A stretch of 64,000 bases of DNA from an uncultured delta proteobacterium (GTDB lineage Bacteria; Myxococcota; Myxococcia; Myxococcales; Anaeromyxobacteraceae), in contig CAWFDF010000009.1 in NCBI GenBank assembly GCA_963814585.1, positions 1-64,000 of the forward strand, written 5' to 3'. Under the pieces are notes generated by a model that was not told the DNA's origin, searched no databases, and saw only the letters and a program-made list of their open reading frames with translations. This document shows positions 1-64,000 of this stretch, one piece after another (positions within the stretch are counted from its first letter, which is position 1; each line of letters begins with the position of its first letter). A program made the position numbers and the translations under genes.

Positions 1-1
1 G

Positions 2-91
2 GTCCTCGACCGCATCGGCCTGCCCAACCAGCTGATGAAGCGCTGGACCGGGCTCGAGCCGCTCCCGCCCGACCCCACGGAGGTTCCCTGA
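2..91 (+). CDS. ubiX: 3' end of UbiX-family flavin prenyltransferase (partial)
   Basis: Hand translation VLDRIGLPNQLMKRWTG...* resembles the UbiX C-terminus; stop lies 1 nt before the mqnE start. Confidence 0.65.
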   Translation, partial: VLDRIGLPNQLMKRWTGLEPLPPDPTEVP

Positions 92-92
92 C

Positions 93-1257
93 ATGATCTC
101 CACCCTGGCTCGCCGGGCGCTCGAGCGCGACGGCCTCGGCATCGCCGACAAGGTGCTGGCCGGGCAGCGACTTCGGCGACGCCGACGCCCTGCGGCTCTT
201 CGAGGCACCGAATCTCACGGCGGTGGGGGCGCTCGCCAACCACGTGCAGGAGGCCCGCCACGGCAACCTGGCCTTCTACAACCGCAACGTCCACCTCAAC
301 CCGACCAACGTCTGCGTCGCCACCTGCAAGTTCTGCTCGTTCGCCCGCAAGGACGACCAGCAGGCCTCCGAGGGCTACACCATGTCCCTCGACGAGGCGG
401 TGGAGAAGGTGCTCTCGAAGCGCGCCCTCGGCATCACCGAGGTCCACATCGTGGCCGGGCTGCACCCCACGCTCCCCTGGGACTACTACACCGGCCTGCT
501 CCGGCGCCTCAAGGCGGCCTAGCCGGCGCTCCATCAAGGGCTTCACCGCCGTCGAGTTCCCCTACTGGGCGGAGAAGTTCGGCATGACCTACGAGACGGT
601 GCTCCGCCGGCTCATCGACGCCGGCCTCGACACGATGCCCGGCGGCGGCGCCGAGGAATCTTCGAGCCGCGGGTGCGCCGAACGATCTGCGACGACAAGG
701 CCACGCCGACGAGTGGATCGCGATCCACCGGAACGCGCACGGGATCGGCCTGCGGTCGACGCCACCATGCTCTACGGCCACGTCGAGCGGCTCGACGAGC
801 ACGTCGACCACGTGCGCCGGATGCGCGCGCTCCAGGACGAGACCCACGGGTTCCAGGTCTTCATCCCGCTGGCGTTCCACCCCACGCACACCCTGATCGC
901 CCACCTCCCCCCAGCCGAGCGGCTCGACGCCCTCCGCACCGTCGCGGTCTCGCGGCTCTTGCTCGACAACGTCGCCACGTGAAGGCCTACTGGATCACGC
1001 TCGGCGAGCGGATCGCCCAGGTCGCGCTCGGCTTCGGCGTCGACGACCTCGACGGCACCGTGGACGAGGAGAGCATCTTCCACATGGCCGGCTCGACGAT
1101 CCCGCAGGCGCTGAGCGGCGGGCGCTCTCGAGCGCTGATCCGCGACGCCGGCCGCATCCCGGTCGAGCGCGACTCCCTCTACAACGTCCTCGAGGTCCGC
1201 CGCGAGCCGCTCCCGGCGGCGCCGCCGCCCCCGCGGCGCTCCGTGGTCCCCGCCTGA
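93..1257 (+). CDS. mqnE: Aminofutalosine synthase MqnE (radical SAM), split by several indels
   Basis: [13 protein letters not shown] radical SAM motif, [49 protein letters not shown] distributed over ORFs 93, 223, 584 and 673. Confidence 0.85.
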
Positions 1258-1271
1258 GCCAGGATCCCCGC

Positions 1272-3143
1272 ATGCCGAAGCTCAAGGCCGCCGCCGTCTC
1301 CTTCCTCAACGCCTGGCCCCTCACCGGGGCTGGATCGCTCGGATCGCATCGAGCTGGTCCTGGCCGAGCCGTCCCGCTGCGCCGCCATGCTCGAGGCCGG
1401 CGAGGTCGACCTGGCGCTGGTCTCGGTGGCGGCCCTCGCCGAGGGGAGCTACGGAGATCGTCCCGGGCATCGCCATCGGCGCCGACGGCCCGGTGCAGAC
1501 GGTGCTGCTGGCCGGCGAGCAGCCGGCCGCCACCTGGGACGAGGTCTTCCTCGACACCGCCTCCCGCACCTCGCACGTGCTGGCCAAGCTCGTCCTCGAC
1601 GACATGGGGGTCCACCCCACCTTCACGCCGCTGCCGGCCGTCGAGGGGCTGGCGCGCGCCACCGGCCGCAAGGGGGCGCTGGTCATCGGCGACCGCGCCT
1701 TCGACGTCAAGAAGGGCCAGGTTCTCGACCTGGGGCGCGCGTGGAACCAGCGCACCGGCCTGCCCCTGGTCTTCGCGCTCTGGGCGGCGCACCCCGGGCG
1801 CGTCACCCCCGAGGACGTGCAGGAGCTGACCCGGGCCGCGCAGCACGGGCTCGGCTTGCGCACCGAGCTGGCCCAGCGCTTCGCCGCGAAGCGGGGCGGG
1901 GACCGGAGCGCCTCCGGCGCTACCTGACGCAGCGGATCCGCTACGGCCTCGGGCCGCACGAGCTGACCGGGCTGGAGGCCTTCCTCGACCGGGCCGAGCA
2001 GAAGGGCTTCCTGCCGCACATCCCGCTGCGCTTCGTGGACGACGTGGTGCGCACCAGGCGGGTGCGCCGCCAGGTCTCGCTCGACACCGCGCTGCAGAAG
2101 GGGGCGGCCGGCGAGCGCCTCGACGCCGACGAGGCCGAGCTGCTCGACGAGAAGGCGCCGCTGCTGGAGCTGGGGCTGGCCGCCGACGCCCGCCGCCGCG
2201 CCCTCCACCCCGACGGCGTGGTCACCTACATCGTCTCGCGCAACGTCAACTACACCAACGTCTGCACCACGGCCTGCCACTTCTGCGCCTTCTACCGGCC
2301 GCGGGGCCACGAGGAGTCCTACGTCCTCTCCCGCGAGGAGCTGACCCGCAAGATCGACGAGACGGTGGCGCTGGGAGGCATCGAGATCCTCCTCCAGGGC
2401 GGCCTGCACCCGGACCTCGGCATCGAGTGGTACGAGGAGCTCTTCCGCTGGGTGAAGTCGAAGTGGCCCATGATCAACCTGCACGCCCTCTCGCCGAGGA
2501 GATCTGGCACATCGCCCGGACCAGCGACCTGGCGCTGGAGGCGTGCATCGGCCGGCTCATCGCCTCCGGGCTCGACTCCATCCCCGGCGGCGGCGCCGAG
2601 ATCCTCGACGACGACGTGCGCCGCCGCATCGCACCGCTCAAGTGCTCGACCGACGAGTGGCTGGTGGTGATGAAGGCGGCCCACCTGCAGGGGCTGAAGA
2701 GCACCGCCACCATGATGTTCGGCGTCGGCGAGGAGCCGCGCCACCGGGTCAGCCACCTGCTGCGGCTCCGCGAGCTGCAGGACCAGACCGGGGGCTTCAC
2801 CGCCTTCATCTGCTGGCCCTTCCAGCCGGCCCACACCAGGCTGGCGCCCGGCGACGGCAGCGCCCACGCCTACCTGCGGGTCAACGCCGTCTCGCGGCTG
2901 GTGCTCGACAACGTCCCCAACCTGCAGGCCTCCTGGGTCACCATGGGGGGCGGCGTGGCCCAGGCCTCGCTCCACATGGGCTGCAACGACTTCGGCTCGG
3001 TGATGATCGAGGAGAACGTGGTCTCCGCCGCCGGCACCACCTTCCAGATGGACTCGGAGGAGGTGGAGCGGCACATCCGCGACGCCGGCTTCGAGGCGGT
3101 GCGGCGCAACATGCGCTACGACCGGCTCCCGGGCGCGGCGTGA
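1272..3143 (+). CDS. mqnA-mqnC: Chorismate dehydratase MqnA fused to cyclic dehypoxanthine futalosine synthase MqnC; split by indels
   Basis: MqnA motifs SFLNAWPL, SRTS, LVIGDRA, DLGRAW..TGLPLVFALW; MqnC motifs NYTNVCTTACHFC, LLQGGLHP, PGGGAEIL, GCNDFGSVMIEENVV; MqnA tail and MqnC start are in one frame. Confidence 0.85.
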
Positions 3144-4360
3144 CCAGGCTGGTCTCGGCGCCGTGGGTGCTCCTCGGGGCGCCGGCTCCGGGCGGCGCGG
3201 TGCCGGTGGCGCTGCGAGACGGCGCGGTGGCCCTCGAGGGCGACACGGTGGTGGCGGTCGGCCCGGCGGAGGGGCTGGCCGCCCGCTTCGGCCCGGCCGA
3301 GCGGCTCGACGCGGTGCTCCTGCCGGCGCTGGTGAACGCCCACCTGCACCTCGAGCTCTCCCACCTGGCCGGCGCGGTCCCGGGTGGCGACGGGCTACCA
3401 GCCTGGATCGGGACCGTCGTGAGGGCCCGCCTCGCCGCCGACGCCGCGCTGGCGGCGCCGGCCATGGCGCGCGCCGCGGCCCAGCTGGTCGAGGCCGGCG
3501 TGGCCGCGGTCGGCGACGTCTCCAACACCCTCGACTCGCTGGAGCCGCTGGAGGCGGCCGGGCTGGTGGGGACCGTCTTCCACGAGGTCTTCGGCGCCGC
3601 CCCCTCCCGCCTCGCCGCGGCCCGCGAGGCCGCCCGCGCCCGCCGCGCCGCGGCCCGCCCCGGCGCCGGCTGGCACGTGGTGGAGAGCCCGCACGCCGTC
3701 TACTCTACCAATCCGGCCGGCCTCCTCGACCTGCTGGCCGGGCCGCCCGCCTCGCTCCACCTCGCCGAGGATCCGGCCGAGCGCGAGTTCGTCGCCACCG
3801 GCGGCGGCCCGCTGGCGGCGCTGCGGGCCCGCCTGGGCGGGCCCCCGGGCCAGCCTGGCTGGGCCCGGTCGGCGGTGGCGCTGGCGGCCCCCTGGCTGAA
3901 GGCCGGGTGGCTGGCCGTCCACCTGGTCGACCTCGACGGCGCCAATCTGGCGGCGCTGGCCGCCTGCGGCGCCACCGCCGTCCTGTGTCCGCGCTCCAAC
4001 CTCCACATCGGCGGTGCGTTCCCGCCGCTGGCCCGCCTGCTGGCCGCGCGCATCCCGCTGGCGATCGGCACCGACTCGCTCGCCTCCTCGCCGTCGCTGG
4101 CGCCCCTGGCCGAGCTGGGCGCGCTCCACGACGCCAATCCGGCCGTCCCCGCCAGTGCGCTCCTGCCCCTCGGCTGGAACGGCGAGGCGGTCGGCGCGCC
4201 GGGGGTGGGCCGGCTCGCCCCGGGCCGCGCCCCGGGCCTGCTGGCCGCACCGCTCGACGGCGCCCGCGTCGACAATCCCTTCCTCTTCCTCGTCACCGGC
4301 CCCGAGCCGCTCGGCCGCCGCGTCGAGTGGCTGGCGCGCCACCGCCCGGAGGCCTCGTGA
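3140..4360 (+). CDS. Metal-dependent amidohydrolase, probable aminodeoxyfutalosine deaminase
   Basis: PALVNAHLHLELS, SPHAVYS, HLAE, LCPRSN, IGTDSLAS motifs; GTGA overlap with mqnC stop; pathway context. Confidence 0.75.
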   Translation: MTRLVSAPWVLLGAPAPGGAVPVALRDGAVALEGDTVVAVGPAEGLAARFGPAERLDAVLLPALVNAHLHLELSHLAGAVPGGDGLPAWIGTVVRARLAADAALAAPAMARAAAQLVEAGVAAVGDVSNTLDSLEPLEAAGLVGTVFHEVFGAAPSRLAAAREAARARRAAARPGAGWHVVESPHAVYSTNPAGLLDLLAGPPASLHLAEDPAEREFVATGGGPLAALRARLGGPPGQPGWARSAVALAAPWLKAGWLAVHLVDLDGANLAALAACGATAVLCPRSNLHIGGAFPPLARLLAARIPLAIGTDSLASSPSLAPLAELGALHDANPAVPASALLPLGWNGEAVGAPGVGRLAPGRAPGLLAAPLDGARVDNPFLFLVTGPEPLGRRVEWLARHRPEAS

Positions 4361-5217
4361 ACCTCGCCGCCCTGGCCCGCATGGTGAGGCTGTCGCACTC
4401 CCTCTTCGCGCTGCCCTTCGTGGCGGCGGCGGTGGTGCTGGTGGCGCGCGACGCCCGGCTCGACGCCGTCCGGCTCGGCCTGGTGGCCCTCTGCGTGGTG
4501 GCAGCCCGCACCGCCGCCATGGCCATGAACCGGATCGCCGACCGGCGCTTCGACGCCCTGAACCCGCGGACCGCGAGGCGCGAGCTGGTGACCGGGGAGG
4601 TCTCGCCGGCCGCGGCCTGGGCGCTGCTGCTCGGGGCCTGCGGCGCCTTCGTGCTCGGCGCCGCAATCATCTCGCCGCTCACCGGCTGGCTGGCGGCCCC
4701 GGTGCTGGCCATCCTGCTCGGCTACTCCTTCTCGAAGCGCTTCACCTGGGCCTGCCACCTCTGGCTGGGGGTGGCCCAGATGCTCGCCCCCATCGGCGTG
4801 GCCATCGCCCTCACCGGATCGGCGCCCCTCCCCTCCATCGTCCTCGGCCTCGGGGTGGGGGCGTGGATCGCCGGCTTCGACCTCTTCTGGTCGCTGCAGG
4901 ACGTCGACTTCGATCGCGGGGCCGGCCTCCACTCCATCCCGGCCCGCTTCGGCGTGGCCGGGGCGCTGGCCTGGGCAAGGGGCCTCCACCTGCTGGCGGT
5001 GGCGGCGGTGACCGCCGCCGGCCCGCTGGCCGGCCGCGGGCCGCTCTGGCTGGTGGGGAGCGCCGTGCTGGCGGCCGTCCTCCTCCTGGAGCACCGCCAC
5101 GTGGCGCCCGGCGGCGTGCTCGACCCATCCCGGCTCAACGTCGCCTTCTTCGACTACAACGCCTTCGCCTCGGTGGCCTTCGCCGCCTGCGCGCTCGGCG
5201 ACCTCTGGATGGGGTGA
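4357..5217 (+). CDS. UbiA-family polyprenyltransferase (MqnP-like)
   Basis: HSLFALPF, AMAMNRIADRRFDALNPRT, LQDVDFDR..GLHSIP; GTGA overlap with upstream stop. Confidence 0.85.
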   Translation: MNLAALARMVRLSHSLFALPFVAAAVVLVARDARLDAVRLGLVALCVVAARTAAMAMNRIADRRFDALNPRTARRELVTGEVSPAAAWALLLGACGAFVLGAAIISPLTGWLAAPVLAILLGYSFSKRFTWACHLWLGVAQMLAPIGVAIALTGSAPLPSIVLGLGVGAWIAGFDLFWSLQDVDFDRGAGLHSIPARFGVAGALAWARGLHLLAVAAVTAAGPLAGRGPLWLVGSAVLAAVLLLEHRHVAPGGVLDPSRLNVAFFDYNAFASVAFAACALGDLWMG

Positions 5218-5262
5218 GCGGCTTGCCCGGGCGAGCGGGAGGAGGGTAAACAGGCCCTGTCC

Positions 5263-6395
<1,133 letters not shown>

Positions 6396-6458
6396 TGCCC
6401 CGACCCAGGCAAGGTGCCTCCTGCGAGAGCCGATCCTCTCGGGGCGGCAGGCGGCCTC

Positions 6459-7325
6459 GTGGCTGACGAGACCTGGACGCCGCTGCGGCTGCTGGGCTGG
6501 ACGCAGGCCTTCTTCGCCGGCAAGGGCGTGGACGCCCCCCGCCTCACCGCCGAGCTGCTGCTGGCCCACGCGCTGGGCTGCGACCGGGTCCGGCTCTACC
6601 TCGACTTCGACAAGCCGCTGGGCGACCCCGAGCTGGCGCGCTACCGCGAGCTGGTGAGGCGGCGGGCCGGCGGCGAGCCGACCGCCTACCTCACCGGCGA
6701 GCGCGAGTTCTTCGGACACCGGCTTGGGGTCGATCCCCGCGTGCTCATCCCGCGCCCGGAGACCGAGCAGCTGGCCGAGCTGGCGCTCCCGGCGCTGCCC
6801 GAGGGGGGCGCGGCGCTCGACCTCGGCACCGGCTCGGGCGCGCTGGCCATCGCCCTGGCGCTGGGGAGGCCGGGCGCGGCGGTGACCGCCGTCGACGTCT
6901 CCCCGGCCGCGCTGGAGGTGGCCCGCGCCAACGCCGCCGCCCTCGGCGCCGCGGTGACCTTCCTGGCCGGCGACCTCTACGCTCCGCTGGCGGCGCCCGA
7001 CCGCTTCGACGTGATCGTCTCCAACCCGCCCTACGTCCCGGGCGGCGAGCTGGCCGGCCTGCAGCGGGAGGTGCAGCGCGAGCCGCGGCTGGCGCTCGAC
7101 GGCGGCCCGGACGGGCTCGACCTGCTGCGCCGGGTGGTGGCCGGGGCGCCGGGGCGGCTCAGGCCCGGTGGCCTGCTGGTGGTGGAGATGCACGAGTCGC
7201 ACCTCGAGGCGCTGCCGGCCCTCTGCCGGGCCGCCGGCTTCGCCAGCGCCGAGGCCCGGCGCGACCTGGCCGGCCTGCCCCGCCTCACCATGGCCCGGAT
7301 GGCGGGAGCGGCCCCGGGCGCGTAA
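6459..7325 (+). CDS. prmC: Release factor glutamine methyltransferase
   Basis: [20 protein letters not shown]; follows prfA. Confidence 0.93.
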
Positions 7326-7369
7326 TATCCGCCCGCGCCGGGCCCGCCCCGGCGCCACCGAACGACACC

Positions 7370-8635
7370 ATGGACAAGATCGTCATCGAGGGGGGCGTCC
7401 CGCTCCGCGGCACCGTGCAGGTCTCCGGCGCCAAGAACGCCGCGCTCCCCATCCTCGCCTCGGCGCTGCTGGCCGACGGGGACCACCTGGTCCGCAACGT
7501 CCCGGACCTGGCCGACGTGCGGACCATGGGCCGGCTGCTCGGCCACATGGGCTGCAGCTTCGAGCGGAGCGCCGACCACCACGCCGCCTCGATCCGCGTC
7601 CCGCCCGCGGTGCGGCCCGAGGCGCCCTACGAGCTGGTGAAGACCATGCGCGCCAGCGTGGTGGTGCTGGGACCGCTGGTGGCGCGCTGGGGGCGGGCCC
7701 GGGTCTCGCTGCCCGGCGGCTGCGCCATCGGCGCGCGCCCCATCGACCTCCACCTCAAGGGGCTGGAGGCGCTGGGCGCCACCATCGAGCTCTCGCACGG
7801 CTACGTCACCGCCACCGCGCCGCGCGGACGGCTCCGCGGCGCCGTCTTCACCTTCGACGGCCAGACCGTGACCGGCACCGAGAACATCATGATGGCGGCG
7901 GCGCTGGCCGACGGGCGCAGCGTGCTGCGCAACTGCGCGCGCGAGCCGGAGGTGGTCGACCTGGCCAAGGCGCTCAACCGGATGGGGGCTCGCATCGAGG
8001 GGGCCGGCACCGACGAGCTGCGCATCGAGGGCGTCACCGCCCTGAGGCCGCTCGACCACTCCGTCATCGCCGACCGGATCGAGGCCGGCACCTTCCTGGT
8101 GGCGGGCGCGCTCCCCGGCTGCGACGTCCAGGTGCAGGGCTGCCTCCCCGACCACCTCGAGGCGCTGGTGGAGAAGCTGCGCGCCGTCGGGGCCACGGTG
8201 ACCCCGGGGCCGGGCGGCATCCGCGTGGTGGGCGACGGCCGCCCGCGGCCCGTCGACATCCGGACCGCGCCCCACCCCGGCTTCCCCACCGACATGCAGG
8301 CGCAGGTGATGGTGCCGCTCTGCCTCGCCGACGGCTCCTCCACCATCACCGAGACGGTCTTCGAGAACCGCTTCATGCACGTGCAGGAGCTGCAGCGGCT
8401 CGGCGCCGACATCGCCGTCGACGGCAAGCACGCGGTGGTGCGGGGCGTGCCCGGCCTCTCCGGCGCCCCGGTGATGGCCTCCGACCTGCGCGCCTCGGCG
8501 GCGCTGGTGCTGGCCGGCCTGGCCGCGGAGGGGACCACCGAGGTGCTGCGGGTCTATCATCTCGACCGTGGCTACGAGCGCATCGAGGCCAAGCTGGCGC
8601 CGCTGGGGGCGCGCATCCGCAGGGGGAAGGAGTGA
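7370..8635 (+). CDS. murA: UDP-N-acetylglucosamine 1-carboxyvinyltransferase
   Basis: [37 protein letters not shown]. Confidence 0.97.
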
Positions 8636-8691
8636 CCCCCCCGGCGCGGGGCGCCTGGCGCGGCGCCGGGCGGGAGTCATCCAGGTGAACC

Positions 8692-9354
8692 ATGACGTCT
8701 GAGCTGATCACGGTGGCGGTGCCCAAGGGGCGGCTCCTCGAGGAGTCGTCGCTCCTCTTCGAGCGGGCGGTGGGCGTCTCCCCCCGGGCGCTGCTCACCG
8801 GGACCCGCAGGCTGCACGCCGACGCGCCCGCGGCCGGGCTGCGCTTCATCTCCATCCGCGCCGCCGACGTGGCCAGCTACGTGGAGCACGGCGCCGCCGC
8901 GGTGGGCGTGGCCGGCCTCGACGTGCTGCGCGAGGAGCCGCGCGACCTCTACGAGCCGCTCGACCTCGGCATCGGCCGCTGCGCGGTGATCGTGGCCTGG
9001 CCCAAGGGCATGAAGCCGCTGCCCAAGGGGGTGGCCCCGCGCATCGCCACCAAGTACACCAACCTGGCCAGCCGCCACTTCGCCTCGAAGGGGATCCCCG
9101 CCGAGATCATCCACCTGCACGGCTCCATCGAGGTGGCGCCGTCGCTGGGGCTGGCCGACGGCATCGTCGACATCACCGAGACCGGCGAGACGCTCAAGGC
9201 CAACGGCCTCGTGGTGGCCGAGGAGGTGCTGGCGGTCAGCGCCCGGCTCATCGTCAACCGGGTGGCCCTCAAGCTCCACGCCGAGCGGCTGCGGCGGCTG
9301 ATCGAGGCGCTGCGCCTCGCCGTGGCGGCGGCCGGCCTGCCCCATGGACGTTGA
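8692..9354 (+). CDS. hisG: ATP phosphoribosyltransferase, short form (HisZ-dependent type)
   Basis: [34 protein letters not shown]; 220 aa with no C-terminal regulatory domain. Confidence 0.93.
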
Positions 9355-9380
9355 TCGGCGCCGCCGAGTTCGACTAAGGT
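9351..9380 (+). promoter_or_regulatory. Possible sigma70-type promoter for the zinc-ribbon gene
   Basis: TTGATC-N18-TAAGGT. Confidence 0.3.
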
Positions 9381-9474
9381 TCCCGCCATACCAGCAGCTC
9401 AGAGCTTCGCGCTTGGATCCCGTCACCACCTGACTCGCAGCGCCCCACGGTCCCGAAGGAGGACCTGACACGTC

Positions 9475-9864
9475 ATGGATTGCCCTCGGTGCAGCGTCGA
9501 ACTGACCGCCATCACGCAGGACGACAGCGCAGTCAACAGGTGCTCCGAGTGCGGTGGACTCTGGGTCGATGGGAACGACCTGACCAAGATCCTGCTGCAC
9601 GCCAACCTCCCGGCGCTCACCGCCATCGGCGGGCAGATCAACGTGGACGAGCTGGCCGGGACCTGCCCGGCCTGCAACGTGGACCTGGTGGTGGTGGAGG
9701 GCGGCGAGAAGCTCTCGCTCCACTACGACACCTGCGAGTCCTGCGGCGGCCTGTGGGTCGAGGGCGAGGACGTCGACGACGTCCCCGAGACCATCACCTT
9801 CAAGGAAGCCGGGACCGAGCTGGCCGGCTTCTTCCGCGCCTTCGCCAAGAACAAGAAGAAGTAG
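9475..9864 (+). CDS. Double zinc-ribbon (zf-TFIIB-like) protein
   Basis: CPRC..CSECGGLW and CPAC..CESCGGLW; AAGGAGG RBS upstream. Confidence 0.8.
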   Translation: MDCPRCSVELTAITQDDSAVNRCSECGGLWVDGNDLTKILLHANLPALTAIGGQINVDELAGTCPACNVDLVVVEGGEKLSLHYDTCESCGGLWVEGEDVDDVPETITFKEAGTELAGFFRAFAKNKKK

Positions 9865-9888
9865 CGCCTCGCGCCGCGGGCGCGCCCC

Positions 9889-10581
9889 TCACCACATCCG
9901 GTCGTCGCGCCACGGGTGCGCGGTGTTGCTGTAGCCGCGGATCTCCCAGTAGCCGCGCCGATCGTGGGTGAGGAACTCCAGGCGGTTGATCCACTTGGCG
10001 CCCTTCCAGGCCCAGAGCTCCGGGACCACCATCCGGACCGGCCCGCCGTGGTCGACGGCGAGCGGCCGGCCGCCGAGGGCGTGGACCAGCAGCACGTCGG
10101 GCTTGAGCGCCTCCTCGAGCGGCAGGTTGGTCGAGTAGCCGTCGGCGGCGTGGCACATGACGTGGGTGGCGTCCGGGAGCGGCCTGGCCAGCGCCGCCAG
10201 CGTCTCGAAGCGGACGCCGCGAAAGGCCATGTCGAGGATCGACCAGCCGGTGACGCAGTGGAAGTCCTGCTGGTCGTCCACCTGCGGCAGGGCCTGGAAC
10301 TGGTCCCAGCCGAACGACCGCGGCCGGGCCACCGCGCCGTCGATGGCGAGCCTCCACCGGGCCGGCTCGATGCGCGGCGTCTGCCCGATGTCGAGCACCG
10401 GCCACTCGGCCTCCTCGAAGACGTTCTGGCCGGGCGGCTCGACCGGCATGCCGTGGCGGTTGGGGCCACCGTCGCCCTGCGGCTTCGGGTCGGTGCGCGC
10501 GGGGGTGGCGGCGATCCGATCGGCCCAGCGGGCGTGGAGCTCGGCCAGTCCCTCGGCGATCTCTCTCTCCAGGTCGGTCAC
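9889..10581 (-). CDS. Molybdopterin-dependent oxidoreductase (sulfite oxidase/MsrP-like catalytic domain)
   Basis: DFHCVTGWS, GYSTNLPL, HGGPVR, AWKGAKW, GYWEIRGY; start at GTG 10581 approximate. Confidence 0.85.
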   Translation of the reverse strand: MTDLEREIAEGLAELHARWADRIAATPARTDPKPQGDGGPNRHGMPVEPPGQNVFEEAEWPVLDIGQTPRIEPARWRLAIDGAVARPRSFGWDQFQALPQVDDQQDFHCVTGWSILDMAFRGVRFETLAALARPLPDATHVMCHAADGYSTNLPLEEALKPDVLLVHALGGRPLAVDHGGPVRMVVPELWAWKGAKWINRLEFLTHDRRGYWEIRGYSNTAHPWRDDRMW

Positions 10582-10709
10582 GCGGGCGACTCTAGCGCCG
10601 ACCCGGCCGCCGCGCAGCGCCCCGTGCCGGGCAGCGCGCCGGGGAGCACGAGGCGCGGCCCGAACTCCTTGACTCGTCCCCGGTATCGAGGCAGATCTGA
10701 CGCCGCGAC

Positions 10710-10785
10710 GCGGGAATAGCTCAGTTGGTAGAGCATCAGCTTCCCAAGCTGAGGGTCGCCGGTTCGAATCCGGTTTCCCGCTCCA
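10710..10785 (+). tRNA. tRNA-Gly (anticodon CCC)
   Basis: GCGGGAA acceptor, AGCTCAGTTGGTAGAGC D-arm, TCAGC-TTCCCAA-GCTGA anticodon arm, GGTTCGAATCC, encoded CCA; 76 nt. Confidence 0.97.
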
Positions 10786-10792
10786 CTCCTGT

Positions 10793-10838
10793 CGGCCGGA
10801 ACTCCTGGGCTTTCGCGCTCCGGGTTCCGGCCGTTTCT
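10793..10838 (+). terminator. Probable intrinsic terminator after tRNA-Gly
   Basis: CGGCCGGAAC...GTTCCGGCCG inverted repeat followed by TTTCT. Confidence 0.55.
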
Positions 10839-10943
10839 CATGCCCGGCGCGCTCCGTAGCAGGGGCGTGGCACATCGGGTCACCGCGCGAGGCCGAGCGG
10901 TCGCCATCACGAGAAGACGGGGTCTGGCAGACCGCCGCTCGAA

Positions 10944-11840
10944 TCACCCCGGCGGCCCGGGCTCCGCATGCCGGCGGACCACCTCGACGAAGGCCCGCGC
11001 CGCCGGGGGCAGGTGCCGGCCCCGCTTCCAGACGAGGGCGAGATCCCAGCGCAGCTCCGGCTCGACGAGGGGCAGCACCTTCACCTGCGCCGCGTCGAGC
11101 CGCCGGCAGATGGTGCTCGGCAGCAGGGCCACCCCCATGTTGGCAGCCACCATCGCCGCCATGAAGTCCCACTGAGAGCTCTCGCTCGCCACCTTCGGGC
11201 TGAACCCCGCGTGCCGGCAGGCTTCGAGGATGTGGCCGTGCAGGGCGAAGTCCTCCCGGTAGAGCACGAACGGGACGGCCTCCAGCTCTCGGAGCGCCAC
11301 CGCGCGGCGCCGCGCGAGCGGGCTCTTCGGGTGGACCACCGCGCGGAGGACGTCGCGCATGAGCGGCACCGCCTCGAACAGGCTCCGATCGGTGGGGAGG
11401 ACGGTCGCGCCCGCCTCGACCTCGCCGTCGAGCACGAGGGCTTCGACGCGGAGCGCGCCCACCTCGCGGAGCTCGAGCACCACGCCCGGATAGGCGGCGC
11501 GGAAGTCGCCGAGCACGGGCGGGAAGAACGCTCCCCCGACCATCGGCGGGATCCCGAGCCGCAGGTGGCCGCGCCGCACCGCACCCACCTCCGCCACCTC
11601 CTCCTCGATGGAGTGGAGCGCGGAGAGGACCGCCTGGGCGCGGTCGAACACCACCCGGCCCGCGTCGGTGAGAGTCACCCGGCGCCCCAGCCGGACCAGG
11701 AGCGGCTGGCCCAGCTCCTCCTCGATCGCCTTCACCGCCTTGCTCACCGCGGATTGCGTGAGGTGCAGGGCCCCGCTCGCTCGCGAGAACCCGCCGTGTC
11801 GAACGACTTCGACGAATGCCACCAGGTTCCGGACGTCCAT
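10944..11840 (-). CDS. LysR-family regulator (CidR-like)
   Basis: N-terminal HTH FSRASGALHLTQSAVSK, ESSQWDFM motif; divergent from a cidA-like fragment. Confidence 0.9.
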   Translation of the reverse strand: MDVRNLVAFVEVVRHGGFSRASGALHLTQSAVSKAVKAIEEELGQPLLVRLGRRVTLTDAGRVVFDRAQAVLSALHSIEEEVAEVGAVRRGHLRLGIPPMVGGAFFPPVLGDFRAAYPGVVLELREVGALRVEALVLDGEVEAGATVLPTDRSLFEAVPLMRDVLRAVVHPKSPLARRRAVALRELEAVPFVLYREDFALHGHILEACRHAGFSPKVASESSQWDFMAAMVAANMGVALLPSTICRRLDAAQVKVLPLVEPELRWDLALVWKRGRHLPPAARAFVEVVRRHAEPGPPG

Positions 11841-11848
11841 GTCGTATT

Positions 11849-11862
11849 CTATTCCGGAATAG
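11849..11862. promoter_or_regulatory. Palindromic operator, probable LysR binding site
   Basis: Perfect 14 bp palindrome CTATTCCGGAATAG in the AT-rich divergent spacer. Confidence 0.55.
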
Positions 11863-11906
11863 TATCTATCGAAACAAATCGCTTCAGGCATACATGAGCA
11901 GCCGCC

Positions 11907-12128
11907 ATGCTCTCGTCCATGAAGACGCTCTCGAAGCCCGTTGGCCTGATTGCCGCTGCGGTCCTGCTCGCCCTGTTCCTCACGGGGGTCATCGCCGGGA
12001 ACGCGCTCGCCGTGCCCATCCCGGCCTCCGTGGTCGGGCTGGCCCTCGTGCTGCTCGGCCTGCGCCTCGGCGTGATGGCCGCGGCCGTCGAGCCGTCCTC
12101 GTCATCGGCGAGGCAGCCACCGCGCTGA
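11907..12128 (+). pseudogene. Truncated CidA/LrgA-family holin-like gene
   Basis: Two hydrophobic segments with VPIPASVVGLAL; similarity stops near 12085; no cidB/lrgB follows. Confidence 0.55.
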
Positions 12129-12245
12129 AGGAAGTGGGTCCGAAGCTGGCACCCGAGATTCCCTGGGCCAACGTCCGCGGGATGCGGAACAGGGTCGCCC
12201 TCGAGTACGTCGGCGTCGACGTGAAGGTCCTCTGGCAGAGCGAAC
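12090..12245 (+). pseudogene. HepT/DUF86-like ribonuclease fragment
   Basis: IGEAA...PEIPWANVRGMRNRVALEYVGVD..LW; no start codon; the His of the Rx4H motif is replaced by Leu. Confidence 0.6.
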
Positions 12246-12529
12246 TCGGCGGCCAGGGATGCGCCATCATCAGCTGCCGGAAGTCGTTCATCGAGCCCAG
12301 CTCGTGGCAGCTGGCGGTCTTGCCAATCCGGGACCACGCCATGGCCGGCACTTCGCGCGGTCGGGAGGGCTTGGCCTTGGTGCGCTTTGCAGCCGCTCGG
12401 GGCTCACGCGGGCGTACCGCTCGGTCACGGCAGTTCCTCGCCACCTCGAGCTGCTGCCCCACGAGGGTGCACGAGGTTCTCGTTGGCCAGGATCGGTCCA
12501 GCGAGCGATGGTCCGAAAGGAGGTGGGTC

Positions 12530-13399
12530 ATGCTCGCAGGTTCCGCCGCCCCTCCATCCACGCCCGGGCCCCGCTCACCACCGGGGACGGTCCAGACGCC
12601 CATGGGCAGGTGGGCCTACTCCATTCACGGAGCGCGCCGCCGACCCGACGATCCGGACATCCTCCTCCTGCACGGGCTCTTCATCGACTCCAGCCTCTGG
12701 CGAGCGCAGATCGAGCCCCTGGCTCGCCTCGGACGGGTCGTGGCGCTCGACCTTCCCGGCCACGGCGCGAGCGAGGTGCCCCCACCGTTCGACCTCACGG
12801 AGCACGCGGATGCGCTCGCCGGGGCGCTGCCGGCGATGGGCATCCGGCGCGCAGTGTGCGTGGGCTGGTCGTGGGGGGCGGCGCTGTCCTTGCACCTCGC
12901 CCTCCGCCACCCTGGACTCGTGACCGCACTCGCCCTGCTCGACGCCAGCGCCGAGGCTCAGACGCCGTACCGCAAGTCGAAGTACCGGCTGCTCGTCGCC
13001 TTCGTTCATCGCTTCGGGCTGCCGCCGTGGCTGGCGCGCTCCCAGATCGCCCCGCTCATGCTGGCTCGACGGTCGCGGCGGGAGCGCCCGGAGTTGGTGG
13101 AGGAGTTCGTCCGAAGCGCCACCTCGCTGCCCCGTGACGCGCTGGTCCGCGCGGCCCTGGCGGTCGCCATCAGGGCACCGGACATCCTCGGGCGCCTCGG
13201 AGCGGTGATGGTTCCCACCCTGGTCCTCTGCGGCAGGGAGGACCGCGGCTATCCGCCCTCGCTGGGCCAGCACATCGCTGCCGCCGTCGCGGGCGCGCGC
13301 TTCGAGTGGATCGAGGGGGCGGGCCACCTGGCACCGATGGAGCGACCGGAGGAGGTGAACCGCCACCTGGTCCCCTTCGTCGCGTCGCAGCTGGCGTGA
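12530..13399 (+). CDS. Alpha/beta hydrolase
   Basis: LLLHG, DLPGHG, GWSWG nucleophile elbow, GRED, GAGHL. Confidence 0.88.
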   Translation: MLAGSAAPPSTPGPRSPPGTVQTPMGRWAYSIHGARRRPDDPDILLLHGLFIDSSLWRAQIEPLARLGRVVALDLPGHGASEVPPPFDLTEHADALAGALPAMGIRRAVCVGWSWGAALSLHLALRHPGLVTALALLDASAEAQTPYRKSKYRLLVAFVHRFGLPPWLARSQIAPLMLARRSRRERPELVEEFVRSATSLPRDALVRAALAVAIRAPDILGRLGAVMVPTLVLCGREDRGYPPSLGQHIAAAVAGARFEWIEGAGHLAPMERPEEVNRHLVPFVASQLA

Positions 13400-13468
13400 C
13401 CGGCGGCTGGTGAGCCTGCCAGCGGGCTGCTCGTGCCGGGCGGCTCGTCGAGGGGCGGCACGGCCCAG

Positions 13469-14497
13469 TCAGAACCTCGAGAACGCCTCGACCCGGGCGC
13501 CGAAGGCGACGAGGCGCATGTCGGGGCCGAAGGCGCACGGATACCCGGACGCCTGGATGCTGGCGCCGGACATGATGTTCCACACCACCGTCCCATCGAG
13601 GAAGCAGGAGGCGGAGAGGTACTGCCCGTCGGGGCTCCACAGGACCCTGTCCGTGCCGGGCGGCACGGGGAGCGGCGTGACGCGCTTCATGGAATCGACG
13701 TCCCAGACGTCGAGGGCTGACGACCCGAGCACGACGATCCTTCGCGCGTCGGGGCTCCACGCCACCGCCCTGGTACCCTCCCGCATCTCGATCTCGCGCT
13801 CGGCTCCGGTCTCGATCTCGCGCAGCCAGGTGCTCGACTCGAAGCCGTGCCACGCCAGCCGCTTCCCGTCGGGGCTGTAGGAGACACGCACCCACCCGGT
13901 CGGCTTCACGACGAACCTCGCGACCTCCTCCCGGGACTCCACGTCGAGGATCCGGACCGTCTGGTCCCAGGCGCCCACCGCCAGGCGGCTGCCGTCCGGA
14001 CTCCAGGAGACCGACGAGACCTTGCCGTGGACATGGGCGAACACGTGCTCGATGGCGCCGGTCCGCGCCTCGCGAACCTCGACGCGCCCATCGGCCCATC
14101 CGGCGAGGGCGAGCCTCCGCCCGTCCGGGCCGAACTCGCCCACGAGGTACCCCTGGACGACGAGGATCTCGCCACCGTGGCGGTCGAGGATCTCGACGGC
14201 CTGACCCGTCATCGCCAGCAGTCGCTCGCCGTCCGGGCTCCACCGGACCTCGGTGATGGGAGGAGTCCGCGTGCAGTGCAGGGTCGCGACCTGGCCGGTC
14301 TGCGCGTCGGTGGCGTACAGGCACCCGTCGAGCGTGACGTGCACGAGCTGCAGCCCATCCGGGCTCCACGCTACCGACCTTGGCTCCAGGTTCCAGTCTC
14401 GCTGCGGGCGGGCCTTCGAGCGCAGGGCGGCGCCGTACAGGAAGTCCGCACAGGCCGCCAGGAGCGGCAGCGCGAGCAGCAGGCCCCTCGCCATCAT
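13469..14497 (-). CDS. WD40/beta-propeller repeat protein, probable lipoprotein
   Basis: Repeated WSPDG blades; LLAAC lipobox. Confidence 0.8.
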   Translation of the reverse strand: MMARGLLLALPLLAACADFLYGAALRSKARPQRDWNLEPRSVAWSPDGLQLVHVTLDGCLYATDAQTGQVATLHCTRTPPITEVRWSPDGERLLAMTGQAVEILDRHGGEILVVQGYLVGEFGPDGRRLALAGWADGRVEVREARTGAIEHVFAHVHGKVSSVSWSPDGSRLAVGAWDQTVRILDVESREEVARFVVKPTGWVRVSYSPDGKRLAWHGFESSTWLREIETGAEREIEMREGTRAVAWSPDARRIVVLGSSALDVWDVDSMKRVTPLPVPPGTDRVLWSPDGQYLSASCFLDGTVVWNIMSGASIQASGYPCAFGPDMRLVAFGARVEAFSRF

Positions 14498-14540
14498 GCG
14501 ATAGCTCGCTCCTGCGGCAGTCATTGGCCGCACGACCGCA

Positions 14541-15532
14541 TCACCGCCTTCCCGGCGCCAGGAGGCCCTCCGTCACCATCCAGCGGTGGCAGTCCTCCAG
14601 GATCTCCCGGAGCGGCACCGGCCGGTAGCCGAGCTCCCGGACCGCCTTGCTGCAGTCGAAGGTGCACTCCATGGCGAGGATCTCCGCGCCCTCCGGGGTG
14701 ATGGCGGGCTCTCTCCCCGTGACCAGCGAGGCGAGGTGCATGGTCCTCCCCACGCCGCGGAGCAGCCACGTCGGCATGGTCCGGCGCGGCCCCGGGCGGC
14801 CCACCAGCTCGCCGATGATCCGGAGCGCCTCGAGCCAGGTCGCATCGGCGCCGGCGAGGATGTAGTTCTCGCCCGAGGGGCCGAGGCGGCTGGCCGCGAT
14901 GTTCGCGCGAGCGACCTCGCGAACGTGGGCCCAGGAGTTCCGGCCCGAGGGTGCCAGCGGCAGCTGGCCGTCCTGGACCATCCGGAACAGGCGCGACCAG
15001 GTGTGGCGGTCGTGGGGCCCGGTGAAGACGGCCTGGTTCATGATGACGGCGTCGAGCCCGCGCGCCAGCCCGCGCCGGACCTCCTGCTCGCCCTCCCACT
15101 TCGTCCTGAAGGTCAGCACCCGCGAGGACGAGGCGGTGGACGGGGTCTCCTCGGTGATCCCCTCGCCGTGCTCGCCGATGGTCCCTGCCGTCGAGGTCTG
15201 CACCAGGCGCCTGGCGCGGCGCGCGAGCGCCGCCGCGACCACGTTTCGCGTGCCCTCCACGTGCACGCGCGCTTCCGCTCGTCGTTCCGCGCCCACACCG
15301 AGGTGTCCCCGGCGAGGTTGAAGACGACGTCGACGCCAGATGGCATGGCCCGGAGCACCGAGTCGAGATCCGTGACGTCACCCGTCACGCGCTCGACCGG
15401 CAGGGCTGCCAGGTCGTCCAGCCTCGACGTCGCCCGGTGCATGGCCACCACGCGCCAGCCCTCGGCCACCAGCTCGCCGACGAGGTTGGTGCCCAGGCAC
15501 CCGGTCGCGCCGGTCACGAAGGCGGTGGCCAC
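14541..15532 (-). CDS. NAD-dependent epimerase/dehydratase (extended SDR), one frameshift near 15270
   Basis: VTGATGCLG, VFNLAG, NVEGT-like HVEGT, GENYILAG, KAVRELGY across two frames. Confidence 0.8.
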
Positions 15533-15772
15533 GCCCCGAGGGTGCGCTTCCCGGGGGCTGGACGCACGCACCTGCCCGGGTCACAGCCCCGAACGAGCGC
15601 CAGGAGCCGGTGCGACTTCGCGCGATCGGGTCATGCGCAGCGGGTTCCCCCGAGCGCGAGGCCTCGTCCGGACAGGTGTCGCTTGAATCTCGAGGTGACA
15701 GCGTGGATCGGGCCAGCCTCAGGGAGGCAAGCTGCTCGACGGTCCACTCGCTCTGGAACCACGGGGGCCACG

Positions 15773-16582
15773 ATGGTGCAGGTGGATGTCTTCTGGTCCT
15801 ACGGGATCGGCGCGGGTCTCGGGCTCGCGAGCGCACCGGGCGCGGGGTCGCGCCTGCGCGACCTGGTGAAGGAGGGGCCGGCATTTCACACCGTCCTCTT
15901 CCTGGCGGTCGTGCTGGCCCCCGCGGGCTTCGTGGCCCTGTGGAGCAATCCATCCTGGCAGACCATGCACGCCGGCACGCGAGAGCTGCCGGCGTGGATC
16001 GTGGCGCTGTTCGGAATCACCAACGTCACCCAGGGCCTGGTCGGCTTCTGGGTGGCGCGGTGGCTCTACGTCAGGGGCCGGCCCTTCGCCGCCTACCTGC
16101 AGTGGGTGCTCGGCTACTTCCTCCTGTACTTCATCCTGGTGCATGGATGGGACGGCACGGGATACCAGCGCTTCTTCTCGCCGACGAGGGCGTCGCTCGA
16201 GGGGTGGACCTGGGCGACGGCGCTCACCTGGCTGGTCTCCGACGTCGCCCTGCTGCTGCTGGTCATGCTCCTCGTCATGGTGCCCTGGCTCCTGGGGCTC
16301 ATGGTCCCGTGGCTGCGGGCCGGCGCGCGCGCGAGGGGCCTGGAGCCTTCGAGGCCCGCCGCCGTGTCGGTGTCGGTGCTGGTCCTGCTGCTCGTGGCGC
16401 TGCCGGCGCTCGCCGTGGTGTCGAGCCTGATGGTGAGGTGGCTGGGGGTCGCGGGCGGCGCCCTGGGTACGGCAGCGCTCTTCGCGGCGCTCTCATCCCG
16501 GCGCTTCGGCCCACTTCGCCGACACTTCGAGTCGCTGGGCCTCTCCGCCCGACACGGGTCCCATTCGACCCCATCGACCTAG
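15773..16582 (+). CDS. Uncharacterised polytopic membrane protein
   Basis: MVQVDVFWSYGIG start, about seven hydrophobic segments, HGWDGTGYQRF loop. Confidence 0.7.
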   Translation: MVQVDVFWSYGIGAGLGLASAPGAGSRLRDLVKEGPAFHTVLFLAVVLAPAGFVALWSNPSWQTMHAGTRELPAWIVALFGITNVTQGLVGFWVARWLYVRGRPFAAYLQWVLGYFLLYFILVHGWDGTGYQRFFSPTRASLEGWTWATALTWLVSDVALLLLVMLLVMVPWLLGLMVPWLRAGARARGLEPSRPAAVSVSVLVLLLVALPALAVVSSLMVRWLGVAGGALGTAALFAALSSRRFGPLRRHFESLGLSARHGSHSTPST

Positions 16583-16746
16583 GAAACATCTCAGGACCCC
16601 GTGTGCGCGTCCGTAGGGACGGGACCCTGCCTCGTCCGTGGGTTTCGCGCTGACAGGCCGCGACGTACCTTGAGCCCGATGCGCTGGCCACCCAGGAGGC
16701 GACCGCGAGGGTCGAACCAGGCGTTCCGTCCGGAGGTCTTCCTGCC

Positions 16747-18036
16747 ATGACTCGCCGCGCGCTTCCCACCGCCCTCCTCGCCACCCTGTGCGCCGCCGCC
16801 TGCGGATGTGCAGCCCAGCAGGCCGGGCCAGCCGGGGACGTCCAGACCGCCCCGGTCATCACCTCCTTCACGGCCACCCCCTCCTCCATCACCTCCGGGG
16901 GCTCGTCCACCCTGGCCTGGAGCGTGAGCGGCGCCACCTCGCTCTCCCTCGATCAGGGTGTGGGCCCGGTCACCGGCACCAGCATTCCGGTCAGCCCGTC
17001 CGCGACCACCACCTACACGCTCACCGCCACCAACGCCGCGGGGAGCTCCACCGCTGCCGTCACCGTCACCGTGACCGGCGGCGGGGCGATCGGCGACTGC
17101 AACGGCGCCACGACCCAGCTCTTCCCGCCCGGTGCGCCCTGGAACCAGGCCATCGACGGGGCCGCCCTCGACGCCGAGTCGGGCACGATCATCGCCTACC
17201 TGGCGGCCAACCACACCGCCAGCGCCCGGTTCCAGATCACCTTCGACTTCAACCTCCTGGTCGCCGACGGCAGCACCCCGCACCGCGCCTTCGCCACCAC
17301 GGGTGACTTCTTCAGCCCCGACTGCGACCCGGCGCCCGTGCCGGTGCCGGCGGGTGGCCGGCTGGAAGGCGAGACCGACTACGCCTGTGCCTCCGACGGC
17401 GACTGCCACCTGACGGTGATCGACCGCTCGACCTGCCGCCTGCACGAGCTGTGGCGCGCCAACCTCGCGGGCGGAACCTCGACCGGCACGTTCACCAGCG
17501 GCTGCCAGGCCATCTGGGACCTCTCCGCGGTGCCTCCGGCCACGGGCCGGGGCGACTTCTGCACCAGCGCCGACGCCGCCGGGCTCCCCATCGTGCCGCT
17601 GGTCTTCACCGCCGACGAGGTGGCGAGCGGCACCATCGACCATGCCATCCGCTTCATCCTCCCCAACTCGCTCATCCGGGCCGACGTCTACGTCCGCCCC
17701 GGAACGCACTCGACCAGCGCGACCAGCGGTGGCCCCGCTGCGCCGCCGTACTCGGCCCGCCTGCGGCTCAAGGCGTCCAGGGACCTCTCCGGCCTGGGCG
17801 CCGGGGCCAGGGTCATCGCCCAGGCCTTGAAGAGGTACGGCATGTTCCTGGCCGACGGCGGGAACGTGACCTTCACCGCGGCCACCGACGCGCTCACCGC
17901 CCACACCTGGAGCGCGGTCGGCGTCGATTCCGGCAGCCTCAAGGGCCTGTCCTGGAGCGACTTCGAGGTGGTCGAGCTGGGTCCCCGGATCGACTACGGC
18001 ACGGGGAGCTGCAGCCGGACCCCCATCACCCGGTAG
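16747..18036 (+). CDS. Secreted lipoprotein with Thr/Ser-rich Ig-like module and uncharacterised C-terminal domain
   Basis: Signal peptide with Cys, APVITSF..TTTYTLTATN module, SADAAGLPI..DEV..G.IDHAIRF; GGAGG RBS. Confidence 0.8.
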   Translation: MTRRALPTALLATLCAAACGCAAQQAGPAGDVQTAPVITSFTATPSSITSGGSSTLAWSVSGATSLSLDQGVGPVTGTSIPVSPSATTTYTLTATNAAGSSTAAVTVTVTGGGAIGDCNGATTQLFPPGAPWNQAIDGAALDAESGTIIAYLAANHTASARFQITFDFNLLVADGSTPHRAFATTGDFFSPDCDPAPVPVPAGGRLEGETDYACASDGDCHLTVIDRSTCRLHELWRANLAGGTSTGTFTSGCQAIWDLSAVPPATGRGDFCTSADAAGLPIVPLVFTADEVASGTIDHAIRFILPNSLIRADVYVRPGTHSTSATSGGPAAPPYSARLRLKASRDLSGLGAGARVIAQALKRYGMFLADGGNVTFTAATDALTAHTWSAVGVDSGSLKGLSWSDFEVVELGPRIDYGTGSCSRTPITR

Positions 18037-18068
18037 TCGCCACCGGCCCCGTCGACGACGGCGCCACG

Positions 18069-18713
18069 TCAGGTTCGCGGCCCGCGGCGCCCTTCCCCTG
18101 CCGCCGCGCCCCAGCGGAACTCGAAGGATGCGTCACGGGAGGCGTGGTCGCGGGGCAGCAGCTCCACGCGGCCTGACCTCTCTGCCACGACCAGCAGGGC
18201 GGAGAGGGCATGGCTCACGGCGCGGAGCCAGGCCGGGTCCTCGACGCAGACCGCGGGCAGCCCCGAGGCGTCGAGCCGGATCCGGTCCCGGCTCGAGCCG
18301 AGCTCGCCGACGGACCAGGTGCCGACCCCGCGGTAGAGCATGAGCAGGCCCTTGGGCACCCAGCGCACCAGCCTGGCCGGGTCGAGGCCAAGGACCTCGG
18401 TGGCGATGCGGAGCATGGTCTCGAGCAGCGGGCCCTGCAAGGAGGCCAGCCCCTGGTCCCGGTAGTACCAATCGGCCTCGTCGGCGCCCATGGCCTCGTA
18501 GAGGATCCGCGCCATGGTGACGTCATGCTCGACGGGGAGCCAGTCGAGCCCGCTGGCCTGGTCCACCTCGCGCAGCAGCTCGGACGGGAGCCTGGCCACC
18601 AGCACGGCGCCGTCGGGGCGGGCCGCCACCGCCGCGATGTTGATCTTGAGGTGTCGGCCCCGCACGACGGGCGGCTGGTCGGGCATGGAGCCATGGTGCA
18701 CATGGGGACCCAT
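18069..18713 (-). CDS. Hypothetical protein (resembles myxobacterial DUF2378-type family); start may be 18688
   Basis: 214 aa ORF with plausible codon usage; WLPVE motif and C-terminal FEFRW. Confidence 0.55.
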   Translation of the reverse strand: MGPHVHHGSMPDQPPVVRGRHLKINIAAVAARPDGAVLVARLPSELLREVDQASGLDWLPVEHDVTMARILYEAMGADEADWYYRDQGLASLQGPLLETMLRIATEVLGLDPARLVRWVPKGLLMLYRGVGTWSVGELGSSRDRIRLDASGLPAVCVEDPAWLRAVSHALSALLVVAERSGRVELLPRDHASRDASFEFRWGAAAGEGRRGPRT

Positions 18714-18868
18714 GGCTGCCTCCCCCGACCGGGCGGGGTATCCAGGACGCCACCCCGGCAGGAGAGAGGTGAGCCGCGGTCGGGCGTGGCTCCCACCCCC
18801 CCGGGACCTCGCGTCGACCGGGTCTCGCGGGGGCCGCTCGACTAGGTTGCACCTCGAGGTGCTCCGCG

Positions 18869-19327
18869 ATGCACTCGAAGGCCACCACGCCAGCCCGCTA
18901 CGTGGCCGCGCTGCCGGCCGATCGGCGGGATGCCGTCCGGAAGCTGCGCGCCACCCTGAGGAAGCACCTGCCCAGGGGCTTCGAGGAGACCATGGCGTAC
19001 GGCATGCTCGCCTACGTGGTACCGCACCGCCTCTTCCCTGCCGGCTACCACTGCGACCCCTCGCAGCCGCTGCCGTTCGTCAGCCTGGCCTCGCAGAAGC
19101 AGTACGTGTCGCTCTACCACATGGGCCTGTACGGCGGCCCGCTGCTGGCGTGGCTGAGGGCCGAATGGCCGAGGCACACCGCGGCCAGGCTCGACCTCGG
19201 GAAGTGCTGCCTCCGGCTCCGGCGGCTCGACCAGATCCCCTACCGGCTCATCGGCGAGCTGGCCGCGCGGGTGACACCGGCCGAGTGGATCGAGACCTAC
19301 CGGCGCGCGCTCGCCGGTCGGCGCTAG
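18869..19327 (+). CDS. DUF1801-family protein
   Basis: GFEETMAYGM, YHCDP..PLPF.SLASQK.YVSLY, LDLGKCCLR. Confidence 0.8.
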   Translation: MHSKATTPARYVAALPADRRDAVRKLRATLRKHLPRGFEETMAYGMLAYVVPHRLFPAGYHCDPSQPLPFVSLASQKQYVSLYHMGLYGGPLLAWLRAEWPRHTAARLDLGKCCLRLRRLDQIPYRLIGELAARVTPAEWIETYRRALAGRR

Positions 19328-19509
19328 GACCTGCCAGGCCCGAGCCGACCTGGATCGTCGGGCCCCGCGCCACGGGAGCAGGCGCACCCACCCCCAGGAA
19401 GGGCCCGGCCCGCCGGGCGCTACACAGGGCCGCAGCCCCAACTGGTGGCGCGCCGCGCACCCGGGCCAGGTGGATCCTTCGAGTCCACGCACCACGGGAG
19501 GCGGAACAC

Positions 19510-19827
19510 ATGAGAGCGATGACCATGGCTGGACTCGGGCTCGCGACGGCCCTCTTCACCGGTTGCGCCACCGAGTCGTCCTTGAAGCCGAAGTTCGACG
19601 CGCTGGACGATCGCATCAGCAAGCTCGAGGGCCGGATCGCCGATCTGGACAGGAAGGTCGACGCCCAGGCGGCGCAGCTGCCGGCGGCCAAGGCCGACGC
19701 GCAGCGGGCCGAGGACGCCGCCAGGCGCGCCGAGGCCTCCGCGACCGCGTCGGAGGACGCCGCCAGGCGCGCCGAGGCGTCCGCGGCCAAGGCCGCGAAG
19801 GCCTTCGAGCTCAAGCAGCGCAAGTAG
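19510..19827 (+). CDS. Lpp/OprI-like alanine-zipper lipoprotein (105 aa) ending in Lys
   Basis: GGAGG RBS, LFTGC lipobox, heptad coiled coil, C-terminus AFELKQRK. Confidence 0.8.
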   Translation: MRAMTMAGLGLATALFTGCATESSLKPKFDALDDRISKLEGRIADLDRKVDAQAAQLPAAKADAQRAEDAARRAEASATASEDAARRAEASAAKAAKAFELKQRK

Positions 19828-19834
19828 CGGCGGC

Positions 19835-20689
19835 CTACCGGCCGACGTCCACCGGGGTGCCGGTCCTCTCCCGGGCGGCGGCCTCGAGCTTCGCGGCGTC
19901 CACGCGGCCGAGCAGCCCGCGGCGGTCGAGTTGCCGCCGCGCCTCCTGCAGGGGGTTCACCCGGGCCTCGTCGTCCCGGTGGATCTCCACGTGGACGCGC
20001 CCCTCCGAGACGCCCACCTTGACGGGCTCCCGGACCACCCGCACCGGGGTGCCCACCGGCACCAGCTCGTAGAGGATCGGGATGTCTTCCGGGTAGAGCC
20101 GGATGCACCCGTGGCTCACCCGCCGGCCCACACCCAGCGGCCGGTTGGTGCCGTGGATGAGGATGGTCCCGACGTCGAGCCGGAGCGCGTGGGTCCCGAG
20201 CGGGTTGTCGGGGCCGGGCGGCACGACCTCCGGCAGGTCGGGCTCCTCCTTCCTCACCGCGCGGGGGACGTACCAGGTCGGATTGGTCTCCTTCGACAGC
20301 ACGCGGTAGGTCCCGAGCGGCGTCGACGCTCCGGTGACGCCGATGCCGACCGGAAAGGTGACCAGCCGGCCCTGGCCGCCCTGCCCCGCCTCCAGGTAGA
20401 GCCGCATCTCGGAGAGGTTGACCAGGACGATCCCCGGGTCGAGCTCGGGGACGATCCACGCCGTGGGGAGCACCACCCGGGCGCCCACCGTGGGCACGTA
20501 GGGATCCAGCCCCGGGTTCGCCGCCGCGATCTCGCCGAACCCGAGGTCGTACCGGCGGGCCATCTCGATGAGGGAGTCGCCCTCCGCCACCAGCCCGGTG
20601 CCGACGGTCCCGGCCAGCTGGCCGCTTCGAGGCGGTCCGCCGTCGAGCGCCAGCGACCACCCCAGCACCACCATGAGGACAGGGCGCAT
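19835..20689 (-). CDS. L,D-transpeptidase (ErfK/YbiS/YnhG type)
   Basis: LysM-like ARRYDLG..EIAAANPG, NPTWYVP, PPGPDNPLG, IHGTN..VSHGCIRL catalytic motif. Confidence 0.92.
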   Translation of the reverse strand: MRPVLMVVLGWSLALDGGPPRSGQLAGTVGTGLVAEGDSLIEMARRYDLGFGEIAAANPGLDPYVPTVGARVVLPTAWIVPELDPGIVLVNLSEMRLYLEAGQGGQGRLVTFPVGIGVTGASTPLGTYRVLSKETNPTWYVPRAVRKEEPDLPEVVPPGPDNPLGTHALRLDVGTILIHGTNRPLGVGRRVSHGCIRLYPEDIPILYELVPVGTPVRVVREPVKVGVSEGRVHVEIHRDDEARVNPLQEARRQLDRRGLLGRVDAAKLEAAARERTGTPVDVGR

Positions 20690-20757
20690 CCACACCTTCC
20701 ATGGCAACCGGCCTGGCAGGGCGTCAAGCCGCGACGCCTGTCGGGGCCCGCGATCCC

Positions 20758-21129
20758 TCAGCCGGGAACGTACGGCACGGGGATCTCGAGCTCGCCGTCT
20801 CCCTCCGGAAAGGTCATCTGGAAGGTGCCCTCGAGCGCGTCGGCGGCGCGCCGGGCGATGGCCTCCCGGTCCGGATCGATCTCGACCTTCCAGCCCCTCG
20901 CGGCGATCGAGTCGAGGAGCTCGAGCAGCTGGCGGCCGCTCAGCCCGATGACCAGGGAGAGCGCCAGGTTGCTGAACATCTTGAAGTCGAGGATGTCCCC
21001 GCGGCTGCGGTGGACCGCGTCCTTGCCGTGGTCGATGGCCTGGATCCGCGGCTCGTTCACCACCGCGCGCACGTGGAAGTCCCTGGCCCGCTCGATCTTC
21101 TTCCAGTACGCCCCGAGGTCCCCGGACAT
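20758..21129 (-). CDS. Hypothetical protein (123 aa)
   Basis: ORF with GC3-biased codons upstream of the L,D-transpeptidase. Confidence 0.6.
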   Translation of the reverse strand: MSGDLGAYWKKIERARDFHVRAVVNEPRIQAIDHGKDAVHRSRGDILDFKMFSNLALSLVIGLSGRQLLELLDSIAARGWKVEIDPDREAIARRAADALEGTFQMTFPEGDGELEIPVPYVPG

Positions 21130-21199
21130 GCCCGATCTTCCGTAGCACGGGGGGCGGCCGGGGCGCTGCGCCACGAAGCCGCAGGACGGGCCAAGTGCC

Positions 21200-21328
21200 T
21201 CAGTTGCAGCGCAGCAGGTCCGCCGCCACCTCGCCGGTGAAGCCCGGCTCCAGGTAGGAGACGAAGGCCCAGAGCGCGACCAGGGCGATGAGCGTCCAGG
21301 CGCAGGCCCTGAGGATGGTGCCGATCAC
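21200..21328 (-). CDS. 42 aa single-TM microprotein coupled to the MFS gene
   Basis: GTGA overlap with the MFS stop; VIGTILRACAWTLIALVALWAFVSYLEPGFTGEVAADLLRCN. Confidence 0.6.
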   Translation of the reverse strand: MIGTILRACAWTLIALVALWAFVSYLEPGFTGEVAADLLRCN

Positions 21329-22557
21329 GAGGCGCGCCCGGCGGCGAGCCGGAGTCGCGCCACCGGGACCTCGCGGATGGGGACGTTGAGCAGGGCGGCG
21401 AGGACCGCCAGCGCCACCGAGAGCCACCAGACCAGGTCGTAGCTGCCGGTCAGCACGTAGAGGCGCCCGCCGAGCCAGCCGCCCAGGAAGGCGCCGACCT
21501 GGTGGAAGAAGAAGGCGATGCCGCCGAGCATGGCCAGGTTCTCCACGCCGAACAGGGTCACGATGATCCCGTTGGTGGGAGGCACCGTCGAGAGCCAGAG
21601 CAGCCCCATGGCGGCCCCGAAGAGCCAGGCCGAGCCCTCCGTCACCGGGGCCAGCACGAAGGCCGTGATGACCACCGCGCGGGCCGCGTAGATGCCGACC
21701 AGCAGGCGGGGCTTGTCGAAGCGGCCGCCGAGGAGCCCCGAGACCCATGACCCGGCGACGTTGAAGAGCCCCACCAGGGCGAGGACCACCGCGCCGGTCC
21801 TGCTGTCGAGCCCCCGGTCGGTGAGGAAGGCCGGCAGGTGGGTGGCGATGAAGACCACGTGGAAGCCGCAGACGAAGAAGCCGAAGCAGAGCAGCCAGAA
21901 GCCGCGGTGGCCGAGCGCCTCGCCGAGCACGTCGCGCAGGCTCCGGGCCGGCGAGCGCGGGGTGGCGGCCGCCGGCGCCTCGGTGAGCGCCAGCGCCAGC
22001 GGCGCCATGAGCAGGCCGAACGCCGCGAAGGCCAGCAGCGTGGTGGCGCTGCCGAAGGCGTCGATGGCGTGGAGGGCGCCGGGCAGGAAGGCGAACTGGC
22101 CGAGCGATCCGACCGCCATGGCGACGCCCATGGCCATGCTGCGGCGCTCCGGCGGGGTGGAGCGGACGATGGCGCCGAAGACCACCGGCATGGTGGTCCC
22201 GGAGAGCCCGAGCCCGATGATCAGGCCGGCCGAGACGGCCAGCGCCGTGCCGGTCCTCGACCAGGCCATCAGCACCAGCCCGGCGACGTAGAGGACGCTG
22301 CCCCCCAGGATCACCCGCCCGGCGCCGAGGCGGTCGGCGAGCCGGCCGGCGAACGGCTGGGCCGCGCCCCAGATCAGGTTCTGCAGCGCGATGGCGAAGG
22401 CGAAGACCTCGCGCGTCCAGGCGTTCTCCTTCGACATGGGGGCGAGGAAGAGGCCGAAGGTGTGACGCATGCCGAGGGAGACGGCGAGGAGCACGGCCCC
22501 CGACGCGAGGACCACGGCGGGGGTCCGCCAGCCGGCTCTTCCGGTGGGAACGGACAT
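21325..22557 (-). CDS. MFS transporter
   Basis: About 12 hydrophobic segments, GRLADRLG motif A, GFFVCGFHV, HQVGAFLG. Confidence 0.92.
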   Translation of the reverse strand: MSVPTGRAGWRTPAVVLASGAVLLAVSLGMRHTFGLFLAPMSKENAWTREVFAFAIALQNLIWGAAQPFAGRLADRLGAGRVILGGSVLYVAGLVLMAWSRTGTALAVSAGLIIGLGLSGTTMPVVFGAIVRSTPPERRSMAMGVAMAVGSLGQFAFLPGALHAIDAFGSATTLLAFAAFGLLMAPLALALTEAPAAATPRSPARSLRDVLGEALGHRGFWLLCFGFFVCGFHVVFIATHLPAFLTDRGLDSRTGAVVLALVGLFNVAGSWVSGLLGGRFDKPRLLVGIYAARAVVITAFVLAPVTEGSAWLFGAAMGLLWLSTVPPTNGIIVTLFGVENLAMLGGIAFFFHQVGAFLGGWLGGRLYVLTGSYDLVWWLSVALAVLAALLNVPIREVPVARLRLAAGRAS

Positions 22558-22654
22558 GGTCGACCGCATATACCCGCATCGGCCGCGACTGGCCACGAAT
22601 CCTGGGCCGGCGCCGGCTGGGGCCCGGCGAGGCTCCGGGTCGACCCCCCTCCCG

Positions 22655-23119
22655 TCATCCGCCCGGTCGAGGCTCCGGCACGGCCCCCCCGGCGCCGGCA
22701 CCCCGCTCGCGGAGCAGGGTCACCACCTCGCCCCGCCCGAACATGGCGGCGAACACGAGCGGCGTCCGGCCGATCGGCCCCGCGCCGTCGACCGCCGCGC
22801 CGGCGTCGAGCAGCAGCCTGACGATGCGGACGTCGCCCTTGAAGGCGGCCCCGGCCAGCGGGGCCTGGCCGCGGTCGTTGGCCAGGTCGGGGTCGGCGCC
22901 GCGCTCGAGGAGCAGCGCGGTGGCCGCGGCGTGGCCGTGGTAGGCGGCCAGCATGAGCAGGCTGTCCCCCTTCTCGTTGCGGACGTCGGGTGGGAGGCCG
23001 AGGTCGAGGAGCCGGGCCAGCCCGGGGGCGTCGCCGCTGCGGGCGGCCTGGAAGGCGGCCTGGGCCACGGCCAGCGCCTCGGGGTCCAGCGTGGTCGGGG
23101 AGCCGTCGGTGGTCGTCAT
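22655..23119 (-). CDS. Ankyrin-repeat protein (catalase-associated)
   Basis: GDSLLMLAAYHGH, GQAPLAGAAFKG, GRTPLVFAAMFG repeats; directly downstream of catalase. Confidence 0.88.
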   Translation of the reverse strand: MTTTDGSPTTLDPEALAVAQAAFQAARSGDAPGLARLLDLGLPPDVRNEKGDSLLMLAAYHGHAAATALLLERGADPDLANDRGQAPLAGAAFKGDVRIVRLLLDAGAAVDGAGPIGRTPLVFAAMFGRGEVVTLLRERGAGAGGAVPEPRPGG

Positions 23120-23133
23120 GGTCGTTCCTCCGC

Positions 23134-24600
23134 TCACCGGCGGAGCGCGGCCACCGCCTCGGCGAGGCGCGCCCCGTACTCGGGGTCGGCCCGGCGGAAG
23201 TGGGCGATGGAGCGCTCGATGACGTCGGGCCTGGTGACCCTGGACAGGCTGCCGGCGAGGTTGGCGATGAGCCGGTCCCGCTCGTCCGGCCTCATGACGC
23301 GGTAGAGCGCCCCGGCCTGGACGTAGTCGTCGTCCTCGGCGTGGCGCACCGGCGCCGCCGGGCCGGTGGTCCCGGTGACGGCGAGGCCGTGCTGGTACCG
23401 CTCCCCGGTCTCGACCGGGCCGCCGGTGCCGTTGGGCTCGTAGTTGCTGGAGCGCCCGCCGTTGTCCCCGAGGGCCATGAAGCCGTCGCGCCCGTAGGTG
23501 CGCGCGCCCCCGGCCACGCCCTTGGGCGAGTTGACCGGCAGCTGGCCGGCGTTGATGCCGAGCCGGTAGCGGTGGGCGTCGCCGTAGGCGAAGAGGCGGG
23601 CCTGCAGCATCCTGTCGGGCGACGGGCCGATGCCGGGCACGAAGGCGGCCGGGTCGAAGGCCGACTGCTCCACCTCGGCGAAGTAGTTGTCGGGCACCCG
23701 ATCCAGCACCAGCTTGCCGATGGGGATGAGCGGGTAGTCCCGGTGGGGCCAGACCTTGGTGAGGTCGAATGGGTCGAAGCGGTAGCCGGCCGCGTCCTGC
23801 TCGGGCATGACCTGCACCTGGAGCGTCCAGGAGGGGAACTCGCCCCGGCCGATGGCGGCGTACAGGTCGGCCTGGTGGTGGGCCGGGTCCTGGCCGCCGA
23901 TCCGCGCCGCCTCTTCGCTGGTGAGGCAGCGGATCCCCTGGTCGGTCTTGAAGTGGAACTTCACCCAGGAGCGCACCCCGGCGGCATTGACCCACTGGAA
24001 GGTGTGGGAGCCGAAGCCGTCCATGTGGCGGAGGCTGGCGGGGATGCCGCGGTCGCCGAAGAGCCAGGTGAACTGGTGGGTGGCCTCGGGGGACCAGGAG
24101 AAGAAGTCCCAGACGTTGTCCGGCTCCTGGCGGTTGGTGAACGGGTCGTACTTCTGCGAGTGGATGAAGTCGGGGAACTTGATGCCGTCGCGGAGGAAGA
24201 AGATCGGGGTGTTGTTGCCGACCAGGTCCCAGTTGCCGTCCTCGGTGTAGAACTTGAGCGCGAAGCCGCGGGGATCGCGGGCGGTGTCGGCGGCGCCCTT
24301 CGACCCGGCCACCGTGGAGAAGCGCGCGAAGGCCGGCGTGCGCTTCCCCACCTTCGAGAAGACCTTCATGCTGGTCCAGCGCGAGACCTCCGGGCTGGTG
24401 ACCTCCAGGTACCCGTAGGCGCCGCTGGCCACGGCGTGGACGATCCGCTCGGGGATCCGCTCCCGGTTGAAGCGGGCCAGCTTCTCGAGGAGGTGGTGGT
24501 CCTGCAGCAGCACCGGGCCGGTCGGCCCGGCGGTCTGGGAGTGCTGGTTGTCGGCGACCGGCGCGCCGGCCTCGGTGGTCAGGGTGGGACGCGTGCTCAT
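23134..24600 (-). CDS. katA: Monofunctional heme catalase (small subunit)
   Basis: FNRERIPERIVH, RDPRGFA, RLFAYGDAH proximal Tyr motif. Confidence 0.95.
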   Translation of the reverse strand: MSTRPTLTTEAGAPVADNQHSQTAGPTGPVLLQDHHLLEKLARFNRERIPERIVHAVASGAYGYLEVTSPEVSRWTSMKVFSKVGKRTPAFARFSTVAGSKGAADTARDPRGFALKFYTEDGNWDLVGNNTPIFFLRDGIKFPDFIHSQKYDPFTNRQEPDNVWDFFSWSPEATHQFTWLFGDRGIPASLRHMDGFGSHTFQWVNAAGVRSWVKFHFKTDQGIRCLTSEEAARIGGQDPAHHQADLYAAIGRGEFPSWTLQVQVMPEQDAAGYRFDPFDLTKVWPHRDYPLIPIGKLVLDRVPDNYFAEVEQSAFDPAAFVPGIGPSPDRMLQARLFAYGDAHRYRLGINAGQLPVNSPKGVAGGARTYGRDGFMALGDNGGRSSNYEPNGTGGPVETGERYQHGLAVTGTTGPAAPVRHAEDDDYVQAGALYRVMRPDERDRLIANLAGSLSRVTRPDVIERSIAHFRRADPEYGARLAEAVAALRR

Positions 24601-24670
24601 GGCTGGCTCCTGGCCGGGTCCGGGGGAGGTGTGTCCGGTCCCAGCGAGGGGAGGATGGCTCCGGCCGACT

Positions 24671-24717
24671 GATAGCGCCAAGACAAGTATTGTATGAGTG
24701 TGATAGGTGCTGACTAT
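24671..24717. promoter_or_regulatory. OxyR operator between katA and oxyR
   Basis: ATAG-N7-CTAT at 24703-24717 and a second ATAG at 24672, in an AT-rich spacer. Confidence 0.7.
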
Positions 24718-25621
24718 GAATGCCCATCCCTTCTCGCTGCGCCAGCTCCAGTACGCCGTGGCCGTGGCCGAGACCGGCGGCTTCCGCCGCGCCGCCGAGC
24801 GGTGCCACGTCTCGCAGCCCTCGCTGAGCGCCCAGCTGGCCCAGCTGGAGTCGGTGCTGGGCGTCCGGCTCTTCGAGCGCGACCGCCGGCGGGTCCTGCC
24901 CACTGTGGCCGGCGAGGCGCTGGTGGCCCGGGCCCGGCGCGTGATCGTCGACGCCGACGACCTGGCCGCCGCCGCCGCCCAGCTCGGCGATCCGCTGGCC
25001 GGCTCGCTCGACCTGGGGGTCATCCCCACCGTCTCGCCCTACCTGCTCCCGGACGCGACCCCGGCGCTCCGCGCCTCCTGCCCGCGCCTCTCGATCCGCT
25101 GGACCGAGGACCGGACCGACGGCCTGCTGGCGTCGCTGCGGGAGGGGCGGCTGGACGGCGTGCTGCTGGCCAGGGTGGCCGGGCTGGGCGACCTGGAGAC
25201 CGCCACCGTCGCCGAGGACCCGTTCGTGCTGGCGGTTCCCCACGGCCACCCGCTGGCCCGGGGCCGGCGGCCGGCGAGGCTGGCCGACCTGGAGGGCGAG
25301 ACGGCGCTGCTCCTCGAGGACGGCCACTGCCTGCGAGACCAGGCGCTGGCCCTCTGCACGCGGTTCAAGGTCCAGGAGGCCGACTTCCGCGCCACCAGCC
25401 TCACCACGCTGGTCCAGATGGTCCTCGGCGGCGCCGGCGTGACCTTGCTGCCGGCCATGGCCCTCCCGGTCGAGAACCGGGGTGGCGCGCTGGCGGTCCG
25501 GAAGTTCCAGGCCCCTTCACCGGGGCGCACCATCCTGCTGGCCTGGCGCCGGCAGACGTCCCGCGCGCCCGCGCTCCAGCGGGTGGTCGCGGCGCTGCGT
25601 GAGTCCGCCCGGCGCCCGTAG
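24716..25621 (+). CDS. oxyR: Hydrogen peroxide sensor OxyR (LysR family)
   Basis: HTH CHVSQPSLS; EDGHCLRDQALALC has both redox cysteines; ATSLTTL; divergent from catalase. Confidence 0.9.
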   Translation: MNAHPFSLRQLQYAVAVAETGGFRRAAERCHVSQPSLSAQLAQLESVLGVRLFERDRRRVLPTVAGEALVARARRVIVDADDLAAAAAQLGDPLAGSLDLGVIPTVSPYLLPDATPALRASCPRLSIRWTEDRTDGLLASLREGRLDGVLLARVAGLGDLETATVAEDPFVLAVPHGHPLARGRRPARLADLEGETALLLEDGHCLRDQALALCTRFKVQEADFRATSLTTLVQMVLGGAGVTLLPAMALPVENRGGALAVRKFQAPSPGRTILLAWRRQTSRAPALQRVVAALRESARRP

Positions 25622-25637
25622 CGCCCCGCACGCCGGC

Positions 25638-26252
25638 TCAGACCTCCAGGAACCGCACCCGGCCGGTGCCGATCTCGTACACGGCGCCGACCAGGCGCAT
25701 GACGCCCTCGGCGAGCCTGGCCTGGCCCTCCGGTGACTCCTGCAAGGCCTTCACGGTCCAGCGGACGTTGGCCTCCACCGCCGCCCGCACCAGCTCCTCG
25801 TGGGGCAGGCCCCCGTCGAGGCCGTCGAGCGCGGGGAGGATGTTCTCGAGGAGCGCCTGGATGCGGCTGCGCTGCCTGACGCCGCGCAGCTTGAAGGCCA
25901 GGGCCGCCTCGATGGCGCCGCACCCCTCGTGGCCCATGACCACGAAGAGCGGCGTGTGCAGGTGGGCGCCGGCGTACTGCAGGCTGCCGGCGATGGCGGG
26001 ACCGAGGACGTTGCCGGCGACGCGGATGATGAAGAGCTCGCCGAAGCCGGCGTCGAAGAGCAGCTCGGGCGGCACGCGGCTGTCGCTGCAGCCGAGGACG
26101 GTGGCGTAGGGCTGCTGTCCCCTGGCCAGCTTCGCCAGCACCTCCTTCTGCACGGTGGGGAAGCGGGCCTTCCCGGCCAGGAAGCGCTGGTTCCCGCGCT
26201 GGAGCCGCGACAGCGCCTGGTCGGCGGTGAGGCCGGGGCCGGTGGAGGTCAC
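25638..26252 (-). CDS. Beta-class carbonic anhydrase
   Basis: GNQRF, GCSDSRV, RVAGN, GHEGCGAI zinc ligands. Confidence 0.92.
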   Translation of the reverse strand: MTSTGPGLTADQALSRLQRGNQRFLAGKARFPTVQKEVLAKLARGQQPYATVLGCSDSRVPPELLFDAGFGELFIIRVAGNVLGPAIAGSLQYAGAHLHTPLFVVMGHEGCGAIEAALAFKLRGVRQRSRIQALLENILPALDGLDGGLPHEELVRAAVEANVRWTVKALQESPEGQARLAEGVMRLVGAVYEIGTGRVRFLEV

Positions 26253-27025
26253 CGCATGCCCCGGCGGACGTCCACCAGCACCTGGTCGAAGGCGTCGACG
26301 CGGATGAGGCCGAGGCGCGGGTACTCGAAGTCGAGGATGACGTAGACGCAGAGGGCCATGACCGTGGCGAAGGCCAGCATGTGGAGCCACTCGGGGTGGG
26401 CCGAGCCGGCCATGGCGAGGCCGGCCAGCAGGGCGCAGGCCAGCGCCAGCGCGAAGAGGAGCGCGAAGACGACGCCGGGCGGGTGCATGCGCGCCGCGAA
26501 GGTGCGCGTGGTGGTGATGTCGAACATGTCGTTGAGCGCGGGCAGCACCAGCGTGGTGGTGCCCGGGTCGCCCTTGGCCGCGCAGCCGGCCACGGCCCGG
26601 TTCCAGATCTCCCCCTGCAGCGCGGCCGAGCGCTGGAGCTCGGCCTCCACGGCGGCCAGGTCCGGGATGAGCCGGTAGGCCTCCAGGCGCGAGTCGAGGT
26701 AGGCGCGGAAGAGGGGGCGCAGCGCCGGCTGGTCCGCGGCCGGCAGGAGGTCGAGGCGCAGCCAGGCCGTGCCGACGTCGTTGGCCTCCTCGACGACCAG
26801 CTGCCGGCGCGCGTCGAAGCGGGCGGCGGCCCCGGAGAAGGTGAAGGCCAGCAGCAGGCCGAGCAGGGCGAAGACGGCGGCGCTCACCGCGCCGGCTCCG
26901 GCGCTGCCGCCGTCCGGGCCGATGGAGCTCCGTCGCCGGCCGAGGCGGCGCCCGGCCTCCATCAGCACCAGCATGGAGACGAGGAGGCCGATGCAGGCGA
27001 CGCCGGCGAGGGCTGCGGGGCTCAT
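26249..27025 (-). CDS. DUF4239 / bestrophin-like membrane protein
   Basis: LLGLLLAFTF..A..RFD.RR..V.EEAN.VGTA.LR and ILDFEYPR.G.I.VD motifs; four hydrophobic segments. Confidence 0.75.
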   Translation of the reverse strand: MSPAALAGVACIGLLVSMLVLMEAGRRLGRRRSSIGPDGGSAGAGAVSAAVFALLGLLLAFTFSGAAARFDARRQLVVEEANDVGTAWLRLDLLPAADQPALRPLFRAYLDSRLEAYRLIPDLAAVEAELQRSAALQGEIWNRAVAGCAAKGDPGTTTLVLPALNDMFDITTTRTFAARMHPPGVVFALLFALALACALLAGLAMAGSAHPEWLHMLAFATVMALCVYVILDFEYPRLGLIRVDAFDQVLVDVRRGMR

Positions 27026-27138
27026 GGGGCCGGATGATGGCACCGGTGGTGGACCCGTTCAACGATCCTCGTGGCGCGTTCCTCGTGACGGGCCGCGGCC
27101 CCGTCCGCGCTGGCCGCACCGACGGCCCCGGCCACGCT

Positions 27139-27594
27139 TCAGTCCGCCAGGCCCGCGCGACCCCGCACGGTCATCATGGTGGCCTGCATGAGGGCCACGG
27201 CCTTGCGGTCGCCGCCGTGGACCGCCTCCACGTCGCCGCTGCAGACCGTCACCGTGCGCCCCGGCTTCACCACCCGCCCGGTGGCGATGAAGAGCTCGCC
27301 CTGGCCCGGCGCCAGCAGGTTCACCTTGAACTCGATGCTGAGCACGGCGACGCCGGCCGGCATCAGCGTGAGCGCGGCGTAGCCGCAGGCCGTGTCCACC
27401 ACCGCCGTGGCGATGCCGGCGTGCAGGAAGCCGTGCTGCTGGGAGAGCTCGGGCCGGAACGGCAGGTGGATCTCGACCTCCCCGGGCGCCACCCGCCCCA
27501 GCGTGGCACCCAGCGTGACCAGCGCCCCCTGCCGGGCGAAGCTCCTGCGGACGCGCGCCTCGAAGTCGGGGTCCTGCGGCTCGAAGGAGTGCAT
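27139..27594 (-). CDS. PaaI-family hotdog thioesterase
   Basis: QQHGFLHAG..D.ACGYAA, EFKVNLL.P. Confidence 0.88.
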   Translation of the reverse strand: MHSFEPQDPDFEARVRRSFARQGALVTLGATLGRVAPGEVEIHLPFRPELSQQHGFLHAGIATAVVDTACGYAALTLMPAGVAVLSIEFKVNLLAPGQGELFIATGRVVKPGRTVTVCSGDVEAVHGGDRKAVALMQATMMTVRGRAGLAD

Positions 27595-27723
27595 CCCGGA
27601 CCCATAGCGCGGCCCCGGGCAACGAGCCAGGTGCGCGGGTATCGCCCGCAGCGCGCCGCCCGCGTCGCGGTCGTGGTCCCGGTCGCGAGCCGGGACGGCC
27701 GGCGACCCACCCGGCCCGTTCCG

Positions 27724-27885
27724 TCAGGTGCGCAGCTCGGCTGGCGACTGCGGCGAGGCCGGGCCGAGACGAGCGGTGTCGAACATGAAGCCGCCCAGCA
27801 GGGCCAGGAACGTGGCCACCACCACCACCGCGCCGACTGGGCGCTTTCGGGACCTGACGCGGTTGAAGCTCGGGACGTAGGACAT
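27724..27885 (-). CDS. 53 aa single-TM microprotein
   Basis: G-rich RBS; basic N-terminus then VGAVVVVATFLALLGGFMF. Confidence 0.5.
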   Translation of the reverse strand: MSYVPSFNRVRSRKRPVGAVVVVATFLALLGGFMFDTARLGPASPQSPAELRT

Positions 27886-27967
27886 GGAGCACCCCCCAGG
27901 AGAAGCCCGGCCCCGCTGGCCGCGTCGCCTCCCGCGGTCGAGATCCACCTCGCATCGAGATGTGACG

Positions 27968-28576
27968 TCAGTGGGAGAGCAGGCCGTTGGCCCGGGCGGT
28001 CCTGGCCAGCTTCTCCTTGAGCCGCTCGAAGCGCTTGCGCAGCGCGGCACAGCCGGCGGCGTCATCGCTCTCGCCCATGGCCACGGCCACCTCCCGCCAG
28101 GAGAGCTCGCGATCGACGCGGAGCACCAGCAGCGACTTCTCGTCCGGTTCCAGGGTGGCGCGCAGCCGGTCCAGGCCGTCCTGCTGCTGGTCCCGCTTTC
28201 CGTGCGAGGAGTTCACCACGGCCGCCGCCAGCTTCGAGGCGGCGCTGGCGGGGAGGTGGCAGCGGCGGCGGTGCCACGGATCACGGAAGACGCGCGCGGC
28301 CGCGCTCCAGGCCACCCGGTAGGCCCAGGCGCGAGCGCTGGCCCGTCCCTCCCAGGTGGGGAAGCCGAGCCAGACGTGCTCGGCGAAGAGGGCGAAGGCG
28401 TCCTCGGCCTCCTCGGGGTCCTTGACCACCACCCGCAAGTACCCGAGCACCTGGGGACCGTACCCCTGGACCACGGCGGTGGCCGCCGACTGGAAGTCGC
28501 CCCTGGCCACGGCCTCGGCCACGAGGGCCTCGGTCTCGGGGCTCGGCCCGGCGCCTGGCCTCGTGGTGGCCGCCAT
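27968..28576 (-). CDS. ECF-type sigma-70 factor
   Basis: Region 2 (YG..VLGYL..AEDAF..W..ARAWAY) and region 4 (LLVLRVDRELSWREVA..ALRKRFERLK). Confidence 0.82.
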   Translation of the reverse strand: MAATTRPGAGPSPETEALVAEAVARGDFQSAATAVVQGYGPQVLGYLRVVVKDPEEAEDAFALFAEHVWLGFPTWEGRASARAWAYRVAWSAAARVFRDPWHRRRCHLPASAASKLAAAVVNSSHGKRDQQQDGLDRLRATLEPDEKSLLVLRVDRELSWREVAVAMGESDDAAGCAALRKRFERLKEKLARTARANGLLSH

Positions 28577-28767
28577 CAGGCGGATCCGCGCACGGTCAGC
28601 CCGTCGTGGACCAGCCGGCCGTCGATCCCGCTGGGCTGTGGCTGCAGCCGCCGCCCCGCCTCCATCGCGGCGCTGGCGAAGAGCAGCAGGCTGACGACGA
28701 CCGCGAGCAGCGCCCGGAAGAAGCGCCACGCCGGAAGCCACCACCCGAGGCGAACGATGGTGATCAT
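28576..28767 (-). CDS. 63 aa single-TM microprotein coupled to the ECF sigma
   Basis: TGATG stop/start overlap with sigma; G-rich RBS; ALLAVVVSLLLFASAAM hydrophobic segment. Confidence 0.5.
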   Translation of the reverse strand: MITIVRLGWWLPAWRFFRALLAVVVSLLLFASAAMEAGRRLQPQPSGIDGRLVHDGLTVRGSA

Positions 28768-28941
28768 CGGGTTCCCCCCTGCCTGATGAGAAGATCCAGG
28801 GAGCGCCCCCTTGTGACGGTCCGGGCAGGTGCCCCGGTGTCGCCCCTCCATGGAGGCAAGCCCTCGGCCGGTGGTCCAGGACGGCGCGGCCGCCCGGGCG
28901 CGATATCCCCGAACAGGGGAATCATCCGGGCGGCTCCGTGC

Positions 28942-29187
28942 TCAGGCGGCCGGCGCTCCGACTGCGCTCAGGTAGGGGAGCCCGTCCATTCGCTGCAGCT
29001 CGAAGTAGCCGTGCCGCTCGCCCCACTCCGCCCAGGGCAGCACCTCGCCGCGAACCCAGACCGCCGAGTGGCCGGGGACCCCCAGCTGCCGGCGCTGCTT
29101 CCGGCACCACGCCAGCCGGGCCAGGGGGTTGAAGGGCGAGCCGAAGAGCTGGCCTCGCGCCGCCGCGAGAAGTTCTGACAGGTTCAT
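28942..29187 (-). CDS. Hypothetical protein (81 aa)
   Basis: ORF from ATG 29187 with purine-rich upstream sequence. Confidence 0.4.
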   Translation of the reverse strand: MNLSELLAAARGQLFGSPFNPLARLAWCRKQRRQLGVPGHSAVWVRGEVLPWAEWGERHGYFELQRMDGLPYLSAVGAPAA

Positions 29188-29394
29188 TGGTGTTCGACGT
29201 CCTTTCCAGGACCAACACCATGGAGCCGGCACGTCACGGGGCTCACACGGCAATCGCGTCTTCGGGGTTGCCTCCGACGGGCTCCTGGCCATGCGACGCG
29301 GCCCGGCAGCCGGCCGGTGCGGCTGCTATAAGGGGCGGAGAGCCAGCCCCCCCATCGCCCCCGATGACGCGCTGACATCCCCCTGGGAGGTTGC

Positions 29395-32300
29395 GTGTCC
29401 GGTGCGTCGAAGCTCGACTCGGTGCTCCTGGTCGAACCGCGAGGGGCCGCCAGCCGGCCGTTCCGGGACGAGTTGCTCAGCGTCGAGCGGCTCGACGAGC
29501 GGGCTCGCTCGCTGGCGGCCCGCTTCACGGTGGACCCATCGCGGCGCGCGGCGCGGAGCGTCCTCCCGAGGTTCGACGACAACGTCCGGACCCTGCGCGA
29601 GGCCTACCGAACCCTCGCCGACGACGTGCACCGCGGCGAGTTCGTGACGGCCGCGGCCGAGTGGATCCTCGACAACTACCACCTGGTGGCCACGCAGATC
29701 CGGGACGTCCGCCAGAACCTGCCGCGCGGCTACTACCGGGAGCTGCCCAAGCTGGCCGGACGCGATCAGGCGGGCACGGCCCGCGTCTATGCGCTGGCGG
29801 TGGAGCTGATCCGCCACAGCGACAGCCGCCTCGACCGCGCCCGGCTGGTGCGGTGGCTGGATGCCTTCCAGGCGGTCGCCCCGTTGACCATCGGTGAGCT
29901 CTGGGCCTGGCCGAGCATGCTGAAGCTCGCGCTGGTCGAGAACCTCCGACGGCTCGCCGACGAGACCGTTGCCGCGCACGCGGCCCGGCGTGCCGCCGAC
30001 GACCACGTGGCGCGGATCGACGCCGCCGGGAAGGGCGTGCCGCCGCCGCTGCCACGCCAGCTGCACCCTGCGCTGGTGGTGCAGCTGCTCCAGCGGGTGA
30101 GGGAGTACGGGCCTCGCCTCGGGGCGGTCCGGAGCAGCCTCGACGCGCACCTGGCGGAGCGCCAGGCCACCGCCGACGAGACGGTCCGGGCCGAGCACCA
30201 GCGCGAGGCGGCCGCCCAGGTCTCGGTCGCCAACGTCATCACCAGCCTGCGGCTCTGCTCGGCGCTCGACTGGACGCAGTTCGTGGAGACGGTGAGCCTG
30301 GTCGAGCGGGTGCTGCAGCGCGACCCCGCGGGCGTGCACGGGCGCATGGAGTTCCTCTCGCGCGATCGCTACCGGCAAGCGGTCGAGGAGCTCGCCGACC
30401 CGAGCGGTGAGGCCCAGGTGCGAGTCGCCCTGCGCGCGGTGGAGAGTGCCCGCGCGGTCGCCGAGACCGAGGGGACTGCCGCGCGCGCCGCGCACGTCGG
30501 ACACCACCTCATCGGCAAGGGGCGCCGGGAGCTCGAGGCCGACGTGGCCTGGCGCCCGGGACTCGTGCAGCGCCTTCGGCGGTTCGCCTTCGCACACGCC
30601 ACCGTGGCCTATCTCGGGTCGATCTCGCTCGCCACCGCGGCCCTGGCGGGGACGGGGGCCGCCTACGCCCGCCACGCCGGCGCCGCCGGGTGGTTGCTGG
30701 TCGGCGTGACCTTCCTCCTGGTCCTACCGGCGAGCGAGGTGGCCCTCGCCGTGGTGCAGCGCCTGGCGGCGCGCTTCGCGCCACCCCGACGGTTGCCGCG
30801 CCTCGACCTCTCGGCCGGGATCCCGGAGGAGTCGCGGACCCTGGTGGTGGTTCCCACCCTGCTGACCAGCGTGGAGGGCGTCGAGGCGCAGCTCGAGCAC
30901 CTCGAGGTCCTGGCGCTGGGAAACCTCGACCCCCACGTCCACTTCGCCATCCTGGGCGACTTCTCCGACGCCGTGGCCCGCGACATGCCCGGTGACGACG
31001 CCATCCTCGGCGCGGCCAGGGGAGGGATCGAGGCGCTGAACGCCCGGCTCGGCGATGGCCGGGGCGATCGGTTCTTCCTCCTCCACCGCGCGCGGCAGTG
31101 GAACGCGGGGGAGCGTGCCTGGATGGGGTGGGAGCGGAAGCGCGGGAAGCTCGAGGAGCTGAACCGGCTCCTGCGCGGCGCCACCGACACCAGCTACGAC
31201 GTCCAGGTCGGGGAGCTGGGCGTGCTTCCCCGGGTGCGCTACTGCATCACGCTCGACGCCGACACCCGACTCCCCCGCGACGGTGCCAGGAAGCTGGTCG
31301 GCGTCATCTCCCACCCGCTCAACCGCCCGGTCTTCGACCCGCGCTCCGGCCGGGTCACCGAGGGCTACGGCATCCTGCAGCCGCGCGTCAGCGTCACCAC
31401 CTCCAGCGCCGCCGGGTCGCGCTTCGCGCGGATCTTCGCCGGGCACACCGGCGTGGATCCCTACACCACCGCCGTCTCCGACACCTACCAGGACCTCTTC
31501 GGCGAGGGGAGCTTCACGGGCAAGGGTCTCTACGACGTCGATGCCTTCACGGCGGCGATGGATGGCCGCGTCCCCGACAACATGCTCCTCTCGCACGACC
31601 TGTTCGAGGGACTCCACGCCCGCACCGGCCTGGTGACGGACGTCGAGGTCGTCGACGACTACCCCTCGAGCGTGCTGGCCCACTCCCGCCGGCAGCACCG
31701 CTGGACGCGCGGCGACTGGCAGATCCTCGGCTGGCTGCTTCCGTTCGTGGCCACGCGCGCCGGCCTGGCGCGCAACCGCCTCCCCCTCATCGCCCGCTGG
31801 AAGATCCTCGACAACCTGCGGCGGGCACAGGTGGCGCCGGCCACGCTGCTCCTGCTGCTCCTCGCCTGGACCGTGCTCCCGGGCAGCCCGGCCGCCTGGA
31901 CCTTCCTCGCCCTCTCCTCCCTCGCCTTTCCACTGCTCGGGGTCGGGCTCGAGGCCCTCGCCGGGGCGAGGCCGCGCCAGCCGCCGCGCGCCTTCGTGCG
32001 GGGGCTGGCCGAGGACGGGCTGGGCGCCGCCACCCGGGTCCTGCTGCAGCTCGCCTTCCTCGCCAACCAGGCCTGGGCCATGGCCCACGCCATCGTCATC
32101 ACCGTGGTCCGGCTCGCCATCACGCGCCGCCGCCTGCTGGAGTGGGAGACCGCCGCCGCCAGCGCCGCGCGCGGTGCCGGCCTGACACCTGGGGCGGGCG
32201 CCCGCTCGTTCCTGGTCGAGATGGCAGCGAGTCCCGTGATCGCGCTGGCCGGGGCGCTCCTGATCTCAGCCCTCCATCCGGGCGCCCTGCTGGTGGCGGC

Positions 32301-35300
32301 TCCGGTGCTGACGCTCTGGGCGCTCGCTCCGCTCATCGCCTATCGCCTCTCCCAGCCGATGGCCGAGCGGAACCTCGAGCTCGGCCCCGAGGACCGGGAC
32401 TTCCTCCTCGGCGTGGCCCGCGCGACCTGGACCTACTTCGAGGCCTTCATGGGGCCGGACGACCACTTCCTGCCCGCCGACAACGTCCAGGAGGCGCCCG
32501 CCAGGGTCGCGCACCGGACCTCGCCCACCAACATCGGCATGGGGCTCCTCTCCACGCTGGCGGCCCACGACCTGGGTCTCATCCAGGTCGGCGAGCTCGC
32601 CGAGCGGATCGACGCCACGCTGACCACGATGGAGGGCCTGGAGCGGATCGAGGGGCACCTGTTCAACTGGTACGACACGGTGAGCCTGGCGCCGCTCCCG
32701 CCGCGGTACGTCTCGACCGTCGACAGCGGCAACCTGGCCGGCGCGCTCATCGCGGTCTCGGAAGGTCTTCGCCAGCTGGGGCGCGCGCGGATGTCGGGGG
32801 TGACGGGATCCGCCAATCCGGTCGGGCGGCTGGAGGGGCTGTCGCGGCGGGCGGCTGCGTTCGCCGACGCCATGAGCTTCCGCTTCCTCTACGACCCGCA
32901 GCGGAGCCTCCTCGCCATCGGATACCGGGCCGCCGACGCCGAGGGGCCGGGCCGGCTCGATCCGTCCCACTACGACCTGCTCGCCTCGGAGGCGCGCCTG
33001 GCCAGCTTCATCGCCATCGCCAAGGGCGACCTGCCCGAGAAGCACTGGTTCCACCTGGGACGGGCCGTCACCAGCGTTCACGGGAGCCCCACGCTCCTCT
33101 CGTGGAGCGCCACGCTCTTCGAGTACCTCATGCCGCTGCTGCTGATGCGCAGCTACCCCGACACGCTGCTCGACGAGAGCTGCCGGATGGCGGTGCGCCG
33201 CCAGCGGGACTACGGGCGGGAGCGCGGCGTGCCATGGGGCATCTCGGAGTCGGCCTACGACCTCGTCGATCACCTCGGCAACTACCAGTACAAGGCGTTC
33301 GGCGTCCCGGGGCTGGGCATGAAGCGGGGGCTGGGCGACGAGCTGGTGGTGGCGCCCTACGCGAGCGCGCTCGCCGCGCTCGTCCACCCGACCGGCGCGG
33401 CGGCCAACCTGCGCCGCCTCGCCGGCGACGGCCTGCTCGGCGCCTACGGCTACTTCGAGGCCGTCGACTACACGCCGCGGCGCACCGAGGAGGCCGGGAC
33501 GGACGCTCCGGCCCCCGGCCGCACCCCGGGCACGGTGGTGCGCAGCCTGGTTCGCCCACCACCAGGGGATGACCCTCACGGCCCTGGCCGGCGCCCTCAC
33601 CGGCCAGCGGATGGTGGAGCGCTTCCACTCCGACCCGCGCGTCCAGGCCACCGAGCTGCTCCTCCAGGAGCGCGTGCCGCGCCACGCGGCCATCATCCGG
33701 CCCCGCCCCGACGAGGACGTGCGCGCCGCCACGCCGGTCCCGGCCGCGGCATTCCGCCGCTTCCGCTCGCCGCACACCGCGTTCCCCCACGCCCAGTTCC
33801 TCTCGAACGGCCACTACACGGCGGTCGTCACCAACGCCGGCGGTGGCTCCAGCTCCTGCCGCGGGCGGGCCGTCACCCGCTGGCGGCAGGACCCGACCCG
33901 CGATCCAGGTGGCCAGTATCTCTACCTGCGCGACGTCCGGAGCGGACGGGTCTGGTCGGCGACGCACCAGCCCATCGGGCGGGACGCCAGCCGACGACAT
34001 GGTCCTGTTCACCATGGAGAAGGCCACCTTCCAGCGCCGGGACGACGACATCGGGACGCGCCTCGACGTGGCCGTCTCCCCCGAGGACGACGTCGAGGTG
34101 CGCCGGCTCGAGGTGACCAACCACGGCGACCGCATCCGCGAGCTGGAGGTCACCAGCTACGCCGAGATCGTCCTGGCCTCCAGCGCCGACGACCTCGCCC
34201 ACCCGGCCTTCGGCAAGCTCTTCGTGGAGTCCGAGTACCTCGCCGAGAGCAGCGCCCTGCTCTGCCGGCGGCGGCCGCGGGCTCCGGACGATGCCGAGGT
34301 GCTTCGCCGTGCACGTCATCGGCCAGGAGGGCCGGCCGCAGGGGCCGGTGGAGTGGGAGAGCGATCGCGGCCGGTTCCTCGGCCGGGGCCGCGGCCCCGA
34401 GAACCCGCAGGCGCTCGACGGGCGCCCGCTCTCGGGCACCACCGGGGTCCTGCTCGACCCCATCGTGAGCCTGCGGCAGCGCGTTCGGCTGGCGCCCGGG
34501 GGCGTGGTGCGCCTCTCCTTCGCCACCGGGATGGCCTCGAGCCGGGAGACGGCCCTGGCGCTGGCGCAGCGCTACCATGATCCGACGGCGACCGCTCGGA
34601 CCTTCGCGCTCGCCTTCGCCCACGCCCGGAGCCGGCTGCACCACCTCGGCATCACCGGCGAGGAGGCCCTGCTGTTCGAGCGGCTCGCCTCGCGCGTGCT
34701 CTACGCGGACGCCTCGCTGCGCTCGGGTCCGGAGCTGCTGGCGAGGAGCACGCTCGGCCAGGAGGGGCTCTGGGGACACGGCATCTCCGGCGATCTGCCG
34801 GTCCTGCTGCTGCGCGTCGACTCACGAGGCCGACCAGGGGCTGGTCCGGCAGGTCCTCACGGCGCAGGAGTACTGGCGGCTGAAGGGCCTGGCCGCCGAC
34901 GTGGTGATCCTGAACGAGCAGCCCGTCGGCTACCTGGACGAGGTGCACGCCCAGCTGGCGGCGCTCCTCGACGACGGGCCCTGGCGAGCCTGGAAGCATC
35001 GCCCCGGCGGCGCCTACCTGCTGCGCGGGGACCGGATGAGCGAGGCCGAGCGGATCCTCCTCTGCGGCGTGGCGCGGGCGGTCCTGGTCGGCAGCGGGGG
35101 CACCCTGGCGCAGCAGCTCGACCGACCCGAGCCGGTGACGCCGGAGCCGGCCTCCCTCCCGCTGGCGCCCTCCTCCGGGGCCAGCCAGGTGCCGGCGCCC
35201 GTCGGCCCGCCCGAGGCGCCGGCGCTGGCGCTCGCCAACGCGCTCGGCGGCTTCGCCGAGGGCGGGCGCGAGTACGTCATCGTCCTCGAGGGAGACCAGG

Positions 35301-37640
35301 AGACGCCGCTGCCCTGGGCCAACGTCATCGCCAGCCCCGCCTTCGGGACGGTCATCACGGCCTCGGGAGCGTCTTTCACCTGGTCGGAGAACAGCCGCGA
35401 GAACCGGCTCACGCCGTTCGCGAACGATCCGGTCTCCGATCCGACCTCGGAGGCCCTGCTGGTCCGCGATGACGACAGCGGCGAGGCCTGGTCGCCCACC
35501 CCGGGCCCGCTGGCCCGCGACCACCGGCAGCGGCCGGTCGGTGATCCGCCACGGGGCCGGCGTGACACGCTTCGAGCGCGCGGCCCGAGGGATCCGCCAC
35601 GCCCTCGACGTCTTCGTCGACGCGGTCGACCCGGTGAAGATCTCCGTGCTGACCCTGGCCAACGAGGGCGTCCTCGCGCGGCGTCTCTCCGTCTTCGCCT
35701 ACGCCGAGTGGGTCCTGGGACCGCCGCAAGTCGGCCAGAGCCAGCACGTCGTGACCGAGCAGGACGCGGCCACCGGCGCGGTCCTCGCCACCAACGCCTG
35801 GAGCCACGAGTTCGCCGGGCGCCTGGCCTTCCTCCATGCCAGCGAGGGCCTCCGCTCCGCCACCGGAGACCGCACCTCCTTCCTCGGCCGGAACGGATCG
35901 CTGGCCCGGCCGGCGGCGCTCGGGCACGGCGCGCTCTCCGGCCGCTTCGGCGCGGGGCTCGACCCCTGCGCGGCGCTCCAGGTCGGTGTCCTGCTCGAGC
36001 CCGGCGAGACCCGGCGCATCGTCTTCCTGCTCGGCGAAGGGCGTGACCTGGCCCACGTCCGCACCCTGATCGATCGGCACGGGAGCGCCGAGGCCGCGGC
36101 CACCGCGCTCGAGACCGTCCGGCGCGGCTGGGAGGAGACGCTCGGCGCCGTGCAGGTCCGGACCCCGGACGACTCCTTCGACGTCCTCATGAACCGCTGG
36201 CTCCTGTACCAGGACCTGGGCTGCCGGATGTGGGCCCGCACCGGCTACCACCAGCCGGGCGGTGCCTTCGGGTTCCGCGACCAGCTCCAGGACGCCATGG
36301 CGCTCTCCATGGCGCGACCGGCGCTGCTGCGCGAGCACCTCCTGCGGGCGGCCGCGCGGCAGTTCCGCGAGGGGGACGTGCAGCACTGGTGGCACCCGCC
36401 GAGCGGTCGGGGGACGCGCACGCGCTGCTCGGACGACCTGCTCTGGTTGCCCTACGCCGTGGCCCACTACGTGCTGACCTCGGGCGACGTCGCCGTGCTC
36501 GACGAGCCCGTCCCGTTCCTCGAGGCCGAGCCGCTGCCTCCGGACGTCCAGGACGCCTACTCCCAGCCCCGCGCCTCGACCGAGGCCGCCACGCTGTACG
36601 AGCACGCCGTGCGCGCCCTCGACCGGGGGATCACCTCCGGCGCTCACGGCCTGCCGCTGATGGGGAGCGGGGACTGGAACGACGGGATGAACCGGGTCGG
36701 GCGGGAGGGACGCGGCGAGAGCTGCTGGCTCGGCTTCTTCCTCCACGCCGTCCTCACCGGCTTCGCCCCGCTGTGCCTGGCGCGGGGCGAGGCCCCTCGG
36801 GCCGCTCGCTACCGGGCCGAGGCGCTCCGGCTGGAGGCCGCGCTGGGGCGGACCTGGGACGGCGAGTGGTACCGGCGTGGCTACTACGACGACGGCTCGC
36901 CGCTCGGCGCGGCGCAGGAGGACGAGTGCAGCATCGACTCGATAGCCCAGTCCTGGGCGGTGCTCTCGGGCGTGGCCCCGCCACGGCTGGCCGAGCGGGC
37001 CATGGACTCGGTCCGGACCCACCTGGTCCGGCGAGGAGCGCAGGTGGTCCTGCTGCTCACGCCGCCCTTCGACCGCTCGTCGCAGGCTCCCGGGTACATC
37101 AAGGGCTATCCGCCCGGGGTGCGCGAGAACGGCGGGCAGTACACCCACGCCGCCGCCTGGATCGTCATGGCGCTGGCCCGGATGGGAAGCGGCGACGAGG
37201 CGGCCGAGCTGTTCCACATGCTGAATCCGGTCAACCACACGCGCACCGGCCCGGACCTGGCCCGCTACCAGGGCGAGCCCTACGCCGTGGCCGGCGACGT
37301 CAGCGCCCACCCCGAGCACGTCGGACGCGCCGGGTGGACCTGGTACACGGGGTCGGCCGGCTGGCTCTACCGCGCCGGGCTCGAGAGCATGCTCGGGCTG
37401 CGGCGCCGCGGCGGGACGTTCGAGCTGGATCCGTGCATCCCCGCCTCCTGGCCCGAGTACTCGATCAGCTGGCGCCTCGGCCGGACCAGGTACGAGATCC
37501 AGGTCGTCAACCCCGAGCGCCGGTGCCGCGGCGTCGAATCCGCCCACCTGGACGGTGTCGCGGTCGATCCCTTCGCCATCCCGCTCGTCGACGACGGTGC
37601 CACCCATGTGCTGCGGGCCGTGCTGGGACAGCCCCCCTAG
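29395..37640 (+). CDS. cgs: Cyclic beta-1,2-glucan synthase (GT84 + cyclisation domain + GH94 phosphorylase), split by about five indels
   Basis: [89 protein letters not shown] across ORFs 29395, 33569, 33843, 34291, 34577, 35469. Confidence 0.9.
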
Positions 37641-37647
37641 TGCCGCG

Positions 37648-38061
37648 CTAGCCCAGCGCCACCGCGCACCGGAGGAGCAGGGCCAGCAGCTGCCGCCGCT
37701 CCTCCTCGGCGAGGTCGGCCAGCATCCGCCGCTCGACCCGGGCCACCTGGTCGTGGCAGGAGGCGACCAGCCTGGTCCCCTTGCCGGTCAATGCCGCAGG
37801 CAGGATCCGCCCGTGGGACGGGTGCGGGTGCCTGGCCACCAGCCCCATCGCCTCCAGGTTCCCCACGATGCGGACCATGGTCTGCGGCGTGACGAAGGCG
37901 CGGCGCGCCAGCTCGGCGCTGGAGATCCCGGGCTCCCGCTCCAGCGCCGAGAGCACCGCGTACTGCGGCCCGGTCAGCCCCCGCGGCCCCAGCGCCTCGT
38001 CCAGCCGGGCGCGGAGGGCCGCCTGCACCCGCCTCAGCATGTAGCCGATCCGATCGTCCAC
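37648..38061 (-). CDS. MarR-family regulator
   Basis: QYAVLSAL, SSAELARRAFVTPQTM, LTGKG winged helix. Confidence 0.88.
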   Translation of the reverse strand: MDDRIGYMLRRVQAALRARLDEALGPRGLTGPQYAVLSALEREPGISSAELARRAFVTPQTMVRIVGNLEAMGLVARHPHPSHGRILPAALTGKGTRLVASCHDQVARVERRMLADLAEEERRQLLALLLRCAVALG

Positions 38062-38077
38062 GCGATCCTCGCTTCTC

Positions 38078-38113
38078 GTCAGGGTGCTGATATCCGTAGC
38101 AGCTTGCTGATAC
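38078..38113. promoter_or_regulatory. Tandem imperfect palindromes, probable MarR operator
   Basis: TCAGGGTGCTGATA and GCAGCTTGCTGATA, 20 bp apart, just upstream of marR. Confidence 0.45.
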
Positions 38114-38317
38114 TAGCGCGACAGCCGCTCCGATATCGCCTGGATCCGGTTGACCGAGATGACCCCTATGGGGGCCACCGGCCCGATCGGGCGCCCGGTC
38201 CTCGACTTCCCGGGACGGATCGACTAGATCCTCCACTCGCTCCCCGTCAGGGAGTCCACGCAACACCGCGTCGGCACGCAGCCGCGCGTTCACAGACAGA
38301 AAAGAGCACGACAGCAC

Positions 38318-38524
38318 ATGGCTACCGGTACCGTGAAGTGGTTCAACGACGCGAAGGGCTTTGGGTTCATCACGCAGGACAGCGGTGGCGAGGACGTCTT
38401 CTGCCACCACACGGCCATCCAGGCCGACGGGTTCCGCTCGCTGGCCGAGGGCCAGAAGGTGGAGTTCGACGTGACCAAGGGCCCGAAGGGCCTGCAGGCG
38501 GCGAACGTTCGCCCGGTCGCCTAG
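38318..38524 (+). CDS. cspA: Cold-shock protein
   Basis: [28 protein letters not shown]. Confidence 0.95.
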
Positions 38525-38554
38525 TCGCGTCCGTCGCGAATCCTTCGCGGCATT

Positions 38555-38591
38555 GAAAGCCCGGCCCTCCTGGGGTCGGGCTTTCTCATTT
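38555..38591 (+). terminator. Intrinsic terminator after cspA
   Basis: GAAAGCCCGGCCC / GGGTCGGGCTTTC stem followed by TCATTT. Confidence 0.75.
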
Positions 38592-38616
38592 CACGGGCTG
38601 GGCCTGGAGGATCCCG

Positions 38617-39231
38617 ATGAGTGACTTCGATGCGCACGCCGCCACCTGGGACGACGACCCGTCCAAGCTGGACCGCGCCCGCGCCGTGGCCGAGGCCATC
38701 CGCGCGGCCGTGCCGGTGACGCCGCGGACGACCGTGCTGGAGTACGGCTGCGGCACCGGCCTGCTCGGGCTCGCGCTGGCCCCGCACGTGGCCCGCATCA
38801 CGCTGGCCGACTCGTCGGACGGCATGCTGGAGGTGCTGCGGCGCAAGCTCGACGGCGGCGCGGCCGCCAACGCCACGGCGCTCCGGCTCGACCTCGACCG
38901 GGATCCCCTCCCGGCCGACCGCTTCGACCTGGCCTGCTCGCTCCTCGCGCTGCACCACGTGCACGACCTCGACCGGGTGCTCCGCGGGCTGCGCGCCGCG
39001 CTCACCGAGGGGGGCACGCTCTGCGTCGCCGACCTCGACGCCGAGGACGGCTCCTTCCACGGCCATGGCGCCCAGGTCCACCGCGGCTTCGATCGCGGCG
39101 CGCTGGCCGACCGCCTGCGTGCCGCCGGCTTCGCCCGGCCGGACTTCACCACCGTCCACGAGATCGAGCGGAGGGCCGGCGACACCACCCGGCGCTACGG
39201 CGTCTTCCTGGCGGTGGCCCGGGCGGCCTGA
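38617..39231 (+). CDS. Class I SAM-dependent methyltransferase
   Basis: LEYGCGTG, LALHHV, ADLDAEDGSFH. Confidence 0.88.
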   Translation: MSDFDAHAATWDDDPSKLDRARAVAEAIRAAVPVTPRTTVLEYGCGTGLLGLALAPHVARITLADSSDGMLEVLRRKLDGGAAANATALRLDLDRDPLPADRFDLACSLLALHHVHDLDRVLRGLRAALTEGGTLCVADLDAEDGSFHGHGAQVHRGFDRGALADRLRAAGFARPDFTTVHEIERRAGDTTRRYGVFLAVARAA

Positions 39232-39306
39232 GCGGGCGCCGCGGGGAGGGAGGCCCGGGAAGGGCCTCCATTGTGCTCCGGCCCCGCCTCGGCTACTCAT
39301 CCCCCC

Positions 39307-40128
39307 ATGTCCACGCCGGATTCCGACCTCGTCACCGCCGCCAAGGCCGGCGATCGCCAGGCCCTCGAGGCGCTGCTGGGCCGCCACCAGGCGCGCGTCT
39401 ACCGCTTCGGCAAGAAGATGTGCCGGGACGACGAGGACGCCGCCGACGTGCTGCAGGAGACGCTGCTGGCCGCGGCCCGCACGCTGCCCGAGTTCCGCGA
39501 GGCCTCGTCGGTCTCGACCTGGCTCTACACCATCGCCCGCAGCTTCTGCATCAAGAAGCGCCGCACCAGCAAGTTCGCGCCGGCCGCCGTGGAGTCGCTC
39601 GACCAGGACGCCGAGCGGACCGCCGCGGTCGCCGATCCGGGCCGCACGCCCGAGGAGGAGGCCTCCGGGCGGCAGCTGCAGGCGGCGCTCGACGGCGCCA
39701 TCGACGCCCTCGAGCCGATGTACCGCGAGGTGCTGGTGCTGCGGGACGTGGAGGGGCTCCCCGCCGCCGACGTGGCCGAGGCGCTGGGCATCACCGTCGA
39801 GGCGGTGAAGAGCCGCCTGCACCGGGCCCGCATGGCGGTGCGCGAGCGGGTGGCGCCGGCGCTCGGCCTGGCGGCCGACGGGACGCCCGCCACCGGCTGC
39901 CGCGACGTGGTCGAGCTCTTCTCGCGGCGCATGGAGGGCGAGATCGACGGCGCCTCCTGCGCCGAGCTGGAGCAGCACCTGCAGGGCTGCCCGGTCTGCC
40001 GCGGCCGCTGCGACTCGCTCCGCTCCACGCTGGCCCTCTGCCGGCGCGCCGGCGAGGCGCCGGTGCCGGTCGCGGTGGAGCGATCGGTGCGGGCGGCGCT
40101 GCAGCAGTTCCTCAGCCTGCGAACTTGA
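39307..40128 (+). CDS. ECF sigma factor with fused C-terminal zf-HC2 zinc-finger domain
   Basis: DVLQETLL, STWLYTI, VKSRLHRAR, then HLQGCPVC. Confidence 0.88.
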   Translation: MSTPDSDLVTAAKAGDRQALEALLGRHQARVYRFGKKMCRDDEDAADVLQETLLAAARTLPEFREASSVSTWLYTIARSFCIKKRRTSKFAPAAVESLDQDAERTAAVADPGRTPEEEASGRQLQAALDGAIDALEPMYREVLVLRDVEGLPAADVAEALGITVEAVKSRLHRARMAVRERVAPALGLAADGTPATGCRDVVELFSRRMEGEIDGASCAELEQHLQGCPVCRGRCDSLRSTLALCRRAGEAPVPVAVERSVRAALQQFLSLRT

Positions 40129-40167
40129 CGGCGCCACGCACCTGGCGCGGCGCCGGCGCGCCGCTCC

Positions 40168-40998
40168 CTACGCCTTGGAGGCGAGCCAGCCGGTGATGGC
40201 CTTCAGGACCTCGGCCTTCTCCGGCTCGTTGTGCAGCTCGTGGAAGGCCCCGGGCCAGGTCCGGAAGGCGACGCCGGCGCCGGCGGCCCGGGCGAAGCGC
40301 TGGCTGGCGGCGTGGGAGGTGATCTGGTCGGAGTCGCCGTGCATGAGCAGCAGCGGCACGGAGAGCTCGCCGGCGTGGGCCAGCGCCCACTGCCCGGCGT
40401 CGAGGACGGCGACGAGCAGGCGGGGGGTGATCTTCCCCTTGACGCACGGGTCGGCCTGGTAGGCCTTCACCACCGCGGCGTCGCGCGAGATGCCGCCGGG
40501 GTCCATGCCGGTGGGGAGGGCCAGGGCGAGGGGGAGCGCGGCGGCCACCCGCGCGGCGGCCAGCTGCCAGCCCGGCGCCCGCACCGCCAGCTCCAGCCAC
40601 GGGCTGGTGGCGATGGCGCCCGCCAGCTTCGGCTTCTGGCGCAGCAGGAAGTTGATCACCTCGTTGCCGCCCATGGAGTGGCCGTAGAGGAAGCGCGGCA
40701 GGCCTGGGTGGCGCGCCGTGGCCAGGTCGAGGAAGGCGCCGAGGTCGTCCATGAGCTGCTGGTACCGCTCGACCCAGGCCCAGGTGCCTCCCGACCGGCC
40801 CTGCCCACGCGCGTCGTAGCTGCAGAGGACGAAGCCGGCGGCCGCCAGCGCATCGCCGACGTGAAGGTACCGGCCACCGTGGTCGTCGAAGCCGTGGACC
40901 AGCACCACCAGCCCGCGCTTCGACCCCAGCGGCACCCACTCCCTGGCCTGCATGTCGAGCCCGTCGCCGCTCCTCCACCGCCACTCGGTCGCCACCAC
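40168..40998 (-). CDS. Lysophospholipase / monoacylglycerol lipase-like hydrolase
   Basis: VHGFDDHGGRY, GHSMGG, HGDSD, FHELHNE. Confidence 0.88.
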   Translation of the reverse strand: MVATEWRWRSGDGLDMQAREWVPLGSKRGLVVLVHGFDDHGGRYLHVGDALAAAGFVLCSYDARGQGRSGGTWAWVERYQQLMDDLGAFLDLATARHPGLPRFLYGHSMGGNEVINFLLRQKPKLAGAIATSPWLELAVRAPGWQLAAARVAAALPLALALPTGMDPGGISRDAAVVKAYQADPCVKGKITPRLLVAVLDAGQWALAHAGELSVPLLLMHGDSDQITSHAASQRFARAAGAGVAFRTWPGAFHELHNEPEKAEVLKAITGWLASKA

Positions 40999-41167
40999 GT
41001 GCGCCTCCTTGGTCCCGGCCCCGGCCCAGCCCCCGGGGAGCGGCCGGAGCGAGCAGAGCCTACCGGGCCCGTCCCCGCAAGCGTCCATCCGGGCGGCTCG
41101 TGCCCCGGGCCACGGGGGCGCCGGGCGGGATCGTGCCGGCGCCGCCGCCAGGGTAGACTCCCGCGCC

Positions 41168-41326
41168 GTGAAGATCCCCAGCGCCCTCCGCATCGACGCC
41201 GAGCTGCCACCCTCCGGCCTGGCGCGCTGGGCCACCATCGCCGGCATGCTGTTCGGGGGGCTGGTGGCGGTCCTGGTGGTGGTCTTCTTCGTGGTGGTGG
41301 TCGCCGAGGGCCTGGCCTCGCGGTAG
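41168..41326 (+). CDS. 52 aa single-TM microprotein
   Basis: GTG start; MLFGGLVAVLVVVFFVVVV segment; GC3-biased codons. Confidence 0.45.
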   Translation: MKIPSALRIDAELPPSGLARWATIAGMLFGGLVAVLVVVFFVVVVAEGLASR

Positions 41327-41392
41327 CGGCCCCGCCGGCCTCGCACCCTGCTCCTCTTGCCCTCCCGGTGTGGCTCTGGTCTGCTTTTCGCC

Positions 41393-42547
41393 ATGTCCAG
41401 CGCCGTCGCCTTCGAGCCGTTCAGCGAGGAGCACCAGGCCTTCCGCCGCACCGTCCGCGAGTTCGCCGAGAAGGAGCTGGCGCCGCACGCCCGCGAGTGG
41501 GACGAGGCCGGCGAGTTCCCGCGCTCGCTCTTCCGCCGGTTCGGCGAGCTCGGCCTCCTCGGCATCCGCCACGACCCGGCCTGGGGCGGCTCCGGCCTCG
41601 ACTACTGGTACGTGGTGGCCTACGCCGAGGAGCTGGTGCGCGCCAGGAACGGCGGCCTCGGCACCGCCATGCTGGTGCAGGGCGAGATGGCCACCCCCAT
41701 CATCGGCGACCTCGGCAGCGACGAGCAGAAGCGGGAGTTCCTGGCCCCGGCGCTCTCGGGCGAGAAGGTCGCGGCGCTGGCCATCTCCGAGCCCAACGCC
41801 GGGTCGGACGTGGCCTCGATCACCACCTCGGCCCGGCACGACGGCGACGACCTGGTCATCAACGGCTCGAAGATGTGGATCTCCAACGGCGCCCGCGCCG
41901 ACTTCCTCACCCTGGCGGTGCGGACCGGCGAGCCGGGCTACGGCGGGATCTCGCTCTGCACCTTCCCCACCGACGTGCCGGGGTTCTCGGTCTCCAGGAA
42001 GCTGGAGAAGGTGGGCAACCTCTCCTCCGACACCGCCATCCTCTACTTCGACGACTGCCGCATCCCGGCCCGCTACCTGCTCGGCGAGGAGCACCAGGGG
42101 TTCCTGCAGATCATGACCGGCTTCCAGGGCGAGCGGCTGGTGGCGGCGCTGACCGCGGTCGCCGGCGCCCAGCTCATGCTCGACGGGGCCATGGCCTACG
42201 GGCAGGAGCGCACCGCCTTCGGGCGGCCCATCGCCAGCTTCCAGGTCTGGCGCCACAAGTTCGCCGAGCACCTGGCCGCGGTCGAGGCGGCGCGGTGGCT
42301 CACCTACCGGGCCGCCGACCTGTTCAACCGCAAGCAGCTGGCGGTGAAGGAGATCTCCATGGCCAAGCTGGTGGCCTGCGACCTGGTGCAGGAGGTGGCC
42401 TATGACTGCATGCAGTTCCACGGCGGCATGGGCTACGTGGTCGAGAGCGACATCGCCCGGGCCTGGCGCGACGTGCGGGCGCTCCCCATCGCCGGGGGCA
42501 CCGCCGAGATCATGAAGGAGATCATCTCCAAGCTGGTCGGACTCTAG
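41393..42547 (+). CDS. Acyl-CoA dehydrogenase
   Basis: ALAISEPNAGSD, NGSKMWISNG, QFHGGMGY, IAGGTAEIM. Confidence 0.93.
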   Translation: MSSAVAFEPFSEEHQAFRRTVREFAEKELAPHAREWDEAGEFPRSLFRRFGELGLLGIRHDPAWGGSGLDYWYVVAYAEELVRARNGGLGTAMLVQGEMATPIIGDLGSDEQKREFLAPALSGEKVAALAISEPNAGSDVASITTSARHDGDDLVINGSKMWISNGARADFLTLAVRTGEPGYGGISLCTFPTDVPGFSVSRKLEKVGNLSSDTAILYFDDCRIPARYLLGEEHQGFLQIMTGFQGERLVAALTAVAGAQLMLDGAMAYGQERTAFGRPIASFQVWRHKFAEHLAAVEAARWLTYRAADLFNRKQLAVKEISMAKLVACDLVQEVAYDCMQFHGGMGYVVESDIARAWRDVRALPIAGGTAEIMKEIISKLVGL

Positions 42548-42620
42548 TGGCAGGCGCGCTCGAGCTCCGCGGCGCGGCGCCGCCCGCCCCGATGACGCTC
42601 GGCGGGGAGCGGCGCCGCAC

Positions 42621-43277
42621 GTGACCGGGGCGAGGCGCGAGGTCATCTGCGGTGACGGCGTCGAGCTCCTGCGGCGCGGGCACCTCCCGGCGGACCACGC
42701 CGTGGTCACCTCGCTCCCCGACCTGTCGGAGCTGCCGGCGCTCGGCCTGGAAGGCTGGCGAGCCTGGTTCGTCGAGACCGCGTCGCTGGCCTGCGCCGCG
42801 GTGGCCGACGAGGCGGTGGCGGTCTTCTACCAGACCGACGTGAAGCTGGACGGGCGCTGGATCGACAAGGGGCACCTCGTCCTCGCCGGCGCCGAGCGGG
42901 CCGGGGCCCACCTCCTCTGGCACAAGGTGGTCTGCCGCGCCCCGCCCGGCACGACGACCTACGGCCGCCCGGCCTTCGCCCACCTGCTCTGCCTGTCGCG
43001 AGGCCTCCGGCTCCCACCCGGCCGCTCCACGCCCGACGTCCTCCCTCGCCTCGGGGAGATGACGTGGGCCCGCGCCATGGGGCGCGAGGCCTGCGAGGCG
43101 GTGGCGCGCTTCCTCGTCGCCGACACCCGCTGCCGCGTGGTGGTCGACCCCTTCTGCGGCCTCGGCGGCATGCTGGCGGTGGCCAACGCCCACGGGCTCG
43201 ACGCCCTCGGCGTGGAGCGCTCGCCGAAGCGCGCCGAGCGGGCGCGCCGGCTGGTCCTCGGGCCCTCGCCCGGGTGA
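42621..43277 (+). CDS. Methyltransferase-like protein (N4/N6 DNA methylase-like motif order)
   Basis: VVTSLPD near the N-terminus; VVDPFCGLG...ALGVE near the C-terminus. Confidence 0.65.
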   Translation: MTGARREVICGDGVELLRRGHLPADHAVVTSLPDLSELPALGLEGWRAWFVETASLACAAVADEAVAVFYQTDVKLDGRWIDKGHLVLAGAERAGAHLLWHKVVCRAPPGTTTYGRPAFAHLLCLSRGLRLPPGRSTPDVLPRLGEMTWARAMGREACEAVARFLVADTRCRVVVDPFCGLGGMLAVANAHGLDALGVERSPKRAERARRLVLGPSPG

Positions 43278-43384
43278 CCACGGCGCCACGGCGGGCCCCA
43301 CGCCGCGGCGCGTAAAGCCTGGAGCCCGTCCTTTGGCTATGGTGCCGCGCTCCGTTCGCGCTGCCCGCCTCGCCGAGGACCCCG

Positions 43385-44509
43385 ATGACCCACGCCGCCA
43401 TCACCGGGTGGGGCAAGTGCCTGCCCCCCGCCGTGCTCACCAACGCCGATCTCGGCACCTTCCTCGAGACCGACGACGAGTGGATCGTCAGCCGCACCGG
43501 GATGAAGGAGCGCCGCATCTCGCACGTCTCGCTGGGCGAGCTGGCGCTGGTGGCGTCGTCGCGGGCCCTGGCCTGCGCCGGGCTCGACGCGGCGGCGGTC
43601 GACCTCATCATCGTCGGCAGCACCATCGGCGACGAGCTGGCGCCCAACGTGGCCTCGGGGCTCCAGCTCCGCCTCGGGGCGGCCAACGCCGCCGCCATGG
43701 ATCTCAACACCGCCTGCACCAGCTTCCTCTACGGCCTCTCAACCGCCACCGGCCTGATCCGCACCGGCGTGGTCAGGACGGCGCTGGTGGTGGGCGGCGA
43801 GGTCCCCACCCCGTTCATGGACTGGGAGGACCGCAACACCGCGGTGCTCTTCGGCGACGGCTGCGGCGCCGTGGTGCTGCAGGCCACCGATCGGGAGGAG
43901 GGGTTGCTGGCCGAGAAGCTCGGCTGCTACGCCGACGCCCGCGGCGCGCTCGACATCCGCGGCGTGGGCGGCCGCTTCGCCAACCGCGGCATCCCCTACG
44001 GCCACACCCGCTGGATCTTCGAGGGGCCGGAGATCTTCAAGCGCGCCGTGATCGGCATGGCCCAGGCCGGGCAGGACGCCCTGGCGAAGCGCGGCCTCGC
44101 CGTCGGCGACGTGGACCTGGTGGTCCCGCACCAGGCCAACCTGCGCATCATCGACGCGGTGGGGCGGCGGCTGGGCGTCGATCCCGGCAAGGTGTTCGTC
44201 AACGTCCACCGCTACGCCAACATGTCGGCGGCCACCGTCCCGGTGGCCCTGGTGGAGGCGCTGGAGGAGGGCCGGGTCCGGCCGGGCGCCACGCTGCTCC
44301 TGCCCGCCTTCGGGGCCGGCCTCACCTGGTGCGCCCACCTGGTGCGCTGGGGCGAGCGCATCACGCCGCTCGGCGCCAGCGCCGCGGAGCTGCCGCCCTG
44401 CGGCCAGACCGGCCTCGAGCTGGTCGACGAGCTGCGGGCCCGCCGCGCCGGCCACGCCGCCGCCGCCCGGGCCAGCATCGAGGCGGCCCAGGGGCTGTTC
44501 CAGGGGTAG
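43385..44509 (+). CDS. fabH: Beta-ketoacyl-ACP synthase III
   Basis: Cys-His-Asn triad: TACTSF, PHQAN, YANMS; AFGAGLTW. Confidence 0.9.
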   Translation: MTHAAITGWGKCLPPAVLTNADLGTFLETDDEWIVSRTGMKERRISHVSLGELALVASSRALACAGLDAAAVDLIIVGSTIGDELAPNVASGLQLRLGAANAAAMDLNTACTSFLYGLSTATGLIRTGVVRTALVVGGEVPTPFMDWEDRNTAVLFGDGCGAVVLQATDREEGLLAEKLGCYADARGALDIRGVGGRFANRGIPYGHTRWIFEGPEIFKRAVIGMAQAGQDALAKRGLAVGDVDLVVPHQANLRIIDAVGRRLGVDPGKVFVNVHRYANMSAATVPVALVEALEEGRVRPGATLLLPAFGAGLTWCAHLVRWGERITPLGASAAELPPCGQTGLELVDELRARRAGHAAAARASIEAAQGLFQG

Positions 44510-44706
44510 CCGGTCGCCGAGGCCCGGCCGCGCCCTTGGACACCCAGCACCTTGCCGGGCGCGAAACGGATTTTCCCGGCTTGATCGCCCTCCCCGGGGG
44601 AACCGGCGATTCCGCCGCCGGGAGGAGGGCAATCGGCGCCCCGGCCGACTAGTTCCCTCACCGGAGACGAGGCCCCGACCCGTCCCGGAAGGAGATCCTC
44701 GTCGAG

Positions 44707-46537
44707 ATGACCACCGCACAACTCGAGGCGACGCGCCGGGCCCCGCCGCTCCCTCGCGCCGTCGTGAACGACTTCGCCGTCCAGGTGGCCACCGTCAACG
44801 GCTCGGGCTCGCAGAGCGCCAACACCGTGCTGCTCCGGGCGCTGTTCCAGATGGGGCTCCCGGTCTCCGCCAAGAACCTCTTCCCCTCCAACATCGCCGG
44901 CCTCCCGACCTGGTACACGATCCGCGTCTCCCGCGACGGCTGGGTGGCACGCAAGAAGGACGTCGACCTCCTGGTCGCCATGAACGGGGAGACCGCCCGG
45001 CAGGACGTCGCCTCGCTCCTCCCCGGCGCCGCCGTCGTCTACGACTCGCCGCTGGAGCTGGAGTCGCTGCGCTCCGACCTGATCTTCTACCCGGTCCCAT
45101 TCGACGACCTGGTCGAGCCGGTCACCTCGGACGCGCGCCTGCGCAAGCTGCTGCGCAACATGGTCTACGTCGGCGTGCTGGCCAGCCTGCTGGGGATCGA
45201 GCTCGCCGAGGTGGAGCGCGCCCTGGGGCGGGTGTTCGGCCAGAAGGCCCGGGCGCTCGAGCTGAACCTGCGCGCGGTCCGGCGCCGGCTTCGAGCACGC
45301 CGCCACCATCGAGAAGCGCGACCCCTACCGGGTCGAGCGGATGGACGCCACCGGCGGCAAGATCATCGTCGACGGCAACGCCGCCACCGCCCTGGGCGCC
45401 CTCTTCGCCGGCGTGACCGTGGTGACCTGGTACCCCATCACCCCGTCCACCTCCGTGGTGGAGTCGCTCCACGGCTACCTGGAGCAGCACCGGCGCACCC
45501 CCGACGGCCAGGCCACCTTCGCGGTGCTGCAGGCCGAGGACGAGCTGGCCGCCATCGGCATGGTGATGGGCGCCGGCTGGGCTGGGGCCCGGGCCATGAC
45601 GGCCACCAGCGGCCCGGGCGTCTCGCTCATGGCGGAGTTCGCCGGGCTGGGGTACTTCGCCGAGGTGCCGGCGGTGATCGTCGACGTGCAGCGGGTCGGG
45701 CCGTCGACCGGCCTGCCCACCCGGACCTCGCAGGGCGACCTGCTCTCGACCGCCTTCCTCTCCCACGGCGACACCCAGCACCTGCTGCTCTTCCCCGGCT
45801 CGGTGGAGGAGTGCTTCACCATGACCGGCCTGGCCTTCGACCTGGCCGAGCGCTTCCAGACGCCGGTCTTCGTCCTCTCCGACCTCGACCTGGGGATGAA
45901 TCCGTGGATGTCCGAGCCGCTCCCCTACCCGGAGACCCCGCTCGACCGCGGCAAGGTGCTGTCGAAGGCCGACCTGGACCGGCTGGGCGGCTTCGCCCGC
46001 TACCGTGACGTCGACGGCGACGGCATCGGCTGGAGGACGCTGCCGGGCACCGACCACCCGCGCGCCGCCTACTTCACCCGCGGCACCGGCCACGACGACC
46101 AGGCCGTCTACAGCGAGCGCTCCGACGTCTTCGAGCAGAACATGGCGCGGCTGCGCCGGAAGCTCGAGGGGGCGCGTCCGGCGCTGCCCCAGCCGGTGCT
46201 CACCGGCACCGGAGCCGGCCTCGGCCTGCTGGCCCACGGCTCCTCCGACCCGGCCGTGCGCGAGGCGCTGGCCCAGCTCCACCTGGAGGCCGGGCTCGTC
46301 GCCGACTACCTGCGGGTCCGGGCCTGGCCCTTCGCGGCGGCGGTGCGCGACTTCGTGGCCGCCCACGACCGGGTCTACGTCGTGGAGCAGGACCGCGACG
46401 CGCAGCTGCTGGCGCTGCTCCGCCTCGACCTCGAGCCGGCCCTGGCCGGTCGGCTCCGGTCGGTGGCCCACGTCACCGGGCTGCCGCTCGACGCCCGCTC
46501 CGTCTCCGACGAGATCCTGGCCCAGGAGGGGCGCTGA
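44707..46537 (+). CDS. 2-oxoacid:ferredoxin oxidoreductase alpha subunit, one frameshift near 45280
   Basis: NGSGSQSAN, WYPITPSTS, QAEDELAA, TATSGPG, QRVGPSTGLPT. Confidence 0.9.
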
Positions 46538-46538
46538 C

Positions 46539-47579
46539 ATGGCCACCCCGACCGCCGCGGCACCGCGCGCCAACCGGCTCGGCCTCGCCGTCCTCGACTA
46601 CAAGGGGGGCAGGACCACCCTCTGCGCCGGCTGCGGCCACAACGCCATCTCCGAGCGGATCCTCGAGGCCTACTTCGAGCTGGGCATCCCGCCCGAGCAG
46701 GTGGCCAAGTTCTCCGGCATCGGCTGCTCCTCCAAGACCCCGGCCTACTTCATGAGCCGCTCGCACGCCTTCAACGCCGTGCACGGCCGCATGCCGGCGG
46801 TGGCCACCGGGGCGCTGCTCGCCAACCGCACCCTCCGCGGGGTGGGCGTCTCCGGCGACGGCGACACCGCGTCGATCGGCATCGGCCAGTTCGTCCACCT
46901 GGTCCGGCGCAACGTGCCCATGGTCTACGTGGTCGAGAACAACGGCGTCTACGGCCTGACCAAGGGACAGTTCTCCGCCACCGCCGATCCGGGTTCGACC
47001 TTGAAGTCCGGCGCGGTCGCCGACCTGGCCGCCATCGACATCTGCGCGCTGGCCATCCAGCTGGGCGCCAGCTTCGTGGGGCGCTCCTTCTCGGGCGACA
47101 AGAAGCAGCTCTCGGCGATGCTCAAGGCCGCGGTGGCCCACCGGGGAACCGCCCTGCTCGACGTCATCAGCCCGTGCGTCACCTTCAACGACCACGAGGG
47201 CTCGACCAAGAGCTACGCCTTCGTCAAGGAGCACGACGAGCCGCTCCACGAGCTCTCCTTCGTGCCGTCCTTCGAGGAGATCGACGTCGACTACGACCCC
47301 GGCACCACCCAGGACGTGACGCTCCACGACGGCTCCCACCTCCGGCTGCGCAAGCTGGAGGCCGGCTACGATCCCTCGGATCGGATCCGGGCCATTTCGC
47401 GCCTCATGGAGTCGGCGCTCGCCAGCGACGTGCTGACCGGCGTGCTGTTCCTCGATCCCGGGGCCCCCGACCTGGTCTCGCGCCTCGGCCTGGTCGAGGC
47501 GCCCCTGGCGACGCTCGGCGAGGAGCAGGTGCGCCCGCCCCGCGCCGTCCTCGACGCCATCAACGCCTCCCTGCGGTAG
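46539..47579 (+). CDS. 2-oxoacid:ferredoxin oxidoreductase beta subunit
   Basis: CAGCGH, SGIGCS, HGR, GDGD..NN TPP motif, SPCVTFN. Confidence 0.93.
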   Translation: MATPTAAAPRANRLGLAVLDYKGGRTTLCAGCGHNAISERILEAYFELGIPPEQVAKFSGIGCSSKTPAYFMSRSHAFNAVHGRMPAVATGALLANRTLRGVGVSGDGDTASIGIGQFVHLVRRNVPMVYVVENNGVYGLTKGQFSATADPGSTLKSGAVADLAAIDICALAIQLGASFVGRSFSGDKKQLSAMLKAAVAHRGTALLDVISPCVTFNDHEGSTKSYAFVKEHDEPLHELSFVPSFEEIDVDYDPGTTQDVTLHDGSHLRLRKLEAGYDPSDRIRAISRLMESALASDVLTGVLFLDPGAPDLVSRLGLVEAPLATLGEEQVRPPRAVLDAINASLR

Positions 47580-47603
47580 GGTCGCGGGCGGGAGGTAGCG
47601 GCG

Positions 47604-48536
47604 ATGGAGCGAGTGGTGGCGGTGATCGGCGCCGGCGTGATGGGGCACGGCATCGCCCAGCTCTTCGCCCAGGCCGGCTCGGCGGTGAGGCTGCACGACC
47701 TCGGGGAGCGGCAGCTGGCGGGCGGGCTGGCCGCCATGGAGGAGTCGCTGGCGCTGCTCGTCGAGGAGGAGGTGCTCTCCCCCTGGGAGGCGGCGTCGGC
47801 GCGGGCCCGGGTCCGGCCCACGACCAGCCTGGACGCGGCGCTGGCCGGGGCCGGCCTGGTGGTCGAGGCCATCCCCGAGGTGCTGGAGGCGAAGCTGGAG
47901 CTCTTCGACCGGATCGAGCGGGTGGTGGACGGGGAGGCCCTCGTCGTCTCCAACACCTCGACCATCCCCGTCAGCCGGCTGGCCCGGCGGGCGGGGCGGC
48001 CGGAGCGGATGGCCGTCACCCACTTCTTCAACCCGGCCCAGCTGGTCCCGCTGGTGGAGGTGCTGCCGCACCCGCGCATGCCGCCGGCGGCGGTGGAGCG
48101 GGTGCTGGAGGCGATGCGGCGCATCGGGAAGCGCCCGGTGCTGCTGCGCAAGGAGGCGCCGGGCTTCGTGGCCAACCGGCTCCAGGCGGCCGTGGTGCGC
48201 GAGGCCTTCCACCTCGTCGAGCTGGGCGTGGTCAGCCTGGAGGACGTCGACGCCGTGGTGACCGAGGGGCCGGGCTTCCGCTGGTCCTTCATCGGCCCCG
48301 CCGAGGCGGCCGACCTCGGGGGCCTCGACACCTGGCAGCGGGTGCTGGACAACCTGGCGCCGGAGCTGTCGCGCGCCGAGCGGGCGCCGGCGGCCATCCG
48401 CTCCAGCGTCGATCGCGGCGACCTGGGGGCGAAGTCGGGGCGCGGCCTCTTCGAGCATGCCCCCAGCACGCTGGCGGGGCGGATCCGGGCGCGGGACCGC
48501 TTCCTGGTCCGGCTGGCGAAGCTGAAGCGGGGGTGA
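47604..48536 (+). CDS. 3-hydroxyacyl-CoA dehydrogenase family protein
   Basis: GAGVMGHG, SNTS, HFFNP, GFVANRLQ. Confidence 0.92.
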   Translation: MERVVAVIGAGVMGHGIAQLFAQAGSAVRLHDLGERQLAGGLAAMEESLALLVEEEVLSPWEAASARARVRPTTSLDAALAGAGLVVEAIPEVLEAKLELFDRIERVVDGEALVVSNTSTIPVSRLARRAGRPERMAVTHFFNPAQLVPLVEVLPHPRMPPAAVERVLEAMRRIGKRPVLLRKEAPGFVANRLQAAVVREAFHLVELGVVSLEDVDAVVTEGPGFRWSFIGPAEAADLGGLDTWQRVLDNLAPELSRAERAPAAIRSSVDRGDLGAKSGRGLFEHAPSTLAGRIRARDRFLVRLAKLKRG

Positions 48537-48617
48537 GGGTGGGTCGCCGCTGGGAGCCATGAAGACGCCGGGTGGCGGGCCGGCGGCGGCCCACCACCCG
48601 GGGAATGGTCGGCCCTG

Positions 48618-48878
48618 CTACTTCTTCAGCCCGGCCACGTAGTCGGCCACGGCGGCGGCGTCGTCGATCTTCACCGGCTTCATCTTCCCCTGGCCCTCGT
48701 TGATGATCTTGAGGGTCTTGGCCGAGGCCGTCCCGGCGATGGGCTTCGCGTACATCTTGGCCCCCACGCCCTCCTTGCCGTGGCAGGCCGCGCACTTCTT
48801 CGCGAAGGTCTCGGCTCCGTCGGCGAGGGCGGTGGAGGCGAGGAGGAGGGCGGCGACGGCGAACACGACGCGCTTCAT
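48618..48878 (-). CDS. Small monoheme cytochrome c
   Basis: Signal peptide, CAACH, distal GKM. Confidence 0.88.
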   Translation of the reverse strand: MKRVVFAVAALLLASTALADGAETFAKKCAACHGKEGVGAKMYAKPIAGTASAKTLKIINEGQGKMKPVKIDDAAAVADYVAGLKK

Positions 48879-49067
48879 GGGTAATCCTTTCGAGGGACGG
48901 TTGGCGCTGCTGCGGCAGGATAGCGCATCCCCTTCCGGGGCGCACGCCATCCAGGCGAATGGGTCAGCTCGGGGCCCTACGACCTCTCCGACGGCCCGGC
49001 GTGCTGCCACATTCACCGCCCGGGTCCGGTCGGGCGCGGCTTCGACGCCGCGTCGGGGCCCTCCGGG

Positions 49068-50825
49068 TCACGGCGCCAGCAGGTCCCAGCCGTAGGCCTC
49101 GCGCTCCAGCGCGTCGTCGGCCAGCGAGGTGACCAGCGCGTCGTCGTTGGAGTCGACCCGGTGCAGGTTGCCGCGGATCCGGCTGCGCGCCGCGCGCGAG
49201 AAGACCCGGGCGATCTCCAGCTCGCGGGCCGCTCCCTTGTCGCCCCGCCGCTCCAGCGAGGCGGTGACGCGGGAGAGGACGCAGGCGGTGACGAAGAGGT
49301 CGATGAGCACGTCGGCGATCCGCCTGGAGACGAGCTGCTTGCCGATGATCTCCTTGCCATGTCGGCGCAGCTCGCGGTCGGCCACCCAGGCCACCTCGCG
49401 CACCAGCCCCTCGTAGTGCTCGCCGACCTCGGCCAGCGCCGGGTGGAGCTTGCTGAAGCTCCGCTTCTCGCCGACCAGGCCGGTCCGGATGGTGGCGTGC
49501 TTCATGGCGTAGTCGGAGAGGACGCCGAAGCCCTTGATGGGATCGTTCATGGCCCCCTTCAGCCCCTGGGCCAGCTCCTTGAGCTGGGTGCCGACCCGGT
49601 TCAGGGCGGTGAGAGCGATGAAGAGGCGGAGGATCTCGTTGGTGCCCTCGAAGATCCGGTTGATGCGGACGTCGCGGAGGATCCGCTCGTAGGGGAACTC
49701 GCGCATGTAGCCGTTGCCGCCGGCCACCTGCAGCGCCTCGTCGGCCGAGCGCCAGAGCGCCTCGGTGGCGAAGACCTTGGAGATGGCGGCCTCGACGGCG
49801 TAGTCCTCGTAGCCCTGGTCGGAGAGGCCGGCCACCACCCCCACCACGCTCTCGGTGGCATAGGCGTCGACCACCATCTCGCCCAGCTTCTGCTTCACCA
49901 GCCCGAACTCGGCGATGGGGCGTCCGAACTGGCGCCGCTCCTTGGCCTGCCGGGCCGTCATCTTGATGAGCGTCCGCATCCCGCCCACGCAGCCGCCGCC
50001 CAGCCCGGAGCGGCCGGCGTTGAGGATCTTCATGGCCGCCTTGAAGCCCTGCCCCACCTCGCCGAGCACGTGCTCGTCGGCCAGCTTGACGTCCTCGAAG
50101 ACCACGGTGGTGGTGTTGGAGGCCCGGATGCCCATCTTGTCCTCGTGCGGACCGGTCGAGACGCCGGGCAGGTCGCGCGGGACGATGAAGGCCGTCATGT
50201 GGGCCTTGCCGTCGCCGTTGCCCGAGGGCGTCTTGGCGAAGACCGTGTAGAAGCCGGCGATGCCGCCGTTGGTGATCCAGAGCTTCTCGCCGTTGAGGAC
50301 CCAGCCCCCGCCCTCGCGCCTGGCGTGGGTCCGGATCGAGGCGGCGTCGGAGCCGGCGCCCGGCTCGGTGAGGCAGAAGGCGGCGATCAGCTCGCCGCTG
50401 GCCAGCCTCGGCAGCCAGGTGGCCCGCTGCGCCTCGGTGCCGAAGAGGAGCAGGCCTCGCATGCCGATGGAGCTGTGGGCGCCCACGGTGAGGGCCACCG
50501 AGCCGTCGTGGGTGGCGATCTGCTGCAGCACGCGCGAGTAGGCGGCGGAGCCGAAGCCGAGGCCGCCGTGGGCCTCGGGGACGATGACGCCGAAGAGCCC
50601 GAAGGACTTGAGCTCGTCGAGGAACGCCGGCGGCATCTCGCCCTTCACGTCCCAGGCGCGGAACTCCTTCTCCTTCCCGCCCAGCAGCTGGTCGATGCTG
50701 GCGGCCACCTGCTCCACCAGCTCCCGCTCGCTCGCCTTCATGGTCGGGTAGGGGAAGAGGATCTCCTCCTCGATGCGCCCCATGCAGAGCGACTGGACGA
50801 AGCTGTCGACCTTCTTGTCGATCAC
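49068..50825 (-). CDS. Long (VLCAD/ACAD9-like) acyl-CoA dehydrogenase
   Basis: FCLTEPGAGSD, NGEKLWITNG, RIFEGTNEI; C-terminal extension. Confidence 0.92.
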   Translation of the reverse strand: MIDKKVDSFVQSLCMGRIEEEILFPYPTMKASERELVEQVAASIDQLLGGKEKEFRAWDVKGEMPPAFLDELKSFGLFGVIVPEAHGGLGFGSAAYSRVLQQIATHDGSVALTVGAHSSIGMRGLLLFGTEAQRATWLPRLASGELIAAFCLTEPGAGSDAASIRTHARREGGGWVLNGEKLWITNGGIAGFYTVFAKTPSGNGDGKAHMTAFIVPRDLPGVSTGPHEDKMGIRASNTTTVVFEDVKLADEHVLGEVGQGFKAAMKILNAGRSGLGGGCVGGMRTLIKMTARQAKERRQFGRPIAEFGLVKQKLGEMVVDAYATESVVGVVAGLSDQGYEDYAVEAAISKVFATEALWRSADEALQVAGGNGYMREFPYERILRDVRINRIFEGTNEILRLFIALTALNRVGTQLKELAQGLKGAMNDPIKGFGVLSDYAMKHATIRTGLVGEKRSFSKLHPALAEVGEHYEGLVREVAWVADRELRRHGKEIIGKQLVSRRIADVLIDLFVTACVLSRVTASLERRGDKGAARELEIARVFSRAARSRIRGNLHRVDSNDDALVTSLADDALEREAYGWDLLAP

Positions 50826-50902
50826 GGCGGCCTCCCGGAGGCGGGTCAGGGCCGCACGGTAGCCGGTTCGACGCGCCGCGGCAAGGACGATTGATTCTGA
50901 AA

Positions 50903-51694
50903 TCAGCGCCCCAGCACCGACAGCGCCGCCCCCAGCGCCCCCACCAGCTGCGGCTCGGGGAGCACCCGCACCGGCCGGCCCAGCGCCTCGGACAGCGCCA
51001 CCACCATGGCGGCGTTGAGCGCCACGCCGCCGCTCAGCAGCACCGGGCCGGCGCCGAGCTGGCCCCGGGCCAGCGCCGCCACCCGGGAGGCCAGCGCCAG
51101 GTGCAGGCCGCGGACGATCCCCTCGGCCGGCCGCCCCTCGGCCACCAGCGAGATCACCTCGCTCTCGGCGAAGACGGTGCAGGTGCTGGAGACGGTCACC
51201 GGAGCCTCGGCGCGCGCCGCGTACTCGGCCACCTCGGCCATCGGCACGTGCAGCCGCGCCAGGATCACCTCGAGGAAGCGGCCGGTCCCGGCGGCGCACT
51301 TGTCGTTCATGGAGAAGTCGGTGACGTCGCCGCCCGGGCCGATGGCGATCACCTTGGTGTCCTGCCCGCCCATGTCCACCAGCAGGCCGCCGCCGCCGGC
51401 CAGGGCGTGGGCGCCGCGGGCGTGGCAGGTGATCTCGGTGAGGACGCGCGCCGCCGCCACCCGCTTGCGGCCGTAGCCGGTGGCGCCGACCGGCAGCTCG
51501 GCGCCGGCCTCGGCCCGCAGCGCCGCGACCAGCCGGCCGCTCTGCTCCTCGATGCGCGGGTGGGTCGGCTCGAGCCGCCTCGCCAGCAGCGTGCCGTCCC
51601 GGTCCACCAGCACCGCCTTGCAGCTGGTGCTCCCCACGTCCACGCCGATGGCCGCGCCGGGTCCGGCCGCGCCGCGCTCGCCCCGGGCCGTCAC
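50903..51694 (-). CDS. Acyl-CoA dehydratase activase (HgdC/HadI type ATPase)
   Basis: GVDVGST, TGYGR, DMGGQDTK, MNDKCAAGTG, STCTVFAESE. Confidence 0.92.
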   Translation of the reverse strand: MTARGERGAAGPGAAIGVDVGSTSCKAVLVDRDGTLLARRLEPTHPRIEEQSGRLVAALRAEAGAELPVGATGYGRKRVAAARVLTEITCHARGAHALAGGGGLLVDMGGQDTKVIAIGPGGDVTDFSMNDKCAAGTGRFLEVILARLHVPMAEVAEYAARAEAPVTVSSTCTVFAESEVISLVAEGRPAEGIVRGLHLALASRVAALARGQLGAGPVLLSGGVALNAAMVVALSEALGRPVRVLPEPQLVGALGAALSVLGR

Positions 51695-53004
51695 TCGAAG
51701 CCCTCCATGAAGGCCGCCAGCCGGTTCTCCCCGGGCTCGGCCGCCCAGGCCCGCGGGTCGTTGTGGTCGGCCTCCAGCAGCAGCACCCGGATGCCGAGCT
51801 CGCCGGCCAGGCGCTCGCGCAGGTCGACCTGGCCGATCGAGTACGGCTTGCAGGAGCGGTCGCTGTGGAGGATGGCGCCGTCCACGGCGTAGTCGCGCGA
51901 GAGCCGCCGCAGGATGTCGAGCCGGTTGGGCAGGTCCTGGTTGAGGATGATGTGGGTGTAGGTCCGGGCCGCCGAGCCGATGGGATCGAGCGGATCGATC
52001 CCCACCCCGGCCTCGGCCCAGGCGTTGGTGTAGCTGGTGGAGACGAAGTTGAAGCCCCGCTCGGCCAGCAGCGTGGAGAAGCGGCGCACCGCGAACCAGA
52101 CCGGGAGGTTGTCCCAGAGCAGCCGGTACCGCTCCTCCTTGAGGCCGCCCACGCCGCGCGCCACCCGGTCGCCGAGCTCGTCGCGCAGGAGGCGGTAGTA
52201 GTCGTTGCAGGCCTCGCTGCCGCGCAGCGTGACGATGGGGGCGATGTGGAAGAAGCCGTCGATGCCGGTCCACGGCGCCGGCCTGGCCCGGCTGGCCTCC
52301 AGGCACTCGCCCCAGAGCCGGGAGCCCTCCTGCGCGGTGCGCGTCACCTCCACCAGCCGCTCGGGGTCGAGCGGCGTCCCGCCCACCCGCCCGGCCACCT
52401 GGCACAGCTCCTCGAGCTGCTCCTTCACGTAGGCCAGCTGGTGCGCCGAGGCCGTGCCGTGGACGAAGGGCGTGTCGACCAGCACCAGCGGCACGTCGAG
52501 GTGGCGCGCCAGCTCGCGGTACCAGTAGAGGACGGTCTGGCAGATGTTGGTGCAGCAGGCCAGCAGCTGCGGCCGCGGCAGCCGCCCCACCGGCGTCTTC
52601 CCGGAGAGCACGCTGCCGAGGTCGGTCCGCACGTAGCTGCACAGGTCGCGGGAGTAGCCTCGCCCCTCGGCCACGTCGGAGTACTCCGGCGTGAGCCGCG
52701 ACACGCCGCAGAGCGCCGCGTGGTTCTCGGGGTAGACGGTGTGGAAGCCGAGCGCCCGCAGCACCTCCACCGGGAAGCCGCTGGTCACCCAGGCCACCGG
52801 CACGGCGCCGTCGGCGTAGCGCCCCTGGAAGTAGTGGTGGCTCATCAGCTCCTTGAGCCGCCGCACCGACTCCAGCGGCGGGCCGAACGGGCCTCCGCCC
52901 GGCCCCCGGCGCGACCGCTTCAGCCGGTGCTGCCACGCCTCCAGCGCGGTGAGGACCGGGAAGGCGACCCGGCCGGCCAGCTCGTACCGGGCGCGTCGCA
53001 GCAT
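51691..53004 (-). CDS. 2-hydroxyacyl-CoA dehydratase subunit (HgdA/HadB-like)
   Basis: YPENHAA, GYSRDLCSY, NICQT, DRSCK; GTGA overlap with activase. Confidence 0.85.
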   Translation of the reverse strand: MLRRARYELAGRVAFPVLTALEAWQHRLKRSRRGPGGGPFGPPLESVRRLKELMSHHYFQGRYADGAVPVAWVTSGFPVEVLRALGFHTVYPENHAALCGVSRLTPEYSDVAEGRGYSRDLCSYVRTDLGSVLSGKTPVGRLPRPQLLACCTNICQTVLYWYRELARHLDVPLVLVDTPFVHGTASAHQLAYVKEQLEELCQVAGRVGGTPLDPERLVEVTRTAQEGSRLWGECLEASRARPAPWTGIDGFFHIAPIVTLRGSEACNDYYRLLRDELGDRVARGVGGLKEERYRLLWDNLPVWFAVRRFSTLLAERGFNFVSTSYTNAWAEAGVGIDPLDPIGSAARTYTHIILNQDLPNRLDILRRLSRDYAVDGAILHSDRSCKPYSIGQVDLRERLAGELGIRVLLLEADHNDPRAWAAEPGENRLAAFMEGFE

Positions 53005-54101
53005 CACGCCGCACCCCGGGCGCCCTGGAGCAGCTCGGCGAAGGCCTCGAGGCGGGTCACCGCCTGCCCGGAGAGCTGGCCCTCCAGCTCGCCCTCCAGC
53101 ACCAGCACCGGCAGGCCGCGCGCCGCGAAGGTCTCCTTGATGGCCGGCACGTCGAACAGCTCCGGCTCGCAGAACTTGAGCACGTGGACCAGCACGCCCC
53201 GGGCGCCGCTCCGCTCGGCCAGCCCGGCGAGGTGGGCCATGCGGACCGCAGTGTCGGCCCCGCGGGTGGGACAGGGGGGGGCGGCGAAGTAGCGGTCGAC
53301 CAGCGTCCGCCAGGGATCGGGGCCCGGCGGCGGCGGCGCGCGGACCACCCGCCGCCCCACCGCCGCGTAGTCGTCGGCCGCCACGAAGGCGCCGGCGCCG
53401 TTGAGGGTCGCGAGGAGCGCGGCCGGCTCGGGCACGTAGCCGGTCACCAGCACCGGCACCCCGGGCTGCACCGGCCGGTCGGCCAGCGTGGCGAGCGCGG
53501 CCTCCAGCTCGGCGAGGTGATCGGCCGGCCAGCGCCACTCGCCGCGCCGGAGCAGGGCGTAGAGCCGGGTGTCGTCGAGCGGCAGCCGCGCCCGGCCGTC
53601 GAGCAGCGCCGCCCGGGCCGCGTCCACCTGGCCGTGGAGCGCCAGCGCCGCCGCCAGCCGCTCGTCGGTCAGCCGCCGGCCGGTGAACCGCTCGAGCGTG
53701 CCGGCCAGGCGGCGCAGCTCGGCCTCGACGAAGCGCCGCGCGCTGGGCCGGTCGGCGCCGCGCGGGTGGAGGAAGGTGAAGGCCGGCTTCTGCCACCCGC
53801 CCAGGTCCGTCGCCAGCGTGGCCAGCTGCTGGATCGAGTCGCAGGTGTGCGGGAAGAGGACGCCGTCCACGGCGTCGGCCTGGCCACCGGCCAGGAAGGC
53901 CAGGGCGTTGCGGACCACGCTGCACACGTAGCTCTGGACCCGGCCGGCCTGGTCGCCGCGCGGCGGGCCGGGCGGCCCCCACAGCTCCACCGCCAGCACC
54001 TCGAGCGCGGTGAGCAGCTCCCTGGGGTAGTGGATGGGCAGGACCCCCACCGCCTTCCGGCCGTGGCGCTCGCGCTGGATCCTGATCTCCTCGGTGCGCA
54101 C
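53004..54101 (-). CDS. 2-hydroxyacyl-CoA dehydratase subunit (HgdB/HadC-like); start approximate
   Basis: YPRELL, SYVCS, PHTCDS, KFCEPE, TRLEAF. Confidence 0.85.
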   Translation of the reverse strand: MRTEEIRIQRERHGRKAVGVLPIHYPRELLTALEVLAVELWGPPGPPRGDQAGRVQSYVCSVVRNALAFLAGGQADAVDGVLFPHTCDSIQQLATLATDLGGWQKPAFTFLHPRGADRPSARRFVEAELRRLAGTLERFTGRRLTDERLAAALALHGQVDAARAALLDGRARLPLDDTRLYALLRRGEWRWPADHLAELEAALATLADRPVQPGVPVLVTGYVPEPAALLATLNGAGAFVAADDYAAVGRRVVRAPPPPGPDPWRTLVDRYFAAPPCPTRGADTAVRMAHLAGLAERSGARGVLVHVLKFCEPELFDVPAIKETFAARGLPVLVLEGELEGQLSGQAVTRLEAFAELLQGARGAA

Positions 54102-54285
54102 GGAGGAGCAGCAGACCACACCTGGGCGGCCGCCGGGTGATCTTCGGGGACCCCGGCGGGCCGGTCGGCGCCGCGGTGATGGCGGTCCTCCGCGGCCTCG
54201 ACGCGGGGGCCCCCTCCACGCGGGTTGGAAGTATGCTTCCATCCCTCGCCGGGCGTCGCGGCACCCCGGAGCACGGAGAGCAACC

Positions 54286-56806
<2,521 letters not shown>

Positions 56807-56848
56807 GCCCGGCTGGAGGGGCCTGCCGTGAAGGGGCCCGCCGGACAT

Positions 56849-56879
56849 GAGAAGAGGCCCTGGTGTGGGGCCTCTTCTC
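56849..56879. terminator. Hairpin terminator, possibly bidirectional
   Basis: Perfect 12 bp stem GAGAAGAGGCCC / GGGCCTCTTCTC with 7 nt loop. Confidence 0.75.
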
Positions 56880-56996
56880 TTCGATCTTGGTCGCCCAGTC
56901 TCGGGCGCGGATCCGGCTCTCGCCGGTGGAGACTACGCAGATGTGAACGACTGCGTCGGTTCGGCTATCTGACGCCTCCTGGTTGGTGCCAGCACT
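56849..56996 (-). ncRNA. Candidate ~150 nt structured small RNA (family not recognised)
   Basis: Lies between a TTCACA-N17-TAGCGT promoter and the hairpin terminator; three internal stem-loops; no ATG-started ORF inside. Confidence 0.5.
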
Positions 56997-57002
56997 ATGA
57001 AA

Positions 57003-57031
57003 ACGCTACGCCCTTCGATCCGGCTTGTGAA
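57003..57031 (-). promoter_or_regulatory. Sigma70-type promoter
   Basis: -35 TTCACA (57031-57026), 17 bp spacer, -10 TAGCGT (57008-57003). Confidence 0.55.
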
Positions 57032-57198
57032 GTCACCAACCTCCACGACGCGACACTTCTGCGCATGATCCGGAAATCACTTGGAAAACCACCGTGGCCC
57101 GGGTGTGACCCGCCCCGGCGGGCGAGGTCGGTGGGCCGCTGCCGGGCGTGGCGGGGACGCGGTAGACTGTTGACTCCTCGTCCGATGGGAGGCACGTC

Positions 57199-57885
57199 AT
57201 GGCGGCTCCGCTGGCTGGCGTTCGCGCCGTCGTCTTCGACGCCTACGGCACGCTCTTCGACGTGGCCAGCGCCGCGGAGCGCACCCGCGACCTGCTCGGC
57301 GATCGGGCCGGGCCGCTGGCCGAGCTCTGGCGCCAGAAGCAGCTCCAGTACACCTGGCTGCGCGCCCTCATGGGGCGGCACGCCGACTTCTGGCAGGTGA
57401 CCGGCGACTCGCTCGACTACGCGCTCGACGCGCTGCGGATCGGCGCCCCCGACCTGCGCCGCCGGCTCATGGAGGCCTACGAGCGGATCGGCCCGTGCGC
57501 CGACGCCCACGACGCCCTCTCGCGGCTCAAGGCCGGCGGCCTCAGGGTGGCCGTGCTCTCCAACGGCGCGCCTCGCATGCTGGCGGCGGCGGTCCGCAGC
57601 GCCGGCCTCGACGAGCTCGTCGACCAGACGCTCTCGGTCGAGGCGGTCGGGATCTACAAGCCGCACCCCTCGGTCTACAAGCTGGCGGTCGACCGGCTGG
57701 GCGTCTGGCCGGCCGAGCTGGGCTTCGTCTCGGCCAACGGCTGGGATGCCTGGGGGGCCAAGGCGGCCGGGCTGAGGGTCGCCTGGTGCAACCGGGCCGG
57801 CCTGCCACGGGAGCGGCTCGGCGAGCCGCCCGACGTCGAGATCACCACGCTGACCCAGCTGGCGGCCGCCATCGGACTGCCGTGA
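57199..57885 (+). CDS. Haloacid dehalogenase type II (HAD superfamily)
   Basis: FDAYGTLFD, WRQKQLQYTW, LSNG, YKPHP, SANGWD. Confidence 0.92.
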   Translation: MAAPLAGVRAVVFDAYGTLFDVASAAERTRDLLGDRAGPLAELWRQKQLQYTWLRALMGRHADFWQVTGDSLDYALDALRIGAPDLRRRLMEAYERIGPCADAHDALSRLKAGGLRVAVLSNGAPRMLAAAVRSAGLDELVDQTLSVEAVGIYKPHPSVYKLAVDRLGVWPAELGFVSANGWDAWGAKAAGLRVAWCNRAGLPRERLGEPPDVEITTLTQLAAAIGLP

Positions 57886-58274
57886 CCCCCGCCGCCATCG
57901 CCCGCCACCGCCAGCTGCTGCTCTCGCTGCGGGCCCAGCTGCTCTCGTCGGGACCGGCCCGCATCGAGCCCAACCGCGCCGACCCCGCCACCACCGGCGT
58001 CGCCGACGAGGACGCGCAGGCGCTCTCCGAGATGCTGCAGGTGCTCGCCTCCAAGCGGAACGAGGGGCAGGCCGCGCAGCTGGCCCGCCTCGACGGCGCG
58101 CTGCGCCGGCTGGCCGAGCACGGGGAGGACTTCGGCCTCTGCGAGGAGTGCGAGGAGGAGATCCCGGCCCGGCGGATCCAGCTCATGCCATGGGCCACCC
58201 GCTGCGCCGGGTGCCAGGGGCGCCACGAGCCGAAGCTGGGCGCGCCGCGCCGGAAGCTGACCGACTACCGCTGA
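57882..58274 (+). CDS. TraR/DksA-family C4 zinc-finger protein
   Basis: FGLCEECEEEI..RI..PW..CAGCQ; GTGA overlap with the HAD gene. Confidence 0.85.
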   Translation: MTPAAIARHRQLLLSLRAQLLSSGPARIEPNRADPATTGVADEDAQALSEMLQVLASKRNEGQAAQLARLDGALRRLAEHGEDFGLCEECEEEIPARRIQLMPWATRCAGCQGRHEPKLGAPRRKLTDYR

Positions 58275-58355
58275 CCGCGGCTCGCCTCGGCGTCCCGGCC
58301 ATGTCATCCTGGGCCGGTACCCGCGCGCCCCGCGCCCGTCACCCGGAGGTCCCAC

Positions 58356-58937
58356 GTGATCGGCTTCCTCGTCGTCTTCGCCCTGCTCGTCGCCGTGGTG
58401 ATCCTCGCGGTCGGCCTCTACAACGGCCTGGTCCGGCTCCGGAACGCCTGCAAGAACGCCTTCAGCCAGATCGACGTCCAGCTCAAGCGGCGCCACGACC
58501 TGATCCCCAACCTGGTGGAGACCGCCAAGGCCTACCTGAAGCACGAGCGGGAGACGCTGGAGGCGGTGGTGCGCGCCCGCAACGCCGCGGTGACGGCCAC
58601 CGCGGCGGCGGCCGCGTCGCCCGGCGATCCGGCCGCCATGCGCGGGCTGGCCGGCGCCGAGGGCGCGCTGGGCGCCTCGCTCTCCCGCCTGCTGGCGGTG
58701 GCGGAGGCCTACCCGGCCCTCAAGGCCGACGTCACCATGACCCGGCTCATGGAGGAGCTGGCCTCCACCGAGAACCGGATCGCCTTCTCCCGCCAGGCCT
58801 TCAACGACGCGGTCATGGCCTACAACACCGCCCGCGAGACCTTCCCGGGCATGCTGCTGGCCGGCTCCTTCGCCGCCGCCGCGCCGTTCGAGATCACCGC
58901 CGCCGCCGAGCGCGAGGCCGTCAAGGTCGCCTTCTAG
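58356..58937 (+). CDS. lemA: LemA-family protein
   Basis: N-terminal TM, QIDVQLKRRHDLIPNLVE, EAYPALKA, TENRIAFSRQ. Confidence 0.93.
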   Translation: MIGFLVVFALLVAVVILAVGLYNGLVRLRNACKNAFSQIDVQLKRRHDLIPNLVETAKAYLKHERETLEAVVRARNAAVTATAAAAASPGDPAAMRGLAGAEGALGASLSRLLAVAEAYPALKADVTMTRLMEELASTENRIAFSRQAFNDAVMAYNTARETFPGMLLAGSFAAAAPFEITAAAEREAVKVAF

Positions 58938-58955
58938 AGGTCCGAGCCGCCCCGC

Positions 58956-60863
58956 ATGGCCGTCGCCCGGGCCACCATCGACTTCTTCGAGGCGCAGCGC
59001 AGCGCCCGCCGGCGCACCGCGCTGCTGCTCCTCTACTACCTGCTGGCGCTGCCTGGCGTGGCGGCCTTCGTCTACGTCGCGCTCTGGCTGGGCCTGGCCA
59101 CCACCGACGTCGGGGTCGAGGGCCAGGCCTTCTGGTGGCCCGAGCTCTTCGCCGGCTCGCTGCTGCTCACCGCCGCCGTGGTCGGGACCGGCACGCTCTA
59201 CCACATCTGGTCGCTGTCCCGCGGCGGCGGGGAGGGCGTGGCCCGATCGCTGGGCGGCGAGCCGGTCGCCCTGCAGCCGGTGGCGGAGGAGGAGCAGCGG
59301 CTGCGCAACGTGGTGGAGGAGATGGCGATCGCCTCGGGCCTGCCGGTGCCGACCCTGTACCTGCTGCGCGGCGAGCCTGGCATCAACGCCTTCGCCGCCG
59401 GCTTCGCCCCGGACCGGGCGGTGGTGGCGGTCACCCAGGGCTGCCTCGACCAGCTCTCCCGCGACGAGCTGCAGGGGGTGGTCGGCCACGAGCTCTCCCA
59501 CGTGCAGAACGGCGACATGCGGCTCAACCTGCGGCTGCTGGCGCTGGCCGGCGGGCTCTCGGCGCTGGCCCTGGTGGGCCGGGTGCTGATGCAGGCCGGC
59601 TCCTCCAGCTCGAGGCGCCAGCGCAAGGGCGGCGGTGGGCAGCTGGCCCTGGTCGGCCTGGTGGTGATGCTGGCGGGGCTGGCCGGCGCCTTCTTCGCCC
59701 GGCTCATCCGCGCCGCGGTGGCCCGCCAGCGCGAGTACCTGGCCGACGCCGCCTCGGCCCAGTTCACCCGCAACCCGGCATCGCTGGCCGCCGCGCTCGG
59801 CAAGATCGCCTCGGTCGGCTCGACCCTCGCCAGCCCCATGGCCCCGGAGGCCAGCCACCTGCTCTTCGCCGACGGGCGGGCCAGGCACTGGCTGTCCGAC
59901 CACCCGCCGGCGGAGTCGCGCATCCGGCGCCTGCTGGCGCTGGGGGAGACCACGCCGCTGCCGTCGTTCGTCCGGGGCCCGCCGCGCCTCGCCGCGCCGG
60001 AGGCCGTCACCGGCTCCGCCGCACCGCCGCCGCTGCTGGCCGCGCTGGCCGGGGCCGCGCCTGGCGCCAGCGCGCCGCCACGCCCGGCCACGCCGGCCCT
60101 GGCCGCCGCGGCCTCGCTCCTCGAGGCGCTCCCGCCGCAGATCACCGCCGCCTCCCGCGAGCCCTTCGGCGCCCGCGCCCTCTGCTGCGCCGTGCTCCTC
60201 GACGCCCGCCCCGAGGTCCGGGCCCGGCAGCTCGAGCTGCTCGGCCAGGGACCGGAGGCCTCCGAGGTGCTCCGGCTGGCGCCGCACCTCGCGGCGGTGG
60301 AGCGCGGCCAGCGGCTGGCGCTGCTCGACCTGGCCCTGCCGGCGCTGGGCGCCCTCTCCGCGCCGCAGCGCGAGCGGCTGCAGGCCGACCTGCGCCGCCT
60401 CGCCGGGGCCGACGGACGGCTCTCGATCACGGAGTGGGTCTACCTGCGCGTGGTGGCCCGGCGCCTCGACCGCCTCGGCACCGCCGGCCGGCCGGCCCGG
60501 CCGCGCGCCTTCACGGTGGAGCAGGTGGCGGTGGAGTGCCGCGAGCTGCTCGGGCTGCTGGCCCGGGTGGGCGCCCCCGACGAGGCCGCGGCCCAGGCCT
60601 CGCTCGACACCGGCGTCGCCGCCCTGGGCCTCAAGGGGAGCTGGCGGCTCCCGGCCGCCAGCGAGCTCAGGTCCGACCGGCTCGACGGGGTTCTGGGGGT
60701 GCTGGAGGCGACGCCGTTCGAGCTGCGCTCCCGGGTGCTGCGCGCCTGCGAGGCCTGCGCCGGCGCCGATGGACGCATGACGGCCGGTGAAGTCGAGGTG
60801 CTGCGCGCCGTGGCCGACACGCTGGCCATCGTCCGCCCGCCGCCGCTGCCGCCCACGGCCTGA
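58956..60863 (+). CDS. M48 (HtpX-like) metallopeptidase with C-terminal TerB-like repeats
   Basis: INAFAAG, HELSH, REYLAD, HPP; two ADG-(L/M)-x-x-x-E motifs in the C-terminal part. Confidence 0.9.
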   Translation: MAVARATIDFFEAQRSARRRTALLLLYYLLALPGVAAFVYVALWLGLATTDVGVEGQAFWWPELFAGSLLLTAAVVGTGTLYHIWSLSRGGGEGVARSLGGEPVALQPVAEEEQRLRNVVEEMAIASGLPVPTLYLLRGEPGINAFAAGFAPDRAVVAVTQGCLDQLSRDELQGVVGHELSHVQNGDMRLNLRLLALAGGLSALALVGRVLMQAGSSSSRRQRKGGGGQLALVGLVVMLAGLAGAFFARLIRAAVARQREYLADAASAQFTRNPASLAAALGKIASVGSTLASPMAPEASHLLFADGRARHWLSDHPPAESRIRRLLALGETTPLPSFVRGPPRLAAPEAVTGSAAPPPLLAALAGAAPGASAPPRPATPALAAAASLLEALPPQITAASREPFGARALCCAVLLDARPEVRARQLELLGQGPEASEVLRLAPHLAAVERGQRLALLDLALPALGALSAPQRERLQADLRRLAGADGRLSITEWVYLRVVARRLDRLGTAGRPARPRAFTVEQVAVECRELLGLLARVGAPDEAAAQASLDTGVAALGLKGSWRLPAASELRSDRLDGVLGVLEATPFELRSRVLRACEACAGADGRMTAGEVEVLRAVADTLAIVRPPPLPPTA

Positions 60864-60941
60864 CCGCTCGTCCGCGGCCCTTCACGGTCGCGGCCGATCG
60901 TGGTCGCGGCCCTTCGCGCCGGGGCCCGGTCGCCCCCGCCG

Positions 60942-61231
60942 GCTCGTCGCGCCTGCGGCGCGCCGTCTCGCCAGAGGCCATTCCGCCTGGGCGGACGGAG
61001 CAGGGGCTGCGACGCTCGCCTGCGGGGTGACCGCGCCCCGTCGCCTCCGTGCCGCTCTCGCACTGCGGGTAACTGCGCTCCGTGGCGGCAGCGAGACCGG
61101 CGGGCGGCCCTGACGAGAGGCTCCCGGGAGCGGTGGGGCCCTGCCGGCCGGGAGCGAGCCGCGCAGCCCCGGCCGCGCTCGCCGGATCGGACCGGCAGCT
61201 GGCGAGCGGGCGCGCCGCAGGCGGGACGAGC
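60942..61231. repeat. Intergenic nested inverted-repeat element (~290 bp)
   Basis: 33 bp arms 60942-60974 / 61199-61231 (3 mismatches); inner 17 bp arms 61003-61019 / 61154-61170 (2 mismatches). Confidence 0.7.
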
Positions 61232-61309
61232 TCCCCGGCCCGGCGGGGCTCCGCCGCGACCAGGGGAGCCGATGCTGAGCAGTGAACGGCTCCCGGGAGC
61301 CGACGAGGC

Positions 61310-62944
61310 TCAGCGCCCCTGCAGGTGGCGAATGCCGGGCGCCTCGCGGCCGGTGCGGGCCACGTACTCGGTGTAGCCGCCGCCGTAGGGGACCGGTCCC
61401 TCCGGCGTCAGCTCCAGCACGCGGTTGGAGAGCGCTCCGAGGAAGCGCCGGTCGTGGGAGACGAAGATCATGGTCCCGTCGTAGCCGGCCAGCGCCCGGA
61501 CCAGCATCTCCTTGGTGCCGACGTCGAGGTGGTTGGTCGGCTCGTCGAGCACCAGGAAGTTGGGCGGGTCGTAGAGCATCAGCGCCAGCACCAGGCGGGC
61601 CTTCTCGCCGCCGGAGAGGACCCGGCAGCGCTTCTCGATCTCGTCCCCGGAGAAGCCGAAGCAGCCCGCCAGCGTCCGCAGCGAGCCGACGCTGGACTTG
61701 GGGAAGGCCCGCTCCAGCGTCTGCCAGACGGTGAGCTCGCCGTCGAGCAGCTCCATGGCGTGCTGGGCGAAGTAGCCCATCTTGACGCTGTTGCCGACCA
61801 CCACGGTGCCGGCGTCGGGCTGGGTCTCGCCGGCGATCATCTTCAGCAGCGTCGACTTGCCGGCGCCGTTGGCGCCCATGATGGCCCAGCGCTCGCCGCG
61901 CCGGACCAGGAAGTCGAGCCCGTCGTAGATGGTCCGCGTGCCGTAGCCCTTCTTCACGCCGGCGCACCGCGCCACGTCCTCGCCGCTGCGCGGCGCGCCG
62001 CGGAACTCGAAGTCGACGGTCTTGCGGACCTTGGGCGGCTCGACCTTCTCGATCTTGTCGAGCTTCTTCACCCGGCTCTGCACCTGGGCGGCGTGGCTGG
62101 CGCGGGCCTTGAAGCGCTCGATGAAGGCCAGCTCCTTCTTCAGCATGGCCTGCTGCCGGTCGAACTGGGCCTGCTGGTGCTGGTCGGCGATCTCCCGCTC
62201 GTGCTCGTAGAAGTCGTAGTCGCCGGCGTAGCTGGTCAGCTCGCCGCCGTCGATCTCGATGATCTTCCGCACCACCCGGTTCATGAACTCCTTGTCGTGG
62301 GAGGTCATGAGGATGGCGCCCTCGTAGGAGCGGAGGAACTCCTCCAGCCAGATGATCGACTCGAGGTCGAGGTGGTTGGAGGGCTCGTCCAGCAGCATGG
62401 CGTCCGGGCGCATCAGCAGGATGCGCGCCAGGGCCACCCGCATCTTCCACCCGCCCGACAGCGCGCCGACGTCGCCGTCCATCATCTCGGCGCTGAAGCC
62501 CAGCCCGTCCAGGATCTCCCGGGCCCGCGACTCCAGCGCGTAGCCACCCAGCTCGTCGAAGCGGCCCTGCACGTGGCCGAAGCGCTCCACCAGCTCGTCC
62601 ATCTCGCCGGCGCGCGCGGGATCGGCCAGGGCGTGCTCCAGGTCGTGGAGCTCGGCCGCCACCGCCGAGACCGGCCCGGCGCCGTCCATGGTCTCGGCCA
62701 CCGCCGAGCGGCCGCTCATCTCGCCGACGTCCTGGGAGAAGTGGCCGACGGTGATGCCGCGGTCGATGGAGACCTGCCCCTCGTCCGGCTCCTCCTGGCG
62801 CATCACCAGCCGGAAGAGCGTCGACTTGCCGGCGCCGTTGGGTCCGACCAGGCCGACCTTCTCGCCCCGGTGGACCACCGCCGAGGCCTCCAGGAAGAGG
62901 ACCTGCTGGCCGTGCTGCATGGAGATGGCGTCGAAGCGGATCAA
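61310..62944 (-). CDS. ABC-F family ATP-binding protein; start TTG 62944 or GTG 62962
   Basis: Two nucleotide-binding domains (GPNGAGKST, LSGG, LDEP; GANGAGKST, LSGG, LDEPT); no TM segments. Confidence 0.93.
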   Translation of the reverse strand: MIRFDAISMQHGQQVLFLEASAVVHRGEKVGLVGPNGAGKSTLFRLVMRQEEPDEGQVSIDRGITVGHFSQDVGEMSGRSAVAETMDGAGPVSAVAAELHDLEHALADPARAGEMDELVERFGHVQGRFDELGGYALESRAREILDGLGFSAEMMDGDVGALSGGWKMRVALARILLMRPDAMLLDEPSNHLDLESIIWLEEFLRSYEGAILMTSHDKEFMNRVVRKIIEIDGGELTSYAGDYDFYEHEREIADQHQQAQFDRQQAMLKKELAFIERFKARASHAAQVQSRVKKLDKIEKVEPPKVRKTVDFEFRGAPRSGEDVARCAGVKKGYGTRTIYDGLDFLVRRGERWAIMGANGAGKSTLLKMIAGETQPDAGTVVVGNSVKMGYFAQHAMELLDGELTVWQTLERAFPKSSVGSLRTLAGCFGFSGDEIEKRCRVLSGGEKARLVLALMLYDPPNFLVLDEPTNHLDVGTKEMLVRALAGYDGTMIFVSHDRRFLGALSNRVLELTPEGPVPYGGGYTEYVARTGREAPGIRHLQGR

Positions 62945-63025
62945 GGGGGCGCGATCTCGCACGCCCGGCGCCGCCGGGTCAAGCCGGACGCCGGACGGCC
63001 CGCCGCCGCTGGGGCGGCCCCGGGG

Positions 63026-63778
63026 CTACGGCTCCTGCAGGGCCGGAAGCGTCCAGGTCCGCTGGTACCTCCGGTACTCCACCCAGGGCAGCACCACCGC
63101 CACCGGCTTCACCGAGGCGTCGAGCCACTCGACCAGGGTGTCGACCGCGTCGCGGGTGGTGGCCACGCCGCCGCTGGTCGGCGTGCCGATCCCCTTCCAG
63201 GCGTGGACGAAGGTGCAGGACCCGCGCCCGGGCACGGTGGGCGCCGGGTTCTGGTCGAGCACCAGCGCCACCTCGTAGCTGTCGTCGACGCCGAGCAGCG
63301 GCTCGTCGGTGTCCCAGCGCATCGGGACCCGGGCCAGATCGACCACCGTGTTGTAGTGCGGGCTGGACTTGTCGGTGACGCAGACCAGCCCGGGCCGGGC
63401 CACGGTCCAGGCCAGGTCCACCTGGCGGGCCCTGGCGCCGAACGCCGAGGTGATGCGGAAGACGCCGGCCGGGGTGGCGCCGTCCCCCTGGTACTTCTCC
63501 GCCCCGTCCAGCCCCTCGGGGTGGAGGCCACGCCCCCACGCCATCCCGGAGCGCCCCACCACCCCTCGCTTGGCCAGCCCCACCGGCAGCCAGGCGGCCC
63601 CGGGAGCGGCCCGCTCGAAGCGCAGCAGGGTGGCCGCCGTCGCCTCCCAGCCCTTCGACACGATCACCAGGAGCTGCAGCGAGTCCGCGGGCACGGCCGG
63701 GGCCGGCTCGGCCGCGGCGGCCAGCCAGGGGAGGATCGCCGCCGAGAGGGCGGTGCCGAGCAGCCGGCGCCAGGACAT
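63026..63778 (-). CDS. Secreted YkuD/L,D-transpeptidase-like protein lacking the canonical catalytic Cys
   Basis: Signal peptide, GRSGMAWGRG, GDGATPAGVF, GSCTFVH..PTSGGVA. Confidence 0.8.
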   Translation of the reverse strand: MSWRRLLGTALSAAILPWLAAAAEPAPAVPADSLQLLVIVSKGWEATAATLLRFERAAPGAAWLPVGLAKRGVVGRSGMAWGRGLHPEGLDGAEKYQGDGATPAGVFRITSAFGARARQVDLAWTVARPGLVCVTDKSSPHYNTVVDLARVPMRWDTDEPLLGVDDSYEVALVLDQNPAPTVPGRGSCTFVHAWKGIGTPTSGGVATTRDAVDTLVEWLDASVKPVAVVLPWVEYRRYQRTWTLPALQEP

Positions 63779-63796
63779 GCCTGGGAAGGTAGCCGA

Positions 63797-64000
63797 TCAG
63801 CGGCGGCGATCAACCTTCCGGACCGGCCCGCCCCGTCGCGCGCCAGGCCCGCGCCGGGCCGGATCGCCCTTCACGGCGATGAAGAGGACGTGCTTCAGCC
63901 CGCCCGCCGCGCCGCGCGCCGGCACCACCCGCGCCGTCGCCTCGAAGCCGGCGCGCTGGAGTCGTCGCAGGTAGGCCTCGTCGTGGTGGGCGCTCCAGAC
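63797..64000 (-). CDS. 3' end of a spermidine-synthase-like methyltransferase (partial)
   Basis: Hand translation VWSAHHDEAYLRRLQRAGFE...KHVLFIAV...*. Confidence 0.55.
   Translation of the reverse strand, partial: VWSAHHDEAYLRRLQRAGFEATARVVPARGAAGGLKHVLFIAVKGDPARRGPGARRGGPVRKVDRRR

What the first reader, a model, noticed from the sequence alone, without database searches (positions are those of the whole stretch)
56849..57041. Candidate stand-alone ~150 nt structured small RNA with its own promoter, terminator and a cryptic micro-ORF
Seen: the fadH-HAD spacer is noticeably less GC-rich than its flanks. On the minus strand it has TTCACA-N17-TAGCGT, a likely start near 56996, three stem-loops (ACGCAG/CTGCGT, CCGG/CCGG, CGCCC/GGGCG) and a perfect 12 bp terminal hairpin. 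An 8 bp inverted repeat (GGTTGGTG 56981-56988 / CACCAACC 57034-57041) brackets the promoter. Inside, AGGAGG sits 6 nt before ATA-GCC-GAA-CCG-ACG-CAG-TCG-TTC-ACA-TCT-GCG-TAG (56968-56933, 11 codons). I do not recognise tmRNA, SRP, RNase P or 6S hallmarks. Inference: an unannotated regulatory sRNA or a micro-peptide mRNA with a non-AUG start.
Basis: partly seen in the sequence, partly recalled or inferred. Interest (0 to 1): 0.7.

Follow-up and report, generated by a model that had tools for sequence, protein, structure and literature searches.

The report
Small RNA with weak-start micro-ORF
A soil and sediment bacterial family keeps a stand-alone 150-letter RNA gene that looks like a tiny messenger with a strong ribosome-binding site but a poor start codon, which may let the cell sense how strictly its ribosomes choose start sites.

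Summary
The feature is real and larger than one genome. A ~148-nt minus-strand RNA gene (56996-56849) has homologues in 72 of 92 Anaeromyxobacteraceae genomes searched and none outside the family. Rfam has no match. Across 74 loci a sigma70-type promoter is kept (72/74; controls 9/71, 10/74), neighbours are random, and hairpins 2, 3 and the terminator are conserved. The micro-ORF carries the signature of selected translation. A strong SD precedes ATA (58) or ATC (16), never ATG. An in-frame stop lies before the terminator in 73/74 (other frames 26, 24), and in 22/23 new metagenome copies picked blind to the stop. Peptide length (9-32 codons in those 73) and middle sequence drift. infC in this lineage also mostly lacks an AUG. 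Best reading: a minimal mRNA whose weak, IF3-policed initiation, not its peptide, is the function (0.4); rivals are a micropeptide, a ribosome-capped sRNA, or a sponge. Transcription and translation are inferred, not shown. The scan's index held no earlier report of it.

The parts
57026..57031 (-). -35 hexamer of a sigma70-type promoter (TTCACA)
   Evidence: promoter-like site (>=6/12 with A2 and T6 in the -10) upstream in 72 of 74 loci vs 9 of 71 and 10 of 74 control windows
57003..57008 (-). -10 hexamer (TAGCGT), 17 nt from the -35
   Evidence: spacer 17 in 46, 16 in 19, 18 in 4 of 69 loci with a site
56849..56996 (-). predicted RNA, about 148 nt; start inferred 7 nt after the -10 box, end at the terminator stem
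   Evidence: inference from promoter and terminator; CM R1 match 56843-56997; ends not mapped
56981..56996 (-). short A/C-rich 5' leader
   Evidence: 12 nt before the SD are 33% A, 36% C, 20% G, 10% T over 74 loci
56975..56980 (-). Shine-Dalgarno AGGAGG
   Evidence: AGGAGG 63, GGGAGG 10, AGGGGG 1 of 74; family median anti-SD energy is within the strongest 7% of 3509 crudely called genes of this genome
56933..56968 (-). micro-ORF, ATA start, 11 codons, TAG (16 codons in 48 of 74 homologues)
56928..56972 (-). 5' domain able to form an imperfect helix (P1) that pairs the start-codon region with the end of the ORF region; partial in this genome
   Evidence: 83% of cells paired, 3 of 8 pairs with two-sided changes on a MAFFT alignment; not formed in all members
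56913..56926 (-). hairpin 2 (CCGGC/GCCGG); its loop holds the stop codon in 52 of 74 loci but not here
   Evidence: 94.8% paired on unfitted alignment
56892..56907 (-). hairpin 3, variable loop
   Evidence: 6 of 6 pairs with two-sided changes (alignment fitted to the model); 5 of 6 on the unfitted 18-row alignment
56849..56879 (-). 12-bp terminal hairpin, probably a bidirectional intrinsic terminator
   Evidence: same stem type ends unrelated genes and a tRNA in other myxobacteria

Best explanation
A family-wide, independently transcribed small RNA that works as a minimal mRNA. Its strong SD and open A/C-rich leader recruit 30S subunits, but the AUA/AUC start is one that IF3 rejects, so it is translated only when initiation is lax (low IF3 relative to 30S, as for infC itself). 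A ribosome that does start opens the P1 helix, runs 9-30 codons and terminates before the terminator. The act and rate of initiation, not the peptide, set the RNA's fold and half-life, and thereby how much of the 3' hairpin module is available to an unknown partner: an IF3-tuned sensor acting in trans. Shown by comparison: stand-alone gene, promoter, 3' structure, selected SD, selected non-AUG start, selected in-frame stop. Inferred: transcription, translation, IF3 dependence, any output.
For: Start: ATA 58, ATC 16, ATG 0, ATT 0 of 74 loci, third base left free in the call; about 6-8 A/C changes on the RNA tree read by eye, rough chance 1e-3 to 5e-3 given the alignment's substitution spectrum. 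Stop: in frame before the terminator in 73/74 vs 26 and 24 in the other frames (shuffles 0.54 on 70 loci); TGA 40, TAG 11, TAA 1 share the hairpin-2 loop; 12 of 13 separate losses of that stop have a replacement, P about 6e-4; 22 of 23 new metagenome copies vs 3 and 7. Peptide drifts: pN/pS 0.44 for codons 2-6, 1.14 for 7-11, 0.74 for 12-16; frameshifted members persist. No fixed downstream gene: same strand 33, opposite 27, none called 7 of 67, unrelated Pfam families. infC lacks a canonical start in 8 of 10 other genomes, and appears to use ATC, ATT or CTG; CTG here. IF3 discriminates against non-AUG/GUG/UUG codons and infC is autoregulated so (PMC4705826, passages); conserved AUA/AUU starts with strong SDs give about 10% of AUG output in S. 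aureus (PMC13009471, passages).
Against: No transcript or ribosome data. No partner or target was identified. Codons 2-6 (A-E-P-S/T/L-Q) are conserved with synonymous variation at codons 2 and 3 (GAA 27, GAG 29), as a functional peptide end would be. Melting of hairpin 2 cannot be essential: in this genome's clade (8 loci) the stop is 6 nt upstream of it. P1 is partial (83%; inner pairs 54-77%) and absent in divergent members. The AT of the start codon also pairs in P1, so part of its conservation may be structural. Loci are related, so raw counts overstate; the event counts were read by eye from a 153-column tree. Not found in 20 of 92 family genomes, one of them complete, so it is not essential everywhere or is too diverged.
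Confidence: 0.4

Rival explanations
1. The product is a micropeptide (N-terminal A-E-P-S/T/L-Q motif, usually 16 residues) kept scarce by the weak start; the hairpins only stabilise the mRNA.
For: Glu at codon 3 in 56/59 and Pro at codon 4 in 54/59 with synonymous third-base variation; pN/pS 0.44 in codons 2-6 against 0.94 and 1.25 in other frames; 16 codons in 48/74.
Against: Length 9-43 codons, frameshifts tolerated, codons 7-11 neutral, several codons fixed at nucleotide level (CCG 50/59, ACA 40/59), codon 2 changes to residues that would alter Met removal; two thirds of the RNA is conserved non-coding structure.
Confidence: 0.25
2. The SD and poor start are a ribosome cap or decoy: bound 30S/70S shields the 5' end from RNase J (STAB-SD-like) or is titrated, and the stop only prevents non-stop complexes; IF3 level is not read out. 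The working part is the hairpin 2-hairpin 3 module binding a protein.
For: RNase J is encoded here; only 'start weakly, stop before the end' is strictly kept; hairpin 2 is nearly invariant in sequence; four dispersed copies in G095 suggest dosage. Ribosome roadblocks against RNase J1: PMC3997798, passages.
Against: A cap needs no start codon, yet AT[AC] is invariant at a 4-6 nt spacer; 52/74 keep the stop at one place. No protein partner known; CsrA not found in this 92%-complete genome.
Confidence: 0.2
3. A sponge or base-pairing sRNA: the 5' domain mimics a translation start to bait an anti-SD sRNA, or a conserved segment pairs with mRNAs.
For: Nucleotide-level conservation around the SD and codons 1-6; myxobacterial sRNAs (Pxr, MXnc1) bind near SD sequences (bioRxiv 10.1101/2025.09.11.675593, passages).
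Against: No second similar or complementary locus in the genome by blastn; duplex scan of three segments from 4 members against called gene starts gave no outlier beyond shuffled controls (top mean Z -3.29 vs -3.17, -2.80 vs -3.31, -2.44 vs -2.37); does not explain the selected stop.
Confidence: 0.1
4. A diverged member or remnant of a known family (Pxr, tmRNA, CreT toxin, attenuator leader).
For: Three 3' stems like Pxr; SD + mini-ORF + hairpin like CreT; the local tmRNA tag also has E-P near its start and Ala before a loop stop.
Against: No Rfam hit; Pxr model best E 6.8 elsewhere; separate tmRNA, 6S, SRP, RNase P genes; family model does not match the tmRNA gene; no cas, pxrR-type fixed neighbour or fixed downstream gene.
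Confidence: 0.05

Closest known systems
infC (IF3) translational autoregulation through a non-AUG start
   Same: Strong SD plus an AUH-type start conserved in place of AUG; infC in this lineage appears to use ATC, ATT or CTG (PMC4705826 passages).
   Different: Here the start drives a dispensable 9-30 codon ORF on its own transcript, with no protein-coding gene under its control.
Dual-function sRNAs with a small ORF (SgrS/SgrT, SR1, RNAIII; names recalled, not from a call)
   Same: Stand-alone sRNA gene with a 5' ORF and structured 3' part.
   Different: Those ORFs make conserved peptides from ordinary starts; here AUG is avoided, peptide length and middle drift, and no pairing target was found.
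CreT RNA toxins (PMC8501985, passages)
   Same: SD, mini-ORF and downstream stem-loop; acts by being translated, not through the peptide.
   Different: CreT needs an efficient AUG/GUG start followed by tandem rare codons and sits in CRISPR-cas loci; none of these holds here.
Leader-peptide attenuators and uORFs
   Same: Short ORF overlapping alternative structure ahead of a terminator hairpin.
   Different: No conserved downstream gene or orientation, no regulatory codon run, no conserved antiterminator seen.
Pxr sRNA of Myxococcaceae (RF01812; PMC5684412, PMC5568312)
   Same: Myxobacterial, intergenic, several stem-loops, GC-rich terminal stem.
   Different: Pxr is 108 nt, sigma54-driven, next to pxrR, with a C-rich first loop; this RNA is sigma70-type, free-standing and G-rich at the 5' end.
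STAB-SD and ribosome roadblocks against RNase J (PMC3997798, passages)
   Same: A strong SD near the 5' end in an organism with RNase J.
   Different: STAB-SD protects a real mRNA and, as recalled, has no ORF of its own; here start and stop are selected.

Membership tests
Any Rfam 15 family | cmscan score at or near the family's gathering threshold | tested here: not met
   window 55500-58500: 5 matches at E 2-9, all far below threshold; 14 homologue loci: 1 match at E 0.99
Pxr | match to RF01812 | tested here: not met
   best in genome E 6.77, 15.3 bits vs 80, at another place
Pxr | sigma54 promoter and adjacent pxrR/nla19 response regulator | tested here: not met
   sigma70-type site in 72/74; neighbours vary, receiver-domain genes at only a few loci; Pxr features from PMC5568312 passages
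tmRNA | tRNA-like domain and resume codon without SD | tested here: not met
   ARAGORN finds none in the window; genome's tmRNA is on C8; model R3 has no significant match in that locus
6S, SRP, RNase P RNAs | match to RF00013, RF00169, RF00010 | tested here: not met
   each found once elsewhere in the genome, none here
CreT toxin | efficient AUG/GUG start followed by two consecutive rare codons | tested here: not met
   0 of 74 ATG; no tandem rare codon pair in the codon table; feature from PMC8501985 passages
CreT toxin | linked to CRISPR-cas and a creA guide | tested here: not met
   no Cas family among 81 of the flanking ORFs scanned (79 of 123 called, plus 2); only 1.5 kb flanks seen
Attenuator leader / uORF | conserved downstream gene on the same strand | tested here: not met
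   same strand 33, opposite 27, none 7 of 67; unrelated families; convergent gene in this window
Dual-function sRNA | own promoter and terminator with an ORF inside | tested here: met
   (by conservation)
Dual-function sRNA | peptide made and functional | tested here: inconclusive
   frame, start and stop selected; only codons 2-6 show purifying signal; no proteomics
Dual-function sRNA | base-pairing regulation of mRNA targets | tested here: inconclusive
   no outlier target beyond shuffles; weak test
CsrB/RsmZ-type sponges | multiple GGA motifs in loops and a CsrA partner | tested here: not met
   one conserved GGA (the SD); PF02599 not found in this 91.7%-complete genome
IF3-autoregulated initiation sites | non-AUG/GUG/UUG start behind a strong SD, conserved | tested here: met
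IF3-autoregulated initiation sites | initiation rises when IF3 falls | not testable with these tools
   needs reporter or toeprint assays

The most novel reading that the evidence does not exclude
A dedicated trans-acting RNA gauge of translation-initiation fidelity: an 'orphan uORF' gene that converts the IF3-to-30S balance into the level or fold of a small RNA (or titrates 30S/IF3 itself), a role for which my searches found no described stand-alone RNA.
Probability: 0.3. Interest if true: 0.85.

Novelty: new variant of a known kind. Interest (0 to 1): 0.68.

Why it matters
Non-AUG starts behind strong SDs are known as cis controls on a handful of protein genes, infC above all. A free-standing gene whose start is kept weak, whose stop is kept, and whose peptide drifts suggests that initiation stringency is read out or buffered in trans. 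It is small, occurs in complete genomes of a family with cultured members, and makes that idea testable with one reporter and one deletion series. At the least it adds a new, family-wide myxobacterial RNA family that gene callers (AUG/GUG/UUG only) and Rfam both miss.

Tried and rejected
Expression: no RNA holder listed for the stretch; three same-study metatranscriptome contig sets laid on 54700-58300 did not cover the RNA or show the organism; uninformative. Generic promoter/terminator scan found nothing. Inverted repeat and first stem rejected as unconserved. Homologues outside the family: 0 of 107 genomes with R1 (19 candidates scored each); 2 weak hits among 31 with R2 were plain terminators; among 32 with R3 the best E was 0.002 and 16 of 26 loci inspected were a tRNA, terminators or coding DNA; 25 of 43 pattern hits in genome contigs were unrelated, mostly coding DNA. 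Diverged relatives could be missed. Mobile copies: 0 of 9 viral pattern hits scored, second pattern 0 hits, no blastn match in phages or plasmids. G097 hits at E 5e-6 and 4e-4 were terminators. Target search: first run timed out, reduced run showed no outlier; complementarity to rRNA, tmRNA and 6S was short, G-U rich and not controlled. The idea that the terminator stem is family-specific was dropped: the same stem type ends other genes. Pairing of the SD with the terminator 3' strand was considered by eye and dropped for lack of covariation (not computed). Literature: 0 papers for Pxr+sRNA+Anaeromyxobacter, 4 irrelevant for Anaeromyxobacter+small RNA+non-coding RNA, 0 for Anaeromyxobacter+RNA motif+covariation, 0 for dsg+Myxococcus+IF3+AUC; two searches listed no stand-alone non-AUG micro-ORF RNA by title or abstract. 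The library lacks most subscription papers; supplements were not read. Scan index: one unrelated note, otherwise empty.

Full report
Observation. The spacer lies between a convergent flavin oxidoreductase and a divergent HAD hydrolase, is 58% GC against 70-80% in the flanks, and folds better than 200 of 200 shuffles (z -4.36). The generic scanner called neither promoter nor terminator. Rfam gave nothing near threshold, nor on 14 homologue loci. The genome has separate 6S, tmRNA, SRP and RNase P genes and no Pxr. The element is single-copy here.

Distribution. blastn against 60 relatives found 17 full-length homologues, all in the same family. Three rounds of covariance models raised this to 72 of the 92 family genomes searched, this one included: 65 with R1 and 7 more with R2 and R3, each checked by eye. 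Twenty genomes gave no member, among them one complete genome (G035) and several above 94% completeness. None was found outside the family in 107 (R1), 31 (R2) and 32 (R3) partly overlapping genomes, with few candidates scored per genome. A pattern scan of genome contigs gave 43 stretches; 18 score as members, 12 titled Anaeromyxobacter or Anaeromyxobacteraceae and 6 uncultured delta proteobacterium, which names the family. No viral, phage or plasmid copy was seen. G095 holds four dispersed copies.

A stand-alone gene. The working set is 74 loci from 71 genomes; a duplicate (L084) and a contig-end fragment (L101) were dropped. A sigma70-like site lies upstream in 72 of 74, against 9 of 71 and 10 of 74 control windows. 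In 67 loci the next gene downstream is on the same strand in 33, opposite in 27, and not called in 7; 81 flanking ORFs scanned fall in many unrelated Pfam families. It is therefore not a leader or riboswitch of a fixed gene.

Structure. Hairpin 2, hairpin 3 and the terminal stem are predicted from the unfitted 18-row alignment. On the 65-row alignment fitted to the model 97% of cells pair and 15 of 23 pairs change on both sides (this leans towards the model). Hairpin 2 is nearly invariant. The terminal stem is a common myxobacterial terminator type. A different, imperfect helix that pairs the start-codon region with the end of the ORF region is partly supported: 83% paired, 3 of 8 pairs covarying, inner pairs weaker; single-sequence folds differ among members.

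The micro-ORF. The SD is AGGAGG in 63, GGGAGG in 10, AGGGGG in 1; the spacer is 4-6 nt; the next triplet is ATA in 58 and ATC in 16, never ATG or ATT. About 6-8 changes on the RNA tree, read by eye, are all between A and C, although A-to-G variants are the commonest elsewhere in the alignment (G 183, C 163, T 55), a rough chance of 1e-3 to 5e-3. An in-frame stop precedes the terminator in 73 of 74, against 26 and 24 in the other frames. In 52 it sits in the loop of hairpin 2 as TGA, TAG or TAA. Of 13 separate losses of that stop, picked by eye from the tree, 12 have a replacement (P about 6e-4 from per-locus shuffles); this window belongs to a clade of 8 that gained a stop at codon 12. As a held-out test, 80 of 96 metagenome pattern hits were returned as loci, 42 scored as members, 36 had hairpin 2 and terminator by pattern, and of 23 new distinct ones 22 had the in-frame stop against 3 and 7 in the other frames; that pattern fixed the start, so it tests the stop only. 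The peptide is less constrained: pairwise pN/pS is 0.44 for codons 2-6, 1.14 for 7-11 and 0.74 for 12-16 in 42 sixteen-codon rows, lengths run from 9 to 43, and frameshifted members exist.

Mechanism. IF3 lets initiation proceed on AUG, GUG and UUG and rejects other codons, and infC is autoregulated through AUU (PMC4705826, passages). In S. aureus conserved AUA and AUU starts behind strong SDs give about a tenth of AUG output (PMC13009471, passages). In this lineage infC has no canonical start in 8 of 10 other genomes and appears to begin at ATC, ATT or CTG; two have an ATG 3 nt after the SD; here it appears to begin at CTG. The RNA thus carries the kind of start that reports IF3 level. I infer that 30S loads readily, is mostly rejected, and that productive initiation opens the 5' helix and changes the RNA's stability or availability, with the 3' hairpins as the output (0.4). 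Against this: no output is known, the first five codons look peptide-selected, and melting of hairpin 2 is not universal. Rivals: functional micropeptide (0.25); ribosome cap or decoy without sensing, RNase J being present (PMC3997798, passages) (0.2); sponge or pairing sRNA, with no target standing out (0.1); known family (0.05). I put the reality of the RNA gene at about 0.95 and selection on its translation at about 0.85; both are judgements from the comparative evidence.

Comparison. It is not Pxr: no model match, other promoter type, no fixed regulator beside it (PMC5684412 parts 1-3 of 4 read; PMC5568312 and PMC11928866 passages). It resembles CreT in working through translation of a mini-ORF but fails both CreT tests (PMC8501985 passages). 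It works like the infC start site and is built like a dual-function sRNA or an attenuator without an operon; the names of dual-function sRNAs are recalled. Nine literature searches showed no description of this RNA; subscription papers and supplements were not seen, including a survey of M. xanthus non-coding RNAs cited in PMC8538405 (passages).

Limits. No expression data were available. Related genomes are not independent. Gene calls in my scripts were crude. Verdict: a real, undescribed, family-wide small RNA with a selected non-AUG micro-ORF; new variant of a known kind; interest 0.68.

Noticed in passing
L038 (G000:C14, infC), L334-L343: infC appears to start at CTG in this genome and at ATC, ATT or CTG in 8 of 10 other myxobacterial genomes; two have an ATG only 3 nt after the SD with ATC two codons later.
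   Followed up: partly
L035 (G000:C8:562147-562497): The tmRNA tag frame reads A-N-E-P-M-A-L-A-A with its stop in a GGCC hairpin loop, a superficial echo of the micro-ORF (E-P early, Ala before a loop stop); the family model does not match it.
   Followed up: partly
L043, L069, L070, L071 (G095): One genome carries four dispersed copies of the RNA, three nearly identical, each with its own promoter.
   Followed up: partly
L116, L124, L203, L205, L207, L216: A GAAG(A/G)GGCCC...GGGCC(T/C)CTTC stem recurs as a terminator after unrelated genes and a tRNA across myxobacteria.
   Followed up: partly
window 49068-51299; L039, L040, L048: An acyl-CoA dehydrogenase lies directly downstream of the RNA in three genomes of the genus; a similar gene (judged by eye) lies 5.5 kb downstream here, suggesting later insertion of the fadH-like block.
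   Followed up: no
window 56997-57002: The discriminator between -10 and the predicted start is AT-rich here and in close relatives, unusual in a 70%+ GC genome; in E. coli this goes with activation in starvation (recalled).
   Followed up: no
window 57882-58274: A DksA/TraR-type C4 zinc-finger gene follows the HAD gene; linkage to the RNA holds only in part of this genus.
   Followed up: no
window 54402-54747: A 115-aa ORF with a signal-peptide-like start and no Pfam match.
   Followed up: no
G000 whole genome: ARAGORN lists two tRNA-SeC genes; CsrA was not found and RNase J was.
   Followed up: no
L086, L089, L091: A small (61-63 aa) hydrophobic ORF without Pfam match converges on the RNA in one subgroup.
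   Followed up: no
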